Program-made: the position numbers and the translations under genes
Shown here: positions 1 through 64,000 of the stretch, piece after piece
Layout: the number at the start of each line of letters is the position of its first letter
Numbering within the stretch: the stretch's first letter is position 1
The notes under the pieces: generated by a model
Seen by the model: only the letters and a program-made list of their open reading frames with translations
What the model was told of the DNA's origin: nothing
The model's database searches: none
Assembly: GCA_963829055.1 (NCBI GenBank)
Contig: CAWHHI010000006.1
Span: 544,001 to 608,000, forward strand
From: an uncultured Gemmatimonadaceae bacterium
GTDB taxonomy: Bacteria; Gemmatimonadota; Gemmatimonadetes; Gemmatimonadales; Gemmatimonadaceae
DNA: 64,000 nt
Reading direction: 5' to 3'

Positions 1-506
1 TGCGCAAAGTCCTGCGCACGTCGAGCGACGCCGACCACAGGGCGTTCGCGGCCGAGGTGCTGGCGTATGCGCCTAACAAGCAGAGCGTCGTCCCCGACCT
101 GGTCTACGCGATGCGCGATCGCTCGGCTGACGTCCGCAACAACGCGACGCGCGCGCTCGCGCTGATCGCGATGTACGGCCAGCAGCACCCGGAGGCCAAG
201 ATCACGGTCCCGTTCGAGCCGTTCATCGACCTGCTGAACTCCCTGGCGTGGACGGACAGGAACAAGGCGTCGCTGGCGCTCATGGCAGTGACGGAGAGCC
301 GCAACCCGGCGCTCCTCGCGGCGCTCAAGACGCGCGCGTTCGACTCCCTCGTCGACATCGCGCAGTGGACGAACCCGGGGCACGCGATGGCCGGCGATCT
401 ACATGCTCGGTCGCATCGCGGGCATCGCCGATCCGGAGATCTACGCGATGTTCGAGCGAGGAGAACGCGACAAGATCATCGAGGCGCGCACGCGAAGGCC
501 AAGTAG
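1..506 (+). CDS. HEAT-repeat protein, 5' truncated by the window edge, frameshift near 400
   Basis: HEAT-like repeats (DRSADVRNNATRALA, DRNKASLAL); reading continues in ORF 403 (MLGRIAGIADPEI). Confidence 0.55.
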   Translation, partial: RKVLRTSSDADHRAFAAEVLAYAPNKQSVVPDLVYAMRDRSADVRNNATRALALIAMYGQQHPEAKITVPFEPFIDLLNSLAWTDRNKASLALMAVTESRNPALLAALKTRAFDSLVDIAQWTNPGHAMAGDLHARSHRGHRRSGDLRDVRARRTRQDHRGAHAKAK

Positions 507-835
507 CCGACATGCGGCAGCTGGCTGCACTCGGCTGTCGCAGTATTTCCGACGGTGGCCGCTTGACCTTGCGCCGACTGACAGCTGCGCCTTCGTACGC
601 TGGCCGTGCGCTGCGACGCTGCTGCTATTAGCCCGAGGAGCCGTCGTCAGTCCCGAGCGTCAGCGAGTCGGATCGCGATCGTCCCGGTAGAGACGCCTGT
701 ACCGCGGCGACTGGCGACTCGGCTCTCGGCTCGGCAGTCATGCCGGCGGATCGGGACTGAACCGTGCTCGACTGAGTGACTGGCCCACTTGGTACTGGCC
801 ATGCCGCCGCCGGATGCCCAGCCTCTCCCTGGCTC

Positions 836-3534
836 TCACCCCGTCGCCAAGCGCCGTCTTTGGGTCTACGCCTGCCGCGCGCCGAGCTGGGATCAGTGCG
901 GAGATGACCGCCGTCCCCGCCAGCAACCCGATCGCCACGATATAGGTGATCGGGTCCCGCGCCCCGACGCCCACCAACAGGCTCGAGAGTGCTCTCGCGC
1001 GCCAGCAGCGCGAGCGGCAGCCCGATCACGACGCCGAGCGCTACCAGCCGCAGCCCCTGTCGCACGACGAGCCGCACCACCTGCGCCGCGCCGGGCGCCG
1101 AGTGCCATGCGGATGCCGATCTCCTGGCGCCGCCGTCCGACGACGTACGAGAGCACCGCGTAGATCCCGCCTAACGCCAGCGACAGTGCGACCGCGCCGA
1201 AGGCGGCGAACGCGAACGCGATCGTCCGCCGATTCGCGATCGAGCGATTGACCGCCGCCTGCGCACTCTGCAGCTCGATGAGCGGGAGCTCCGGGTCGAG
1301 CCGCCTCACGACAGCGCGCGCCGCGGCGGCGACCGCCGCTGGCGCACTCGCCGAACGGATCGCGATGCCGTACGACGGCCGAAAGTTGCTCGTGTCCACG
1401 TCGCTCGACGACAGATAGAGACCGGGCCGCATGGGGTCGACGAGCCCGTAGTGCCTGACGTCCCTCACCACGCCGACCACCGTCATCACCTGCGACGTCG
1501 CGGTATCGCCGCTCCACTTCATCCGGCGCCCCGTCGGGTCAGCGACGTTAGGCCAGAGCTGACGCGCGAGCTGCTCGTTGATGACCACCGGATGTCGGCC
1601 ACGCGCTCGCGCCTCGTCGTCACGCGAAGAACCGACCGCGCGCGAGCCGGATTCCCATCGTCCCGAAGTAGCCTGACGATGCATAACGCATGAGCACGAC
1701 CGGGTTCGACTCGTTCCTCGCCGGTGGCGGCGCGCCCTCGGCCTCTACGAAGCCTCCCCAGTGACATCCGAACGGCAGACAGGTGACGATCCCGGCGCTC
1801 GTGACGCCTGGTGTTGCCTGCAGTTCGTCGACGAGCCTCGAGTAGAACCGCTCCTGCATCACAGCCGATTCGCGTACTTCGCTCGCGGTAGCGCGAGTCG
1901 GAACGTCGTCACGCCGTCCGGCCGGAAGCCTGGGTCGGTGTTGCGCAGGTTTCCGTAGGCGCGGACGAGCAGTCCGCTGCCGGCGAGCAGCACGAGCGCG
2001 AGCGCGATCTCGATGACCACGAGCGCATCCAGCAGGCGCCGCTGCGGAAGGCCGACGCTCGTCCGCGTGCCGCGCACCGCCCCACGCCAGCGACCCGGCG
2101 ACATCGGCGCGCCGAGGTTGCAGCGCGGGCACGAGACCGAAGACGATCGCGGTCAGCACGATGACGAGCGCCGCGAACGCGAGCGTGCGTCCGTCCGCCT
2201 GAAGCTGTACCCAGCCCGGAATCTGATCGGGCGCGGCAGCGACGAGCAGCCGGATTCCCCAGCGGCCCACGAGCGTCCCGATGATGCCGGCGATGGCGGC
2301 AAGGGCGAGACTCTCCGTGATCAGCTGGCGCCCAACCCTCCGCGCGCTCGCGCCTAACGCCATCCGGATGGCGATCTCGCGACGCCGGAAGATCGAGCGC
2401 GCGAGCATCGCGCCCGCGACGTTCGCGCAGGCGATCAGCAGCACGAGCAGCGCGCCGGCGCCGAGCGCCTTGCCCATGACGCGAAAGTTCGTGACGAACT
2501 GGTCGCGCAGTCCGGAGAGTCGCGGACTCACGACGTGCGCGGTGTCGCTCCGGGCCCAGACGGGCGCGTGTGCGCTCACGAGGTCTGCTCGCGCCTGCTC
2601 GATCGTCACGCCCGGCCTTCATGCGCGCGACGCCGTCGAACGAGTAGGACTGGCCCTGCTGATTCGGATCGCCGTTGAGCGGCATCCAGAACTGCGTTTT
2701 CCCGGGAAAGTCGGCCTCGGGCGGCAGGACGCCGATGATCGTGTACGGGACGCTGTTGATGCGAAGCGCTTGTCCCACGACGTCACGCGACCCGGCGAAC
2801 CGCGTCTGCCACAACCCATACGCGATGACGACCACGCGCGTCGGCGTGGGGCCGTCCTCTTCTTTCGTGAACGTCCGCCCGAGGATCGGACGGATGCCTA
2901 ACACTTTCGGGAAGTCGTACGTGACCGCGAGTCCGTCCGCGCGCGTCACTCCCGATTCGTCCGCGAGATTGATGCTCGTCTCCGACCACAGCGCCATCGC
3001 GTCGAACGCGCGGGCGCGTTCTCGCCACGTGAGGAAGTCGGGATAGTTGATGCCCGTGAATTCGAGGTTCCACGCCGGCGCGCGCTCGTTGAGATACACG
3101 AGCCGCTCGGCTTGCGGGAACGGGAATGGACGCAGGAAGAGTCCATCGACGATCGCGAAGACGGCGGTATTGGCCGCCACGCCTAACGCGAGCGTGAGCA
3201 CGATGAGGGCTGTCGGGCCGGGCTGGCGCGTGAACGACCGAACGGCGAAGCGCAGGTCGGCGAGGAACGAACGCATCGTGGACTCCTCGTTAGGACGCCT
3301 GCCGCGACGCCGCCAGTGCTCGTAGGGCGCGCGTCGCGCGATGTCCAAGGCGGACGCGATCGCGAACCAGAGTTGCGCGAGCAGACCGCTCGAGCGAGCG
3401 GCGCTCAGCTCATCCGCGAACAGCGCTTCGATCTCGGCGCCGTCGCGGTCGCGCATGTCGGCCGGGAGCAGGAAGAGCAGAGCGCGATACGCGCGGACGG
3501 CGAATGACCGGCGTGGCGAACGAGGCGTGGTCAC
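836..3534 (-). CDS. ADOP-type duplicated MacB/FtsX ABC permease (frameshifted)
   Basis: Motifs [69 protein letters not shown] spread over ORFs 1909-3870, 1620-2609, 1859-2104, 893-1684, 628-1080 and 738-977. Confidence 0.9.
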
Positions 3535-3870
3535 GACGGACTCTCCGACTCGCGCGAGTCGTCGCTGCGCCACACCGACGAGCGACTGCATCCGCTCGAT
3601 CTCGGCCACGAGCGCGCGCCGGCCTTGTGGCGTTATGCGGAACCAGCGTCGGTGGCCACGGTCCTCATCGGCTTGCGGCGCGACGTCGAGCTCGCGGATC
3701 CATGACGCTTCGCGGAGCTCGTCGAGCGACCCGTAGAGCGTGACGGGCCAGAGCCGGAGCTCGCCGCCGGTGAGCTCGAGCACGTCCCGCACGATGCCCG
3801 AGCCGTGTCGATCCCGCTCGGCCAGGGAGAGCAGGATGAAGAACCAGTGCCGCCGCATGTCGGTCGCCAT
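3531..3870 (-). CDS. PadR-family transcriptional regulator
   Basis: ILLSLAERDRHGSGI...LYGSLDEL...RRWFRITPQGRRAL; GTGA overlap with the permease at 3531-3534 is one base out of frame. Confidence 0.88.
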
Positions 3871-3873
3871 GCG

Positions 3874-3897
3874 CGATTATACAGCACAGTATAATCG
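3874..3897. promoter_or_regulatory. Palindromic operator, probable PadR autoregulatory site
   Basis: CGATTATAC-N6-GTATAATCG perfect inverted repeat 3 nt upstream of the padR ATG. Confidence 0.65.
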
Positions 3898-3936
3898 ATC
3901 GGCAAGCATGTCATTCACGGCAGGAGCCACTCTGAG

Positions 3937-4139
3937 CATCCGGCGGCAGCTTGGCGAGTACCAAGTGCGTCAGCGACTGCTCAGCAGCAGGTGTCAGGCA
4001 TCAGGTCCCGTATCCGCCGGCTTGGGGCGCGCGTGGGGTCGTGCCGCGCGGACTGGCGACTGGGCTCGGAGACTGATACCTGACACCTCGTACTCAAGTG
4101 CTGAAGTGCTGAGCGACTGGCCAGGACGCCGAGATGATG
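3937..4139. repeat. Degenerate palindromic intergenic element (family C)
   Basis: Shares ATCCGGCGGC..TGGC.AGTA..AAGTGCGTCAG, CTGATACCTGA.ACCTC and ACTGGCCAGG..GAGATGATG with 27755-27900; 5' block also at 781-816 (reverse). Confidence 0.6.
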
Positions 4140-4144
4140 TCTGG

Positions 4145-4588
4145 CTAGAGCAGATGCTTGCCCGTGGCAACGTGCGCGATGAGCACGTCGGGCACATCCT
4201 GAATCGCGCGATGGTAGCGCCGATGAAACCCCTCGCCGTTCTCGTCGGGGCGCAGCAGCGCGCGCGCCTGGTTCAACAGGGCTTCGCCGTCAGCGACCGT
4301 CGGCTCGTCCGCGGCGAGCAGCTCATCGATCTGCACGACGAGGCCCGACAGCGGGTGCAGCCAGGCGAACCATGGGTCGTTCAGCACGAGCTGGAGGAGC
4401 GCGCCGCTGCCCTCGATCCGTCCCTGCTCACGCTCGTAGCGGATGCGTGCGTCGTCGAGCAGCGCCTTGTGAATGCGCAGCAGGCCGACTCGGACGTCGT
4501 CGAGCTGACGGCGGTCTTCGGCCGACAGCGGACGCGATGGGGCCGGAGAAGGTGAAGAGGACGGAGCGTTCGGCGGCGGGCTGGTCAT
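4145..4588 (-). CDS. Conserved hypothetical helical protein
   Basis: 147 aa ORF with natural composition (LLRIHKALLD, DPWFAWLHPLS). Confidence 0.7.
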   Translation of the reverse strand: MTSPPPNAPSSSPSPAPSRPLSAEDRRQLDDVRVGLLRIHKALLDDARIRYEREQGRIEGSGALLQLVLNDPWFAWLHPLSGLVVQIDELLAADEPTVADGEALLNQARALLRPDENGEGFHRRYHRAIQDVPDVLIAHVATGKHLL

Positions 4589-4692
4589 TGCAGGAAGGCG
4601 TTAGTCGGCGTTGCGGTCAGTCGGTTTTACGGGATGGTAATGGCTGCGCAAGCGTCGCGCCTCATAGCTCGTCCACTACCCTCGACTGGTAC

Positions 4693-5317
4693 GATGCGCG
4701 AGTCTTCAGGCGTGACCGATCCACGGCAACTTCCGACGCGGCCAATCGAGCAGGTGCGTGAACGCGTCGTCGAGGCGCTCAGCGAACACTTTGCCCGCGA
4801 CAATCTGTCGATCGAGGATCTCGAGACGCGCATGGCGCGCGTGTACTCGGCGACCACGCCGCACGAGGTCGAAGCGTTGCTCGATGGCCTGCCGGCGCTC
4901 GCCACGGGTGCGCCGGTTCCGGTTTCGGTCGACTCGTTCTCATCGACGCCGAAGCTGCGAGAGCGGCTGGTCGCGATCATGTCGGGGATCGTGCGCCGAG
5001 GGGCGTGGCGGATTCCGCGACGGCTGAGGGTGGTGGCGATCATGGGCGGCGTCGAGCTCGACCTCCGTCAGGCGGAGCTGCCGCCGGGTGTCACGGAGAT
5101 CAGCGCGTTCGTGCTGATGGGCGGGCTCGTGGTTCGCGTTCCGCCTGGTGTTCGCCTCGAGACCGACGGCTTCGCGTTCATGGGCGGATTCGAGGATCGC
5201 ATGCACGACCCGGGCATCGCGCGCGCGGACGCGCCCGTAGTGCGAGTGACGGGTGTCGCGATCATGGGCGGGGTCGATGCCCAGGTACTGGCGGTCGGGG
5301 CTTACGTTGACGACTGA
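4693..5317 (+). CDS. DUF1707 (SHOCT-like) + LiaF/DUF2154-like domain protein
   Basis: RERVVEALSEHFARDNLSIEDLETRM and repeated AIMGGVELDLR / FMGGF motifs. Confidence 0.8.
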
Positions 5318-5318
5318 G

Positions 5319-5400
5319 ACGGGAACAGGGAACCGGGAACAGAGGCTGCTCGCAGCGAGCGACACGCAGCTACCGGTTCCCGGTTACCCGTTCCCCGTCT
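5319..5400. repeat. Inverted heptamer tandem repeat (GGGAAC[A/C])n between convergent genes, probable terminator region
   Basis: acgggaacagggaaccgggaacag ... ccggttcccggttacccgttccccgt. Confidence 0.55.
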
Positions 5401-5841
5401 CCGCTCTTCTCCCACTCCACTTCGTCTCCAACACGAATCTCTCCGCCAGTTAGCACCATCGCGAACGCTCCGCCGCGCCAGTTCGGGTACATCGCCGCCC
5501 GCAGGCCGGGAACGGCTTCCTCCATGCGCTCGCACGGCTTGGTCTCGCCGGCGATCTCGAGTCTCGCGACGCCGATGCGGAGTACGCGCTTTCGCGTGTC
5601 GGCGAGTGCGACGCCACTGATCATGAGGTTCGCGCGACGAGTCGACGGCGGGGCGTCGGCGCCGGTCTCGCGCATCAGTTCCTCCCAGATCTCGCGCTCG
5701 ATGATCGTGACCTGCCGGCGGCTGCTGCGATCAATGCCGCCCTCGATGCCTTTGCCCGCGATCAACACGACCGACTCGCGAGCATCCATCGGGCCGCGGT
5801 GAGCACGCTTCAACCAGATCGCCTCGAGCCGGCCAGGCCAT
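5370..5841 (-). CDS. MOSC domain protein
   Basis: GRLEAIWLKRAHRGPM, RQVTII, RRANLMISG, ETKPCERM, GGEIRVGD; probable 1-nt error just after the ATG at 5841. Confidence 0.85.
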
Positions 5842-5898
5842 TCTGAGCCCTCGGGTTCAGAGTCGAATGTCGTCGTTCGATCGCAGCGTGGTTGAACC

Positions 5899-6168
5899 GC
5901 TTCGGCACGCATCCAGAACGAAGGTGTTTCCGGAAAAAGCCGGAAACAACTGACAGGGCCCGATCCCATCGCGACCCCGACAGATCGTCGCGCCGGGTCT
6001 TTTTGAAAAAGGGGAACGGCCTCGTGAGACCACTGCGTCCCCGAGGCCGCTCCCCTTTCCGTCACGGCTCGTTGCGGCACCGACTCTCCCGACGCCGGAC
6101 CGATCCGCCCGATCCGGTGTTTCCGGCCGTTTCCGTTCACACCCTCGGTTCTGGATGCGTGCCGAAGC
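5899..6168. repeat. Foldback element (family B) with long terminal inverted repeats and a central hairpin
   Basis: Perfect 21-bp IR 5899-5919 / 6148-6168 extending imperfectly to ~50 bp; internal hairpin 6008-6058. Confidence 0.75.
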
Positions 6169-6173
6169 AGTGG

Positions 6174-6926
6174 CTAACTCGGTTCAGAGATGACTGCGAG
6201 CAGCGGATAGTGATCCGATGCCGCAGCGGCATCGGGTGCTTTGTCAGCTACCGAGCACTCGTTGATGCGCGATGCGTACTGCTCCGGCGTGAAGACGTAG
6301 TCCAGCCTAACGTGGGCGCCCCACGTCGGGAACGTGTAGCCATCGCCCGTCGGATGCAGCCGACGCCACGCGTCCACGTACCGCTCATCGAGCATCACCT
6401 GAATCGTCTCGCGCGCGATGTCTCGGCCGCTGATCCACACCATCGCGCGAATCCAGCGCGGCATCTGAGCGACCTGCAGACGCTCGCCCGGCGCGAGCGC
6501 GTTGAAGTCACCGGCAATGATGTGAAAGCCGTTCTGATGCTCGCGAATGCCATCGAGCAGCAGGCGAATCTCGCGCGCGCGACGGCGCTCGCTCCACTTC
6601 GAGAACCACGCGCTCAGGTGAAGCCCGAAGATCCTCGGGTGCGGTCCCTCGAGCACGACCTCGAGAAACGGATGCTTGGCGCCGCGCGGACTGTGCCAGG
6701 CGTGATGCGTGACCGGTAAGCGACTCAGAAATCCAGTCGAGTGTCCGGGCCGAGAACCCCAGTGCGCGAAGCCGGCCTGTTCAGCGACACGCTCGATCAC
6801 GCGCGGGTCGGTCGCTTCCTGCAGCACGACGATGTCGGGTGCGCATCCCTGGATCACCGAAGCGAGCTGCGCTTCGCGTCCCGTTCCACCATACCGGATG
6901 TTGTAGCTGAGGAACCGCAGGCTCAC
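6174..6926 (-). CDS. Endonuclease/exonuclease/phosphatase (EEP) family protein
   Basis: SYNI, DIVVLQE, IIAGDFN, RLDYVF, SDHYP motifs. Confidence 0.92.
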   Translation of the reverse strand: MSLRFLSYNIRYGGTGREAQLASVIQGCAPDIVVLQEATDPRVIERVAEQAGFAHWGSRPGHSTGFLSRLPVTHHAWHSPRGAKHPFLEVVLEGPHPRIFGLHLSAWFSKWSERRRAREIRLLLDGIREHQNGFHIIAGDFNALAPGERLQVAQMPRWIRAMVWISGRDIARETIQVMLDERYVDAWRRLHPTGDGYTFPTWGAHVRLDYVFTPEQYASRINECSVADKAPDAAAASDHYPLLAVISEPS

Positions 6927-7567
6927 GCGCGGGCGTCGTCCGTCGAACCACGCCGACGCTCAGCCAGCACACCGGAATCAGCAGCCTCGTTCGCGCGAGT
7001 AGGCGCGTCGGCGTGACCGCTCGCGACGTCAGCCAACGATCGGTCCTCCTCTTTTTCCTCGGCCCCGTCTTCATTCTCGCCCGCGTCGATGAGCTTGAAG
7101 TACGGCTGATCGAACAGCACATCGCGCGCATACTGCACGAAGCTCGACGTCGCCTGAATGTTCACCGGGCGCCCCGCGATCTTGCAGAGCGCGCGACGGA
7201 GCGGAACGAGCGACGGACACGAATGCGGCGTGTGGTCGTTGAGCGGCGCGGTGTGCAACTTCGGGATGTAGAACGCGTCGTCGTTCCACAGCTTGAGCAT
7301 GTCGCCGCCGACGAGCGTGAGGTCGATGTCGCTGGTGCCTGGGCCATCGGCGTCGAACGGAGCGCCGTCCTCCCACCGCACGCCGATCACGGCGCTGCCG
7401 CGCAGGACGACGGTAACGTCGGCGGGCAGCGCTTCGCGTAACGCACTGACGAAAGCGTCGAAGCGCGCGCGATCACCGCCGAACGCGAGCTGCACGATCC
7501 GCTCCTCTATCTGAGCGTCGGTCAGCTCGCGAGTCTTCTCGGTGGCTTCCTTGGCCTGCTCGTTCAT
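6923..7567 (-). CDS. Hypothetical protein with a Pol-beta-like nucleotidyltransferase motif
   Basis: VVLRGSAVIG...SDIDLTLV; ATGA overlap with the EEP gene. Confidence 0.6.
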   Translation of the reverse strand: MNEQAKEATEKTRELTDAQIEERIVQLAFGGDRARFDAFVSALREALPADVTVVLRGSAVIGVRWEDGAPFDADGPGTSDIDLTLVGGDMLKLWNDDAFYIPKLHTAPLNDHTPHSCPSLVPLRRALCKIAGRPVNIQATSSFVQYARDVLFDQPYFKLIDAGENEDGAEEKEEDRSLADVASGHADAPTRANEAADSGVLAERRRGSTDDARA

Positions 7568-7652
7568 GGTGTCCGGTGTTGAGGTCGAGCTACCTCAGTA
7601 GCAAGCCCTGAACCGTCTCGGCCATAACCGGACTCCGCCATGCGACGTGCGT

Positions 7653-8090
7653 CTAGTCTTCTTCCTCGTCCTCGTCTTCCGAGTCGGCGCTCGCGGCACC
7701 GTTCGCCATGCGCTCACACGATTCGGCGCAGGCCGCGCAGATCTCGGCGCAATGCACCAGCCGTTCGTCTCCGGAGATCGAGCGGCACGCCTCCTCACAC
7801 GCCCGGCAGAGCTCGGCGCAGGCGGCGCACGTCACCACGTGATGTGGCGATCCGCGCAGCATGAAGTTCGCGCTGACCTGACAGATCTCCGCGCAATCCA
7901 GGAGCACGCCGATCATGTTGACGTCGGCGTGCTCTCCACCCTCCGTCATGCAGTACTGGGCGGTCATCGTGCACACGGCGTGGCAGTTCAGGCACTCCTC
8001 GATGCAGCGCTGAAGCTCGTCGTGCTCCTCTTCGTGCTCGTGATCGGGGTCGTACTCGTGCCCATGTGAGTGCTCGTGGCTGTGAGCCAT
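7653..8090 (-). CDS. Four-helix-bundle copper storage protein (Csp/DUF326-like)
   Basis: Repeated CxxxCxxCxxxC motifs, His-rich N-terminus, acidic tail, GGAGG RBS. Confidence 0.88.
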   Translation of the reverse strand: MAHSHEHSHGHEYDPDHEHEEEHDELQRCIEECLNCHAVCTMTAQYCMTEGGEHADVNMIGVLLDCAEICQVSANFMLRGSPHHVVTCAACAELCRACEEACRSISGDERLVHCAEICAACAESCERMANGAASADSEDEDEEED

Positions 8091-8230
8091 AGCCCCTCCG
8101 CCCCTGACGAACTGGTGGTATTCGCAGCGTTTCCGTGATCGACCTGGACTTTCGGCACGATGCGTACCGTGGTCCTTCGTCGATCCTGTAATCACCACAG
8201 AAGTTCGCCGAGGGCAAGAGGCGAATTCGC

Positions 8231-9661
8231 TTACAGATAGCTCAACCAGCGATCGCTGCGACGGCTCCGCAGCGCGGCGAACCAGCGACATGGGAAGTAG
8301 AGGATGACTACCGTCGCGATCGTTATCGCGTAGAGGGCGGTGAGACTGTACATGTAACCCGGCGGCGCTGGCGGCACGAACATGGGATGATTGGCCGTCA
8401 TCCACGGGATCACGCTGCCGAAGCGCGCGATCGACAGGCCGACGAAGATCAGGTGGATGAGTGGGATGTGCAGCACGTAATAGAAGAGCGGCACGCGCCC
8501 GAACACCGTGAGCACGCGCGCGACCGGTCCACGCGCTCGCTCCAACAGTGGAATGAGCAGAATTGTCGGCCCGAGCGTCATGAGCAGAAACAACAGCGAC
8601 GCCGGGTACTTGGCGGTATTGATGAACTGCAACGCGGCTGGCATGCGGGGCAGCGGCCGTCGTTGTGCGCGAGGCGGTGCTCCACCAGCCGGCGCGCCGG
8701 CTGGCACGTTAGGCGGACGGGCCGGTTGCCCGGTCACTGTCTGACCGCTCGACGCCGCCATCTGCGCCGCGGCTCTCTGCGCAGCTGCCCTTTGAGCCGC
8801 ATCACCCCACGGACGCGGATCGCCGTAGAATGTTGAATCCGCGCAGTACGAGAAACGCGACGATCGCGCCGCCGCCTAACGCCAGGCAGATCCGCCGGCG
8901 GCGGGCGGCATCCACCCGCATCACGGGCCCGAACGCGTAGCCGGCGGCCATCACGCCGATCCACGGAATGATCGAGTACAGCACAGCGAGCTGCGGTCCA
9001 TTCTCCCCGCCACCGAGCGAGATGCTGCCAGCGCGGTAGAACAGCTGATACAGCCACCCGAGGCTGCTCGCGCCGAGTGACTGGTCGAGCTGCTGCGCAA
9101 AGGGATCGGTGAGGTTGTGGAGCGCGATGATCGCGACGCCGATGGTGCCAATGGCCGCGAGCGGGAGGTAGACGAGTCCCGCCATGAGGATCATGCACCA
9201 TCCGATCACCCAGATCACGCCAGCGAGCGTGTAGTGCGCGTAGTCGAAGTTGAACGTCCACGCGAATCGGAGCACCGTCAGCTCGAGCAGCACGAGCCAC
9301 GCGCCGCGCGTCAGGAGAAACCGCGCCAGCACGCCGCGATCGTGCACGCCGCGATCGCGCACCTTCTCCCCATACAGAAACGCCGCGGTACCTGCGAGGA
9401 AAATGAATGCCGGCGCGCAGAAGTTGGTGACCCATCGCGTGAAGAACACGCCGGGCCAGGGGCCGCCGGCGGGAACCCCCGCGTACACGCGCACGTGGTC
9501 GATTGCCATGAGCACCATCACGGCGCCGCGGATGATGTCGATCGAGGCGATCCGCCGACTCTCGGCGGCGGGCCTGCCGCTCGTGCTCGCTGGTCTGCGG
9601 CAGGAGGCGAATACGCGTGTCCAGTCGCGCGAGCGCCTGCGGGGGAGACGACAGTGCTCAT
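8231..9661 (-). CDS. DUF1624 / HGSNAT-like membrane acyltransferase family protein (frameshifted)
   Basis: RIASIDIIRGAVMVLMAIDHVR, FFTRWVTNFCAPAF, KYPASLLFLLMTLGP, FGRVPLFYY. Confidence 0.85.
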
Positions 9662-9811
9662 CCTCGAGTCCTCGGTCCCTGGTTGAGCAGGACTGATGAT
9701 GCCGCATACTGCTCGAGCACAACGGCGAGTCAGCCAGCGGTGCGGGCTACTGGTGAATGGTCACCGTGGCGCAGCCAGTGGGCTGCCAGTGGGCTGCACG
9801 CAGCCCACGCG

Positions 9812-10619
9812 TTACCCCTTTCGGATCAGCTCCGCCACCTGTTCACGCCGACGCCGACTGACAGGCACGCGCGTCCCGTCACGCAGCACCAGCACCGATT
9901 CGCCCGAACTCGCCGTCCTCATTTCACGCACGCGATCGAGCCTAACGATGGCGGAGCGGTGCACCCGCACGAAGCAATTCGGCATCGAGCCGCTGCTCCA
10001 GTGACGCGAGCGACTCGCGGATGAGGTGGCGTCGCCCGCGCGCGTGCACCGCTGCGTAGTAGTCCTCCGCCTGAATCCAGTCGATCTCGTCGACGTCAAG
10101 AACAAGGTCACCTGTCGCCGTCGGCACGACCAGACGCCGGGCCGGAGCCACCGCGGCACCCGACACGAAACCGGCCGCATCGCCTCGCGGATCACCTCGA
10201 CGATCGTGCGCCGCGAGCAGATCGCCGATCCGCCGCGTCAACTCCAGCGCCTCCGCGAACCGCATCCGCTCGCGTACTCGGTCGAGCGCCGCCGCGAATC
10301 GCGCCTCGTTCACCGGCTTCACCAGATAGTCCAGCGCGTGCGTCTCGAACGCGCGCACCGCGAACTCATCGTACGCCGTCACGAAGACGACGTGCGGCAT
10401 CCGCGCCGCGCCACGCGCGCGTACGACCTCGAACCCGTCGAGCTCCGGCATCTGCACGTCGAGAAAGACGAGATCCGGCGCGAGCGTCTCGAGCGCCGTC
10501 AACGCTTCGCGCCCGTTCCGACACTCGCCGACGATGTCGACGTCCTCGCACGGCTCTAGCAGCTGGCGGATGCCACGACGCGCGAGCGGCTCGTCGTCGA
10601 CGATGAGCGCACGAATCAT
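9812..10619 (-). CDS. LytTR-family response regulator (frameshift near 9980)
   Basis: IVDDEPLAR, FLDVQMP, FVTAYD, FVRVHRSAIV, VPVSRRR. Confidence 0.92.
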
Positions 10620-11770
10620 CGTCCTGGGGACCGGAGATTGGGGACCGGGGACTCGGCCGCCACCACCTTCGCCGCGCCGGCGGCACTACGGAATGGCAGC
10701 GTCAGCTGGACCAGTGTACCTCCGCCTTCATCCTTCGAGCGAGGGAGCAACTCGAGCCGTGCGTGCGTCCCGTACATTGTCGTTAGGCGCTCACGGACGT
10801 TCGCCAGGCCGAGTCCATTGCCCGGTGCATCATGATGCGCGCTCGGCGGTGCGGCGAGGCCAGCGCCATCGTCACTCACGCACAGCACGAGGGAGTTCCC
10901 CTCCCGTCGCGCCGAGATCTGCACCGAGCCACCTTCGGCTCGCTTCGAGATGCCGTGTCGGAGCGCGTTCTCGACGATGGGCTGCAGGAGGAATTCGGGC
11001 ACGGCGGCGTCGAGCAGATCGTCTTCGACGTCGAAGCGCACCCGAAGACGATCGGAGAAGCGCACCTGCTCGATGGCCAGGTAGCGCTCGAGAAAGCGAA
11101 GCTCCGAGTCGAGCGAGACCTCGTGCGCCTTGTCGCTGCGCAGGACCTGGCGCAGTACGTCGCTCAGGAGATCGAGCATGCGCCCGGCCGCGACCGTGTC
11201 CTGATCGCGCACCAGCACGGTGATGGCGTTCAGACTGTTGAACAGGAAGTGTGGATGCAGCTGCGTCCGGAGCGCGCTCAGGCGGGCTTCCGCGACCTGC
11301 GCCGCGAGCCGCGCGGTCTGCGCCTCGCGCTCCGTCGCCTCCACGAAATACGTGAAGGCGTACATGCAGCCGAGGATCGTGAAGTACATGAACGTGCCCC
11401 ACGGGATCGTCGTGAGGAGCCAGTTCGTGAGATGCTGCGTCTTCGTGATCTGGGATGGGCCAATGCCGAGCACCCACCGGAGCGACGCGCCGGCACTCGC
11501 CCACCCGATGCAGAGCAGCAGCGCGCCGCCGGCGTGCGCGAGCAGATTGCGTCCGACGATGGGCGGACGAAGCGGGAAGCGCCGCGCGAGCCAGTACACC
11601 AGCGGCGTGAGGGCGCCGAGGATGAGCCACTCGTTCGCCTGCCAGAACACCTCCTGCCAGCTCGTCGGCCTGCCGGCGAGCACGCCCTGGACGTACGTGA
11701 GCCCACCGTCGAGGACGGCCGGCACAACGCAGGCGGCGGCGATCACGAGCCAGAGTCGACCGATCTTCAC
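10616..11770 (-). CDS. LytS-type membrane sensor histidine kinase
   Basis: TM helices, QLHPHFLFNSLN, LQPIVENALRHG, DDGAG, GLGLANV. Confidence 0.93.
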   Translation of the reverse strand: MKIGRLWLVIAAACVVPAVLDGGLTYVQGVLAGRPTSWQEVFWQANEWLILGALTPLVYWLARRFPLRPPIVGRNLLAHAGGALLLCIGWASAGASLRWVLGIGPSQITKTQHLTNWLLTTIPWGTFMYFTILGCMYAFTYFVEATEREAQTARLAAQVAEARLSALRTQLHPHFLFNSLNAITVLVRDQDTVAAGRMLDLLSDVLRQVLRSDKAHEVSLDSELRFLERYLAIEQVRFSDRLRVRFDVEDDLLDAAVPEFLLQPIVENALRHGISKRAEGGSVQISARREGNSLVLCVSDDGAGLAAPPSAHHDAPGNGLGLANVRERLTTMYGTHARLELLPRSKDEGGGTLVQLTLPFRSAAGAAKVVAAESPVPNLRSPGR

Positions 11771-11779
11771 GTCGAGAAG

Positions 11780-12901
11780 CTATCGAACGGTCGGGTGCAC
11801 AGGCGAGCGTCGGCAGCAAACGGCGCCCCGGACGCAGCAACCGGTCGCGCTACGCGGCGAGTGGTTCGTTAGGCGCGGGTTGTCATTCCGAGCGGAGGCC
11901 GAAGGCCGCAGTCGAGGAATCGCGACCGTCCGGACAGAGAGCCCTCTACCGAGTACACTCTCGATTCCTCGACTCGCCTGACGGCTCGCTCGGAATGACA
12001 ACCTCCGCTCGGAATGACAGCCGGCGAAGTCGACGGCCGCGGCGATCGTCTCCGGGTCACGCAGGATGCGCTTGTGACCGAGCGATGGCGCCGGAACCAG
12101 CCGACTGCCTGTCCACGCGTCGGCCAACTGCGTCGCGAACGTGAACGGGACCTCGCGGTCCGCCGGGTCGTGGAAGATGATCGCGGGCACGTCGGTCCTG
12201 CGCGCCGCGACGAGCGCGTCGAGCGATTCGACCGACCGACCCACGCGCTCGACCACCCGCCGCATCATCCCCACCGCACGCTCCGCGGGAAGCCCGATCG
12301 CTCGGCTGAACCGATCGACGTAATACGCCGGTCCGGGTGCCGGCGAGAAGAGCACCGCGCCCCGCACCGGAAGGGCGAGCTCCGTGATCGCGAGGACAGC
12401 CGCGGCGCCACCGAACGAATGACCCACGACCACCTCCGGTGCTCCAAGCGCACCACACACCGCGTCGATCGCGCGGAGGAAATCGACCAGCGAGCTCTCG
12501 CGACCGGGCGACTGCCCGTGTCCCGGCATGTCGAAGACGACCGCGCGATGGCCGGCGCGTGCGAACGCGCGCGCGAGCGGCATCATGTCGGACGCAGAAC
12601 CGCCCCACCCGTGGAGCAGCATGACCGTCGGTCCGTCGCCTATCACGGATGCTGGCACCTGAAGCGAGCCGCCTCGCACACGAATGTCCAAGGTTCGGAT
12701 GCGGCCGTGGCCGATATCATCAATGGCTGCTTTGTGGCTCGACGTAGGCCGCTTCTGGCGCGGTGGTGTCACGAACATCTTCGCCGCACGTCGCTCAGCG
12801 GATTCCGGCGCAACGCGTGATTCAAGGGCGAACCAGAGTCGAAGCGCTCTGAGGCTCGCCGGAACAGCGCGATCGGTCGTGCTTTTTATGGTGCGGCTCA
12901 T
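11780..12901 (-). CDS. Alpha/beta hydrolase; C-terminus reads through the repeat element
   Basis: LLHGWGG, FDMPGHG, GHSFGG nucleophile elbow, HDPAD, LGHKRIL. Confidence 0.88.
   Translation of the reverse strand: MSRTIKSTTDRAVPASLRALRLWFALESRVAPESAERRAAKMFVTPPRQKRPTSSHKAAIDDIGHGRIRTLDIRVRGGSLQVPASVIGDGPTVMLLHGWGGSASDMMPLARAFARAGHRAVVFDMPGHGQSPGRESSLVDFLRAIDAVCGALGAPEVVVGHSFGGAAAVLAITELALPVRGAVLFSPAPGPAYYVDRFSRAIGLPAERAVGMMRRVVERVGRSVESLDALVAARRTDVPAIIFHDPADREVPFTFATQLADAWTGSRLVPAPSLGHKRILRDPETIAAAVDFAGCHSERRLSFRASRQASRGIESVLGRGLSVRTVAIPRLRPSASARNDNPRLTNHSPRSATGCCVRGAVCCRRSPVHPTVR
11881..12019. repeat. GTCATTCCGAGCG-type palindromic element (family A)
   Basis: TGTCATTCCGAGCG...GAGGAATC...GATTCCTC...CGCTCGGAATGACA with a duplicated terminus; homologs at 18065 and 42387. 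Confidence 0.85.
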
Positions 12902-12918
12902 GAGGACAGGACCGGAGA

Positions 12919-13521
12919 TCAAGTGTGAGTCGAGCTTCGAGCGCCCGCGACCAGAACGTCGAACGCGCCGATCGCGCGGGACTTCGCCAAGGGGTCGCGA
13001 AGTAGGCGCGCGCAGTGGTAGTAGCTGAGCACGACGCCGAACAGCTGAAAGGCGAACAGGTCCGGGTCGACGTCCGACCGAAAATGTCCGGCTTCTATCG
13101 TCAGGCGCACCGACCTCGCGAGCATCTCGAGCCACCGCTGTTGTTGCACGACGAGGGCGTCGCGCGCCGGGCCCGGGCGGTCGTCGAGCTCCGCGGCCGC
13201 GTGCATGAAAACGCACCCGCCGGGAAGGCTTTCATGCTGCTCCCACTGCAGCCAGTGCTCGAACAACGCGCGCAGCCGCGGTTCACCGCGAGGCGCCGTG
13301 AGCGCGGGTGCGACGACGACCTGCGTGAACTTCTCCGCCGCGGCGTTCAGGACGTCGACCTGCAGCGCCTCCTTGGAGTCGAAGTGCGCGAAGAGCCCGC
13401 TCTTGGACATGCCGACGTCCGCGGCGACTTTGCCGAGCGTGATGCCTTCGATGCCGTCGACGCTGGCGGCGCGTAGAGCGGTCTCGACGATCCGGCTGCG
13501 CGTGATGTTCCCCTTGGACAT
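12919..13521 (-). CDS. TetR-family transcriptional regulator
   Basis: ITLGKVAADVGMSKSGLFAHFDSKE HTH; PGGC motif. Confidence 0.93.
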   Translation of the reverse strand: MSKGNITRSRIVETALRAASVDGIEGITLGKVAADVGMSKSGLFAHFDSKEALQVDVLNAAAEKFTQVVVAPALTAPRGEPRLRALFEHWLQWEQHESLPGGCVFMHAAAELDDRPGPARDALVVQQQRWLEMLARSVRLTIEAGHFRSDVDPDLFAFQLFGVVLSYYHCARLLRDPLAKSRAIGAFDVLVAGARSSTHT

Positions 13522-13531
13522 ACGAAAACAA

Positions 13532-13549
13532 TACGACCGATCGGTCGTA
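13532..13549. promoter_or_regulatory. TetR operator palindrome
   Basis: Perfect 18-bp TACGACCGATCGGTCGTA just upstream of the tetR ATG. Confidence 0.75.
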
Positions 13550-13624
13550 AATAGCAAGATTCAATCTGCGCTTGAAAGAATTGCCTTGCGCGGAGGTGGG
13601 CTGGGCCGTTAAGGTGCTGGACCA

Positions 13625-13708
13625 ATGTCCAACCGCGCCGCCGCCACCTATTACTACTTTAGCTACTGGAAAACCTCCGGGAGCTACAGGCGCGCGCGCA
13701 CGATCTAG
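13625..13708 (+). CDS. Aromatic amino acid attenuator leader peptide [27 protein letters not shown]
   Basis: 27 codons with a YYYFSYW cluster (5 Tyr, 1 Phe, 1 Trp in total) upstream of aroF-pheA-aroH. Confidence 0.88.
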
Positions 13709-13735
13709 ATTCAGAACACCCGCACTGCCTGCGAC

Positions 13736-13770
13736 GAGCTCCCGAGATTCTCGGGGGCTCTTTTTTTTTT
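13736..13770 (+). terminator. Intrinsic terminator of the attenuator
   Basis: GAGCTCCCGAG-att-CTCGGGGGCTC followed by T10; the 5' arm can pair alternatively with CGGGAGCT at 13678-13685. Confidence 0.9.
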
Positions 13771-13798
13771 CCGCCTTTTGCCGGACAAGGAGTCTGAG

Positions 13799-14708
13799 AT
13801 GCTGGAGACCCGACTCACCGCCCGAACCACGCCGACCCAGGCCGCGACGGTCATTCGCATCGCGGACGAGACTGATCGGCGGTCCGGCATTCACCGTCAT
13901 TGCCGGACCATGCTCGGTCGAGGGGCGCGAGATGCTGCTCCGGTCCGCGGCGGTCGTACGCGCGTCCGGCGCGCGTCTCCTGCGCGGAGGCGCATTCAAG
14001 CCCCGAACCTCTCCGTATGCATTCCGCGGACTCGGCGCCGCCGCGCTGGAGATGTTGGCCGAGGCACGCGAGGTGACCGGGTTACCAATCGTGACGGAGC
14101 TGATGGACGCCCGGGACATCGACGCCGTCGATGCGGTTGCTGACCTCATCCAGATCGGCGCGCGGAACATGCAGAACTTCTCGCTGCTCGCTGCCGTTGG
14201 CGAGCGAGGCACGCCGGTGCTGCTCAAGCGCGGCATGTCGGCGACGGTGACCGAGCTCTTACTGGCGGCCGAGCACATCATGGCGCATGGGAACTCGCGA
14301 GTGATTCTGTGCGAGCGCGGCATCCGCACCTTCGAGACGTCCACGCGCAACACACTCGACATCTCGGCCATCCCCGTCCTGAAGCGTGAGACGCACCTGC
14401 CGGTGATCGTGGACCCGAGTCACGCCGCGGGCCGCGCCGATCTCGTGCCCGCGCTCGCCGCGGCGGCGGTTGCGGTCGGCGCGGACGGGTTGATCGTCGA
14501 AGTGCATCCAGATCCGGCGAGCGCGCTCTCGGACGGGGCGCAGTCGCTGACGCCGGAGGCGTTCGCTGACATGATGCGCATGCTCGCGCCGCTGGCGGAG
14601 GTGTGTGGCCGTCAGCTCGAGATTCCGATCGGGCTCCCGCTCGACGCGCACGACTCATCGCTGCTCGTCGAGAGTGGCTCGCACTCGGCGCTGCGAGTGT
14701 GCGCATGA
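13799..14708 (+). CDS. aroF: DAHP synthase type I-beta (frameshift near 13873)
   Basis: [62 protein letters not shown] before the ATG at 13799. Confidence 0.93.
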
Positions 14709-15371
14709 GCGTGCGCGGGAGCGAGATGCGAGTCGCGACCGCGCCGCGCGTCGCGTATCAGGGTGAGCCTGGCGCGTACGGCGAGATGGCGATCGCGCAG
14801 GAGTGGCGCGGCAACGCGACGGCGTTAGGTGCGCCGACGTTCGCCGAGGCCCTCGGTCAGCTCGGACGCGGCCGGGCGGACTTCGCGGTGATCCCCGTCT
14901 GGAATTCGACGATCGGGGACATCAAGGACACGACCGTGTTGCTGGCGCATCACGCGTCGCGTCTGGAGACGGTCTCCGAGCTCGTTGTCCCGGTCGTGCA
15001 CTGTCTGCTCGGGCTGCCTGGCGCGTCGTTCGCGACGGTGCGTTACGTCGGCAGTCATCCGACGGCGCTCGCGCAGTGTCGCCGGCTGTTCGGGGCGCCG
15101 CGTTCGCTGCAGCCCTGCGTGGCGCATGACACCGCCGGCGCCGCGCGCGAGCTTTCGACGTTAGGCATCCGCGACTCGGTTGCCGCGAAACGGCGCGGCA
15201 CCGTGGTTCGAGCCATACCAGTCTGCGGGCGCTGCGTCGCTGGCGGTGATCGCCGGCGCGGCGGTCGCACAGTTGTATGGTTTGGTCGTGATCGCCGAGG
15301 GGGTGCAGGACAATCCGGAGAACGCCACGCGGTTCGTGGTGGTCAAGGCACAGGACGGTGTGCGTTGGTGA
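14705..15371 (+). CDS. pheA: Prephenate dehydratase, catalytic domain only (frameshift near 15185)
   Basis: [47 protein letters not shown]. Confidence 0.85.
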
Positions 15372-15410
15372 CGTCTCGCCTCGAGCACCCAACCACAGGC
15401 GCAGCCGCGG

Positions 15411-15776
15411 ATGCGCGCCGTCCGCGGCGCTGTAACGGTGGACGCCGACACGCCGGCCGCGATTGACGCCGCCGTGCGTGAGCTGCTCGAACAGCTCACG
15501 GACGCCAATGCGATCGACTCGCGGGACATCGTGAGCGCCATCTTCTCCGCGACGCCCGACCTCCGCAGTCGCAACCCGGCCACGTCGGCTCGCACGTTAG
15601 GCTGGACGGACGTGCCGCTGATGGGAGTGGCCGAGTTCGAGACTGACGGTATGCTCGCGCGGTGCGTGCGCGTGATGCTGCACGTGAGCGTCGCCGACGG
15701 GCGGCGGCTGCAGGCCGTATATCTCGGCGGTGCTGCGTGCCTTCGTCCGGATCTGGCGTCGTTCGCAGAGGCCTGA
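15411..15776 (+). CDS. aroH: AroH-class chorismate mutase
   Basis: RAVRGAVTV, SAIFSATPDL, VPLM, RCVRVMLH, YLGGAACLRPDL. Confidence 0.9.
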   Translation: MRAVRGAVTVDADTPAAIDAAVRELLEQLTDANAIDSRDIVSAIFSATPDLRSRNPATSARTLGWTDVPLMGVAEFETDGMLARCVRVMLHVSVADGRRLQAVYLGGAACLRPDLASFAEA

Positions 15777-16092
15777 GGAAGGAGGCCATAGGAAGGAGGT
15801 TGTCATCCTGAGCGCCGGAAGCGACAGCGAGGGACCTTCTCGAACGTTCTTGTGGCCGGGCTGGCTACAATGACGTTGACGGAATCGGGCCTCTCAGACG
15901 AAGGGTGCTACGGATGCCGCGTCAGCGACGGATAGCCTCCGAGCCGGGACGAGGCACTGTCACGGGCTGTGAAGGGGAACCGCGTCGGATGCATTGTCAT
16001 CCGCTGTCGCGACGCTTCTCGGACAGCGGAGTCAATCCGCTCGATCCGACAGATCCGTTCTCTCCGTCAGTCCTGAGCCGTCCGACGGCGTC

Positions 16093-17392
16093 CTATGGAC
16101 GCAGGTCGATGACCCGCACTGCAGTCCGCGTTGGCGGTCGCGTTTGTGGAGCGAGCCGGCCGCTACGATCGTCGAGGCGCCCGTACTGGCTGTTCGCAAT
16201 GTAGTAGAAGCGAGTTCCGACGAGGACTCCCGTCGTCGGCTGCTGCACGACCGGTAGCCCGCGTTCGATCACCGCGCCCGACGTGATCCGGCTCCCGTCG
16301 GCAGACACACCGTACCTGACGACGCGCGCGAGCGTCGGGATTCCCTGGACGGCGATGAGGCCGTCGCCGTACCAGTACAACCCATCGACGGACGCGGTGC
16401 TCACCGAGTCGGGCGACGGCACAAGCGTGAGACTCTCGCGTCGTCAGGTCCAGCCGCGCGATGCCTTCGAGGAACGCCACGTAGAGCGCGCGTTCGTCGG
16501 GGTGCACCGTGATGCCGTTCGCACTCGTATACCGATCGAGCGGAGGCTGCACGAACAGCTCGAGCGTGTCGTCAGGAGAGCGCAGGCGGTAGATCGAGCC
16601 CTTTTCGGTGTCCGTGAGATAGAGACTTCCGTCGCGCATGACAACGAAGTCGTTCAGCAGGTGCCCGGGCCTGCCACCGTCCGGCGTCCACGACTTGATG
16701 ATCCTGCCTGTCGCGAGCTCGGCGAGAAACAGGCGCGTTATGCTCGGCGGCTCGGTGGAATCGCGATGCGTCGAGTCCGGCGCCCACGTCGCGAACCATA
16801 GGCGCCCGCGCGCGGCGTCGATGTGAATACCGACGACGCGGAGCATGTTCGGCGCGTGAGCGATGTACGGCGTGACGGCGCCGTTAGGCGCGACGGCTGA
16901 AACGACACGCCTGGCGAGACTCCCGACGAGAAATCGGCCGCGCGTGCTGTCGAACGCGAGCGCCTCCGGGACGAAGTCAGGGTCCGCGATCTCGAACGCG
17001 ACTTTCCCGTCGAGAATCGGCAGCCGGTTGGAGAGCAGCCGATTCCGCGCGCTCGCGTAGCCAGGACGCGCTCGCAACGGGGCGAACACGGAGTCCGCGT
17101 TAGGGTCGCGCGTGTCGCCCATGCGCCCGAGTCGCGCGAGCGCGGCGATAGCGGAATCTGGGGCGCCGGAGCGTGCGAAGGCGCGCGCCTGGGCGTAGAC
17201 GACGCCCGGATGACTCGGCGCACGCGCCGCGACTTCCCGCACGTGCGCCGCGTACCCGGCGAAGTCGCCAGCCGCGGCTGCACGTTCTGCGAGCTGCGAG
17301 TGGCAGAAGACATCACACGCTGGCTGCTGTGCGCTGCCAGTCGCGGAAGCGAACGCGAGCGACGTGCAAGCAAGAAGCAGCCGCCGCGCCAT
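16093..17392 (-). CDS. Secreted TPR + SMP-30/gluconolactonase-like beta-propeller protein (frameshifted)
   Basis: Signal peptide, PEALAFD, LNDFVV..DGSLYLTDT, ANGIT, VDGLYW. Confidence 0.75.
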
Positions 17393-17859
17393 CACGTCAG
17401 GTCGGCGTTCCCGTCGATGAACTTCGAGGTTGAAGCGGAACGCCGTGATGCGCCACGTTCGTTGGGTGAGCTCACGAGCGTGAAGTCGTACGTTCCGACG
17501 AACGTCCTCGTGTTCCGCCCTGACGGGGTACGACGGTAGTGCATTGCGATACCGTAACAGGACGCGTCCGCCTCACGGCCACGTACGGTGATCTGAAAGT
17601 TTCCCGCCTGATGATGCAGGAACTCGATCGGGGCGAGGCCCTCCTTCCAGCCGGCAATGATCTGCTCGGCTGACACCGTCGCGGGCTCGCCGCCCGCGAC
17701 CAATGTCATGTCGAAGTCCACGGTGTCCGTCAGACAGGTGCGTATGCCGTCCCAGTCGCGAGTATCCGTATACTCGAACAACCGGACGATGCAGTCGGTG
17801 ATCTGCTGCCGGGCGACGAGATCGGCGAGGCCGCTCGGTACGCGCTGCACGTCGATCAT
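17392..17859 (-). CDS. SnoaL/NTF2-like family protein
   Basis: DTRDWD...DTVDFDMT...HHQAGN...FVGTYDF. Confidence 0.8.
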   Translation of the reverse strand: MIDVQRVPSGLADLVARQQITDCIVRLFEYTDTRDWDGIRTCLTDTVDFDMTLVAGGEPATVSAEQIIAGWKEGLAPIEFLHHQAGNFQITVRGREADASCYGIAMHYRRTPSGRNTRTFVGTYDFTLVSSPNERGASRRSASTSKFIDGNADLT

Positions 17860-17863
17860 CGCG

Positions 17864-17980
17864 TCAGACCGAAGCCAGGGCTTCGTGCTCGACGCGGGTG
17901 CCGAGTGCCGCCTGGAACGGGACCATGACTTCGTAATCCTCGACGAAGTCGCCGACGAGCATCAGAATCTTCTTCGACAT
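17864..17980 (-). pseudogene. DJ-1/PfpI family remnant with an internal deletion
   Basis: N-terminus MSKKILMLVGDFVEDYEVMVPFQA joined directly to a C-terminus-like LGTRVEH; GAGG RBS. Confidence 0.7.
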
Positions 17981-18064
17981 CCGATACCTCCGCGAAACGG
18001 GGCTGCTGAGTTGAGTGACGCACCTGGATTTGCCGTGACGATCGCGCGGAGACAAGTCCTCCGT

Positions 18065-18214
18065 GTCATTCCGAGCAGGTTGTCATTCCGAGCGAGCGGC
18101 AGCGAGTCGAGGAATCGCGATTGTCCTCATAGAGGGGCCGCTCTGCCCGTATGATCGCGATTCCTCATGCGCCCAGAGGGCACCCGCGGCCTGCGGCCTC
18201 CGCTCGGAATGACA
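18065..18214. repeat. GTCATTCCGAGCG-type palindromic element (family A)
   Basis: Same ends as the other copies; core (GAGGAATCGCGAT...AGAGGGGCC.CTCTGCCC...ATCGCGATTCCTC) shared with 42387. Confidence 0.85.
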
Positions 18215-18217
18215 ACG

Positions 18218-19461
18218 CTATCTTCGACGAGCAGTTATCAGAACCTGAATCTCGTCAGGGCGTGGATTGAGGAAGTCCAGCCGTATCCGCCCATCCGGCA
18301 ACGTGCTGACCGTCGTGGTGAATCGAGCTGTTCGTCAGCACCCAGCCCGCCGGCAGCACGACGGCATTCGCCGGACGACCGAAGCCGCGATCCCACACGA
18401 GCTCGTCGCCCGACAGCTTGTAGCGTGCCGTGTCCGTGTACGTCTCGAACATTCGAAGCGAATCGACTCGCCCGCCTTCACCGCCGGGAAGCGAAACACC
18501 ACGACTTCGGTCGTCGGCGTGACATTCTCGCACGTCGAGCTTCGCCTTCGTGATCGCGTCGCCGACCAGCACCTCATGTGGGAGCATCTCACCCGTGTCG
18601 AGGTTTCGCGCCGACGGCTTCGACACCGTGCTGCCCGCGCGCACGACATTGAGATACGTGCTCACGCCGGGCCGCGTCTCCGTGTAGTCGTGATACAGAT
18701 CGAACGCGTGCGTCTCCGGCTGCTGCAGGAAGTACACGATCTCGCGGTTCTGATACGCGCGTTCGACCAGTCGTGCGGCATCAACACTCGACTTCGCGGG
18801 GCCGAGCTTCGGCGCCTTTCGCGCGCGGAGCACCAGCGGTGCTTCGGCCGGCGTGACGTTCCAGAACGTGACCTTGATCCGGCCGTCCGCTTCCTGAAGG
18901 ATCTGCGACGGATAGTTGCAGGCCACGAGCTCGTAGCCGTTAGGCAGCACGACCGCGTTGCGCTTGATGCCGAGCGGTCGGTTGAAGACGATGTCGCTGC
19001 CGTCGAGGAAGTAGCTCTTCGCGTCCTCGTACGTCTTGTCGATCAGGACGCGGGCCTCGCCGCCGTCGGCGGGAACCGGGCGCGCGAGCGCGACGCGGAT
19101 GTAGTCCTGCGTCGAGTCGGCGCCGCGAACGCCGCCGGCGCGTGCGACAGTGCCATTCACCACATCGAATCGGAGGGGCGCTCCGGTCGCACGATCGGTC
19201 ACGCGCTCGTCGCTCGCGACGCTTCCTCGGCGAATGGGATTGAAGTAGTAGCGGGCGCCCGCCGTCGTCGCGGAGACCTCGTAGATGATCCGGAACTTGG
19301 CCGACCCTGGCGCCAGCAGCTCGTATCGGGTGTAGGCGTCGGCCTCGGTCTGCCTGGGCGGCTCGGCCGCAGTGCCTGGTGGCGCCGGTGTCTGCGCGCC
19401 GAGAGACCCGGATGCGATGATCAGAGCGACAAGCGAAGCGCGCAGTGCGCAGTCGAGGCAT
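18218..19461 (-). CDS. Secreted hypothetical protein with an internal duplication (frameshifted)
   Basis: Two similar halves (RNAVVLPNGYEL / ANAVVLPAGWVL; DKTYED / ETYTD); ends NPRPDEIQVLITARRR*. Confidence 0.65.
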
Positions 19462-19466
19462 GAGAG

Positions 19467-20012
19467 TCAGGGGCCGAGCGCTCCGGTGCAGCGCTGGAGG
19501 CACTTCACGGTGAAGAGGCCGGGGTCCGTCGTGAACCCGATGCCGCTGAGCTTCCGCGTGCCCGACATCGCGACGAAGGGGCTGTCGCTCGTCAGACGAT
19601 TCGTGGACACGTCGTAGCGGACGGCGACGCCGTCGATACGACGGCGCGTCGTGTCTGACGTGATCGCCACGCGGCCATGTGCGTCGACCACCGCGCGGTT
19701 CACATGATAGGTGCCGCTCGGCGCGGTAAGACTGCTCAGCGGCCTGCCTAACGTCGTCGTGAACTGCGCGCGGAAGCCACGGAACTCGAAGCGCGTCAAG
19801 GCGTCGAACGACATGACCGTGTCGCCGCCGATCTCGCCGCGACGCAGGCCGTTCGAGGCGAGCACCGAGCGCGCACCGAACATCACCTGTTCGGCGGAGT
19901 CGCGCGCCGTGCCGGTGTTCGGAGCGGCCGAGCGCTGTGGCGAGTTGCACGCCCAGGCCAGGAAAACAACGCTGATTCCGAGGACGAGCCTCGTAACGCG
20001 CACGATGCTCAT
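19467..20012 (-). CDS. LptC-like LPS export periplasmic protein
   Basis: Lipobox-like AWAC, DSAEQVMFG, GIGFTTDP beta-jellyroll pattern. Confidence 0.65.
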   Translation of the reverse strand: MSIVRVTRLVLGISVVFLAWACNSPQRSAAPNTGTARDSAEQVMFGARSVLASNGLRRGEIGGDTVMSFDALTRFEFRGFRAQFTTTLGRPLSSLTAPSGTYHVNRAVVDAHGRVAITSDTTRRRIDGVAVRYDVSTNRLTSDSPFVAMSGTRKLSGIGFTTDPGLFTVKCLQRCTGALGP

Positions 20013-20537
20013 CGGTTCGACCCGCGGTTACGACAGCGTTCCACCCTGGATCCTCGCGAACGGCGGGTCAATGTCCGGATATGTGAACTGCGCGACAGGA
20101 TGGACAAGATGGGCAGGATGGGCGCGCCTGGATAGCGGGCGTGGGTGAGTCAAGATCGGGATCGACGTGGGACGTGCCGAGCGGTCCGACTGGGCGTGCG
20201 CGCGATTGCGGCCAGCGTCGGCGAGCTCCGTCACACGGCAGCGTCTGCTTCAAGCTTCTGGACGACGCGACGTTCTTCGCGGCGAGCTCGCTCGTCGACG
20301 ACGTGGGTCGTCGCTGCACCGCGGTCGTTCAACATCGGCTTCCTGCGTCCGATGCTGCGTGCCGGGCACGGTGACCGCTCGCGGCACGTCGCATGCCGGC
20401 CACTCGCTGTCTGCTACCGACAGCGGCCGCGTGCTACGTGGAGCTGCATGTCGCACGCAGCCCATGCTGCATGTCGAGCCGAGCGGGTGGCAGCGCGCAG
20501 CGAGCCGCCTGGCGATACGCAAGCAGCAAGCTGCAGT

Positions 20538-21188
20538 TCAAGCAGCATGCTGCAGTTGATCCATGGTCTCCTGCACAATCTCGATCTCGTCGCCGCTGAC
20601 GGTGTGTCCCATGCCCGGGTAGAGCTTTCGCGTCACCGCTGCACCGAGGCGGCGGAAGACCGTCTCGCTCTCGAGCACGCGCTCGCCGGGATGTGCGGGT
20701 CGACGTCGCTGCAGCCGAGGAACACCGGCGTGCCGTCGAGCGACGTCGTGACGTCGTCCCACGTCGTTCCTGGCGGGCCGATCAGACCCGCCGCTCAGCG
20801 CCATGACGCCGCCGTAGCGTCGCGGGTGGCGGATCGAGAATTCGGACGTTAGGCATGCGCCCTGGGAAAACCCGAGCAGCATGATCTGCTGCGGCGGGAA
20901 TCCCGCGCTCGATGAGATCGCTCACGAGCGACTCGATCACGAACAGGCCCGACGAGATGCCCGGCTCGTTCTGCTCGCGTGGCGCCATGAAGCTGAGCGG
21001 ATACCACGTCCCGCCAGCGGCTGCCGGCGCCAGGTACACGAAGTCGGGCCGATCGAGGACCGCCGAACGAGCTCGAGGATGTTCGCCGGGGCCGGCGTTC
21101 CGGCCGTGAATCATGATCATGGCGGCACGTGCGGTCGTCGAGCGGCGGCGCCGGCGCGCAGGATCGGCTGACCGGCGTGTGGCTGCAT
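20538..21188 (-). CDS. Phospholipase/carboxylesterase (frameshifted)
   Basis: MIHGR, WYPLSFMAP, LLGFSQGA, YPGMGH. Confidence 0.85.
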
Positions 21189-21206
21189 TGGTCGAGAATC
21201 TGCCGG

Positions 21207-22154
21207 TCAGTAGCGAACGTTAGGCAGCTGCGCTTCGATCTCGGTCCGGTGCGGCTCTTCCCACGGCGGCAGCTTGAGCGCCGCGTCCGAGCTCGGCCAC
21301 CGGCTCGTCGACCGGGAAGCCGGGCCGCATCGTCGCGATCTCGAACAACACGCCGCCCGGCTCGCGGAAGTAGATCGACTTGAAAGTACTGCCGGTCGCG
21401 CACGGCGGTGACCTGCGCGCGCCCGACCAGCTCCTCGCGCAGTCTTCAGCTGCTCGTCCTCGCTGCCGATGGCCATCGCGACGTGGTGCACGGTGCCGAG
21501 CCCGTTCTTCGCCCACGCCGCATCGCCGGCATGGACAATGTCCATCACCTTGCCTGGGCCGTCGCCGTTGACGGCGACGCGAATGCGGCCCTCCATCTCG
21601 TTCACGACCTCGAAGCCGAGCATGTCGCGCATGAACTCCACGGTCCGGCGCGGCTCGCGGACCTCGAGCGACACGCTGTGGAGGCCCGCGCACGGCAGAC
21701 GTCGCGTCTACACCGCCGGCGGTCCACGGGGACACGCGTATCCTGCGTCGTTCGCCACGAGCTCGATGACGAGGCCCGATGGGTCGGTGATGACGATCGA
21801 CTCTTCGCCGAATCGCGGCGGGCGCGTCGGTCACCGTGTAGCCGCGCTCGCGAAGGCGCGTCTTCCAGGCGTCGAGTGAACCGGCGGGAACGGAGAACGA
21901 CGTGACGGTGATCTGTCCCGCGCCCTTGATGCCCGAGCGGCACGCCTCGGCCCTTGTAGGGAAAGGTCGTCCAGATCGTTCCGGGATGGCCGACCTCGTC
22001 GCCGTAGTAGAAGTGGTAGACGAAGTGGTTGTCGAAGTTGACCGTCTTCTTCACGAGACGCATGCCGAGCGCGTCGACGCTGAAGTCGAGGTCGTCCTGG
22101 GCGTCCGTCGACCGTCGCCGTGACGTGATGCAGCCCGAGGATCGGAGAGCTCAT
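21207..22154 (-). CDS. Ring-cleaving dioxygenase, VOC/MhqO-like (frameshifted)
   Basis: [48 protein letters not shown]. Confidence 0.88.
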
Positions 22155-22274
22155 GGGGTGATGTAAAGCCTCAGCGGCGCGTCCAGCAAGGTTCCCGCTG
22201 ACACCGCAAGTAACATTGCGTGGTATGTTCGACCACGGCATTTCAGTCGACACCGCCTCTGCACGGGAACTCAT

Positions 22275-22828
22275 ATGACGACGTGCTGACTCGGCCCGAC
22301 CGAACGGAAGCTGCCGAGTACTACTACACGTACATCGATCAGGTGCCGCCGGATGCCGACATGCTCCGCATGCTCGAAGACGCAGCTTCCCGAGACGGTG
22401 AGCTGCTCGAGGGGATCTCGGACGAACAAGTCGCTGCACCGGTACGCACCGGACAAGTGGAGCATTCGCGAGGTGGTGAGCCACATCAACGATACAGAGC
22501 GAGTGTTCGTGTTCCGCGCCTGTGGTTCGCCCGCGGCCTCGAGCCGGCGATTGCCGAGCTTCGATCAGGACGTCGCGACTGGCGGCGCGTACGCGGACGA
22601 GCGACCCTGGCGTCAACACATCGATGAGTTCCGCGCGGTTCGCGCGGCGTCGCTGCGCGTTCTTCAAGCATCTGCCCGACGACGCGTGGACGCGTCGTGG
22701 CGATTGCGAGCGGCAATCCGTTCACGGTGCGCGCGCTCGCGTACATCACGGCCGGGCACGTCAGCGCACCACATGCGGATCCTGCTCAGGGAGCGGTATC
22801 TGTACGCGCGCGCCGTCGCCCGCCGTGA
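22275..22828 (+). CDS. DinB family protein (frameshifted)
   Basis: EAAEYYYTYI, RYAPDKWSIREVVSHINDTER, LPSFDQD, AGH..HH. Confidence 0.8.
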
Positions 22829-24362
22829 TACGGCCGATCGACCACCTGTATCGCGGCGCGCGACCGCGTCGCCTAACGCGGTCGCGATCGCCGGGCCGGG
22901 TGAGCCGCTCACGTACGCCGAGTCTGGTAGCGTCGGTCGAGGCGCTCGCGGCCGCGCTCCAGTCGATCGATCCGATGGATCGGGAGCCGCGTCGGCATCT
23001 GCGCCCGGAACACGGTCGAGCACCTGTTCGCGTTGCTCGCGACGTACGCGGCCGGCAAGGTGTGGGTGCCGCTCAACCCGACGAACAGCGCGCGCCGACC
23101 TCGATCGAATGATCGCCGCGACGCGTCCGACGCTGATCATCGCCGACGAATCGAGCGCTCGATCGCTTCACGCCGACCGACGCGCCAGTCGATCCTGGCG
23201 AAGACGAGCGTTCGCCGGGCGAGGAGTCGACCGAGCGTTCGGCGGACTCATCGCCGACTGGCACGGCCGACGACCGACCGTGGTCGATCGCGCGGACGAC
23301 GGCGACGCGCAGATCATCAAGTTCAGCGGCGGAAGCACCGGCGCGCCGAAGCCGGTCGTGCAGTCGGTCCGCTGCGTGAACGCGCAGGTCGACGGAATCC
23401 TCGGCGTGCTTCGAGCTCGACGCGGGCGACGTCAATCTCATCGCCGCGCCGCTCACGCACGGGGCGTCGTGCTTCGTGCTGCCGATCCTCGCCGTGGGTG
23501 GACCGGCACGTGCTGGTCGAGGATCCGAAGCCGCCTCGCGTGCTCGACGCTATCGAGTCGCACGGCGTGACGACAATGTACGCGCCGCCGACGCTCATCT
23601 ACGGTATGCTCGACGACGCCTCCGTCCACGGGCGGAACTACACGCAGCCTGCGTCACGTGATCTACTCGGCCGCGCCCATGCGACCGGAGCAGATCCGCG
23701 AGGCGCAGCGCGTGTTCGGGCCGGTGATCGAGACGGCCTACGGTCAGGTGGAAGCGCCGCAGATCGTGACGGCCATGCGCGCGACGGAGCTCGCGCGCGA
23801 CGAGAATCTGGCGTCGATCGGGCGGCCGTCCCCGGTGGCGGAGGTGGCGATCATGAGCACCGACGGGCGAGCTGCTGCCTAACGGCGAGATCGGGCGAGA
23901 TCGTGGTGCGTGGCCCACTCGTCATGAACGGCTATCTCGATCGGCCCGACATGACGGCCGAGACGATCGTGGACGGCTGGCTGCATACCGGCGACCTCGG
24001 GCTGATCGACGATCGCGGCTACGTGTTCATTCGCGGCCGACTGCGCGAGGTGATCAACAGCGGTGGGTTCAAGGTCTTTCCGGGCGACGTCGAGGCTGCG
24101 CTCGCGAAGCATCCCGCGGTCGCCGAGTGCAGCGTGTTCGGCGTGCGCTGACGAGAAGTGGGGCGAGGCGGTGCACGCCGCCGTGCAGGCTGGTGCCCGG
24201 CGTGCGGTGAGCGCTGCGGAGCTGATCGCGTTCGTGAAGGCGGAGCTCGGGTCGGTGAAGGCGCCGAAGGCGATTCACTTCGTGACGCGAGCTTCCGAGG
24301 AATGCGGCGGGGAAGGTGAGTCGCGCTGCGGTACGTCGGCTGATCGAGGACGCACGCCCTAG
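22825..24362 (+). CDS. AMP-binding acyl-CoA synthetase (multiple frameshifts)
   Basis: KFSGGSTGAPK, YGQVEAP, WLHTGDLG, RGRLREVINSGG, KAPK. Confidence 0.88.
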
Positions 24363-24674
24363 CGCCTGACTAGCTGCGGCACTGCAGGCTGCGCGCTGGG
24401 AACGATCTGCCGACGGCTGCATGCTGCGGCCGCACGCTGCCCGCTGCTGCTATTAGCGCCCGGCGACCTCCGCGCTGCCGCTCGCTGACGGTCTGCCTCG
24501 AACTCGCCAGTCACGCAGCGACTGACGCAGCGATGGCGGCTCGTAGCCGTTCGCCAGGCGGGACTGAAACCTGATGACCGACGACCGAGAACTCACGACG
24601 TGCTACCGGTGAGACCGGTCGCGATGCCGGCCTCTAAACCAGCCTCGAACCTTTTCGCCAATTCGCCTGTCTCA

Positions 24675-24693
24675 CCTTCAGACAATCTGAAGG
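24675..24693. promoter_or_regulatory. Palindromic PadR operator candidate
   Basis: CCTTCAGA-CAA-TCTGAAGG adjoining the padR RBS. Confidence 0.6.
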
Positions 24694-24705
24694 AGAGCCG
24701 GAACG

Positions 24706-25066
24706 ATGGCCGAACGAGCCGGGCGAACTGCTGCAGGGCACCCTCGAGATGATGGTGCTCAAGACGCTGTCCCTCGAGCCGATGCACGGGTGGGGGATCG
24801 CGCAGCGCATCCAGCAGATGTCCAAGGACGTCTTCCTCGTGACGCAGGGGTCGCTCTACCCCGCGCTCATCCGCATGAAGCGCCGCGGATGGCTCACGAC
24901 GTCGTGGCGCGTCACCGAGAACAGCCGGCGCGCGCGGTACTACGAGCTCACCGCCGCGGGACGGCGACAGCTTGGCGTCGAGCAGGCGTCGTGGCAGCGC
25001 GCGTCCGCCGCCGTCGACTGGGTCATGAACGCCCGTTGGGCTACCGATGGAGGAGGAAGCGCATGA
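24706..25066 (+). CDS. PadR-family transcriptional regulator (frameshift near the 5' end)
   Basis: LLQGTLEMMVLKTL..PMHGWGI..QGSLYPAL..RRARYYELTAAGR. Confidence 0.9.
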
Positions 25067-25075
25067 GCATGCGAG

Positions 25076-27732
25076 CATGTTCTCGGACATCGTCGAGCGC
25101 GTACGCTCGATCATCTTCCGGCGCCGCGACGAGCGCGAGCTCGCCGAGGAGCTGCGACTTCCACGCGACATGGAAGCGGAGCAGCTCGAGCGTCGCGGAC
25201 AGAGCCCGAGCGAGGCTCGCCGGCGGAGCGCACTGGCGCTCGGCGGCGTCGAGCGGGTGAAGGACGACGTCCGCGACGCGCGCGGCACGCGACTCCTCCA
25301 CGACGGCGGGCGCGACTTCGGCTTCGCGCTGCGCACGCTCGCGCGCAATCCCGGCTTCGCGACGGTCGCCATCCTGACGCTCGCCGTCGGCATCGGCGGA
25401 ACGACGGCCGTGTTCAGCGCCGTCGACGCGGTGCTGCTCCAGCCGCTGCCGTACCAGCAGCCCGGCCAGCTCGTTCGGCTCTATTACACGGACGCACGAC
25501 GCAAGGAGGACCGTGGCGTCGTGACACCCGTGCACTTTCTCGACTACCGCGCAGAGCATGGCGTCGTTCGGGTCGATGGCGGCGCTCGTTCCTGTACAAC
25601 GAGACCGGCGCCGACATCGGCACCGGCGACGACGTCAGGCGCATCCGATTGCTCCCGGTCAGCGCCGACTACTTCGACGTCGTGCGCGTGCAGCCGGTCG
25701 ATCGGGCAGCGCGTTCGGACGCGACGAGGAGAACGGCGGAGCGACGGTCGTCGTCCTCAGCCACGCGCTGTGGAAGGAACGGTTCGGCGCGAAGCCCGTC
25801 GGCCGTCGGCCAGTCACTGACGATGAACGGCCGATCGTACACGGTGGCCGGCGTGATGCCCGACGGATTCGTCGATCCGCTCGCCGGCGCGGTCGACGCG
25901 TGGGTGCCCGGGGACCTCGGCCCGGGTCGGGATCTCGACAACGTCGACAATCACTATCTCTCCGTCATCGCGCGGCTGCGCCCGGACGTGACGATCGCGC
26001 GGGCGCAGGGCGGAGCTCGACCGACTCAGCGCGACGCTGGCCGAGCGGTATCCGCGACGCGCGGTACGCGGGCGCGAGGCTCGACCCACTCAAGGAGGAC
26101 ATCGTCGGGGAATCGAGCGGCCGCTCCAGATCATGCTCGGCGCCGTGGCGCTGGTGCTCGTGCTGATCTGCGTGAACCTCGCGAACCTGCTGCTCGTGCG
26201 CGGCATCGGACCGCGCGCGCGAGTTCGCGCTCCGTTCTGCGTTAGGCGCGGAGCGGCGGCGACTCGTCCGGCAGACACTCATCGAGAGCCTGACGCTGGC
26301 GCATCGCCGGCGACATCGCGGGTATCGTCGTGGCGCGGTTCGCGATGACGGCGATCGTCGCGACTCGGCGCCGGCTCGATCCCGCGACTCTCGTCGCTCA
26401 CGCTCGAGCCGCGACTGCTCGCTGTTCTCGCTCGTCATCGCGTCGCTCAGCGCTCTCGGGTTCGGGCTCGCGCCGGCGCTACGAGCGGCGAGGACGCAGC
26501 CCGGCGACGTGCTTCGCGAGCAGAGCCGCTCGTCGACGAGCGGCGGCGTGCAGATGCGACTACGGCAGTGGCTCGTCGTGTCGCAGGTCGCGCTCGCGTT
26601 CGTGCTGCTCGTGGGCGCAGGGCTGCTGATCGCGAGCTTCCAGCGAATCCGGCAGGTGCCGCTCGGCGTCAAGCCCGACGGGCGTGCTGACGTTCGAGCT
26701 GCACTTGCCGGACGCGCGCTACGATTCGACGGCCCGCGCCCGCTTCTACGAGACGGTGGCCGAGCGGACTGGCCACGCTGCCGGGCGTCGTCGGCGGCGG
26801 GTGGCGTGATCGAAGCTGCCGGCGACGGGCGACTACAACATCTGGGGCACGCGAGCCTGTGACCGGTCCGCTCGCGAACACCGACGCGGTCGAACATAGC
26901 GGCGCAGAATCGCGTCGTCTCCGGGAGATACTTCGACGTCGTCGGCATTCCCCTTGCTCGACGGTCGGCTGTTCGATGAGCACGACGACGCGTCGCGCGC
27001 CGCGCCGCGTGATCGTCAGTCGAGCGGTCGCTGAGCGACTGTTCCCGGGCGTGCGGGCGGTCGGACAGCGCCTGACGACCGGCGACGGCGACCGCGAGAT
27101 CATCGGCGTCGTCGGCCGACGTCGCGCTCGACCCGCAGGGCCGGGCAGGGCGGGTACGTCTATCATCCGCATCGGCAGTTCGCCGGCGACCGAAACTGGG
27201 CGCTCACGCAGGTCGTGCGCACGACGGGCTCGCTGGACGCGCTGCAGGGCAGTGCACGGCGCGTGATCGCGTCGCTCGACCCGCAGCTCGTGATGTACAA
27301 GCCCATGCGCGCTCACCGAGGCGATCGGGCGAGGCGAGGCGCAGCGCGTGTTCACGCTGCGACTGCTGACGACGTTCGCCGGCGTCGCGCTGGCGCTGGC
27401 CGCGCTCGGACTGTTCGGCGTGCTGTCCTACGGCGTGCGGCTCCGCAGCCGCGAGTTCGGGATTCGCATGGCGCTCGGTGCCGATCGCGGGTCGATTCGC
27501 CGCATGGTCATGCGCGAGGGACTGATGGTGACGGCGATCGGCACGCTCCTCGGCTTGTTAGGCGCGGTGGCACTGTCGCGGCTGCATGGCGTCACTGGTC
27601 TTCGGCGTGAGCGCGCTCGACCCGACGGTGATCGTCGGCGCGGCGGTGTTCATGGCGGTCGTCGCGGCGTTTGCGGCCTACTTGCCGGCGCATCGGGCGA
27701 CGTCGGTCGAGCCGAGCACGGTATTGCAGTAG
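25076..27732 (+). CDS. ADOP-type duplicated ABC permease (multiple frameshifts)
   Basis: [59 protein letters not shown]. Confidence 0.88.
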
Positions 27733-27754
27733 GGAAATCCGGCGGCAGTAGGGA

Positions 27755-27900
27755 TATCCGGCGGCGGCATGGCCAGTATGAAGTGCGTCAGTTACTCAGG
27801 TTCAGGTTTCAGGTATCAGGTGCAAAAGCGTTCACCCTGATACCTGAAACCTCCTACTGACGGCTCACACGCTGATAACTGGCCAGGCTGCGAGATGATG
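27755..27900. repeat. Family C palindromic element with a CAGGT(T/A)T heptamer hairpin
   Basis: Homologous to 3937-4139; AGGTTTCAGGTATCAGG pairs with CCTGATACCTGAAACCT. Confidence 0.6.
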
Positions 27901-27907
27901 CCGGCGA

Positions 27908-28351
27908 TCATTCCACCTCGACGTGGCCCTTCATACCTAACGCCGCGTGCGGGTCGCACTGGAAGTAGTACTTGCCGGGCGCCATGGTCACCAGAATGTC
28001 GTGCGTCTGCCCTGGCAGCTGCAGCATTTCCGAAGTCGCGGGGAGCCCCGTCTTGATCGTGTTCGAGTCGGGAAGGAAGTTCACGTTATGCACGCCGACC
28101 TTGAGCGTGTATCGGATCACGTCACCCTTGTGGACCTCGAACTCGCTCGGTGAGAAGCGGCTGCTGGTCTCGTCCGTGACCATCTCGACGACGACCACCT
28201 TGCCACCTGGAGCGGGCGTCACCTCGCCCGACGGCCCCGCCGCTGACGGTGCGGCCGACGGGGAACTGTCCGCCGGCTTCGTCTGCTCGGCGCCCTTGCA
28301 ACCGGCGAAGACGAACAGCGCGCCAAGCGCGAGGACTCTCATGCTGTGCAT
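27908..28351 (-). CDS. Plastocyanin/azurin-family blue copper lipoprotein
   Basis: Lipobox FAGC; type-1 Cu ligands HNV and CDPHxxxxM. Confidence 0.88.
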   Translation of the reverse strand: MHSMRVLALGALFVFAGCKGAEQTKPADSSPSAAPSAAGPSGEVTPAPGGKVVVVEMVTDETSSRFSPSEFEVHKGDVIRYTLKVGVHNVNFLPDSNTIKTGLPATSEMLQLPGQTHDILVTMAPGKYYFQCDPHAALGMKGHVEVE

Positions 28352-28390
28352 TGGATTGTGATTCGGTTGGTGTGTGGAGTCGCGCATCGG

Positions 28391-29194
28391 TCAGAAATCC
28401 TTACGCGCGAACGCGCGAAGTCCGAAGGCGATGGGAAGCGCTGCCCACAAGCTGAGAGCAGCGATGGCGGCGGCCGAACCGGCCGTCGTGCCGAAGAAGC
28501 GCGTGAACACGGCGCCGGTGTAGCCCATGAGCGCCGCAGTATCGGAGTGGAGCACGAGCAACACGCGCGCGAGGTCGATCGGGTTGGCGACGGTGAGCAG
28601 CAATAGCGGGCGCTCCACCGCGTGGTCGCCGAGGACGACCGTCGCGACCAGCACGACGCCGTCATACAACAGCGACGCCAGCAGCCAGATGGCCACGGCG
28701 GTCCCGAGCGCCTTCAGTCGATCCTCGACGCACGTCGCGACGAGGAACGCGAGCGCACCGAACACCACCGTCATCGCCACCGCGGTGCCGAGCAGCGACA
28801 CCACAGCGCCGACATGCCGCGCTTCGACGAGGTCGCGATGCCAGAGCAATGGCGCCGCCACGCCGGCAATCACGGCGGCGCAGAGCGGCAGGGTGAATCC
28901 CAGATACAGCCCCGCGTACAGTCTGCCGCGGCGTACGGGCTGCGCGAGCAGGAGCTCGGTGTAGTCGCGCGAGTTGTAGACGTACACCGTGCCGAAGACG
29001 GCGGTGACGAGCGGCACGACGAACAGCACGATGCTGCCGAGGCTGAGGAGTGCCTTGCTCTCGCCGCCGCCGTAGCGGAGGAGTCCCTCGCCGGTGAGCG
29101 CGAAGAAAAGAGTGTACGCGACCAGCCAGCGGCTGCGAATGAGATCGCGCGTCTGGTAGGCGATGACGCTGCGAACCGTCGACGCGGCGGTCAT
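28391..29194 (-). CDS. nosY: ABC transporter permease NosY
   Basis: Multi-TM protein, ELLLAQPV, NPIDLAR; position in the nos operon. Confidence 0.88.
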   Translation of the reverse strand: MTAASTVRSVIAYQTRDLIRSRWLVAYTLFFALTGEGLLRYGGGESKALLSLGSIVLFVVPLVTAVFGTVYVYNSRDYTELLLAQPVRRGRLYAGLYLGFTLPLCAAVIAGVAAPLLWHRDLVEARHVGAVVSLLGTAVAMTVVFGALAFLVATCVEDRLKALGTAVAIWLLASLLYDGVVLVATVVLGDHAVERPLLLLTVANPIDLARVLLVLHSDTAALMGYTGAVFTRFFGTTAGSAAAIAALSLWAALPIAFGLRAFARKDF

Positions 29195-29904
29195 GCTGCC
29201 CTCCGGGTTCGCATCAACTCGGCGACCGCACGCTCGAGATTGTTCTGCCGCGTCAGGCGCTTGAGGTCCCACACGGGCCCCGCGAAGCACACACGCCCGT
29301 CGGCGAGGAAGACGACGTCATCGGCGAGCTCCTCGAGGTCGCTCATGACGTGTGATGTCACGATGACTGTGCGCCCGGAATGGCGGTCGGCGAGAACCTT
29401 GTCCTTGAGTGTTGCGCTCGACACGGGGTCGAGGCCGGCGGTAGGCTCGTCGAGGATCAGCAGGTCCGGCGAGAACGCGAAGGCGAGCGCCGCGTTGATC
29501 TTTTGCCGAGTCCCGCCGGAGAGCGTGCGCACCGGCTTGTTCAGTTGCTCGCCGAGGTCGAACGACTCGAACAGGGTCTCGTCGGCCGGTCGCGCGTCAC
29601 CGCGCAGGTCGCGCAGCATAGCGTAGAGCTCCGCGCCAGTGAGGTTGCTGGGGAATCGCGGCGCCTGCGGCATGTAGCCGATGCGGGCGCGGAACGACTC
29701 GTCGTCACCTAACGTGTGGCCATCGAACACGATGATTCCGGCGTCCGGCCGGGTGAGACCGAGCACCGACTTGAGGAGCGTCGTCTTGCCGGCGCCGTTA
29801 GGCCCGACGAGAGCCGTCACGCGGCCACGTCCGATTGTGAGGTCTACCGCCTGCAGCACATGAAGCGCGCCGAAGCGTTTGCTCAGCCCTCGCGTCTCGA
29901 TCAT
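29191..29904 (-). CDS. nosF: ABC transporter ATPase NosF
   Basis: GPNGAGKT, LSGG, LDEPTAGLD; position in the nos operon. Confidence 0.9.
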   Translation of the reverse strand: MIETRGLSKRFGALHVLQAVDLTIGRGRVTALVGPNGAGKTTLLKSVLGLTRPDAGIIVFDGHTLGDDESFRARIGYMPQAPRFPSNLTGAELYAMLRDLRGDARPADETLFESFDLGEQLNKPVRTLSGGTRQKINAALAFAFSPDLLILDEPTAGLDPVSSATLKDKVLADRHSGRTVIVTSHVMSDLEELADDVVFLADGRVCFAGPVWDLKRLTRQNNLERAVAELMRTRRAA

Positions 29905-31315
29905 CGGTGTCTCCGGATGGCTGGGGCCGTGTCGGTGAGTGTTTCTGGCGTGAGCGACGGCAGCGCGCGCTCGGCGGCGTCGAGGACCTGCACGAAGGCA
30001 CTGCGCAGGAGAATCAGCGCCGGACCGTGCCGCTCGACGATCATCGAGAAGAGGCGCACGGGATGATGCGGCAGATCGCCGACGCCATCGCGGTCGAGAT
30101 CGTAGCCGCGGTACGCATCCCAGTAGTTCCCAGTGAACGTGCTGGCCGGTGTTCGTGAGTTCGTGGCGACGTCGAACGTGTTGCCGACGAAGTCGTTCGC
30201 GACGAACTCGCCGTCCACGGTGCTGCCATCGAGCTTGATGGCCCACCCGTTGTCGATGAACTGATTATCGTCGCGCGACAATGCGGTTCGCGCCGTCCGC
30301 GACGAGTGCGGTCGTGTTGTCGACGAAGGCGTTATGCTCGAGGTGTGGGTCGCTGATCTCCTTGAGCAGTAGCCCGTACGCCGCGGCGCCGCGGTTTCCC
30401 TCGAACCGGTTGCCCGCCATCGTCACGCGCTTCGTGTACATGACCGCGACACCAGAGCCATTCTCGCGGAACACATTCTCCGTGTAGACGCAGTCGTCGG
30501 AGTACATGAAGTGCAGCCCGTACCGCAGGTTCGACTCGCTGACGTTGTGGCGGACGTCGGTGTCGTGCACGAACTCGAAGTAGATGCCGTCGCGATACCC
30601 GCGAACGTCATTCCTTTCAATGACGATGTGTCGCGAAGACCAGAGGTGAATGCCGTTGCCTGACGATGCTTCGGTCTTCCCCGACGCGCGCAGCACATTG
30701 TCCGCGATGCGGCACCCTTCCACCTGGGCCAGGTAGATCCCGAAGAACCCGTCGTCGATACGGTTCCGTTCGATCGTGCATCCGTGTGCGCCGCTCACCT
30801 TGATGGCCGCGCGGTCATCCACGTTACTGGCGCCGACTCGGCGGAACGTGAGCCCGCGGATCGTCACGCTGTCGGCGGTCACGGCCATGATCGTCGTTCC
30901 CCAACCGCCATCGAGCACCGCCCCCGAATCGCCGACGAGCGTCACGCGCCGATCGACGACAATGGTCGGTTCGCGATAGACGCCGGCTCGCACTGTGATC
31001 ACCGCTCCCGGCGCTGCCCGGCGTACAGCGTCGCGGATGCTCGAAACGGCGCCGTTAGGCGACACCTCGAGCTCCGCCAGCAGCGGACCGACGTACGGCG
31101 GGAGTCAGCAGGCACGTCGGCCGCGGTTTTGTCGTCGCGACGCATCGCCATATGCCCGGAGTGCACGGCCGCCTCCGCTGTCGCCGCGGACTCGGCGTGA
31201 CTCATCGCGGCAGCGCCCGACGACCGCCACGCAATCGCGCCGACGGCCGCTGAATGCCGTCGTGGCGGCAAGCACGGACGTCAGTGCGGCCGAGGATCGT
31301 CCGCCTGGGCGACAC
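29901..31315 (-). CDS. nosD: Nitrous oxide reductase maturation protein NosD (frameshifted; start uncertain)
   Basis: GNGIHLW, RDGIYFEF, RYGLHFMYS, GNYWDAYRGYDLDRDGVGDLP. Confidence 0.9.
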
Positions 31316-31316
31316 G

Positions 31317-31970
31317 TCAGGCACCCACTGTCCGGTGAGCGTCTGCGCCGGCGGCCGTCATGTGCTCGACGCCTAACGTCTTACTTTGCCTGCGGGGTGC
31401 TCGGGGCGCGGATACCACCAACGCGGCCGCGCCGAGAAGTATTGCGAGCCCGGCGGCGATTGCGCCGGTGGACGGCCACGACGTTGCCGTGAAGTTCAAC
31501 AGCTGCTTCGTGCCGATCAGCGGTGGCTGGTACGTCATCCCCGGCACCTTGATGATGGCGTTCTCGAAGTCGAGGTCGTGACCGTAGTCGTATTCCCACC
31601 GCCAGAAATCGGCGATGCCCACCGCGCCGAACAGCGCGAACGCGCCGAGCCATACCATCAGCCATCGTCGCCGTCCCGCCGCGGCGACGGCGAGGCCCGC
31701 GACCGCCAGCGCCGCGACGATCCACGGCATCACCTTCAGCTCGGGAATCGCGTCAGGCGAGATCACCTTCATGCCGATGTAGTGATTGAGCTGGTTGATC
31801 TTCATCAGATCGAATTCGCTCGCGCCGCGAACGGTGTTGATGTGGATCGTCATGCCGAGCCCCTCGGGGTACTGAGGGGCGCCGAGGTGCACCGTCCACA
31901 GCGGTGTCACCAGCATCGTGGCGACGGCGAGTGCCGCCGCCACGACGAGGGCTCTGGAGAGCCGATTCAT
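31317..31970 (-). CDS. Clade II nos membrane protein (NosB-like)
   Basis: PLW..L.APQYPEGL, INQLNHYIGM, WEYDYGHDLD, MTYQPPLIGTKQLLNF. Confidence 0.85.
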   Translation of the reverse strand: MNRLSRALVVAAALAVATMLVTPLWTVHLGAPQYPEGLGMTIHINTVRGASEFDLMKINQLNHYIGMKVISPDAIPELKVMPWIVAALAVAGLAVAAAGRRRWLMVWLGAFALFGAVGIADFWRWEYDYGHDLDFENAIIKVPGMTYQPPLIGTKQLLNFTATSWPSTGAIAAGLAILLGAAALVVSAPRAPRRQSKTLGVEHMTAAGADAHRTVGA

Positions 31971-32001
31971 GATCCTGCTCGGTGAGAGATGCGTGCTCGC
32001 G

Positions 32002-34049
32002 TTACTTACTTCCGCCTGACTTGCTTGCGCCGGACTTGGCCGCCGCTTCCGCCGCCGCCGCGCTCAGTTGCGCCTGCGAGCGCTTGCTGATGTTCGCCAC
32101 CAACGGAACGTTCGAGCCGGACGGCGACACGCGGATGTAGCCCTGCATCTCCTGGTGGAGCGCCGAGCAGAAGTCCGTGCAGTAGAACGGATAGACGCCG
32201 GGCGCGGTCGGGGTCCACTTGAGCGTGCGCGTCTCACCCGGCGCCAGAATCAGCTCCGACGTATTCGCGCCGAGCACCGCGAACCCGTGCAGGATGTCCC
32301 AGTCCTGCTCGACGTTCGTGACGTGGAAGTAGACGGTATCGCCGACCTGCGCGCCCTCGAGGTTGTCCGGAGCGAAGTGGCTGCGGATCGCGAGCATCTT
32401 CACATCCACCCGCTTGCCCTTGCGGACGATGCTGCCCTCGGACTCCGCCTTCGTCACCCAGGTGTGCGTGTTCTCGGCCAGCTTGCGGAACTTGACCGAC
32501 TTGTCCTTGATGAGGCTCGCCGGAAGCGCCTGCGCGTAGTGCGGCTCGCCGATGGTCGGGAAGTCGAGCAGCAGCTTCATCTTGTCGCCGCTGATGTCGA
32601 ACAGCTGCGCCGACTGCGCCATCTCGGGGCCGGTCGGGAGGTAGCGGTCCTTCGTGATCTTGTTCATGGCCACGAGGTACTTGCCCCACGGCTGCTTGCT
32701 GTCGCCGCCCGGAATCATCAGGTGGCCGATCGAGTAGTACGTCGGAATGCGGTCGACGACTTCCCACGTGCCGAGCTTCCACTTCACGACCTCGCTCGAG
32801 ATGAACATCGACGTGTAGGCGTAGCCCTTGCCGTCGAACTCCGTGTGCAACGGACCGAGACCGGGCTTCTGCACTTCGCCGGCGAGGCTCGCGTCGTACT
32901 TGAGCACCGGAATGCCGTCGATCGTCGTCTCGAATGCCTTGTCGGCGATCGCCTTCTGCGAACTTCGTGAAGGAGTGAACCGGGATGACGGAGGCGAGCT
33001 TGCCACCGGCGACGATGTACTCGCCGCTCGGATCGATGTCGACGCCGTGTGGCGACTTGGGCGTCGGCAGGTAGTACACGAGACCATCGCACGTCCTTCG
33101 GGTCGAGCATGCGGACGCTCGTTTTGAGCTCGCTCGTCGTCGTGCCTGACGATTCGTTGATGAAGTTGTGCTGGTAGCTCGCGGGCTGCGTCTTCGCCTT
33201 ACCCTCCGCAACGCACGCTTCGGCGCGGCGGTAGTTCACAGCGGCGATGTAGTCCTTGTCGTTCTTCGACGCGTTCTCCTCGAGCTTGGTGTTCGCCTGC
33301 TCGGAGTTGTACGAGGTGAAGAAGAACCATCCGTCCGACGGTCCCTTGCCCGCATGACCGAGGTCGTAGTTGTAGCCGGGCATGAGGATCTGGAACGCGA
33401 TGTCCATCTTGCCGGGCTGGTCGGCCGTGATGAAGGACAGCGTGCCCTTGAAGTTCTGCTTGTAGCTGTCGATCGCGACGTCCGTGTTAGGCACCGGCAC
33501 GCTGAAGCGCGTGGCGGACACGATGTACTTCGTGTCGGGCGTCGAGAACGGCGACGCGTGACCACCGGCCGCGTTCGGGATCTGCAGGATCTCGCTCGTC
33601 TCGAAGGACGTCAGGTCGACGCGCGCGACACGAGGCGTGTTGTTGCCGTTGATGAAGATCCAGCGCCCGTCGGGTACGCCGTTGGTCTGCGACAGCTCCG
33701 GGTGATGCGTGTCGTCCCAGGGCACGTTCCCGAACGTGGTCTTGAGCATGTCCTTCGTCTCTTCGTTGTAGCCGTATCCGTTTTCGGGATTCTGCGAGAA
33801 GACGGGGATGACCTTGAGGAGACGGCCCGACGGCAGGCCATATACGGCGAGCTGGCCACTGAATCCGCCGGACAGGAAGGCGTAGAATTCGTCGTACGAG
33901 CCGGGCGCGACGTACACCTTCGACGCGACGTCGGTGGACACGAGATCGCTGGTGGCGGGGCGCTGGCTCGCGCAGGCGTATATCAGACTGGCGGCGGCTG
34001 CGAACGCGACTCCGGCGACCACTGAGGTGCGGGAGAGACGACTGGACAT
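32002..34049 (-). CDS. nosZ: Sec-dependent (clade II) nitrous oxide reductase (frameshifts at ~32950-33100)
   Basis: DTHHP, SPHG, GPLHTEFD, EPHY, CuA motif CTDFCSALHQEM; no twin-Arg, lipobox-like IYAC. Confidence 0.95.
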
Positions 34050-34246
34050 GGTGGATCCTCGAAGGCGAGGGTAGGAGAGACCTGGTGGCGTCTCCGCCAC
34101 TTGCCCTCAATGTCGCCATTGCTTCGGGACCGATGGATAGGGTAATGCCCGCGGCCTAACGTGGCGATTCCCGGTATCCGTGTCAGGGAACTCCGTACGT
34201 GTCGGCAAGGTTGGTGGGCTCACATTTCGACCCATGAGGTAGAGGA

Positions 34247-34680
34247 ATGGCACCAACGGCGGTATGGCTCCCCTGGGCACTCGGCTCGGCGGTGTTCGCC
34301 GCGCTCACGGCGATCTTCGCGAAGATCGGCCTCGAGGGCATCGACTCCGACTTCGCGACGCTCGTGCGAACGTTCGTGATCGTCGGCGTCCTCGGCGCGT
34401 TCGTGGCGGCGACGGGGAAGTGGAGGAATCCGTTCGCGCTGCCGTCGCGGTCCCTCGCGTTCCTCGTGCTGTCGGCGTTCGCGACGGGCGCGTCGTGGGT
34501 GTGCTACTTCCGCGCGCTCAAGGTCGGCGAGGCGGCGAAGGTCGCGCCGGTCGACAAGCTGAGCGTCGTGCTCGTGGCGGTGTTCGCGGTGGCGTTTCTC
34601 GGCGAGCGGCCGGTGGCGCGGGAGTGGATGGGGATCGGGCTCGTCGCGTTAGGTGTGCTCGTTCTCAGCGTTCGTCGTAA
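34247..34680 (+). CDS. EamA-family (single-domain DMT) transporter; 3' end uncertain
   Basis: FAALTAIFAKIG, ATGASWVCYFRAL, VAPVDKLSVV. Confidence 0.85.
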
Positions 34681-34805
34681 AGACGGCTCGGTCGGGAGTA
34701 GAGATCGCGATCGGTCTCACCGGTACCATGTCGTGAGTTCCACCGCCTCCGATGCCCGTCATGCGACGGATGACTGCGCTTCCGCCTTCCGCCATCCGCC
34801 TCCGC

Positions 34806-35322
34806 CTATGGCCTCCTTCCTACGGCCTCCTTCCTCAGTCTGGGCACCCACCTCGGCACCGCGCGTTTGTACTCCTCGTACGACTTGCCGAAGCGCTGCT
34901 CCAGGCCCGGCTCCTCGATCGACAGGAAGTAGAGGTGATTGACCGTGATGAACGCCGAGCGCCCACAGGCCAATGCTGCGGGAACCCGTGAGGAGTGCCT
35001 CGCCGATGAGGGTGGTGGCGACGCCGGTGATCATCGGGTTCCGCGTGTAGCGGTACGGACCCACCGCCACCAGCTCGGATGTGGGATCCCACGGCGCGAG
35101 CGTTCCCTTGCCAACGCGCGCGAACAACATGATGCACCACGCCGCCAGTCCGATGCCCGCCATCATCAGCACGACGCCTAACGTGCGCACCGGCACCACC
35201 GCCAGGGAGCGCGGCCACCGCGTATCGGTCGCCGCCTGATTCAGCAGGATCCAGCGCGGAATCACCACTGCCATCATCATGGGAAGCAGCAGGATCGACA
35301 GCAGATGCCGCAGCAGCTTCAC
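34806..35322 (-). CDS. Isoprenylcysteine carboxylmethyltransferase/PEMT family protein (frameshifted)
   Basis: GKGTLAPWDP, GPYRYTRNPM, EEPGLEQRFG, YKRAVPRW. Confidence 0.85.
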
Positions 35323-35355
35323 GGGCGCACGTCGATCACGATGGTGGCGGTCGCA

Positions 35356-35742
35356 CTAGGCCGGTTTCATCGTGGTGCCGATCCACCACGTCGTTCCGCC
35401 GGCGTCCTTCACGCCGCCTCGCTTGTCGTCATCACCCTTCTGCTCCGGCGGCCGCACCGGCGTCGCGCCGGCAGCGAGCGCTTTCTGGTACGTCGCATCG
35501 ACATCAGCGACGTACACGTGCACGTGCGCCGGCACCGCTGGAAACCCAGGGCCGCTGTCACCCAGCATCAGCACCGTGTCATCGATGCGCACCTCGGCGT
35601 GCATGATACCGCCGTCGGGTGCGGGAAACCGTCGTAGCTCCGCTGCGCCGAACGCCTTCATCAGGAACTCGATCGTCCGATCCGCTCCATCGACGATCAG
35701 GTATGGCGCGACGCTGGTGTATCCTTCAGGCTTATAAGGCAC
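35356..35742 (-). CDS. VOC/PhnB-like glyoxalase family protein
   Basis: PEGYTSVAPYLIV, HAEVRIDD, GVKDAGGTTWW. Confidence 0.88.
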   Translation of the reverse strand: MPYKPEGYTSVAPYLIVDGADRTIEFLMKAFGAAELRRFPAPDGGIMHAEVRIDDTVLMLGDSGPGFPAVPAHVHVYVADVDATYQKALAAGATPVRPPEQKGDDDKRGGVKDAGGTTWWIGTTMKPA

Positions 35743-35759
35743 GGTGCTCGTGATCAGGA

Positions 35760-37413
35760 GTGAGTCCCGAGATGCTACTGGCAGACGCGCTGCAGCAAGG
35801 GCGCGCGTGCTTCGAGCGACAGGCGTGGCGCGAGGCACATGATCTGTTGTCGGACGCGGACCGCGAGGCGCCGCTCGCGCCCGAGGACATCGATCGCCTC
35901 GCGACGTGCGCCTTTCTCCTCGGCGACGAATCCGGCAGCGCGGACCTCTGGGCGCGCGCGCACCAGGAATTTCAGAAACGCGGGGACGTCGAGCAAGCCG
36001 CCCTCTGTGCGTTCCGCATCGGCATTGGGCTGTTTCTGAAAGGCCAGGCGGCGCACGCGAATGGCTGGCTCGCGCGCGCGCGGCGTCTGCTCGACGATGC
36101 CGGCCGTGATTGCTCGGTGCGCGGGTACCTCCTCATGCCAGAGGGGATTGGGGCCGTGCGCGCGGGAAACCCGGCGCGGGCACACGAGCTGTTCTGCAAG
36201 GCCGCGGAGATCGGCCGACGCTTCGGCGACGACGACCTCGTCGCGCTCGCTCGGCAAGGCACTGGTCGCGCGCTCATCCGCATGGGCCAGGTGGCCGAGG
36301 GACTGGCGTTGCTCGATGAGGTGATGGTGGCGGTGTTGGCGGGTGAGCTCGCGCCACTTCACGTCGGCGACATCTACTGCAGCGTGATAGACGCCTGCAC
36401 GGAGATCTACGACCTGCGCCGCGCCCACGAGTGGACGGCGGCGCTCCAGCGCTGGTGCGAGCGGCAGCCTGACGGTCTTCCGTATCGCGGGAGCTGTCTC
36501 GTCCGACGCGCCGAGATCATGAAGCTGCACGGGTCGTGGACCGATGCGATGGACGAGGCCGAGCGGGCGTGCGTGCGGTTGCTCGTGCCGCCACCGAAGC
36601 CGGCGGCCGGGCAGGCGTACTACCAGCGCGGTGAGCTGCACCGGCTGCGCGGCGAGCTGGAAAAAGCGGAGGAGGCGTACAGGCAGGCGGCCGAGCTGGG
36701 GTCGAGGCCGCAGCCGGGACTCGCGCTACTTCGGCTCGCGCAGGGTGACGTCGATGCGGCGGTGTCCTCGCTCCGGCGTGCGCTCGACGAGACCGGCGAC
36801 AGGCTCGTAAGATCCCGTCTGCTTGGCGCTTACGTGGAGGTGCTGCTGGTGGCCGGTGACGTCGCCGGGGCACGTGCCGCGTCCGATGAGCTCACCGGAA
36901 TCGCGACCAGCTTCGACGCGCCATTCCTCCGCGCGTTGTCAGCGCACTGCTCGGCCGCAATTTTCCTCACTGAAGAGGATGCAAATAGTGCGATGCCACT
37001 GCTGCGGACTGCGCTCGATCTCTGGCGTGAGATCGAGGCGCCCTACGAAGACGCGCGGACGCGCGAGCTGATCGCGGTCGCGGCGCGCATGCTCGGTGAC
37101 GACGAGACGGCGGGGTTGGAGCTGGCTGCCTCGCGCCGCGCGTTCCAGAAACTCGGGGCGGTGACCGACGTCGCGCGCGTGGATGCTCGCACGCTCAAGA
37201 GCCGGAGGCAAGGGTCCGCGTCAGTTGACGGGCCGAGAGCTAGAGGTGCTGGCTCTGGTCGCGACGGGCAAAACCAATAAAGCGATCGCCGAAACGCTGG
37301 GTCTGAGCGAGAAAACGGTGGCTCGGCACCTGAGCAACATGTTCACGAAGCTCGATATCTCGTCACGTGCCGCGATGACGGCGTACGCGTACCGGAATCA
37401 TTTGGTGGGATAG
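35760..37413 (+). CDS. TPR-like + C-terminal LuxR HTH regulator (frameshift near 37200)
   Basis: [46 protein letters not shown]. Confidence 0.88.
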
Positions 37414-37430
37414 CCGCGGATCTGATGTCC

Positions 37431-37769
37431 GTTCATCGCGCCGGGGCCGGTGGGAACTACGATTTGGCGGATCACACGGAAAACGGCCGGATACGGCTTT
37501 GCATCGACGCTGGCTCTCGCCGGACGCCTGAATGAATGGGAACGGCCGCTCGGGACGCATGGTGTCCCGAGCGGCCGTTCCCAAGAATCCGGGCTCGTTG
37601 CGAGAGGAGCCGGATCACCGAGCGATATCCTGCTTCTTCCGTTTCATCCGCGAAATCGTAGTTCGCACCAAGCCGCGGCGCGATGATGCCTGAATGCAAA
37701 GCCGGATCCGGCAGTTTCGCAGTACAGATCCGCCCAATCGCAGTTCCCACCGGCCCCGGCGCGATGAAC
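37431..37769. repeat. Foldback element (family B), ~75-bp terminal inverted repeats with a perfect 20-bp central hairpin
   Basis: Arms 37431-37504 / 37694-37769; hairpin 37537-37583; extra arm copy at ~37646-37686. Confidence 0.8.
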
Positions 37770-37924
37770 CGTACCCCGCGATGCAACCGAAATCGCCGTA
37801 CATAGAAATACCCATCCTCCAATACTCATGCAGGTGCGCAGTTCGCCCGACGCGGAGATCCTGATCCCACCCTAATCTCTGGCTGTGATCCGACGTGATC
37901 ACCAAACACACTGGAGGTCAGGCC

Positions 37925-39052
37925 ATGCATCGCAACTATGAACCCGAGCGTGTCGAGACGGTCATCATCGGCGCCGGGCAAGCGGGATTATCGGTCGGTT
38001 ATCATCTGGCGCGTCGGGGCAAGCGGTTCGTGATCCTCGAAGCCAACGCACGCGTCGGCGATAGCTGGCGTGCGCGCTGGGACTCGCTCCGCCTCTTCTC
38101 ACCCGCGCGGTTCGACGGGTTGGACGGGATGCCATTCCCGGCGTCGCCGCACTCCTTCCCGCTGAAGGACGAGATGGCCGATTACCTCGAGGCCTACGCC
38201 GCACGGTTCGAATTGCCCGTCCGCACCGGCATGCAGGTGACGAGTCTTTCGCGAAGCGGCGACCGCTATCTCGTCGTCGCCGGCGACGCGAGCTTCGAGG
38301 CCGACAACGTCGTCGTCGCGATGGCCAACTACCAGTGGCCGCGCATCCCCGAGTTCGCGACCGACCTCGATCCGTCGATCGTGCAACTGCACTCGAGCGA
38401 GTACCGCAACCTGACGCAGCTGCGACCGGGCGGCGTGCTCGTCGTCGGCGCTGGCAATTCCGGCGCGGACATCGCGCTCGAGGCCGCGCGCGGCGGCCAC
38501 GAGACGGTGATCTCCGGCCGCGATGTGGGACACGTTCCGTTCAAGATCGGGAGCCGCTTCGCCCGCTGGTTCGTGTTACGTCCGTTGTTTCGCGGCCTCT
38601 TCCATCGCGTGTTGACGATCGACACGCCAATGGGTCGGAAGGCACGCCCCAAGGTGATCGGCAAGGGAGCGCCGCTCATCCGTGTGAAGCCTAACGATTT
38701 CGTCGCTGCAGGTGTGAAGCGCGTCGGCCGTACGGTGGGAGTACAGGACGGTCGCCCGGTGCTCGAGGACGGGCGAACGCTCGACGTCACGAACGTCGTC
38801 TGGTGCACCGGCTACCATCCGGGCTTCTCGTGGATCGAGCTGCCGGTATTCGACGCCGACGGAGAGCCGTTGCAGGATCGCGGAGTCGCACGCGGCGAGC
38901 CCGGGCTGTACTTCGTCGGGCTGCACTTCCTGTACGCGATGTCATCCGGGATGATCCACGGCGTGGGTCGCGACGCCGATCACGTAGCGGACACGATCGC
39001 TCGGCGACCGCGCACGGTAGCACCGGAGGTCGCACACGCCGTAGGCGCCTAA
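37925..39052 (+). CDS. Flavin-dependent oxidoreductase (CzcO/FMO-like)
   Basis: IIGAGQAG, RWDSLRLF, LHSSEY, VVGAGNSG, WCTGY. Confidence 0.9.
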   Translation: MHRNYEPERVETVIIGAGQAGLSVGYHLARRGKRFVILEANARVGDSWRARWDSLRLFSPARFDGLDGMPFPASPHSFPLKDEMADYLEAYAARFELPVRTGMQVTSLSRSGDRYLVVAGDASFEADNVVVAMANYQWPRIPEFATDLDPSIVQLHSSEYRNLTQLRPGGVLVVGAGNSGADIALEAARGGHETVISGRDVGHVPFKIGSRFARWFVLRPLFRGLFHRVLTIDTPMGRKARPKVIGKGAPLIRVKPNDFVAAGVKRVGRTVGVQDGRPVLEDGRTLDVTNVVWCTGYHPGFSWIELPVFDADGEPLQDRGVARGEPGLYFVGLHFLYAMSSGMIHGVGRDADHVADTIARRPRTVAPEVAHAVGA

Positions 39053-39058
39053 CGTCGC

Positions 39059-40888
39059 TCAGAAGTCCGTCAAGCCGGCACTCAGCGTCGCGAGCTCGGT
39101 GGGCACGCTGGTCTGCCCCTCGTAGCCGGGAAAGCCGCCGAAGCGGAAGCAGAGACGGAGATAGTCCACGAAGAAGAGACCGTGGCGCTCGTTCAGGAGC
39201 TCTCCGTCCGCCCGCGGGTCAGGGATGGCCATCTCGTACGGATCGCCACCGCTCGTGTCAGCTTTGTGAAGATCGTCCGGCGCGATTGTGATCGCCGCGG
39301 GGCCGTCTTCGTCCTCCTCGTCGTGCTCGACCGCACCTTCGTCGAAGCCGTAGACGACCAGCGGGTCCGTCGCGACGCTGTTGTTCTGCGGGTCGAGCGT
39401 TGGATGTCGCCCGATGAGATCGACCTCGCCAACGACCTCGTAGAACGCTCGCAGGGAGAGCGGCATCGCGCCGACCCGTTTCTCGAAGTTGGCGATGTCC
39501 TTCCAAACGTTAGGCTCGGGCGGCACATGCGCCCGGCTCGTCGCGACACTCGGCGCTGCCTGCGCAGGCTTTTGTGCCTGACCCGCCATGAGGCCGATCG
39601 TTTTCGTCATCATGCTGACGAGGTCCGCGAGTGGCGACGGCACCGTAGTGCCCGTGGCGTCGGCCGAGAAGATGTAGCCCATCGCCGTGAGGCGCTCGAC
39701 GAGCGTGCGGACGTTCGCGTCGACGCGCCGCATGGTCTCGTAGGCCACGGCGAGCGCGTCCGCCGCGTGCGGGTCACGACGTACGTCGGCACCTAACGCG
39801 ATGAGCTCCGTCCAGACGTTCCGGTGATCGCCAGCGACGTAACGCTCATACAGCGGCAATGCGCCGCCCGCGTGCGCTCGCAGCTTCTCGAGCCGAGCGG
39901 CGGCCTCCGCGGGGAGCGCGGTTTTGAGAATCGATCCCGGCTTCGCCGCCTTCTTCGCCGTGGGTGCCGATGTCCCGATCTTCGATTTCACGAACTTCTG
40001 AAATGTCGGATCGAACCCCTTGAAGTCGCGAGGCGGAACCGACGCTGGATCCATGATCCAGCGCTCCGGCACGGCTTTGCCGTTCCACGCGTACACGCGC
40101 CAGCCATCCCGATACACCGCGGCGGGACCATCCCCGTTCTGGAGTACACGCTGCTCGTTGAGATGAATCTCTGACGGGCGATCGCTCAGAATTGCGACGT
40201 TCTGGAACGGCCACCACAGGCCCGCGGACCGCGCCACGTCCCACGCGGCGCTCATCAGCGCGGGAGCCTCGCGCTCGCCCACGAGGTGCTCGTCGAACGC
40301 CATTTGATAGAACGGGTACTCATCGAAGAACGACTGACCTATCAACCTGTCGGTCGTGGGGCAGTGGATGACGCTTCTCAGTGCGCCGAGGTTCCCTCCC
40401 CAGAACGTTTGCTCTGCCCGAAAGAGATCGGTTTCGATGACGTCCGTGGCGAAGGACAGCGCGACGTTCTCATCCAGAGCGAACCGCTGCTCGAAGAACT
40501 TCATCTTGAACATCGTCGCGGGATTCGGCGGGAACGCCAGGTCCTCGCCGATCGGCACGCCGACCATCGCGGCTGCCTGGTCCCAGCCGGCGACGCCAAG
40601 CTTTGCGGCGAATGTCGATCGCGCGCGATCGATGCGCTCCTGGCCATCGCGTGACTTCGCGGCCGACGCCATGCTCTCTGCCCACGTGAAGTTGTGCGGC
40701 GCCGCCAGCAGCGCGACTGGCCACGATGCCTCGAACGGCGACTCGTACCACACGAAATGACGTGGCTCCGCGAATCCCGCCGCCTTGTAGAGTCGGCGGA
40801 CGCCGTCCTCTGCGCGGGGGCGGTCCGCCGGTTCGGTCGAGAACAGCTGCGCCAGCCAGGCGGCGCGAATGTCGGATTCGGATCTCAT
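39059..40888 (-). CDS. DUF6745-like domain fused to a C-terminal SMI1/KNR4-like domain
   Basis: STEPADRPRAE; WWPF..SDRP..GPA..YRDG..VYAWNG; PLSLRAFYEVVG..FVDYLRLCFRFGGFPG. Confidence 0.65.
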   Translation of the reverse strand: MRSESDIRAAWLAQLFSTEPADRPRAEDGVRRLYKAAGFAEPRHFVWYESPFEASWPVALLAAPHNFTWAESMASAAKSRDGQERIDRARSTFAAKLGVAGWDQAAAMVGVPIGEDLAFPPNPATMFKMKFFEQRFALDENVALSFATDVIETDLFRAEQTFWGGNLGALRSVIHCPTTDRLIGQSFFDEYPFYQMAFDEHLVGEREAPALMSAAWDVARSAGLWWPFQNVAILSDRPSEIHLNEQRVLQNGDGPAAVYRDGWRVYAWNGKAVPERWIMDPASVPPRDFKGFDPTFQKFVKSKIGTSAPTAKKAAKPGSILKTALPAEAAARLEKLRAHAGGALPLYERYVAGDHRNVWTELIALGADVRRDPHAADALAVAYETMRRVDANVRTLVERLTAMGYIFSADATGTTVPSPLADLVSMMTKTIGLMAGQAQKPAQAAPSVATSRAHVPPEPNVWKDIANFEKRVGAMPLSLRAFYEVVGEVDLIGRHPTLDPQNNSVATDPLVVYGFDEGAVEHDEEDEDGPAAITIAPDDLHKADTSGGDPYEMAIPDPRADGELLNERHGLFFVDYLRLCFRFGGFPGYEGQTSVPTELATLSAGLTDF

Positions 40889-40989
40889 GATGCGCGAGCG
40901 ACGTGAGTCTGCGACGTGGGTCCGGCGGAGCGACGTTGAAGGCGACGACTATCGCAACGGGGATCACCCGAGACTTGAACGATCCTGCG

Positions 40990-41230
40990 GTAGATGTCGT
41001 CGGGCAGCCGATCCGTCAACGGCCTCTCGGCGCCCGCTAGCGGCGACCCCTTCGTCCCAGCGATTCGTCAGGCTCGTTCCGCATCTGGACGATTGCGCGT
41101 ATCGCGAGCGCGCAGGGCAGCGCTTCGTAGGCTCTTCGTGCAGTACAACTCGACGACGGACCGCCTCGATTTCAACGCGCGTCTGCGCTACGCTTTCACC
41201 GAAGGATCTTCTGCGAGATCATCGTAACTA
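40990..41230 (+). pseudogene. Fragment resembling an outer-membrane beta-barrel C-terminus (DUF5916-like)
   Basis: LFVQYNSTTDRLDFNARLRYAFTEGS; no N-terminal part nearby. Confidence 0.45.
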
Positions 41231-41294
41231 GTCTGGCCACGACCCGTCCACGGAAGATCCCTCGTCGCCTTCGGCTCCTCGGGATGACACATCG

Positions 41295-42390
41295 ATGAAA
41301 ACACGGATCATCCTCGGTGTCTGCGCCGTGTGGCTGCTGCTCGGCGCACTGTGGGGTGCGCAGACCGCGCTCGGGTCGAGTGTGATGGGTGGGCAACCCG
41401 TTCCGCTCGTGGCGGCCATCAAGAGCGCGCTGCAGCAGATTCTGCCGTGGGTGCCCGTCACGCTCGCGGTCATTGCGCTCACCGTGCGCTTCCCGCTCTC
41501 GCGCGACACGTGGCTGCGCTACGCGCCGATGCATCTCGCCGCCGCGGCGCTGCTCGCGTTCGCCGCGAATGCGCTCGTCGTGCTCATGTACTGGGCGAGC
41601 GTCGGAAAGTTCGGTGGCCTCATCGAGCTCGCGCATCAGGGCGCGATCTGGGCGACGGTCCGCTTCCACATCGCGTTGCTCATCTACGCCTCCATCCTCG
41701 GCATCACGCAGGGCGTGCTCTCGTACCGCAGCATGAAGTCGCGCGAGCTGCAACTCGCGAGGGCGGAAGGACAGCTTGCCGAGGCGCGTCTCCAGGCGCT
41801 CAACGCGCAGATCCGGCCGCACTTCCTGTTCAACACGCTCCACACGATCGGCCAGCTCTGGCGCAGCGGCCGTAGCGACGACGCGGACGCCGTCCTCGAT
41901 CATCTCGGCGCGCTCTTTCACAAGGTCTCGAGCTCCACGTCTCGCTTCGAAGTGCCGCTGGCCGAGGAGCTCGAGTTGGTGCGCGACTATCTGGCGATCG
42001 AGGAGGTGCGTTTCCGCGACCGCTTGCGACCGACTGGTGGACGCGCCCGCTGACGCGCTGGACTGTCTCGTGCCGCCGCTCATCCTGCAGCCGCTCGTCG
42101 AGAACGCGGTGCGCCACGGCATTTCTGCCGTGTCCACCGCTGGCGTGCTGGAAGTGTCTGCATCGCGACAGGGATCGCGCCTGCGTCTCACGGTGCGCGA
42201 TGACGGGCCCGGAATCTCGGTCGCGTCGAAGTCGCCGGGCACCGGCACGGGGCTCCGCAATACGCGGGAGCGCCTCGCGCAACTCTACGGCGAGCGTGGG
42301 CTCATGAGCATCGCGGACGCGCCGGGCGGCGGCACGATCGTGACGGTGGACATCCCCATCGCGCCTAACGGGAGCAGCGGCGAACGGTCA
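41295..42390 (+). CDS. LytS-type sensor histidine kinase (frameshift near 42030; no stop before the repeat)
   Basis: QIRPHFLFNTLH, LQPLVENAVRHG, DDGPG, GTGLRN. Confidence 0.9.
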
Positions 42391-42558
42391 TTCCGAGCGG
42401 AGCGCCCGATCGGGCCGCGCAGTCGAGGAATCGCGATCGTCCCGATAGAGGGGCCCCTCTGCCCGGATGATCGCGATTCCTCGTGCGCCAGAGGGCACCC
42501 GCGCGCTTCCGGCGGCTCCGCTCGGAATGACCGAGCTCGGCTTCCGCTCGGAATGACA
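42387..42558. repeat. GTCATTCCGAGCG-type palindromic element (family A), in frame between the kinase and regulator
   Basis: Same ends and core as 18065; duplicated CGCTCGGAATGAC terminus. Confidence 0.85.
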
Positions 42559-43422
42559 ACGGATCCTGACGCCTCGGCGCGTCCATCCACCGTCGTGCGC
42601 GCCGTGGTGGTGGACGACGAGCCCACCTCGCGCGAGGTCGTCCGCACGCTGCTCACCGAGCATCCGACGGTACAGGTCGTGGGCGAAGCGACGAACGGCA
42701 AGGAGGCCGTTCTACTCGTCAGGCAGCTCCGGCCCGATCTGCTGTTCCTCGACATCCAGATGCCCGACCAGGACGGCTTCCGCGTGCTCGAGTCGCTCGG
42801 CGACGACGTCCCGCGCGGCATCGTGTTCGTGACCGCACACGACGAGCACGCGATCCGCGCGTTCGACGTTCACGCGCTGGACTACGTGCTCAAGCCGTTC
42901 GGCCGCCCGCGGTTCAAGGCGGCAGTCACGCGCGCGCTCGAGGGACTGCGCGCCATGGAGGCGCTCACGCTGCAACGTACGCTCGCGAGCATGGCCGCTG
43001 ATCGTCACGCCGACTTGCGTCCCGCCGGCGAGCTCACGACCGCGGATTCGCCGCCTGACGACGATGGCAAGACGCGGGCGACACCGCCTCGGCGCATCGG
43101 TGTGCGGAACGGCTCGAAGATCACGGTCGTGGACGTGGACGCGATCGATTGGGTGGAGGCGTCAGGCGACTATGCGCGCATTCACGCCGGCAAGCACACG
43201 TACCTCGTGTCGCAACGCATGCACGCGCTCGAGCGCCTGCTCGAGGCACGCGAGTTCGTGCGCGTGCATCGGTCGCTCATTGTGAACGTGAAGCGCGTGC
43301 GCGAGCTGCACCGCGACGCCGACGGTGGCGGCACGCTCGTGCTCTCGGATGGCGTTAGGCTCCGCGTCGCGCGCGGACGCTGGGAGGCGATGGAGCGGGC
43401 GCTCGAGATGGAGGAGTTCTAG
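42553..43422 (+). CDS. LytTR-family response regulator
   Basis: VVDDEP, FLDIQMP, FVTAHD, FVRVHRS. Confidence 0.92.
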   Translation: MTTDPDASARPSTVVRAVVVDDEPTSREVVRTLLTEHPTVQVVGEATNGKEAVLLVRQLRPDLLFLDIQMPDQDGFRVLESLGDDVPRGIVFVTAHDEHAIRAFDVHALDYVLKPFGRPRFKAAVTRALEGLRAMEALTLQRTLASMAADRHADLRPAGELTTADSPPDDDGKTRATPPRRIGVRNGSKITVVDVDAIDWVEASGDYARIHAGKHTYLVSQRMHALERLLEAREFVRVHRSLIVNVKRVRELHRDADGGGTLVLSDGVRLRVARGRWEAMERALEMEEF

Positions 43423-43751
43423 CTTGGCCGGCGGTCAGGCAGCGGGTGGTTATGCCTGGCGATGTGCGCCGTTAGGCGCGCCGACGCGATGTCGCGGCCA
43501 CAGACGGGCATTGCACGCAGCACGGCGCCTTGTGCAGCACGGCGAGCGGGGCCAGGTGACACGGGCAGTCGCACGCGTCACCGGGAGGTGGCGTGGGAAC
43601 GAACTTCAGGAAGCTCCGATCTCGGTTCGGCATTCCGCGCATGCTTCAGATCTACGCCCGGGAGCCGCTGGGCGGAAGCGGCAAACGAACTGATAGTTGG
43701 CGACGGTCATCCGCTCGGGTTCCCCGACCATCTTCCCAGCACGGACTGACA

Positions 43752-44546
43752 ATGCCTCAGGTCTCGGCTCTCTATATCTATCCGGTCAAGTCGTGCGCCG
43801 GTATCGCGGTCGCGAGTGCGACGCTCGACACAAGAGGATTCGTCGGTGATCGCCGCTTCATGATCGTGGACGACGCCGGCTCGTTTCTCACCCAGCGTGA
43901 GCTCCCGAGACTCGCGCTGATCTCGCCGCGCACGGACGATGACGTGCTCTCCCTCGACGCACCCGGCATGGCCCCGATCGAGACGCCCGTCCGCCGCGGT
44001 CGTGGCGATGGGACGGTGACCATCTGGGACGACACGTGCTCCGCGATTGACCAGGGCGACGAGGTCAGCGCGTGGCTCGGTCGGTATCTCGGCACACGGT
44101 GTCGACTCGTAAGGCAGGCCGATGACGATGTGCGCCGCATCGATCCGACGTACGCCACGAGCGCCGCTGACGAAGTGAGCTTTGCCGACGCCTATCCGTT
44201 GCTGTTGATCAGCGAAGCGTCGCTCGCCGACCTGAACTCACGGCTGGAAGTGCCGCTTCCAATGGATCGCTTCCGGCCCAACGTCGTGTTGAGTGGCACC
44301 GAGCCGTACGCCGAAGATGCGTGGCGGTCGATCGAGATCGGTGCCGTGCGGGCGCAAGTGGTCAAGCCCTGCGTCCGGTGCGTGACGACCACGGTCGATC
44401 AGCGCACAGCGGAAGCGGGCAAGGAGCCGCTCCGCACACTCGCCACCTACCGCAAGGGTCCACGAGGCGTGATGTTCGGCCAGAACGTCATCCACGGTCA
44501 TCCGGGCACCATCAACGTCGGGGACCGCGTGCGCGTCAGAGAGTAG
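43752..44546 (+). CDS. MOSC N-terminal barrel + MOSC domain protein (YcbX/mARC-like)
   Basis: IYPVKSC, DRRFM, SFADAYP, RFRPN, KPCVRC, FGQN. Confidence 0.92.
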   Translation: MPQVSALYIYPVKSCAGIAVASATLDTRGFVGDRRFMIVDDAGSFLTQRELPRLALISPRTDDDVLSLDAPGMAPIETPVRRGRGDGTVTIWDDTCSAIDQGDEVSAWLGRYLGTRCRLVRQADDDVRRIDPTYATSAADEVSFADAYPLLLISEASLADLNSRLEVPLPMDRFRPNVVLSGTEPYAEDAWRSIEIGAVRAQVVKPCVRCVTTTVDQRTAEAGKEPLRTLATYRKGPRGVMFGQNVIHGHPGTINVGDRVRVRE

Positions 44547-44650
44547 GAAGGAGGCGGACGGCGGATGGCGGATGGCGGAGAAAAAGCGTGTCACCCCGAG
44601 CGGCAGCGGCTGACACCGCTCTTACCTGCTCCTTCCTACGGCCTCCTTCC

Positions 44651-45379
44651 TCAGGCCTCGTTGAGAAACCCCCTCGCCCAGTCCGGCCGACCGTTTCGCT
44701 CCGCCTGCGCCGCTACCGCCGCCCAGTCGTACTCGAGCGCGATCAGGTCGACGCTCCACCTCGCAGCGCGCCGAGTCGCGATCGCATAACGCGCGTGTGG
44801 GGAGCCCGCCTCGTTGATGAGCCGGTCCGCATTGTCCGCGTAGCGCGGACAGCCGACGCTGCCCGGATTGAGCACCAGCCGTCCCGCGCGGTCCGACGCC
44901 AGGTGCTGGTGATGACTGTGACCGCAGAGCACCAAGTTCGCCTGCACGTCGCCGAGCCGGGTGCCTAACGCATCAGCCTTCACCAGCGCCAGGCGACCGT
45001 CGACCTTCTCCTCGAGCAGGTAGTCCGCGTCGCTCGTCGGCGTCCCGTGTACGGCGAGCACTCCGTCGTCGATCGCGAGCGTCGCGGGAAGCGCGCCGAG
45101 CGCCGCACGCTGGGCGTCACTCAACGCGTCACACGAGAACGCAATGCTCGGTGACGGTGGTCCCGAGTCTGGTTGCGCGATCCAACGATCGTGATTGCCG
45201 CGGACCGTAGGCATGCTGACGGTTTCGAGTAGCTCGAACGTCTCGCGCGGCCACAGGGGACTGGTCACGCAGTCCCCGAGGTTCACCATTGCGTCCACGC
45301 CCCGAGCACGGATGTCGGCGAGCACGATCTCGAGCGCACGGAGGTTCCCATGCACGTCCGAGATCACCGCGAGTCTCAT
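44651..45379 (-). CDS. Calcineurin-like metallophosphoesterase
   Basis: SDVHGN, LGD, RGNHD, HG, GHSH, NPGSVG. Confidence 0.92.
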   Translation of the reverse strand: MRLAVISDVHGNLRALEIVLADIRARGVDAMVNLGDCVTSPLWPRETFELLETVSMPTVRGNHDRWIAQPDSGPPSPSIAFSCDALSDAQRAALGALPATLAIDDGVLAVHGTPTSDADYLLEEKVDGRLALVKADALGTRLGDVQANLVLCGHSHHQHLASDRAGRLVLNPGSVGCPRYADNADRLINEAGSPHARYAIATRRAARWSVDLIALEYDWAAVAAQAERNGRPDWARGFLNEA

Positions 45380-45394
45380 CGACCAGCCATCGCG

Positions 45395-46048
45395 TCAGGC
45401 TCGAGCGGCTGGTGCGTGGACCCGCGCGTCGCGGCTCAGCATCCAGTTCTGGAGAAGGCTGACCAGCGAGCCCGCCCCCATCGAGAGCGCCACCGCGCTC
45501 GACGCCGACCAGAGGAAGAACGTCGTGACGAGCACGGTCGCGACGATCATTGCGGTTGGTGGGCTGGCTTGGCCGGGGGCCGTTGATGTCACGGCGACTC
45601 CCAGTGCGGTCGCGGCGACGACGCCGAGGACGAGAAGGGCGTCCGGCCGCGCGAGATCAGGCACCCAGAGAAAGCGAACCTTGGATCCCAGGCCGCGACG
45701 CACCGCGGCGAACAGTCCGCTCAGCAATGGGAATTGAACCGCGAGACCCGCCAGTCCCGAAGGGGTCAGGAGCTTGATGCCATTTGCCGCATAGAGTGCC
45801 TGCGTCTCCCGCATGAGCGCTCGAGGGTCGTTCGCGAAGCGGCGTTGCAGCGCCTCGACCTGCGGGCGAAGCGCGGCGATGCTGGCCTGTTGCTGTCGAG
45901 CGCGTCGCGCCATCCGCAGCGTCAGCGGCAGCAGCGCAAGCCGCAGCCCGGCCGAGACGAGAAGAACTCCGCCACCGAGACTCCCTCCGCAGAGGTGAGC
46001 GGCGCTGAAGATCGAGGCGCGAAGTAGCTCGACGAAGCTGTCCCACAT
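45395..46048 (-). CDS. Short YidC/Oxa1-family membrane protein
   Basis: RLALLPLT, LRPQVEALQRRF, ETQALY, QFPLL, FLWVPDLARPD, LLQ. Confidence 0.8.
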   Translation of the reverse strand: MWDSFVELLRASIFSAAHLCGGSLGGGVLLVSAGLRLALLPLTLRMARRARQQQASIAALRPQVEALQRRFANDPRALMRETQALYAANGIKLLTPSGLAGLAVQFPLLSGLFAAVRRGLGSKVRFLWVPDLARPDALLVLGVVAATALGVAVTSTAPGQASPPTAMIVATVLVTTFFLWSASSAVALSMGAGSLVSLLQNWMLSRDARVHAPAARA

Positions 46049-46589
46049 GAAGCCCTCGCAGGAAAACGGTTCCCACCATACGGCGGCACTTCCCAGGATG
46101 CTTCACTGGAGATGAACCTGCTGGGCGCTGACCTGCCAGGTGACCGGTTCGGGTCGTGGATGGGCTCGGTCGGCGTCGGACTGGTCGGCGAGCGGGTGGG
46201 AGCCGGCGTCTGGCGTGTGAGGGAGAGGCACAACACAGATAGTCGAAGGAAGCCCGACCGTCTTACAGCCGCCGCTCGCTATGGATTCGGTGCTCGCGAC
46301 CCGTGAGCCGCGTCGTTAGGCGCCGATGTTCTCTGGCGGATGCGACGGCCGTACACATTCCCGACACCGGTCCCAATCATACTCACCACGAACGCGCTGA
46401 ACGTCCCGATCGGCGCGCCCAGCGCCCATCGCGTAGCCCCCGATGGTGGCGCCTACGAATCCGAGCAGCTTGGTCATAGCGAGGAAGTGTCCTGGTTGAG
46501 CGATGCGTCCCGGGAGAGGACGATTACGGCCGGCACCGGCTACGTCCGATCCCGCGCGATGTGAGGGGCGTCACCCGTTGCTCGTGTGT

Positions 46590-46749
46590 GTTCGTCCAAT
46601 CACAGAAGATGGAAGCCGTCGGGCGCCTTGCGGGCGGAATCGCGCACGACTTCAACAACAAGAAGGCGGATCCGAACCAGCTCGAGCAGGTGTTGGTGAA
46701 TCTCGTCGTCAACGCGTGCGACGCGATGCTAGCGCCTGGCCGAGCCTAA
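46590..46749 (+). pseudogene. Hybrid histidine kinase remnant with the H-box joined directly to the N-box
   Basis: [44 protein letters not shown]. Confidence 0.7.
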
Positions 46750-47135
46750 CGACTCGCAGTCACGCTCGCACTGGTCCTGCGTTCGAGGCCAGCGCGCGTT
46801 CGCGAAACCAGAAGAACAACGGCAGCGTTCCGCCGATCCCGAACAGCAGCGTGATGACGATGAAGCGCCACGCGCCGGCCAGCCCGATGCGTCGCGATTC
46901 GTGGCACCATCGACACGCAGCCGGCGAGTGCCGCTGCGAAGCGCATCGAGCCGAACGCCTGGCACCGGTTCGTGTCGCGAACAGTTCCGCGGTCTGTGCG
47001 CGCCGGATCCGTCCAGAAGAGGATGTTGCCCGTTCTCACGGACTCCATGATCATCGGAATTCCTGGCGCGAGAAAGCCGACAACGGCCAGAATGAGATAG
47101 ACCGGGGCGATTGAGCTGCTTTGGGTTGCGGGCAT
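46746..47135 (-). CDS. DUF2834-like small membrane protein (frameshifted)
   Basis: [14 protein letters not shown]-terminal [16 protein letters not shown] in an alternative frame. Confidence 0.6.
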
Positions 47136-47185
47136 GGTGAGCGTGCGTTGGTGGTGATGTGCGATCTGTTAGGCGAGTGTGTCGG

Positions 47186-47676
47186 TCACGGAAATGGCGA
47201 GCGGACGACTGCAGCCCGCACCCGCGCATCGAGCGCGACGAAGACCTCCGAGCGGATGAGCCAGTGTCCGTCTCGCTTGATCCATTGCGCTCCGTAGCGC
47301 CCGCGGATGAGCAGGTGCCCAGTGCGTGGATCTCGCCCGGTCCAGGTGCCTGACGATGCGTGAGCGGCCAGCGATTGTTGCTCACATTTACGCGGTCGGG
47401 ATCGCGTCGGTAGAGCGTGGCCGAGTCGGCGCCTAGCACACGCCTGATACGCGTCGCGCCCCTGGATCACACGCCCGAGCGCCGACCGGATGACGACGTC
47501 GTCGGTCCAGATGACGCGACACGATCGAGATCGTGTTGGGCGATGGCGGTGTTCTGTGCGGTTCGGGTCGTGCGCACGGCGGCAGCCTCGCGCGACCGCC
47601 CACCAGTGGTCTGCACGAGCGCGAGGCTGCCCACAGCAACGGCGGCCACAATCGATAGACGAGCCGTAGCGTTCAT
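47186..47676 (-). CDS. DUF4440/NTF2-like secreted protein (frameshifted)
   Basis: Signal peptide, WTDDVVI, GRYGAQWIKRDGHWLIRSEVF. Confidence 0.7.
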
Positions 47677-47880
47677 TCGAGTCCTGGTCAGTGCGATGGA
47701 TCCACCATTCAGTCACGCCAAATGTGCCGGGCGGCTACGGCTACCCCACGCTACCGCTCGCCACGCAGCTCGGCAACTACGTCCGAGGTACACTCAGCCG
47801 CACGGAGCCGTTAGGCAGGCAACCTTGGCGACCGCTGGAGCTGATCGCAACCCTCCGTCCGATTGTGCTGTCCAGTATCT

Positions 47881-48003
47881 GAGGGTGAACAGCAGGCCGC
47901 CGAGGGTGCTGTGGATGTAGGCGGTGCCCAGGGCCAGGGCGACGATGCCGAAGCGGAGCGCGACGCCGGCGACGGTGAGGTCGCCCTTGGACTGGTCGTT
48001 CAC
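47881..48003 (-). CDS. Small membrane protein truncated at the putative chimeric junction
   Basis: GGAGG RBS, VNDQSKGDLTVAGVALRFGIVALALGTAYIHSTLGGLLFTL, then an abrupt change in composition. Confidence 0.55.
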
Positions 48004-48259
48004 GGTGATGGAACCTCCGGGTGGACGAACGGGGGTTGACGGGTGATCGCTGCTTGCCGCCGGGGTGGTCCTGACGACGAGGTGAACCGTATGGCGGGCC
48101 ACATGTGGCCGACGCCCGACGGCCGTGGCCAGCCCGTGACGACGAACGCCGCCGGTCCGAGGTCGTCACGCGACCGGTCCGGGATGGTCGCCCGACGACC
48201 CCCCGACGGGACAGATGACGCACGCCCGAACGGGGAGGGCCGATTAGACTCGTCCGGTC

Positions 48260-51200
48260 GTGGCCACCAGATCCCGCCCCTCCACGCCGGCCGCGAAGCC
48301 GGCCCCGAGAACGCCCCGAAGCCGAAGCCGGCAGGCGCGTCGAACGGCGCGTCGAAGGCCGTCCGAAAGACCGCCGCCCCGACGCGAGGCCGCGCCGCGG
48401 GCACCAACGGCTCAGGCGCCGCCGCCGTGGTCGAGACCGACGCCCTGCCCCGACACCCACGGCGACCGTCGGTGCCGAGAGCGAGCGCGACCGGCTCCTC
48501 CACGGAGCGGCGGAGGAGGCGGCCCGGCTGCTCGACGCCGACGGCGCGTTCGTCTACCTGCTGAACCCCGACACCGGGTTCCTCCAGTTCGTCCATTCCG
48601 CCGGCATCGCCGACCCGCCGTCCGGCCACTGGATCCGCCAGCTCGAGCTGCCGGTCGGCAGCGGGATGTTCGGCAAGGCCGTGGCCGAGCGCCGGATGGT
48701 CGTCACGGCGGACTACGTCGCCGATCGTTCGTTCAACCACGCGCAGGGCCCGGACCGGTTCGTCGACGAGGTCGGGCTGCGGTCGCTCGTCGTCGCGCCC
48801 CTCGTCGCCGGGACGGAGGTCTTCGGGGCACTGGGCACGTTCTCGCGCCGCCCCGACGCGTTCACCGCGCCCCAGATCGCGCTCGTCCGCTCCCTCGCCG
48901 AGCACGCCGCGTTCGCGATGGCCAACGCCCGGCTCATCGCCGAGCTCGACCGCTCACGCCAGGCCGGCGAGCGTCAGGCAGTGGTCGAACGGTCGCTGCG
49001 CGAGCTCGGCACCCGTATCTCCGGCGCTCGAGATCCCGAGGCGGTGGTCCAGTTCACGATCGACGAGGCCCTCCGCCTGCTCGACGGCGACGGCGCCCGG
49101 ATCGACATCGTCGACCCAGAGGCGCGGCTGCTCAAGGGCATGTTCTCGTCGGGCGACGAGCAGATCCTGGAGACCGAGTGGCCGCGGGACCCGGACGACA
49201 CGCTCGAGGTCGGGGCGTCGGGGCGCGCCGTGGTGACCGGCGAGACGTACATCTCGCGCGACTACCTCGAGGACCCGAACCTCGTCCACGGGCACGGGCC
49301 GGACACGTACGTGCGATCAAAGGGGATCCACGGCGTGATCGCGACGCCGCTCCACGGCGACCAGGGGCCGTTCGGGGCGATCACGGTCTGGTCGACCCGC
49401 GTGGACGCCTTCGGGCCCGACGACGCCGCCCTGCTCGAGACCATCGCGGGCCAGTCGGCCGTCGCGCTCGGGCGCGCGCGCCTGATCGAGGAGCTGGGCC
49501 GGTCCCGCGAGGCCCTCGCCCGGCGGGCCGAGGAGGAGCGGACGCTGCGCGAGATCGGCGGCCGGCTCGCGACCATCGGCAGCGACCCCGGCGACCTCCT
49601 CCTGCGCATCGTCCACGAGGCGGCCCGGCTGCTGGGCGCCGAGCGCGCCCGCCTCGACCTGGTCGAGCCGGTCCAGGGCAAGGTGATCTGGACCTACCCC
49701 GAGGACAGCCTGTTCACCGACGCGCCGGTGATCGACACGCCCGACGACGAGGAGCCGATCGGACTGGCCGGGCTGTCCGTCCGCGAGGGCCGGCCCGTGG
49801 CGACCGGTGACTACATCGCCGACCGGCGGTTCAAGCACTACAAGGAAGGCGACGAAGGCGTGCAGGAGATCGACCTGCACTCGGTCATCACGGCGCCCGT
49901 GATCGGCGAGGACGGCCTCGTCGGCGTGTTCCAGGCGGGCCACCGCGACCGCGACGCGTTCGGGGAGGACGCGCTCCGGCTGCTCGACGCGCTGGCCGGC
50001 CAGGCCTCGGTCGCGCTCGCCAACGCCCGCCTCGTCGACCGCCTCGCCACGTCGCAGGGCGCCCTCGAGCGGACGGCCGACGCGGAGCGCGCGTTGCGCG
50101 AGATCGCGCGGCGGATGATGACGATCCAGGACCCGGCCGAGCTGCTCCAGGACGTCGTCGACGAGGCCGCCCGGCTGCTCGGCTCGTCGGGCGCGGTCAT
50201 CGACCTCCTCGACCCGGCCACGGGCGAGGTCCACTGGGCGCACGACGCGGGCATGGACGAGGCGACCCGGTCCGAGTGGAAGGCGCTGGGCGTCGGCGGA
50301 TCGGGGGTCCACCTCGCGATCCGCGAGCGGCGCGTCGTCGTCACCGCCGAGTACGCCGCCGACGACCGCTTCCCCGATGGCGCGCCGCACCGCGAGTTCT
50401 TCGACCGCGTCGGCATCCGGTCGATCGCGTTCGCGCCGCTGATCGGCGAGGCCGTGGTGCTGGGCACGCTCGCGGTGTTCTCGGGCGATGTGGGCCGGTT
50501 CAGCGAGCAGGACGGCGCGCTCCTCGCGGCCCTCGCGGACCTCGCGACGATCGCCATCCACAACGCGGAGCTGATCCGGGAGCTCGGCCGGTCGCGCGAG
50601 GAGACCTCGCGCCGCGCCGAGACCGAGCGCACCCTGCGCGAGATCGCCGCGCGCGTCACCGCGATCCGCGACGCAGACGCGATCCTGGGGCTGATCGTCG
50701 ACGAGACCCGGCGCGTCCTGGCCTCGGACGGCGCCCATCTCACGCGGATCTCCGACGACCGGACACACCTCACCCCGGTGGTCCTCGCGGGCGGCATGGA
50801 CGACGAGACCCGCAGCTGGCTGCGCACCCAGGAGTTCCCGATCGACGGCGGCATCAACGGGCTCGCGGCCGGCCAGGGCCGGGTCGTCTGGACGCCCGCC
50901 TACACGACGGACCCGCGGATCCCGCGCGATCCTGGCGACCTCGAGACCGCCGAGCGGATGGGCCTCGGGGCGATGGCGGCCGCGCCGCTGCGCGCCCCCG
51001 GTGGCGAGGTCATGGGCACGCTCGCCGTCAGCTACCGCCAGTCGGGCACGATCGCGCCCGACCGCCTGGCCACCCTGCAGGCCCTCGCCGACCACGCCGC
51101 CATCGCCCTGTCGAACTCGGACCTCCTCGAGCGGCTCGAGGCGTCGGAGGCGAACTACCGCGGCCTCGTGCAGACGACGCCGGACGTGATCTGGCGCAAC

Positions 51201-53306
51201 GACGCCGACGGCCGGTTCACGTTCCTCGCCGACACCGCCGAGGTCCTGTTCGGCTGGACGGCACCCGAGATGACCGGCATGCACTTCTCGGCCATCGTCG
51301 CCGAGGAGTCGATGGGCACGGCGCTGCAGTCGTGGGGTGACCTCCACGATCCCGGGACCAACTCCCTGCGCCTCCGTTTCGTCGTGCGCCGCAAGGACGG
51401 CAGCACCTTCCCGACCGAGCTGTCCGCCGTCGGGATCTTCGAGGACGGCGAGTTCAAGGGGGCCCAGGGCACGGTCCGCGACGTCAGCGAGCGCGAGCGC
51501 CTCGAGCGCATCGTGCACGAGTCCGAGGAGCGGTACCGCTCGCTCGTCCAGTCGTCGCCCGACCTCATCTTCGAGATGGACGGCCGCGGCGTGTACACCT
51601 TCTACTCCGACCGCACCGAGGACGTCATCGGCTGGCTGCCGGGCGAGCTGATCGGCCACTCGTTCACCGAGTTCATCGACATCGAGGCGTTCCCGCAGGC
51701 CCGCGAGCGCCTGGCCGAGATCGCGGCCAACCCCGGGCGCCCGTCGACCGACCGGCTGCTGATCCGCCACAAGGACGGGCGCAAGATGCCGTTCGAGGTC
51801 AGCGTCGTCGGCCAGGTCGACGACGCGGGGCAGCTCGTCGCGATCCGCGGCGTGGCGCGCGACATCAGCGAGCGCGAGCGCCTCGAGCTCGAGCTGCGGT
51901 CATCCGAGGAGCGCTACCGCTTCCTCGTCGAGAACGCGCCCGACATCGTGTTCAGCGCGGATGCCGAGACGCGCTTCCTGTTCATCTCGGACACGATCGA
52001 GCGGCTCACGGGCTTCCGGCCGGAGGACGTGGTCGGCCAGACGTTCGACCGTGTCGTCGCCCCCTCGTCGATGCAGGTCGCGGCCGAGCGCTGGGAGCGG
52101 GTCGCTGCCGATCCCACCGAGCCGCAGGTCCTGCGCCTCGACCTGATGCGCAAGGACGGCGGCGTGGTCCCGGTGGAGATCCACTCCGTGGCCCAGCTCG
52201 ACGCCAACGGCGACTTCGCCGGCGTCCACGGGTCCGCGCGCGACATCAGCGAGCGGGAGCGCCTCGAGCGCGAGCTGCGCGAGAGCGAGGTCCGCTATCG
52301 ATACCTCGTCCAGTCCTCGCCCGACCTCGTGTGGATGACCGACGACGTCGGCCGGCTGACGTTCGTGTCCGACCAGTCCGGCACGATCCTCGGCTGGGAG
52401 CCGGAGGAGCTGATCGGACGCTCGTTCAGCGAGCTGGCGCCGCCCGAGGAGCGGCGCGGCGCCCTGGCCCGGTTCCGCGCCCTGCGGACGCGCCCGCACG
52501 AGGTGCATCGCACGCGCCTGAAGGTGCAGAGCCGCGACGGCCGCGAGCTCGCGATGGAGATCACCAGCATCGGGATGGTCCAGGACGACGAGTTCATCGG
52601 CGCCCACGGCGCGGCCCGCGACGTCAGCGAGCGCGACCGGCTCGAGCAGGACATCCGGCGCCAGGCGGTGGAGCTCGCGTCGTCGGAGGAGCGGTCGCAC
52701 CTCGCCCGGGAGCTGCACGACTCGGTGACCCAGGCGCTGTTCTCGATGACGCTGCTCTCGCGCAGCATCGAGCTGCTGCTGGTCAAGGACCCGACCCAGG
52801 TCCCGGGCAAGCTCGCCTCGCTGCGCGAGCTGCAGCGCGAGGCCCTGGCCGAGATGCGGGCATTGATCTTCGAGCTCCGCCCCGGCAACGTCGAGGAGAA
52901 CGGGCTCATCCAGGCGCTGCGCACGCACAGCGCGGCGCTGTCGGGCCGGATCGGCCTGCCGGTCGTGGTCGAGGGCGACCTCGCGGTCCGGCCGTCGCTC
53001 GACTGCGAGGAGGGCCTGTACCGGATCGCGCAGGAGGCGCTCCACAACGTCGTCAAGCACGCGGGCGCGAAGCAGGTGCGGGTCGAGGTCGGGCGGGTGC
53101 CCGATGGCGTCCACCTGCGCGTGATCGACGATGGCCGCGGCTTCGACCCGACCACCGTCCCCGACGGCCATCTCGGCCTGGCCGGGATGCAGGCCCGCGC
53201 CGAGCGCCTCGGCGGCACGCTCACCGTGGCCTCGGTCCGCGATGGCGGCACGACGATCGACGTCGTCATTCCCGACGCGCGGCCGGTGGAGGCCGCCACG
53301 GCCTGA
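48260..53306 (+). CDS. Cytoplasmic sensor kinase, 5xGAF-4xPAS-HisKA_3-HATPase (5' frameshift, start uncertain)
   Basis: Repeated GAF (APL..G..F...D..LL..LA..A..A..NA) and PAS (RYR.LV..SPD...RD.SERERLE) units; ERSHLARELHDSVTQ, QEALHNVVKH, DDGRGF. Confidence 0.93.
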
Positions 53307-53443
53307 CGAGGCAGGGGTTCAGCGTGCCTCGCCGATGCCGCGCCGCTACGTCGAATGTCGCGCATCGACCGGGCATTTGCCGGATTGCCTTGTCGGGCGC
53401 CCGTCCCTGACCCGCACCGGGGCCGTGCCCCACCATCGAGGTC

Positions 53444-53929
53444 ATGTCAGACCACGTCATCGCCCCCGCCGCTGCTGCCGCGTCACCGGTCGCCGGCGGG
53501 CTTCGCCTGCTCGTCGTCGACGCCGATGACCGCACGCGCGAGAGCCTGGTCGGGATCCTCGGCATCCGACACCGCTTCACCGTCATCGGCAGCACCGGCC
53601 AGGTCGCCGAAGCCATCGCCCTTGTCCGCGACCAGCGGCCCGACGTCGTGATCGTCGACCCACGGCTGCCGGACGCGTCCGGCGGCGTGGCGCTCATCCG
53701 GCGCATCCGCGCGATCGATCCGACGGTCCACATCCTCGCCCTCGGCTGGTCGCCGGACCTCGAGAACGCGAGCCTCACCGCCGGCGCCCACGGCTTCATG
53801 CGCAAGACCCTCAAGCCGGGCGAGCTCGACGACGCCGTCTGCCGATGCCTCGGTGACGAGTCGAAGCGCGCCTCGTCCGACCAGCCCCAGGCGCCCGCCC
53901 CGGTCCGCGGACCGGGCCTGATCCTGTAG
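53444..53929 (+). CDS. Single-domain response regulator (atypical receiver)
   Basis: LLVVDAD, PDVVIVDPRLP, GFMRK. Confidence 0.75.
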   Translation: MSDHVIAPAAAAASPVAGGLRLLVVDADDRTRESLVGILGIRHRFTVIGSTGQVAEAIALVRDQRPDVVIVDPRLPDASGGVALIRRIRAIDPTVHILALGWSPDLENASLTAGAHGFMRKTLKPGELDDAVCRCLGDESKRASSDQPQAPAPVRGPGLIL

Positions 53930-53933
53930 TAGG

Positions 53934-54656
53934 ATGCCAATGCGTTCGATTACCGCCGCGTCAGCGCCAATCGCCGCGATTCCCGGAGTGAAGCTCGTGG
54001 ACGAAGCCCCTCGCATCCGCGTGCTCCTTGTCGACGACCACGCCGTCGTCCGCATGGGCCTGCGAGCCTTCTTCGACCTCCTGCCCGACATCGAGGTCGT
54101 GGGCGAGGCCGCCGACGGCAGCGAGGGCGTCGCGATGGCGCGCCGGCTGACCCCCGACGTCGTCCTCATGGACCTGCTCATGCCGAACATGGACGGCGTG
54201 ACCGCAATCGGCCGGATCAAGGCCGAGCTCCCCGAGACCGAGATCGTCACGATGACGAGCTTCATCGAGGAGGAGAAGGTCACCGCCGCCCTCGAGGCCG
54301 GTGCCTCGGGCTACGTGCTCAAGGACGCGGAGGCCGAGGAGGTCGCCCAGGCGATCCGGGCCGCCTACGCCGGCGAGGTCCACCTCGATCCCCAGGTCGC
54401 GCGGCTGCTCGCGCAGCGGATGCGCGCCAAGAAGGATCCGGAGCCGGTCGAGCCCCTCACCGATCGCGAGAAGGACGTCCTGCGCCTGCTCGGCCAGGGC
54501 ATGTCGAACAAGGAGATCGGCGCGACGCTGTTCATCACCGAGCGGACCGCGCGGACGTACGTCAGCAACATCCTGGGCAAGCTCGGCCTCGCGTCGCGCA
54601 CGCAGGCGGCCCTGTGGGCCGTCGAGCACAAGCTCGTCGAGGCGCCGGGCGCCTGA
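53934..54656 (+). CDS. NarL/LuxR-family response regulator
   Basis: VDDHAVVR, DLLMP, LTDREKDVL..SNKEIG..RTQAA. Confidence 0.93.
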   Translation: MPMRSITAASAPIAAIPGVKLVDEAPRIRVLLVDDHAVVRMGLRAFFDLLPDIEVVGEAADGSEGVAMARRLTPDVVLMDLLMPNMDGVTAIGRIKAELPETEIVTMTSFIEEEKVTAALEAGASGYVLKDAEAEEVAQAIRAAYAGEVHLDPQVARLLAQRMRAKKDPEPVEPLTDREKDVLRLLGQGMSNKEIGATLFITERTARTYVSNILGKLGLASRTQAALWAVEHKLVEAPGA

Positions 54657-54700
54657 CCCGCGCACCCCACCCGCTGTCCGGCGGGCGAGGGAGGATCGCC

Positions 54701-55477
54701 GTGACCACACCGGATCCGAACGAACCACCGAAGGCCGAGCCGCCGCCGGCGATTCCGCCGTCGCCGGCCGCCGCGCCACCGCCGGCCCCCGACCCGGCGA
54801 CGGCCGCCGCTGGGTCGGCCTCGCCCCCGCCTGATGGCCCGCCGCCGGCTCCCGATGCCGCCGCGGGGAGCCGCAGGTCCAGCATCGCCACCTCCGGGCG
54901 AGAGCCGCCGCGAGCGCCGCCTGGGCGACAGCGGCCCGTCGTCGGCGGGCGTGGTGTTCGGGATCATCCTCGTCGTCGGCGGCGCGCTCCTCCTGGTCGG
55001 GCGGCTGACGGACATCTCGCTGGACCATCCGCCTGGCCCCTGTGGCTGATCGTCCCGGGCGTGGCGATGGTCATCGGCTCCTTCGCGATCCCGCCGCGTG
55101 GCGGCCTCGGGCTCGCGATCCCTGGCGCCATCCTGACCATGCTCGGCAGCGTCCTGTGGGTCCAGGCGGCGACGGGGTTGTACTCGACCTGGGCCTACGC
55201 CTGGGCCCTGATCGTGCCCACCGGACCGGGCCTCGGCATGCTGCTCTACGGGCTCGTGCGGCGGGACGGCGAGCTGGCCCGGAACGGCCTCCGCACGACG
55301 CTGGCCGGCCTCGCGCTGTTCATCGGCCTCGGCCTGATCTTCGAGGGCTTGCTCAGCCTGTCGGGCTTCGAGCTCGCGAACGTGCGCGAGGTCCTGCCCT
55401 ACGCGGCGATCGGCCTCGGCGTCGTGCTGGTGGTTGGGTCGTTCGCGGGCCGCCGGGAGAAGACCGCCGGGACCTGA
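54701..55477 (+). CDS. Membrane protein with a Pro-rich N-terminus (frameshifted)
   Basis: GVVFGIILVVGG, WPLWLIVPG, WAYAWALI. Confidence 0.7.
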   Translation: MTTPDPNEPPKAEPPPAIPPSPAAAPPPAPDPATAAAGSASPPPDGPPPAPDAAAGSRRSSIATSGREPPRAPPGRQRPVVGGRGVRDHPRRRRRAPPGRAADGHLAGPSAWPLWLIVPGVAMVIGSFAIPPRGGLGLAIPGAILTMLGSVLWVQAATGLYSTWAYAWALIVPTGPGLGMLLYGLVRRDGELARNGLRTTLAGLALFIGLGLIFEGLLSLSGFELANVREVLPYAAIGLGVVLVVGSFAGRREKTAGT

Positions 55478-55505
55478 CGGCTCGGCCGGGCCCCGGCCGC
55501 GCCCG

Positions 55506-56744
55506 TCACTCGATCTCGAGGACCCGGTAGTGGATCTGGCCGCCCGGCGTGACGATCGTGACCTCGTCGCCGACGCGGCGGCCCATGAGCGCGGCGCCGA
55601 CCGGCGAGATGCTCGAGATCCGGCCCTCGCGGCTGTTCGCCTCGGCCGAGCCGACGACCTGCAGCTCCACGGTCTCCTCGCCGTCCTCGTCGAGCTTGAC
55701 GCGCGACCCGATCTCCACCCGGGCGCCCCGCTCGGTGGGCGCGACCACCTGGGCGACCTTGAGCTTGGCCTCGAGCGCCTTGATCCGGCCCTCGAGGAAG
55801 CCCTGCTCCTCGCGAGCGGCGTGGTACTCGGCGTTCTCCTTGAGATCCCCGTGCTCGCGCGCCGTCGCGATGCGCTTGATGACGCCCGGCCGCTCGGCGA
55901 GCAGCCCGGCGAGCTCGGCCTGCAGCCGCTCGAGGCCCTCTGCCGACACGAGTACCGGTTCCGGCGGCGGCTTGCGCGGCGATCCCTGCGCGGCGTAGGC
56001 GGCCGCGGACGCCACGCGACCGGCTCCCCGTCCGGGCGCCGGCCGTCGGGCGCGCTTGGCCTCGTCCCTCGCGCCGTCGGCGTCGCCCGGCGGGAACTTG
56101 ACGATGCGCTTGACCGGCTTCGGCTCGGGCGCCTTGACCTCGGGCAGCAGCGGGTTCGTGATGCCCGTCTCCTTGCGGATCCCCGACGGTGACCGCAGGA
56201 CCGCCCACGGCAGGAGGCTGGCGGCGACGCCGGCAGCGCTCTTCACGACGGCCGCGCGGTCCGCGTCGCTGATCCCGGCCGCGAAGGCTTCGAGCAGTGC
56301 GTCCTCGTACTCCTCGAGCGCGTCGGTGCCGGCCCACCAGACCCGCAGGTCGCCCGGGTTGCGCAGGAAGTGCAGCCACAGGCCCGAGGCGGCCGGCTTG
56401 GCGTCGCCCGGCACCGTCTTCACGATCGCGGCGACGCGACCTGCGACGGAGCCCTGCGTGCTGCCGATGTACAGGACGGGCTGATCGGGCAGCCAGAACG
56501 ATGACAGCCGCTGCGACAGCTCGCGGGACGCCGGGCGGACGCCGTCGAGGTGCAGCTCCGGCACCCGCTCGAGCCACTTGCCGACCAGCGCGAGATCGAG
56601 GCCCGGCGCCGGTTGCGGCGCGGCGAGCTCGACGACGAACACGCCGGGTGCGGAGTGGCGGATCGGGCGGCCCCAGATGGCGGGTCCGTCGGCGATCAGC
56701 CCGACCTCGCGCAACAGGTCGGCGGCGGTGCGAGCAGTGGGCAT
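55506..56744 (-). CDS. greA: Transcription elongation factor GreA with a long N-terminal extension
   Basis: EGLERLQAEL, AREHGDLKENAEYHAAREEQ, ISSISPVGAALMG. Confidence 0.9.
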   Translation of the reverse strand: MPTARTAADLLREVGLIADGPAIWGRPIRHSAPGVFVVELAAPQPAPGLDLALVGKWLERVPELHLDGVRPASRELSQRLSSFWLPDQPVLYIGSTQGSVAGRVAAIVKTVPGDAKPAASGLWLHFLRNPGDLRVWWAGTDALEEYEDALLEAFAAGISDADRAAVVKSAAGVAASLLPWAVLRSPSGIRKETGITNPLLPEVKAPEPKPVKRIVKFPPGDADGARDEAKRARRPAPGRGAGRVASAAAYAAQGSPRKPPPEPVLVSAEGLERLQAELAGLLAERPGVIKRIATAREHGDLKENAEYHAAREEQGFLEGRIKALEAKLKVAQVVAPTERGARVEIGSRVKLDEDGEETVELQVVGSAEANSREGRISSISPVGAALMGRRVGDEVTIVTPGGQIHYRVLEIE

Positions 56745-56843
56745 GTTCGATCGTGTCCCCGGGAGCCTGGGGTTCTGGGCCGGACGGCGCGGACGGGCTC
56801 GCGGCGGCGCGCCTGTGGCCTCTCAGCGTATCGTCTCACCGTC

Positions 56844-58319
56844 ATGCCCACCGAGCCGACCCCGCGCCGACCGTCGACCGGCGCAAGCGCCGCTCGTCCG
56901 ATCGCCGGCCCAGACGCCCGCCGCTCGTCCGTCACGCCCGTCCGCCTCGGTGTGGCGACCGTGCTGGTCATCGCCGTGCTGGTCGCGGGCTTCGGCCTGC
57001 TGGGCGGGTCGGGAAACCGGCCGTCCGGCGTCGCGGCAGCCGCGACCTCGGCCCTGACGGGATCGCCGTCGGCGACCCTTGCGGTCACCGCCGCCGGCTC
57101 CGCCTCGCCTGACGCGTCGGCCACCGAGGCCCCCGCGACCGAGCGGGCGACCCCCGACTCCTCGACCGAGCCCACCGCCACACCGACCCCCGATCCAACA
57201 CCGACGCCGACCGCAACCCCACCGGCCACGGCCACCCCGGAACCCCCCGGCAACGGCGGTTCGACCGCCGTCGTCGGCCACAAGGCCCTCCAGCGCCGCC
57301 TCGACGCCTGGCGTGCGAAGCACTTCGTGCCCGGCGTCTCGGTCGCGATGCTGTGGGACGACGGCCGCACCTGGCTCGGCACCTCGGGCGACGCCGACAT
57401 CGCGTCCGGTCGAGCAGTGACGCCCGAGACCGGTTTCGCCCTCGCGTCGATCTCGAAGACCTTCACGGCGGCGGTCGTCCTGGATCTCGTCGACGAGGGC
57501 AAGCTGCGACTGGACGAGCGGGTCGCGCCGCTGCTGCCAGAGCTCGGCATCGATCGGCGGGTGACGGTGCGGATGCTGCTCGACCACACGAGCGACCTGA
57601 ACGACTTCTTCTTCAACCCGAAGATCGACCATGCGCTGCAGTCCAACCCGGACGCCACGTGGAACGCCAAGCGAACGTGGCGCTACGTGCCGCCGGGCCG
57701 GATCCGGCCGGGCAAGGTCTGGGCCTACTCGAACACGAACTACCTCGCCCTTGGCGAGCTCGTCCGGGCGGTCGATGACCGGCCCCTGGCCAAGGAGATC
57801 CGGGCGAGGCTGCTGGATCCACTGGGCCTCGAGCACGCGTGGTACCAGGCGGCCGAGAAGCCGCGGACCGAGCTCAGCACCGGCTACCGGCTGGTGCCCG
57901 GACCGACAGGGGGCGCGCGCGCCGTCCCGGTCGCGCCGGCGAGCGAGGTCATGCCGTTCCGGTCCGTGGTCACCGCCGCGGGGGGCGCGGGCTCGATCGC
58001 GGCAACGGCCGAGGACACCGCGCGCTGGATGCAGGCGTTCGCCGGCGGGAGGGTGCTCTCGCCCGCGATGCAGACGGCGATGCTGGGCGACGTCGCCTAC
58101 ACCCGGGCGCTCCACGCGCGGATCCCGTACGGCCTGGGGATCCAGCAACTGTCGATCGCCGGGCGGCCCGCGCTCGGCCATTCCGGTCGCTACCTCGGCT
58201 ACCGCAACGTGGTCCGCTACCTGCCGGCGGATGGGGTAACGATCGCGGTGCTCACCAACCAGGGGGTCGTCGACCCCGCGGTGGTCGCGGCGCAGCTGCT
58301 GAAGATCGCCCTTCGGTAG
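56844..58319 (+). CDS. Membrane-anchored serine hydrolase (beta-lactamase/class C-like)
   Basis: SISK (SxxK), YSN, HSG motifs; TM helix plus Pro/Thr linker. Confidence 0.9.
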
Positions 58320-58361
58320 GGACCGCGTGAGGCGTCAGCCCGCCGCTGACGGGACCGGCGG

Positions 58362-59648
58362 TCAGGCGACCCCGGAGCGGCGGCGGCTGGATCGAGCGGG
58401 CGGCGCGCCCCGGCGTGCACCGGCGCCGGCATAGCTGCTGGCCCCTCGCGGTGTCCGGAGCGGCTGCGGCTCGGCGTCGCGCCGCGGCACGAACCCGGGC
58501 TCGGTGGTCCACGGGATCGCGACCCGAATGAGCCGCTGGACGCCGCGCAGGAGGTCTGCCTCGTCGATGCACACGAGGCTGACCGCGTCGCCCGTCGCGC
58601 CCGCCCGGCCCGTGCGGCCGATGCGGTGGACGTAGTCCTCGGGGTTCCACGGCAGCTCGAAGTTCACGACATGCGGCAGGTCCTCGATGTCGAGGCCGCG
58701 GGCGGCGACGTCGGTGGCCACGAGGACGCGGATCTCGCCCGCCTTGAACGCCTCGAGCGCCTTGGTCCGGTCGGACTGCGCGCGGTCGGAGTGGATCGCG
58801 GTCGCGGCGACGCCGTGCCGGTCCAGCCACGAGGCCAGGCGCGAGGCCGCGATCTTGGTCCGGCGTGAACACGAGCACCTGGTGCCAGTCGCCTTCGACG
58901 ATCAGGTGGGCGAGCAGCTCCTCCTTGCGATCGCGGTCGACCGGGTAGACGAGCTGGCGCACGTTCTCGGCGGCCGTGCCGTGGCGGGCGACCTCGATCG
59001 TGACCGGATTGCGCAGGATCGAGCCCGCGAGGCGCTTGATGTCGTCCGAGAACGTCGCCGAGAACAGCAGCGTCTGCTGGCGCGACGGCAGGAGCTTCGA
59101 GGATCCGCTGGATGTCGGGCATGAAGCCCATGTCCAGCATGCGGTCGGCCTCGTCGAGCACGAGGATCTCGACCTGGCCGAGGTTTGCCGCGCGCTGGCC
59201 GACGAGGTCGAGGAGGCGGCCGGGCGTCGCGACGAGGATCTCGATGCCGGCGCGCAGCTCCTTGATCTGGGGATCGAGGGGCACGCCGCCGTACACCACC
59301 GCCGACCGCAGGGGCGACGTTCCGGCTGTACGTCTTGACGCTCTCGGCGACCTGGACGGCGAGCTCGCGCGTCGGCGTCAGGACGAGGCACCGGACGGGG
59401 TGCCGCGCCGGCGAGAACGAGGTGTTCGACTGCGGTCGCAGACGGTCGAGGATCGGGAGGGTGAACGCCGCGGTCTTGCCGGTGCCGGTCTGCGCGGCGG
59501 CGAGCACGTCCGTGCCCTGGAGGACGAGAGGGATCGCCCGTTCCTGCACCGGCGTCGGCTCGGTGTACCCCTCTTCCGTAACGGTCCGCAACAGGATGTC
59601 GGACAGGCCTAGTTCATCAAAGCGCAAGGTTGGTCTGCTTCTCTGCAT
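58362..59648 (-). CDS. DEAD-box RNA helicase, RhlE-like (frameshifted)
   Basis: [42 protein letters not shown]. Confidence 0.92.
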
Positions 59649-59767
59649 CTCGGTCGCATGGGCAGCGACCCTGTGGTCGAAATCTCATTTCCGGCGCGGC
59701 GCCCACCCGGCTGCGCGGGGGCGGCGGCTACCGCCGGTTCGCGCGGAGCATACCCGACAATGGGCCG

Positions 59768-60268
59768 ATGGGCGCACAGGGAACGCGCGCGATCGAGGCG
59801 GCGAGCCGCGCCGGCGTCCCGTATTCAGTGCATGAATATGCGCACGACGAGCGGGCGACGCTGCGTGAAGGTGGTCGCGGCTATGCGCTCGAGGCCGTGG
59901 CGGCGCTCGGCCTGGAGCCTGCCCGGGTGTTCAAGACGCTGGTCGTCTCGGTCGACGGCCGGCTCGGGATCGCGGTCGTGCCGGCGGACGCCGAGGTGGA
60001 TCTGAAGGCGGTCGCCGATGCGCTCGGCGGCCGCAAGGCGTCGATGGCCGCCCCTGCCGATGCCGAGCGGGCGACGGGGTACGTGCTGGGCGGGATCAGC
60101 CCCCTCGGGACGCGCCGGCCGCTGCCGACGGTGCTCGACGCCTCGGCCACCGACTGGTCGACGATCCACGTCTCCGCCGGGCGGCGCGGCCTGGAGATCG
60201 AGCTGGCGGCCACGGACCTTGCGCGGCTCACGGGTGGGGTGACGGCGCCGATCGCCCGGCGCGGCTGA
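59768..60268 (+). CDS. ybaK: Cys-tRNA(Pro) deacylase
   Basis: VFKTL, TGYVLGGISPLG, SAGRRG. Confidence 0.9.
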   Translation: MGAQGTRAIEAASRAGVPYSVHEYAHDERATLREGGRGYALEAVAALGLEPARVFKTLVVSVDGRLGIAVVPADAEVDLKAVADALGGRKASMAAPADAERATGYVLGGISPLGTRRPLPTVLDASATDWSTIHVSAGRRGLEIELAATDLARLTGGVTAPIARRG

Positions 60269-60329
60269 GCGGGCCACCCTCCATCCGCCGGCCTTGCGCA
60301 CCGGTCGTCGACGTCGCATCCTGCCGCGC

Positions 60330-60944
60330 ATGGCGCGGGGCCTCGGTCTGGCGGTCGACCTGGCGATCAAGGTCGCGGTGATCGGGCTGTCGCTCTACCC
60401 GCTCGTGAACCCCGAGTCCTCGCACTTCGCGGGCAAGGCGATGGGCGTGCGAGCCCTGATCTACCCGGTGTTCGTCCTGCTCATCCCCGTGGTGTGGCTG
60501 GCCGCCGGGCGGCCACGGCCGTATCCGGTTCTCGCCGACATTGCGCTCGGGCTGCCGTTCGTGATCGACGCCGGGTCGAACGTGCTCGGGCTGTTCGCGA
60601 TCCCCGGCTTCGACGCGCTGCCACACGCGATCGGCTGGTTCTGCCTCTCGATCGCCTTCGGCCTTGCCGTCGCGCCTCTCGTCGGGGCGAGGTGGGTGGC
60701 CTTCCTCCTCGTCGTCGGGTTCGGGGCGTCGATCGACATCCTGTGGGAGATCGGCGAGTACCTGTTGATGCGGAGCGGGTCATCCGGCCTCGCCCTCACC
60801 TACGACAACACCATCCAGGACCTGGCGATGTCGTTCATCGGCGCGGTCGCGGCCGCCGCCGTCGTCGTGACCGTGCTGTGGCCGCGCGACGGGACGCCCA
60901 GGGCGCCGTTCGGCTGGAGCGTCGCCAGCGGGTCCGAGCCCTAG
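60330..60944 (+). CDS. Membrane protein (DUF2238-like pattern)
   Basis: FDALPH, LWEIGEY, YDNTIQDL. Confidence 0.65.
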   Translation: MARGLGLAVDLAIKVAVIGLSLYPLVNPESSHFAGKAMGVRALIYPVFVLLIPVVWLAAGRPRPYPVLADIALGLPFVIDAGSNVLGLFAIPGFDALPHAIGWFCLSIAFGLAVAPLVGARWVAFLLVVGFGASIDILWEIGEYLLMRSGSSGLALTYDNTIQDLAMSFIGAVAAAAVVVTVLWPRDGTPRAPFGWSVASGSEP

Positions 60945-61750
60945 CCGGCGATCTCCGCTCGTTCCGTCCACAGGGCGGCGAGCACGAGCGCCCCGATCAG
61001 CCACAGCGCCACCACGACGACCGCCACGTCCGGGCCGAGGCTCACCGTGGGTCCGCCGCCGCCGCCACCACCGCCCCCGCCTTCGGCGATCACCGCCGAG
61101 GCCGCGGAGAACGGGAACCACTTGAAGACGTTGGGCAGGAAGATCCCGGCGATGTTCTGGACCACCAGCAGCCCGATGCCCACGCCGATGCCCGCGAGCT
61201 GGCTGCGGGCGACAGTCGCGATCGCGAACCCGATCGCCGCCTCCATCGACAGGGCGAGCGATGCGCGGCCGATGAGCTCGGGCAGGGTGAGGATGGCGGA
61301 CTGCTGCCCGGCGCCGTCGAGCGGCACGCCGAGGATGGCCGAGCCGATCGCGGCACCGACGAGCGCGAGCGCGTAGGCGGCCAGGAACCCGATCACCACG
61401 GCCACGACCACGCCCAGATACCCGACGAGCGTGTAGCGGCTCCGGCTCTCGCCCCGGGCAATGGCCGCCTTGAGCGTGCCCCACGGCCACTCGGAGCCGG
61501 CGATCGCCGCCCCGAACGTCAACGCCAGGATGCCGCCCAGGCCCAGGACGAGCGACGCCGCGTTCGCGTAGGCGCCCGGGAACGTCACGACCAGCTGCGC
61601 CGCGAGCTTCGCCTGCGGGTTCTCGGCTTGCTGCGAGCTGGCGATCAGCGCGAGGTACAGCAGCCCGACGAGCGCGACGAGGAGCAGGAACGTCACCCAG
61701 GTCGCGGGTCGCCGGACGAGCTTGCGGAGGTTGGCACGCAGCAGCCTCAT
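60941..61750 (-). CDS. ABC-2 type transporter permease
   Basis: GSEWPWGTLK, about six TM helices. Confidence 0.85.
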   Translation of the reverse strand: MRLLRANLRKLVRRPATWVTFLLLVALVGLLYLALIASSQQAENPQAKLAAQLVVTFPGAYANAASLVLGLGGILALTFGAAIAGSEWPWGTLKAAIARGESRSRYTLVGYLGVVVAVVIGFLAAYALALVGAAIGSAILGVPLDGAGQQSAILTLPELIGRASLALSMEAAIGFAIATVARSQLAGIGVGIGLLVVQNIAGIFLPNVFKWFPFSAASAVIAEGGGGGGGGGGPTVSLGPDVAVVVVALWLIGALVLAALWTERAEIAG

Positions 61751-62784
61751 TGCTTCCACCCGGTCGGCTCGGGCTTGGTGCCTGGGTCGTTGGCCCACAC
61801 CGTGGGCGGCGCGCCCGGTCCGCCCGCCGGGTCGCCCGGGCCGCCGCCGACGTCGGGACGCGACGCGGTCAGCTCCAGGAACAGCGATTCGAGGTTGGAG
61901 CCGCCCTCGATCCGCGACGCGAACACGCCCGCGCCCGCCAGCGCGCGGTTCAGCTCCGCCGATCGGTCGGGGTCGATCTTGACGCTCAGCCAGCCGCCTT
62001 CCGGGCCGTCCTCGGGGGTCACCGTGCCGTCCCCGGCGATGCGGGTCAGCAGCTCGGCCGCCGTGGGGACCTCCGCCGGCGCCACCCGGATCCGGATCGA
62101 GCCCTCCTCGCGCAGCAGCGTCTCGACCGAGCCCTCGCGGATGAGCCGCCCGTGCCCGATGATCCCGACGACGTCGGCCAGCTGCTGGACCTCGGACAGG
62201 ATGTGGCTCGAGACGAACACGGTCTTGCCCGACGCGGCGAGGGCGCGCAGCGAATCGCGCATGCCGACGATCCCGGCGGGGTCGAGACCGTTGGCCGGCT
62301 CGTCGAGCAGCAGCAGCTTCGGGTCGTTGAGGAGGGCCGCGGCGATCCCCAGCCGCTGCTTCATGCCGAGGGAGTAGCCCGAGACCTTGTCCCGGCCGCG
62401 CTCGCCGAGGTTCACGAGCTCGAGGACCTCGTCGATCCGGGCGCGCGTGACCGTCGCCCCGGTCGCAGCCAGGGCGCGCAGGTTCTCGCGGCCCGACAGG
62501 AACGGGTAGAACGACGGCGACTCGATCAGCGCGCCGACCTCGAACAGGCGCTTGCGGTCGCCCCGCCCGAACGGCCGCCCGAGCAGCTCGACCCGCCCGC
62601 TGTCCGGCCGGATCAGGCCGGTGAGGATCCGCATCGTCGTGGTCTTGCCGGCCCCGTTGGGCCCGAGGAACCCGTACACGACGCCGGTCGGCACGCGCAG
62701 GTCGAGCCCGTCGAGGGCCACCTGGGACCCGTACTTCTTGGCCAGCCGCTCGGTCGCCAGCGCCACCCCGGGATCAGCCGTCAC
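61747..62784 (-). CDS. ABC transporter ATP-binding protein (BcrA-like)
   Basis: GPNGAGKTT, YSLGMKQRLG, LDEPANGLD, SSH. Confidence 0.92.
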   Translation of the reverse strand: MTADPGVALATERLAKKYGSQVALDGLDLRVPTGVVYGFLGPNGAGKTTTMRILTGLIRPDSGRVELLGRPFGRGDRKRLFEVGALIESPSFYPFLSGRENLRALAATGATVTRARIDEVLELVNLGERGRDKVSGYSLGMKQRLGIAAALLNDPKLLLLDEPANGLDPAGIVGMRDSLRALAASGKTVFVSSHILSEVQQLADVVGIIGHGRLIREGSVETLLREEGSIRIRVAPAEVPTAAELLTRIAGDGTVTPEDGPEGGWLSVKIDPDRSAELNRALAGAGVFASRIEGGSNLESLFLELTASRPDVGGGPGDPAGGPGAPPTVWANDPGTKPEPTGWKQ

Positions 62785-63183
62785 CCTCGCCCTCCCCGCG
62801 AACTCTCTTCGCACCTGGTCGGGGTGCGGCTACGCACCAAACGATAGCCCAGGGGTTGATGACCTTTTCGGCGGATGGTGGTTCCGGGATTGGTGGGGTT
62901 CACTACAAACCCATCGCGTGGCATACTTCCCCGGTCCACGGGGGATGCCCACCCGAACGCAGACAGGCCAACAACCGAAGAGCCGTCGTCACGGACAGGC
63001 ACCTGTCGCGCCCCCTCGGGTGGTCCGCCGCCCGGTCCCGGATCGTCTCGTCGATCCACGTCGCCCCGCCCAGCGGTTTCCGACGCGCCGCCCCCCGCCG
63101 CCCCATGCCTGCCACCGACGGCCACCACTCCCACCGTCGCCCTGCCCCATGCATGGCGTTCCGGCAGAGAGGAGGCAAGACGA

Positions 63184-64000
63184 TTGCCCGATAGCGAACA
63201 AGGCGCCCAGCGGGCGTCTGCCAGGAAGCTCCGGTCCGCGCTGATCGGCGTCTTCGCCGCCCTCGTCATCGTGACCGCGATGAGCGCCACGGCGCCGCCC
63301 GCGCAGGCGGCGTCCCAGAAGGTCGTCATCGTCGTCGGTCCCGTCGGCTCCGCCACCGCCGATTACAAGCACGGCGCCCGCAAGCTCGCCGACAAGGCTC
63401 GCAGGCTACGGCGCCCGCGTGGTGGAGATCTTCAGCCCCTACGCGACGTGGTCACGCGTCCACGACGCCGCCCAGGGCGCGAACATCCTGATCTACCTCG
63501 GCCACGGCAACGGCTGGCCCAGCCCGTATCGCCCGTTCATGGACACGTCGAAGGACGGCATGGGCCTCAACGCCAGCTCGGGCCACGGCAACTCGAACAC
63601 GAAGTATTACGGCGAGTACTACATGGAGCGGCTGGGCCTCGCGTCGCACGCCGTGGTCCTGCTCAACCGGCTGTGCTACGCCTCGGGCAACAACGAGTGG
63701 GGCGCCGGCAACCCGACCCTCAAGACCGCCAAGAAGCGGGTCGACAACTACGGGTACGGGTTCATCAAGGGCGGTGCCCAGGCCGTGTTCGCCAGCGGCA
63801 TCACCGACGTGGGCTACGTCCTCAAGGGCCTGTTCACGGGCTCGAAGGCGATGTCGATGTCGGACCTGTTCTGGACCGACCCGACCCGGACCGTCCGGTA
63901 CAAGGTCAGCTTCGACTCGCGGCGGATCAACGGGGTGTCGGCGCGCATGGACCCGTACAAGGCGCATCGCTACTACCGATCCGTGGTCGGACGGCTCAAC
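63184..64000 (+). CDS. Secreted protein, frameshift near 63405, 3' truncated by the window edge; absent from the ORF track
   Basis: GGAGG RBS + TTG; signal peptide ending AQA-A; KVVIVVGPVG, ILIYLGHGNGWPSPY, VVLLNRLCYASG. Confidence 0.75.
   Translation, partial: MPDSEQGAQRASARKLRSALIGVFAALVIVTAMSATAPPAQAASQKVVIVVGPVGSATADYKHGARKLADKARRLRRPRGGDLQPLRDVVTRPRRRPGREHPDLPRPRQRLAQPVSPVHGHVEGRHGPQRQLGPRQLEHEVLRRVLHGAAGPRVARRGPAQPAVLRLGQQRVGRRQPDPQDRQEAGRQLRVRVHQGRCPGRVRQRHHRRGLRPQGPVHGLEGDVDVGPVLDRPDPDRPVQGQLRLAADQRGVGAHGPVQGASLLPIRGRTAQ

Follow-up and report, generated by a model that had tools for sequence, protein, structure and literature searches.

Ahead of the aroF-pheA-aroH operon of an uncultured Gemmatimonadaceae bacterium there is an element that is best explained, at a probability of about 0.88, as a ribosome-controlled transcription attenuator with a leaderless leader peptide, which would sense tyrosine and phenylalanine and turn on the operon when the supply of charged tRNA for Tyr or Phe runs low. 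Attenuation of the trpL/pheL type is an established mechanism and, as modelled here, the leader is one that has each computable property of a classical leader-peptide transcription attenuator. It lies in a window of 64,000 nucleotides, the whole stretch of DNA that was analysed (positions 544,001 to 608,000 of contig CAWHHI010000006.1, assembly GCA_963829055.1), and positions are counted from the first letter of that window. The 5' part of the element consists of a predicted promoter and a short ORF.

13586..13591, + strand: predicted -35 hexamer TTGCGC, identical in seven of seven genus copies although the flanks upstream differ
13610..13615, + strand: predicted -10 hexamer TAAGGT; a TAnnnT-like hexamer stands 5-10 nt 5' of the ATG across 78 leaders
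13625..13708, + strand: leader ORF of 27 codons without Shine-Dalgarno sequence, read from the sequence and kept in relatives
13649..13669, + strand: control codons Y-Y-Y-F-S-Y-W, codons 9-15 of the leader, read from the sequence

The two hexamers are 18 nt apart and the -10 ends 9 nt before the leader ATG, an arrangement that is seen throughout the family, where the leaders have a TTG-type hexamer, a gap of 16-19 nt and then a TAnnnT-like hexamer 5-10 nt 5' of their ATG. A promoter score that was devised ad hoc for this analysis, with the best in-frame ATG chosen for each leader, is 9.75 or higher in 69 of 78 leaders, compared with 0.22% of the 177,485 ATGs in the genome. Of the 78 leader ATGs, one is preceded by an SD-like motif. 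A generic sigma-70 promoter scan of the element returned 0 sites, the support for the promoter being comparative. A -10 about 5-10 nt 5' of the ATG together with the lack of a Shine-Dalgarno sequence is what a leaderless mRNA has, and the 9-nt gap suggests 0-4 nt of leader; it is strongly predicted that the transcript starts at the leader ATG or no more than 4 nt away, and that the peptide is translated from a leaderless or near-leaderless mRNA. The contigs of four of the six RNA rows (runs X15-X18) come for the most part from conserved stretches of aroF in other organisms; none spans 13568-13819, and they are uninformative either way.

The leader has four Tyr, one Phe and one Trp control codons, and this density of aromatic residues is rare in the genome. 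Amongst 61,554 short ATG ORFs (9-45 aa) at least six aromatics within eight residues occur in four, which have three distinct stops, and only at 13625-13708 are a promoter motif and a terminator both present. In one contig of run X1 the leader ORF has one extra in-frame codon.

Three genes for the synthesis of aromatic amino acids follow.

13787..13792, + strand: Shine-Dalgarno-like AAGGAG of aroF, outside the terminator, read from the sequence
13799..14708, + strand: aroF, DAHP synthase (Pfam DAHP_synth_1; orthologs) without N-terminal ferredoxin-like regulatory domain; frameshift near 13873-13875 in the assembly
14705..15371, + strand: pheA, prephenate dehydratase (Pfam PDT; orthologs) without ACT domain; frameshift near 15172 in the assembly
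15411..15776, + strand: aroH, chorismate mutase type I (Pfam CM_1), true start probably near 15365; extra base near 15404 in the assembly

The start of aroF is 90 nt past the leader stop. The regulatory domain PF18152 is absent from the intact genus ortholog of aroF (P0001) and present in the two paralogs in the genome (L002, L214), whilst the intact pheA ortholog (L006) is 221 aa long and has PDT only, pheA being the sole PDT match in a genome that is 86% complete. Because neither the DAHP synthase nor the dehydratase has a feedback domain, we infer that the attenuator would be the main control on both. A general rule that ties the leader to loss of the regulatory domain was rejected, as 43 of the 78 leader-bearing DAHP synthases retain the domain. 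Elsewhere, in L036 (3346-4125), prephenate dehydratase and type I chorismate mutase are fused in one frame.

Short-read contigs of near-identical strains have one base fewer near 13873-13875, 15172 and 15404, and since they are without the extra bases and the genus orthologs are intact, the three frameshifts are probably assembly errors; a pseudogene reading of the operon was rejected on the same grounds. Many genes of this assembly, in the aroF and trp operons for example, are split by single-base frameshifts, as expected for unpolished long reads. The divergent TetR gene (12919-13521) was also rejected as a part of the element, as other members of the genus have different neighbours. A perfect 18-bp palindrome (13532-13549), nearly conserved in L010 and L011, is found just upstream of the TetR gene and is probably its operator; a 14-bp core of it has one further copy in the genome (G000:C4:896670).

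The RNA ahead of aroF can form three helices that are mutually exclusive.

13660..13686, + strand: protector (1:2) hairpin, 13660-13670 with 13676-13686, from the fold; 95.5% of cells paired, 22 two-sided changes in 22 sequences
13678..13744, + strand: antiterminator (2:3), 13678-13685 with 13737-13744, extended by 13687-13691 with 13727-13731; 94.3% of cells paired, 8 two-sided changes
13736..13770, + strand: intrinsic terminator (3:4), 11-pair hairpin 13736-13760 of -19.6 kcal/mol, then T10 (13761-13770); 93.4% of cells paired, 31 two-sided changes

The strands of the antiterminator are CGGGAGCT (13678-85) and AGCTCCCG (13737-44), extended by CAGGC (13687-91) and GCCTG (13727-31). The region 13615-13790 folds with a z-score of -3.59, none of 200 shuffles being as good, and as the protector is present in its minimum-energy fold the leader has the complete classical layout of 1:2, 2:3 and 3:4. 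Two-sided changes exceed slid controls in all three helices amongst 22 aligned leaders, which were hand-picked as alignable and whose kinship inflates such counts. The antiterminator is the weakest of the three in this respect, with two-sided change at three pairs, a number reached by 30 of 500 shuffles.

Much of this had been anticipated in a preliminary description of the window, which proposed a trpL/pheL-type attenuator on a near-leaderless mRNA of a Gemmatimonadota-like host, a reading that conservation, covariation and geometry support well at the level of sequence. Translation confirms its 27-aa ORF with YYYFSYW, the hairpin with T10 and both antiterminator pairings are where it had placed them, as are the hexamers TTGCGC and TAAGGT, and the operon that it named from the ORFs has the Pfam domains expected. 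Its inventory of structures was incomplete, with terminator and antiterminator correct and the protector overlooked; a second correction concerns the frameshifts in all three genes. It had further suggested that conserved clusters of aromatic codons and covarying stems be looked for ahead of aroF orthologs, and both are found, as aromatic leaders at 78 of 97 family loci and as compensatory changes in the three helices.

The proposed switch would work as follows. A ribosome that stalls at any of codons 9-14 would sit over region 1, and region 2, left free, could then capture the terminator's 5' arm, leading to read-through. Once a ribosome has moved beyond codon 16-17 it would lie over region 2, so that the terminator at 13736-13770 would form. 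If the leader is not translated, the protector would be the first helix to form and termination would also be allowed. For the folding, the ribosome was modelled at equilibrium as a blocked stretch reaching 12-13 nt past the codon, an assumed footprint that is in keeping with the accessible part of PMC4833913. With a stall at codon 8 the protector is whole and from codon 9-10 onward it is eroded; the antiterminator has a probability of 0.98 for stalls at codons 9-14 and is lost by codon 16-17; with a footprint of at least 11 nt its probability is 0 once the stall is at codon 17 or later. The aromatic run therefore fills the productive window, and in this model a ribosome on the Tyr or Phe codons would spare region 2 and a later one would cover it. 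Without a ribosome, the equilibrium fold of an RNA ending at 13748 still prefers 2:3 (0.82), so the protector can work only if it is kinetically trapped.

The leader is not confined to this genome. It is present in all six other genomes of the genus, where identity begins at the -35 hexamer and the genes upstream differ. This clade of aroF was matched in 111 of 201 family genomes (E up to 1e-94), and 97 family loci, a subset of all matches taken from the clade matches and a further search, were examined. A candidate leader was found at 80 of them and two weak ones (L138, L184) were dropped, which leaves leader, terminator and antiterminator at 78; amongst the 17 without a leader by the detection rule, an aromatic ORF was overlooked by that rule at three (L144, L159, L178) and is doubtful at one (L187). 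A hairpin with a U-rich tail is found in all 78 leaders, and in 72 of them the 1:2 helix spans half of region 2 or more. Region 2 binds its own terminator arm with a mean of -17.9 kcal/mol over the 78 loci, compared with -13.0 for shuffles, and at 48 loci no more than two of 50 shuffles bind as well. A swap test between loci gives a modest result (median rank 0.16). The named relatives of highest identity are Gemmatimonadota, mostly Gemmatimonadaceae, and it is on these that the analysis based its assignment of the host.

That the leader senses tyrosine and phenylalanine is likely from the codons of its relatives. In the window 15-36 nt 5' of region 2, which holds 559 codons over the 78 leaders, there are 192 Tyr, 122 Phe and 14 Trp codons, and against a background of 2.4% Tyr, 3.5% Phe and 1.5% Trp this is an enrichment of 15-fold for Tyr and 6-fold for Phe and of less than 2-fold for Trp (2.5% versus 1.5%, p 0.05). 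The preliminary description had one leader sensing all three aromatic amino acids, of which tyrosine and phenylalanine stand; that tryptophan is sensed in this copy is doubtful, somewhat below even odds. The same attenuator would be truly trivalent if a stall at the Trp codon (W15) also gave read-through, which is compatible with the explanation preferred here. A modelled stall at W15 keeps the antiterminator at 0.98 as long as the footprint reaches no more than 13 nt beyond the first base of the A site, but this falls to 0.55 at 15 nt and to 0 at 17 nt, and as codon 15 is at the last productive position its contribution would probably be weak or nil. The codon starts 11 nt before region 2, closer than in Trp-only leaders, where the distances are 14-32 nt (L024, L027) and 15-21 nt in the genome's own trp leader. 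At least 13 nt separate a Trp codon from region 2 in 21 of the 78 family leaders, yet 25 of the 43 Trp codons in the family are in the slot of 9-14 nt, where TGG pairs within the protector. At the first base of the codon 17 of 22 sequences have the U-G pair of the Trp type and five the stronger C-G, and the Trp is retained in seven of seven genus assemblies; however, near-identical strains from three studies (runs X1, X3, X4) have Tyr-Arg in place of Tyr-Trp with the hairpin retained (-13.2 versus -13.5). A leader with a single Trp codon, trpL2, is reported in Streptomyces in the accessible text of PMC8079986, whilst here the demand for tryptophan is served by a separate leader and a separate DAHP synthase in the trp operon. 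It is because of the low enrichment of Trp, the place of W15 at the edge of the window and in the protector, the Arg of near-identical strains and the separate Trp leader that sensing of all three amino acids is held doubtful.

The case for three-way sensing is stronger, to judge by codon placement, in the leaders of Acidobacteriota than in this copy. Of 16 named loci there, 11 have a leader, in each case with Phe, Tyr and Trp codons at least 18 nt before the predicted antiterminator; these leaders (L054, L061, L062, L071, L072, L076, L086, L099, L103, L106, L107) are the best candidates for such sensing.

Within the family the mix of codons may follow the operon downstream, with means of 2.33 Phe and 2.20 Tyr at 40 loci of the pheA type and of 0.83 Phe, 4.11 Tyr and no Trp at 18 loci of the CM2/tyrA type. 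As the tree gives only one independent pair on starred branches and three on all branches, this pattern of Tyr-heavy leaders before CM2/tyrA and Phe-richer ones before pheA is suggestive only. In two loci from other families of the order (L024, L027) the leaders 5' of aroF are Trp-only and the gene after aroF is presumably trpE-like, as recognised from its translation. The leader-bearing aroF of L017 precedes a gene that is presumably isocitrate lyase-like, again as recognised from its translation.

In principle the leader could act on the translation of aroF, or through nascent-chain arrest or coupling by a stalling peptide, instead of by codon-dependent termination of transcription, and the Arg-rich tails that are frequent at the ends of family leaders would fit with this. 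It is nevertheless an improbable account, as the peptide is unconserved in sequence apart from its aromatic content, the aroF Shine-Dalgarno sequence is outside the terminator hairpin with the leader stop 90 nt away from the aroF start, every one of the 78 leaders has the hairpin and U-rich tail, and the trp and his operons are preceded by cognate leaders built in the same way. Least probable is a constitutive terminator or a ligand- or protein-binding RNA with an incidental ORF, for although an Rfam scan to E 10 gave five matches, all under the gathering score and none to an attenuator family (Trp_leader, Phe_leader and others), an incidental ORF is countered by the enrichment of aromatic codons, the length changes of leaders that preserve the reading frame, the genome-wide uniqueness of the ORF and the cognate pathway downstream.

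The design of the Tyr/Phe attenuator recurs in this genome 5' of the trp operon, with a WWW leader, and 5' of the his operon, with a His-rich one. The Trp leader (..RYWWWY.., L214:708-920, G000:C6:32707 onward) has the promoter motif, an antiterminator and a terminator, and is followed by an aroE-like gene, trp genes, CM2, a regulated DAHP synthase and tyrA. The His-rich leader is leaderless (MIAASVHHHTHHSH.., L215, G000:C3:476153-476224) and has a terminator; the gene downstream, recognised from its translation, is presumably hisG-like.

Amongst known systems, those closest to the leader include aroR-aroF of Corynebacterium glutamicum and the uORFC-13-1 motif of Acholeplasma. In aroR-aroF a leader peptide with Phe and Tyr codons precedes a DAHP synthase operon under ribosome-mediated attenuation (Mentz 2013, PMC4046766; PMC11802643, accessible text). 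AroR has only F-Y-F and is described in the accessible part of PMC11802643 as responding to Phe and not Tyr; a Tyr codon can be present without a response to Tyr, so codon content is no proof of sensing. The leader described here has four Tyr, one Phe and one Trp and is from a different phylum, the two RNAs being compared by their descriptions. The uORFC-13-1 motif, a predicted uORF with terminator 5' of aroF, is known from Acholeplasma only, with 24 representatives, and is described with an RBS and as Phe-sensing (Brewer 2021, PMC8632094, accessible text); by that description it is set apart from the present leader, which is leaderless with the full 1:2/2:3/3:4 design. A YYYFY leader was found 5' of an Acholeplasma aroF (L073). 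Short ORFs rich in Phe and Tyr also occur 5' of aroF in Clostridia, Acholeplasma, Treponema and an actinomycete (L040, L052, L069, L090, L098, L073, L114, L065), and for those examined the antiterminators are weak in the fold test.

Control codons, protector, antiterminator, terminator and U-tract are shared with enterobacterial trpL, pheL, pheM, hisL and leuL, as these are described in part in the accessible text of PMC11802643 and PMC2659441, but the leader differs from them in being unmatched by the Rfam models of these families up to E 10, in its leaderless start and in its target, the entry enzyme of the common pathway. Leaderless leader peptides are known in Streptomyces (PMC8079986, accessible text), and mycobacterial poly-Cys sORFs are reported as leaderless leader-peptide attenuators (bioRxiv 10.1101/834739, accessible text); the likeness to these actinobacterial leaders is in a promoter that abuts the leader ATG and the lack of a Shine-Dalgarno sequence. 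Of the eight Streptomyces leaders listed in the accessible part of PMC8079986 none is of the Tyr/Phe type and none precedes a DAHP synthase. A literature search that excluded supplements, and outside which subscription papers mostly lay, found no attenuator or leader peptide described in Gemmatimonadota, and in the accessible text of PMC4833913, PMC2965389 and PMC2659441 there is no such case, the name of the phylum being absent from that of the first two. The novelty suggested in the preliminary description holds to that extent and not beyond, as Phe/Tyr leaders before DAHP synthase and leaderless leaders both have precedents; what is added is an example of a textbook mechanism from another phylum.

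A far wider reading is also conceivable, in which one leaderless attenuator would read all three aromatics, take the place of allosteric feedback in an aroF-pheA-aroH operon of reduced, stripped-down make-up, and belong to a wide uncatalogued family of DAHP-synthase attenuators in Gemmatimonadota, Acidobacteriota and Bacillota, with a codon mix retuned to the downstream branch genes (Tyr-heavy with tyrA, Phe-richer with pheA, Trp-only with trpE and fully trivalent in Acidobacteriota). Taken as a whole this is unlikely.

The attenuator proposed here would add the entry step of the shikimate pathway to those under ribosome-mediated amino-acid sensing, in a soil phylum that is abundant and barely studied, and it yields an unannotated small ORF and an RNA family that is unlisted in Rfam. 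The natural series of Tyr-heavy, Phe/Tyr, Trp-only and trivalent leaders would suit tests of how the position and number of codons relate to specificity, and may equally suit asking whether attenuation replaces the feedback of the enzyme.
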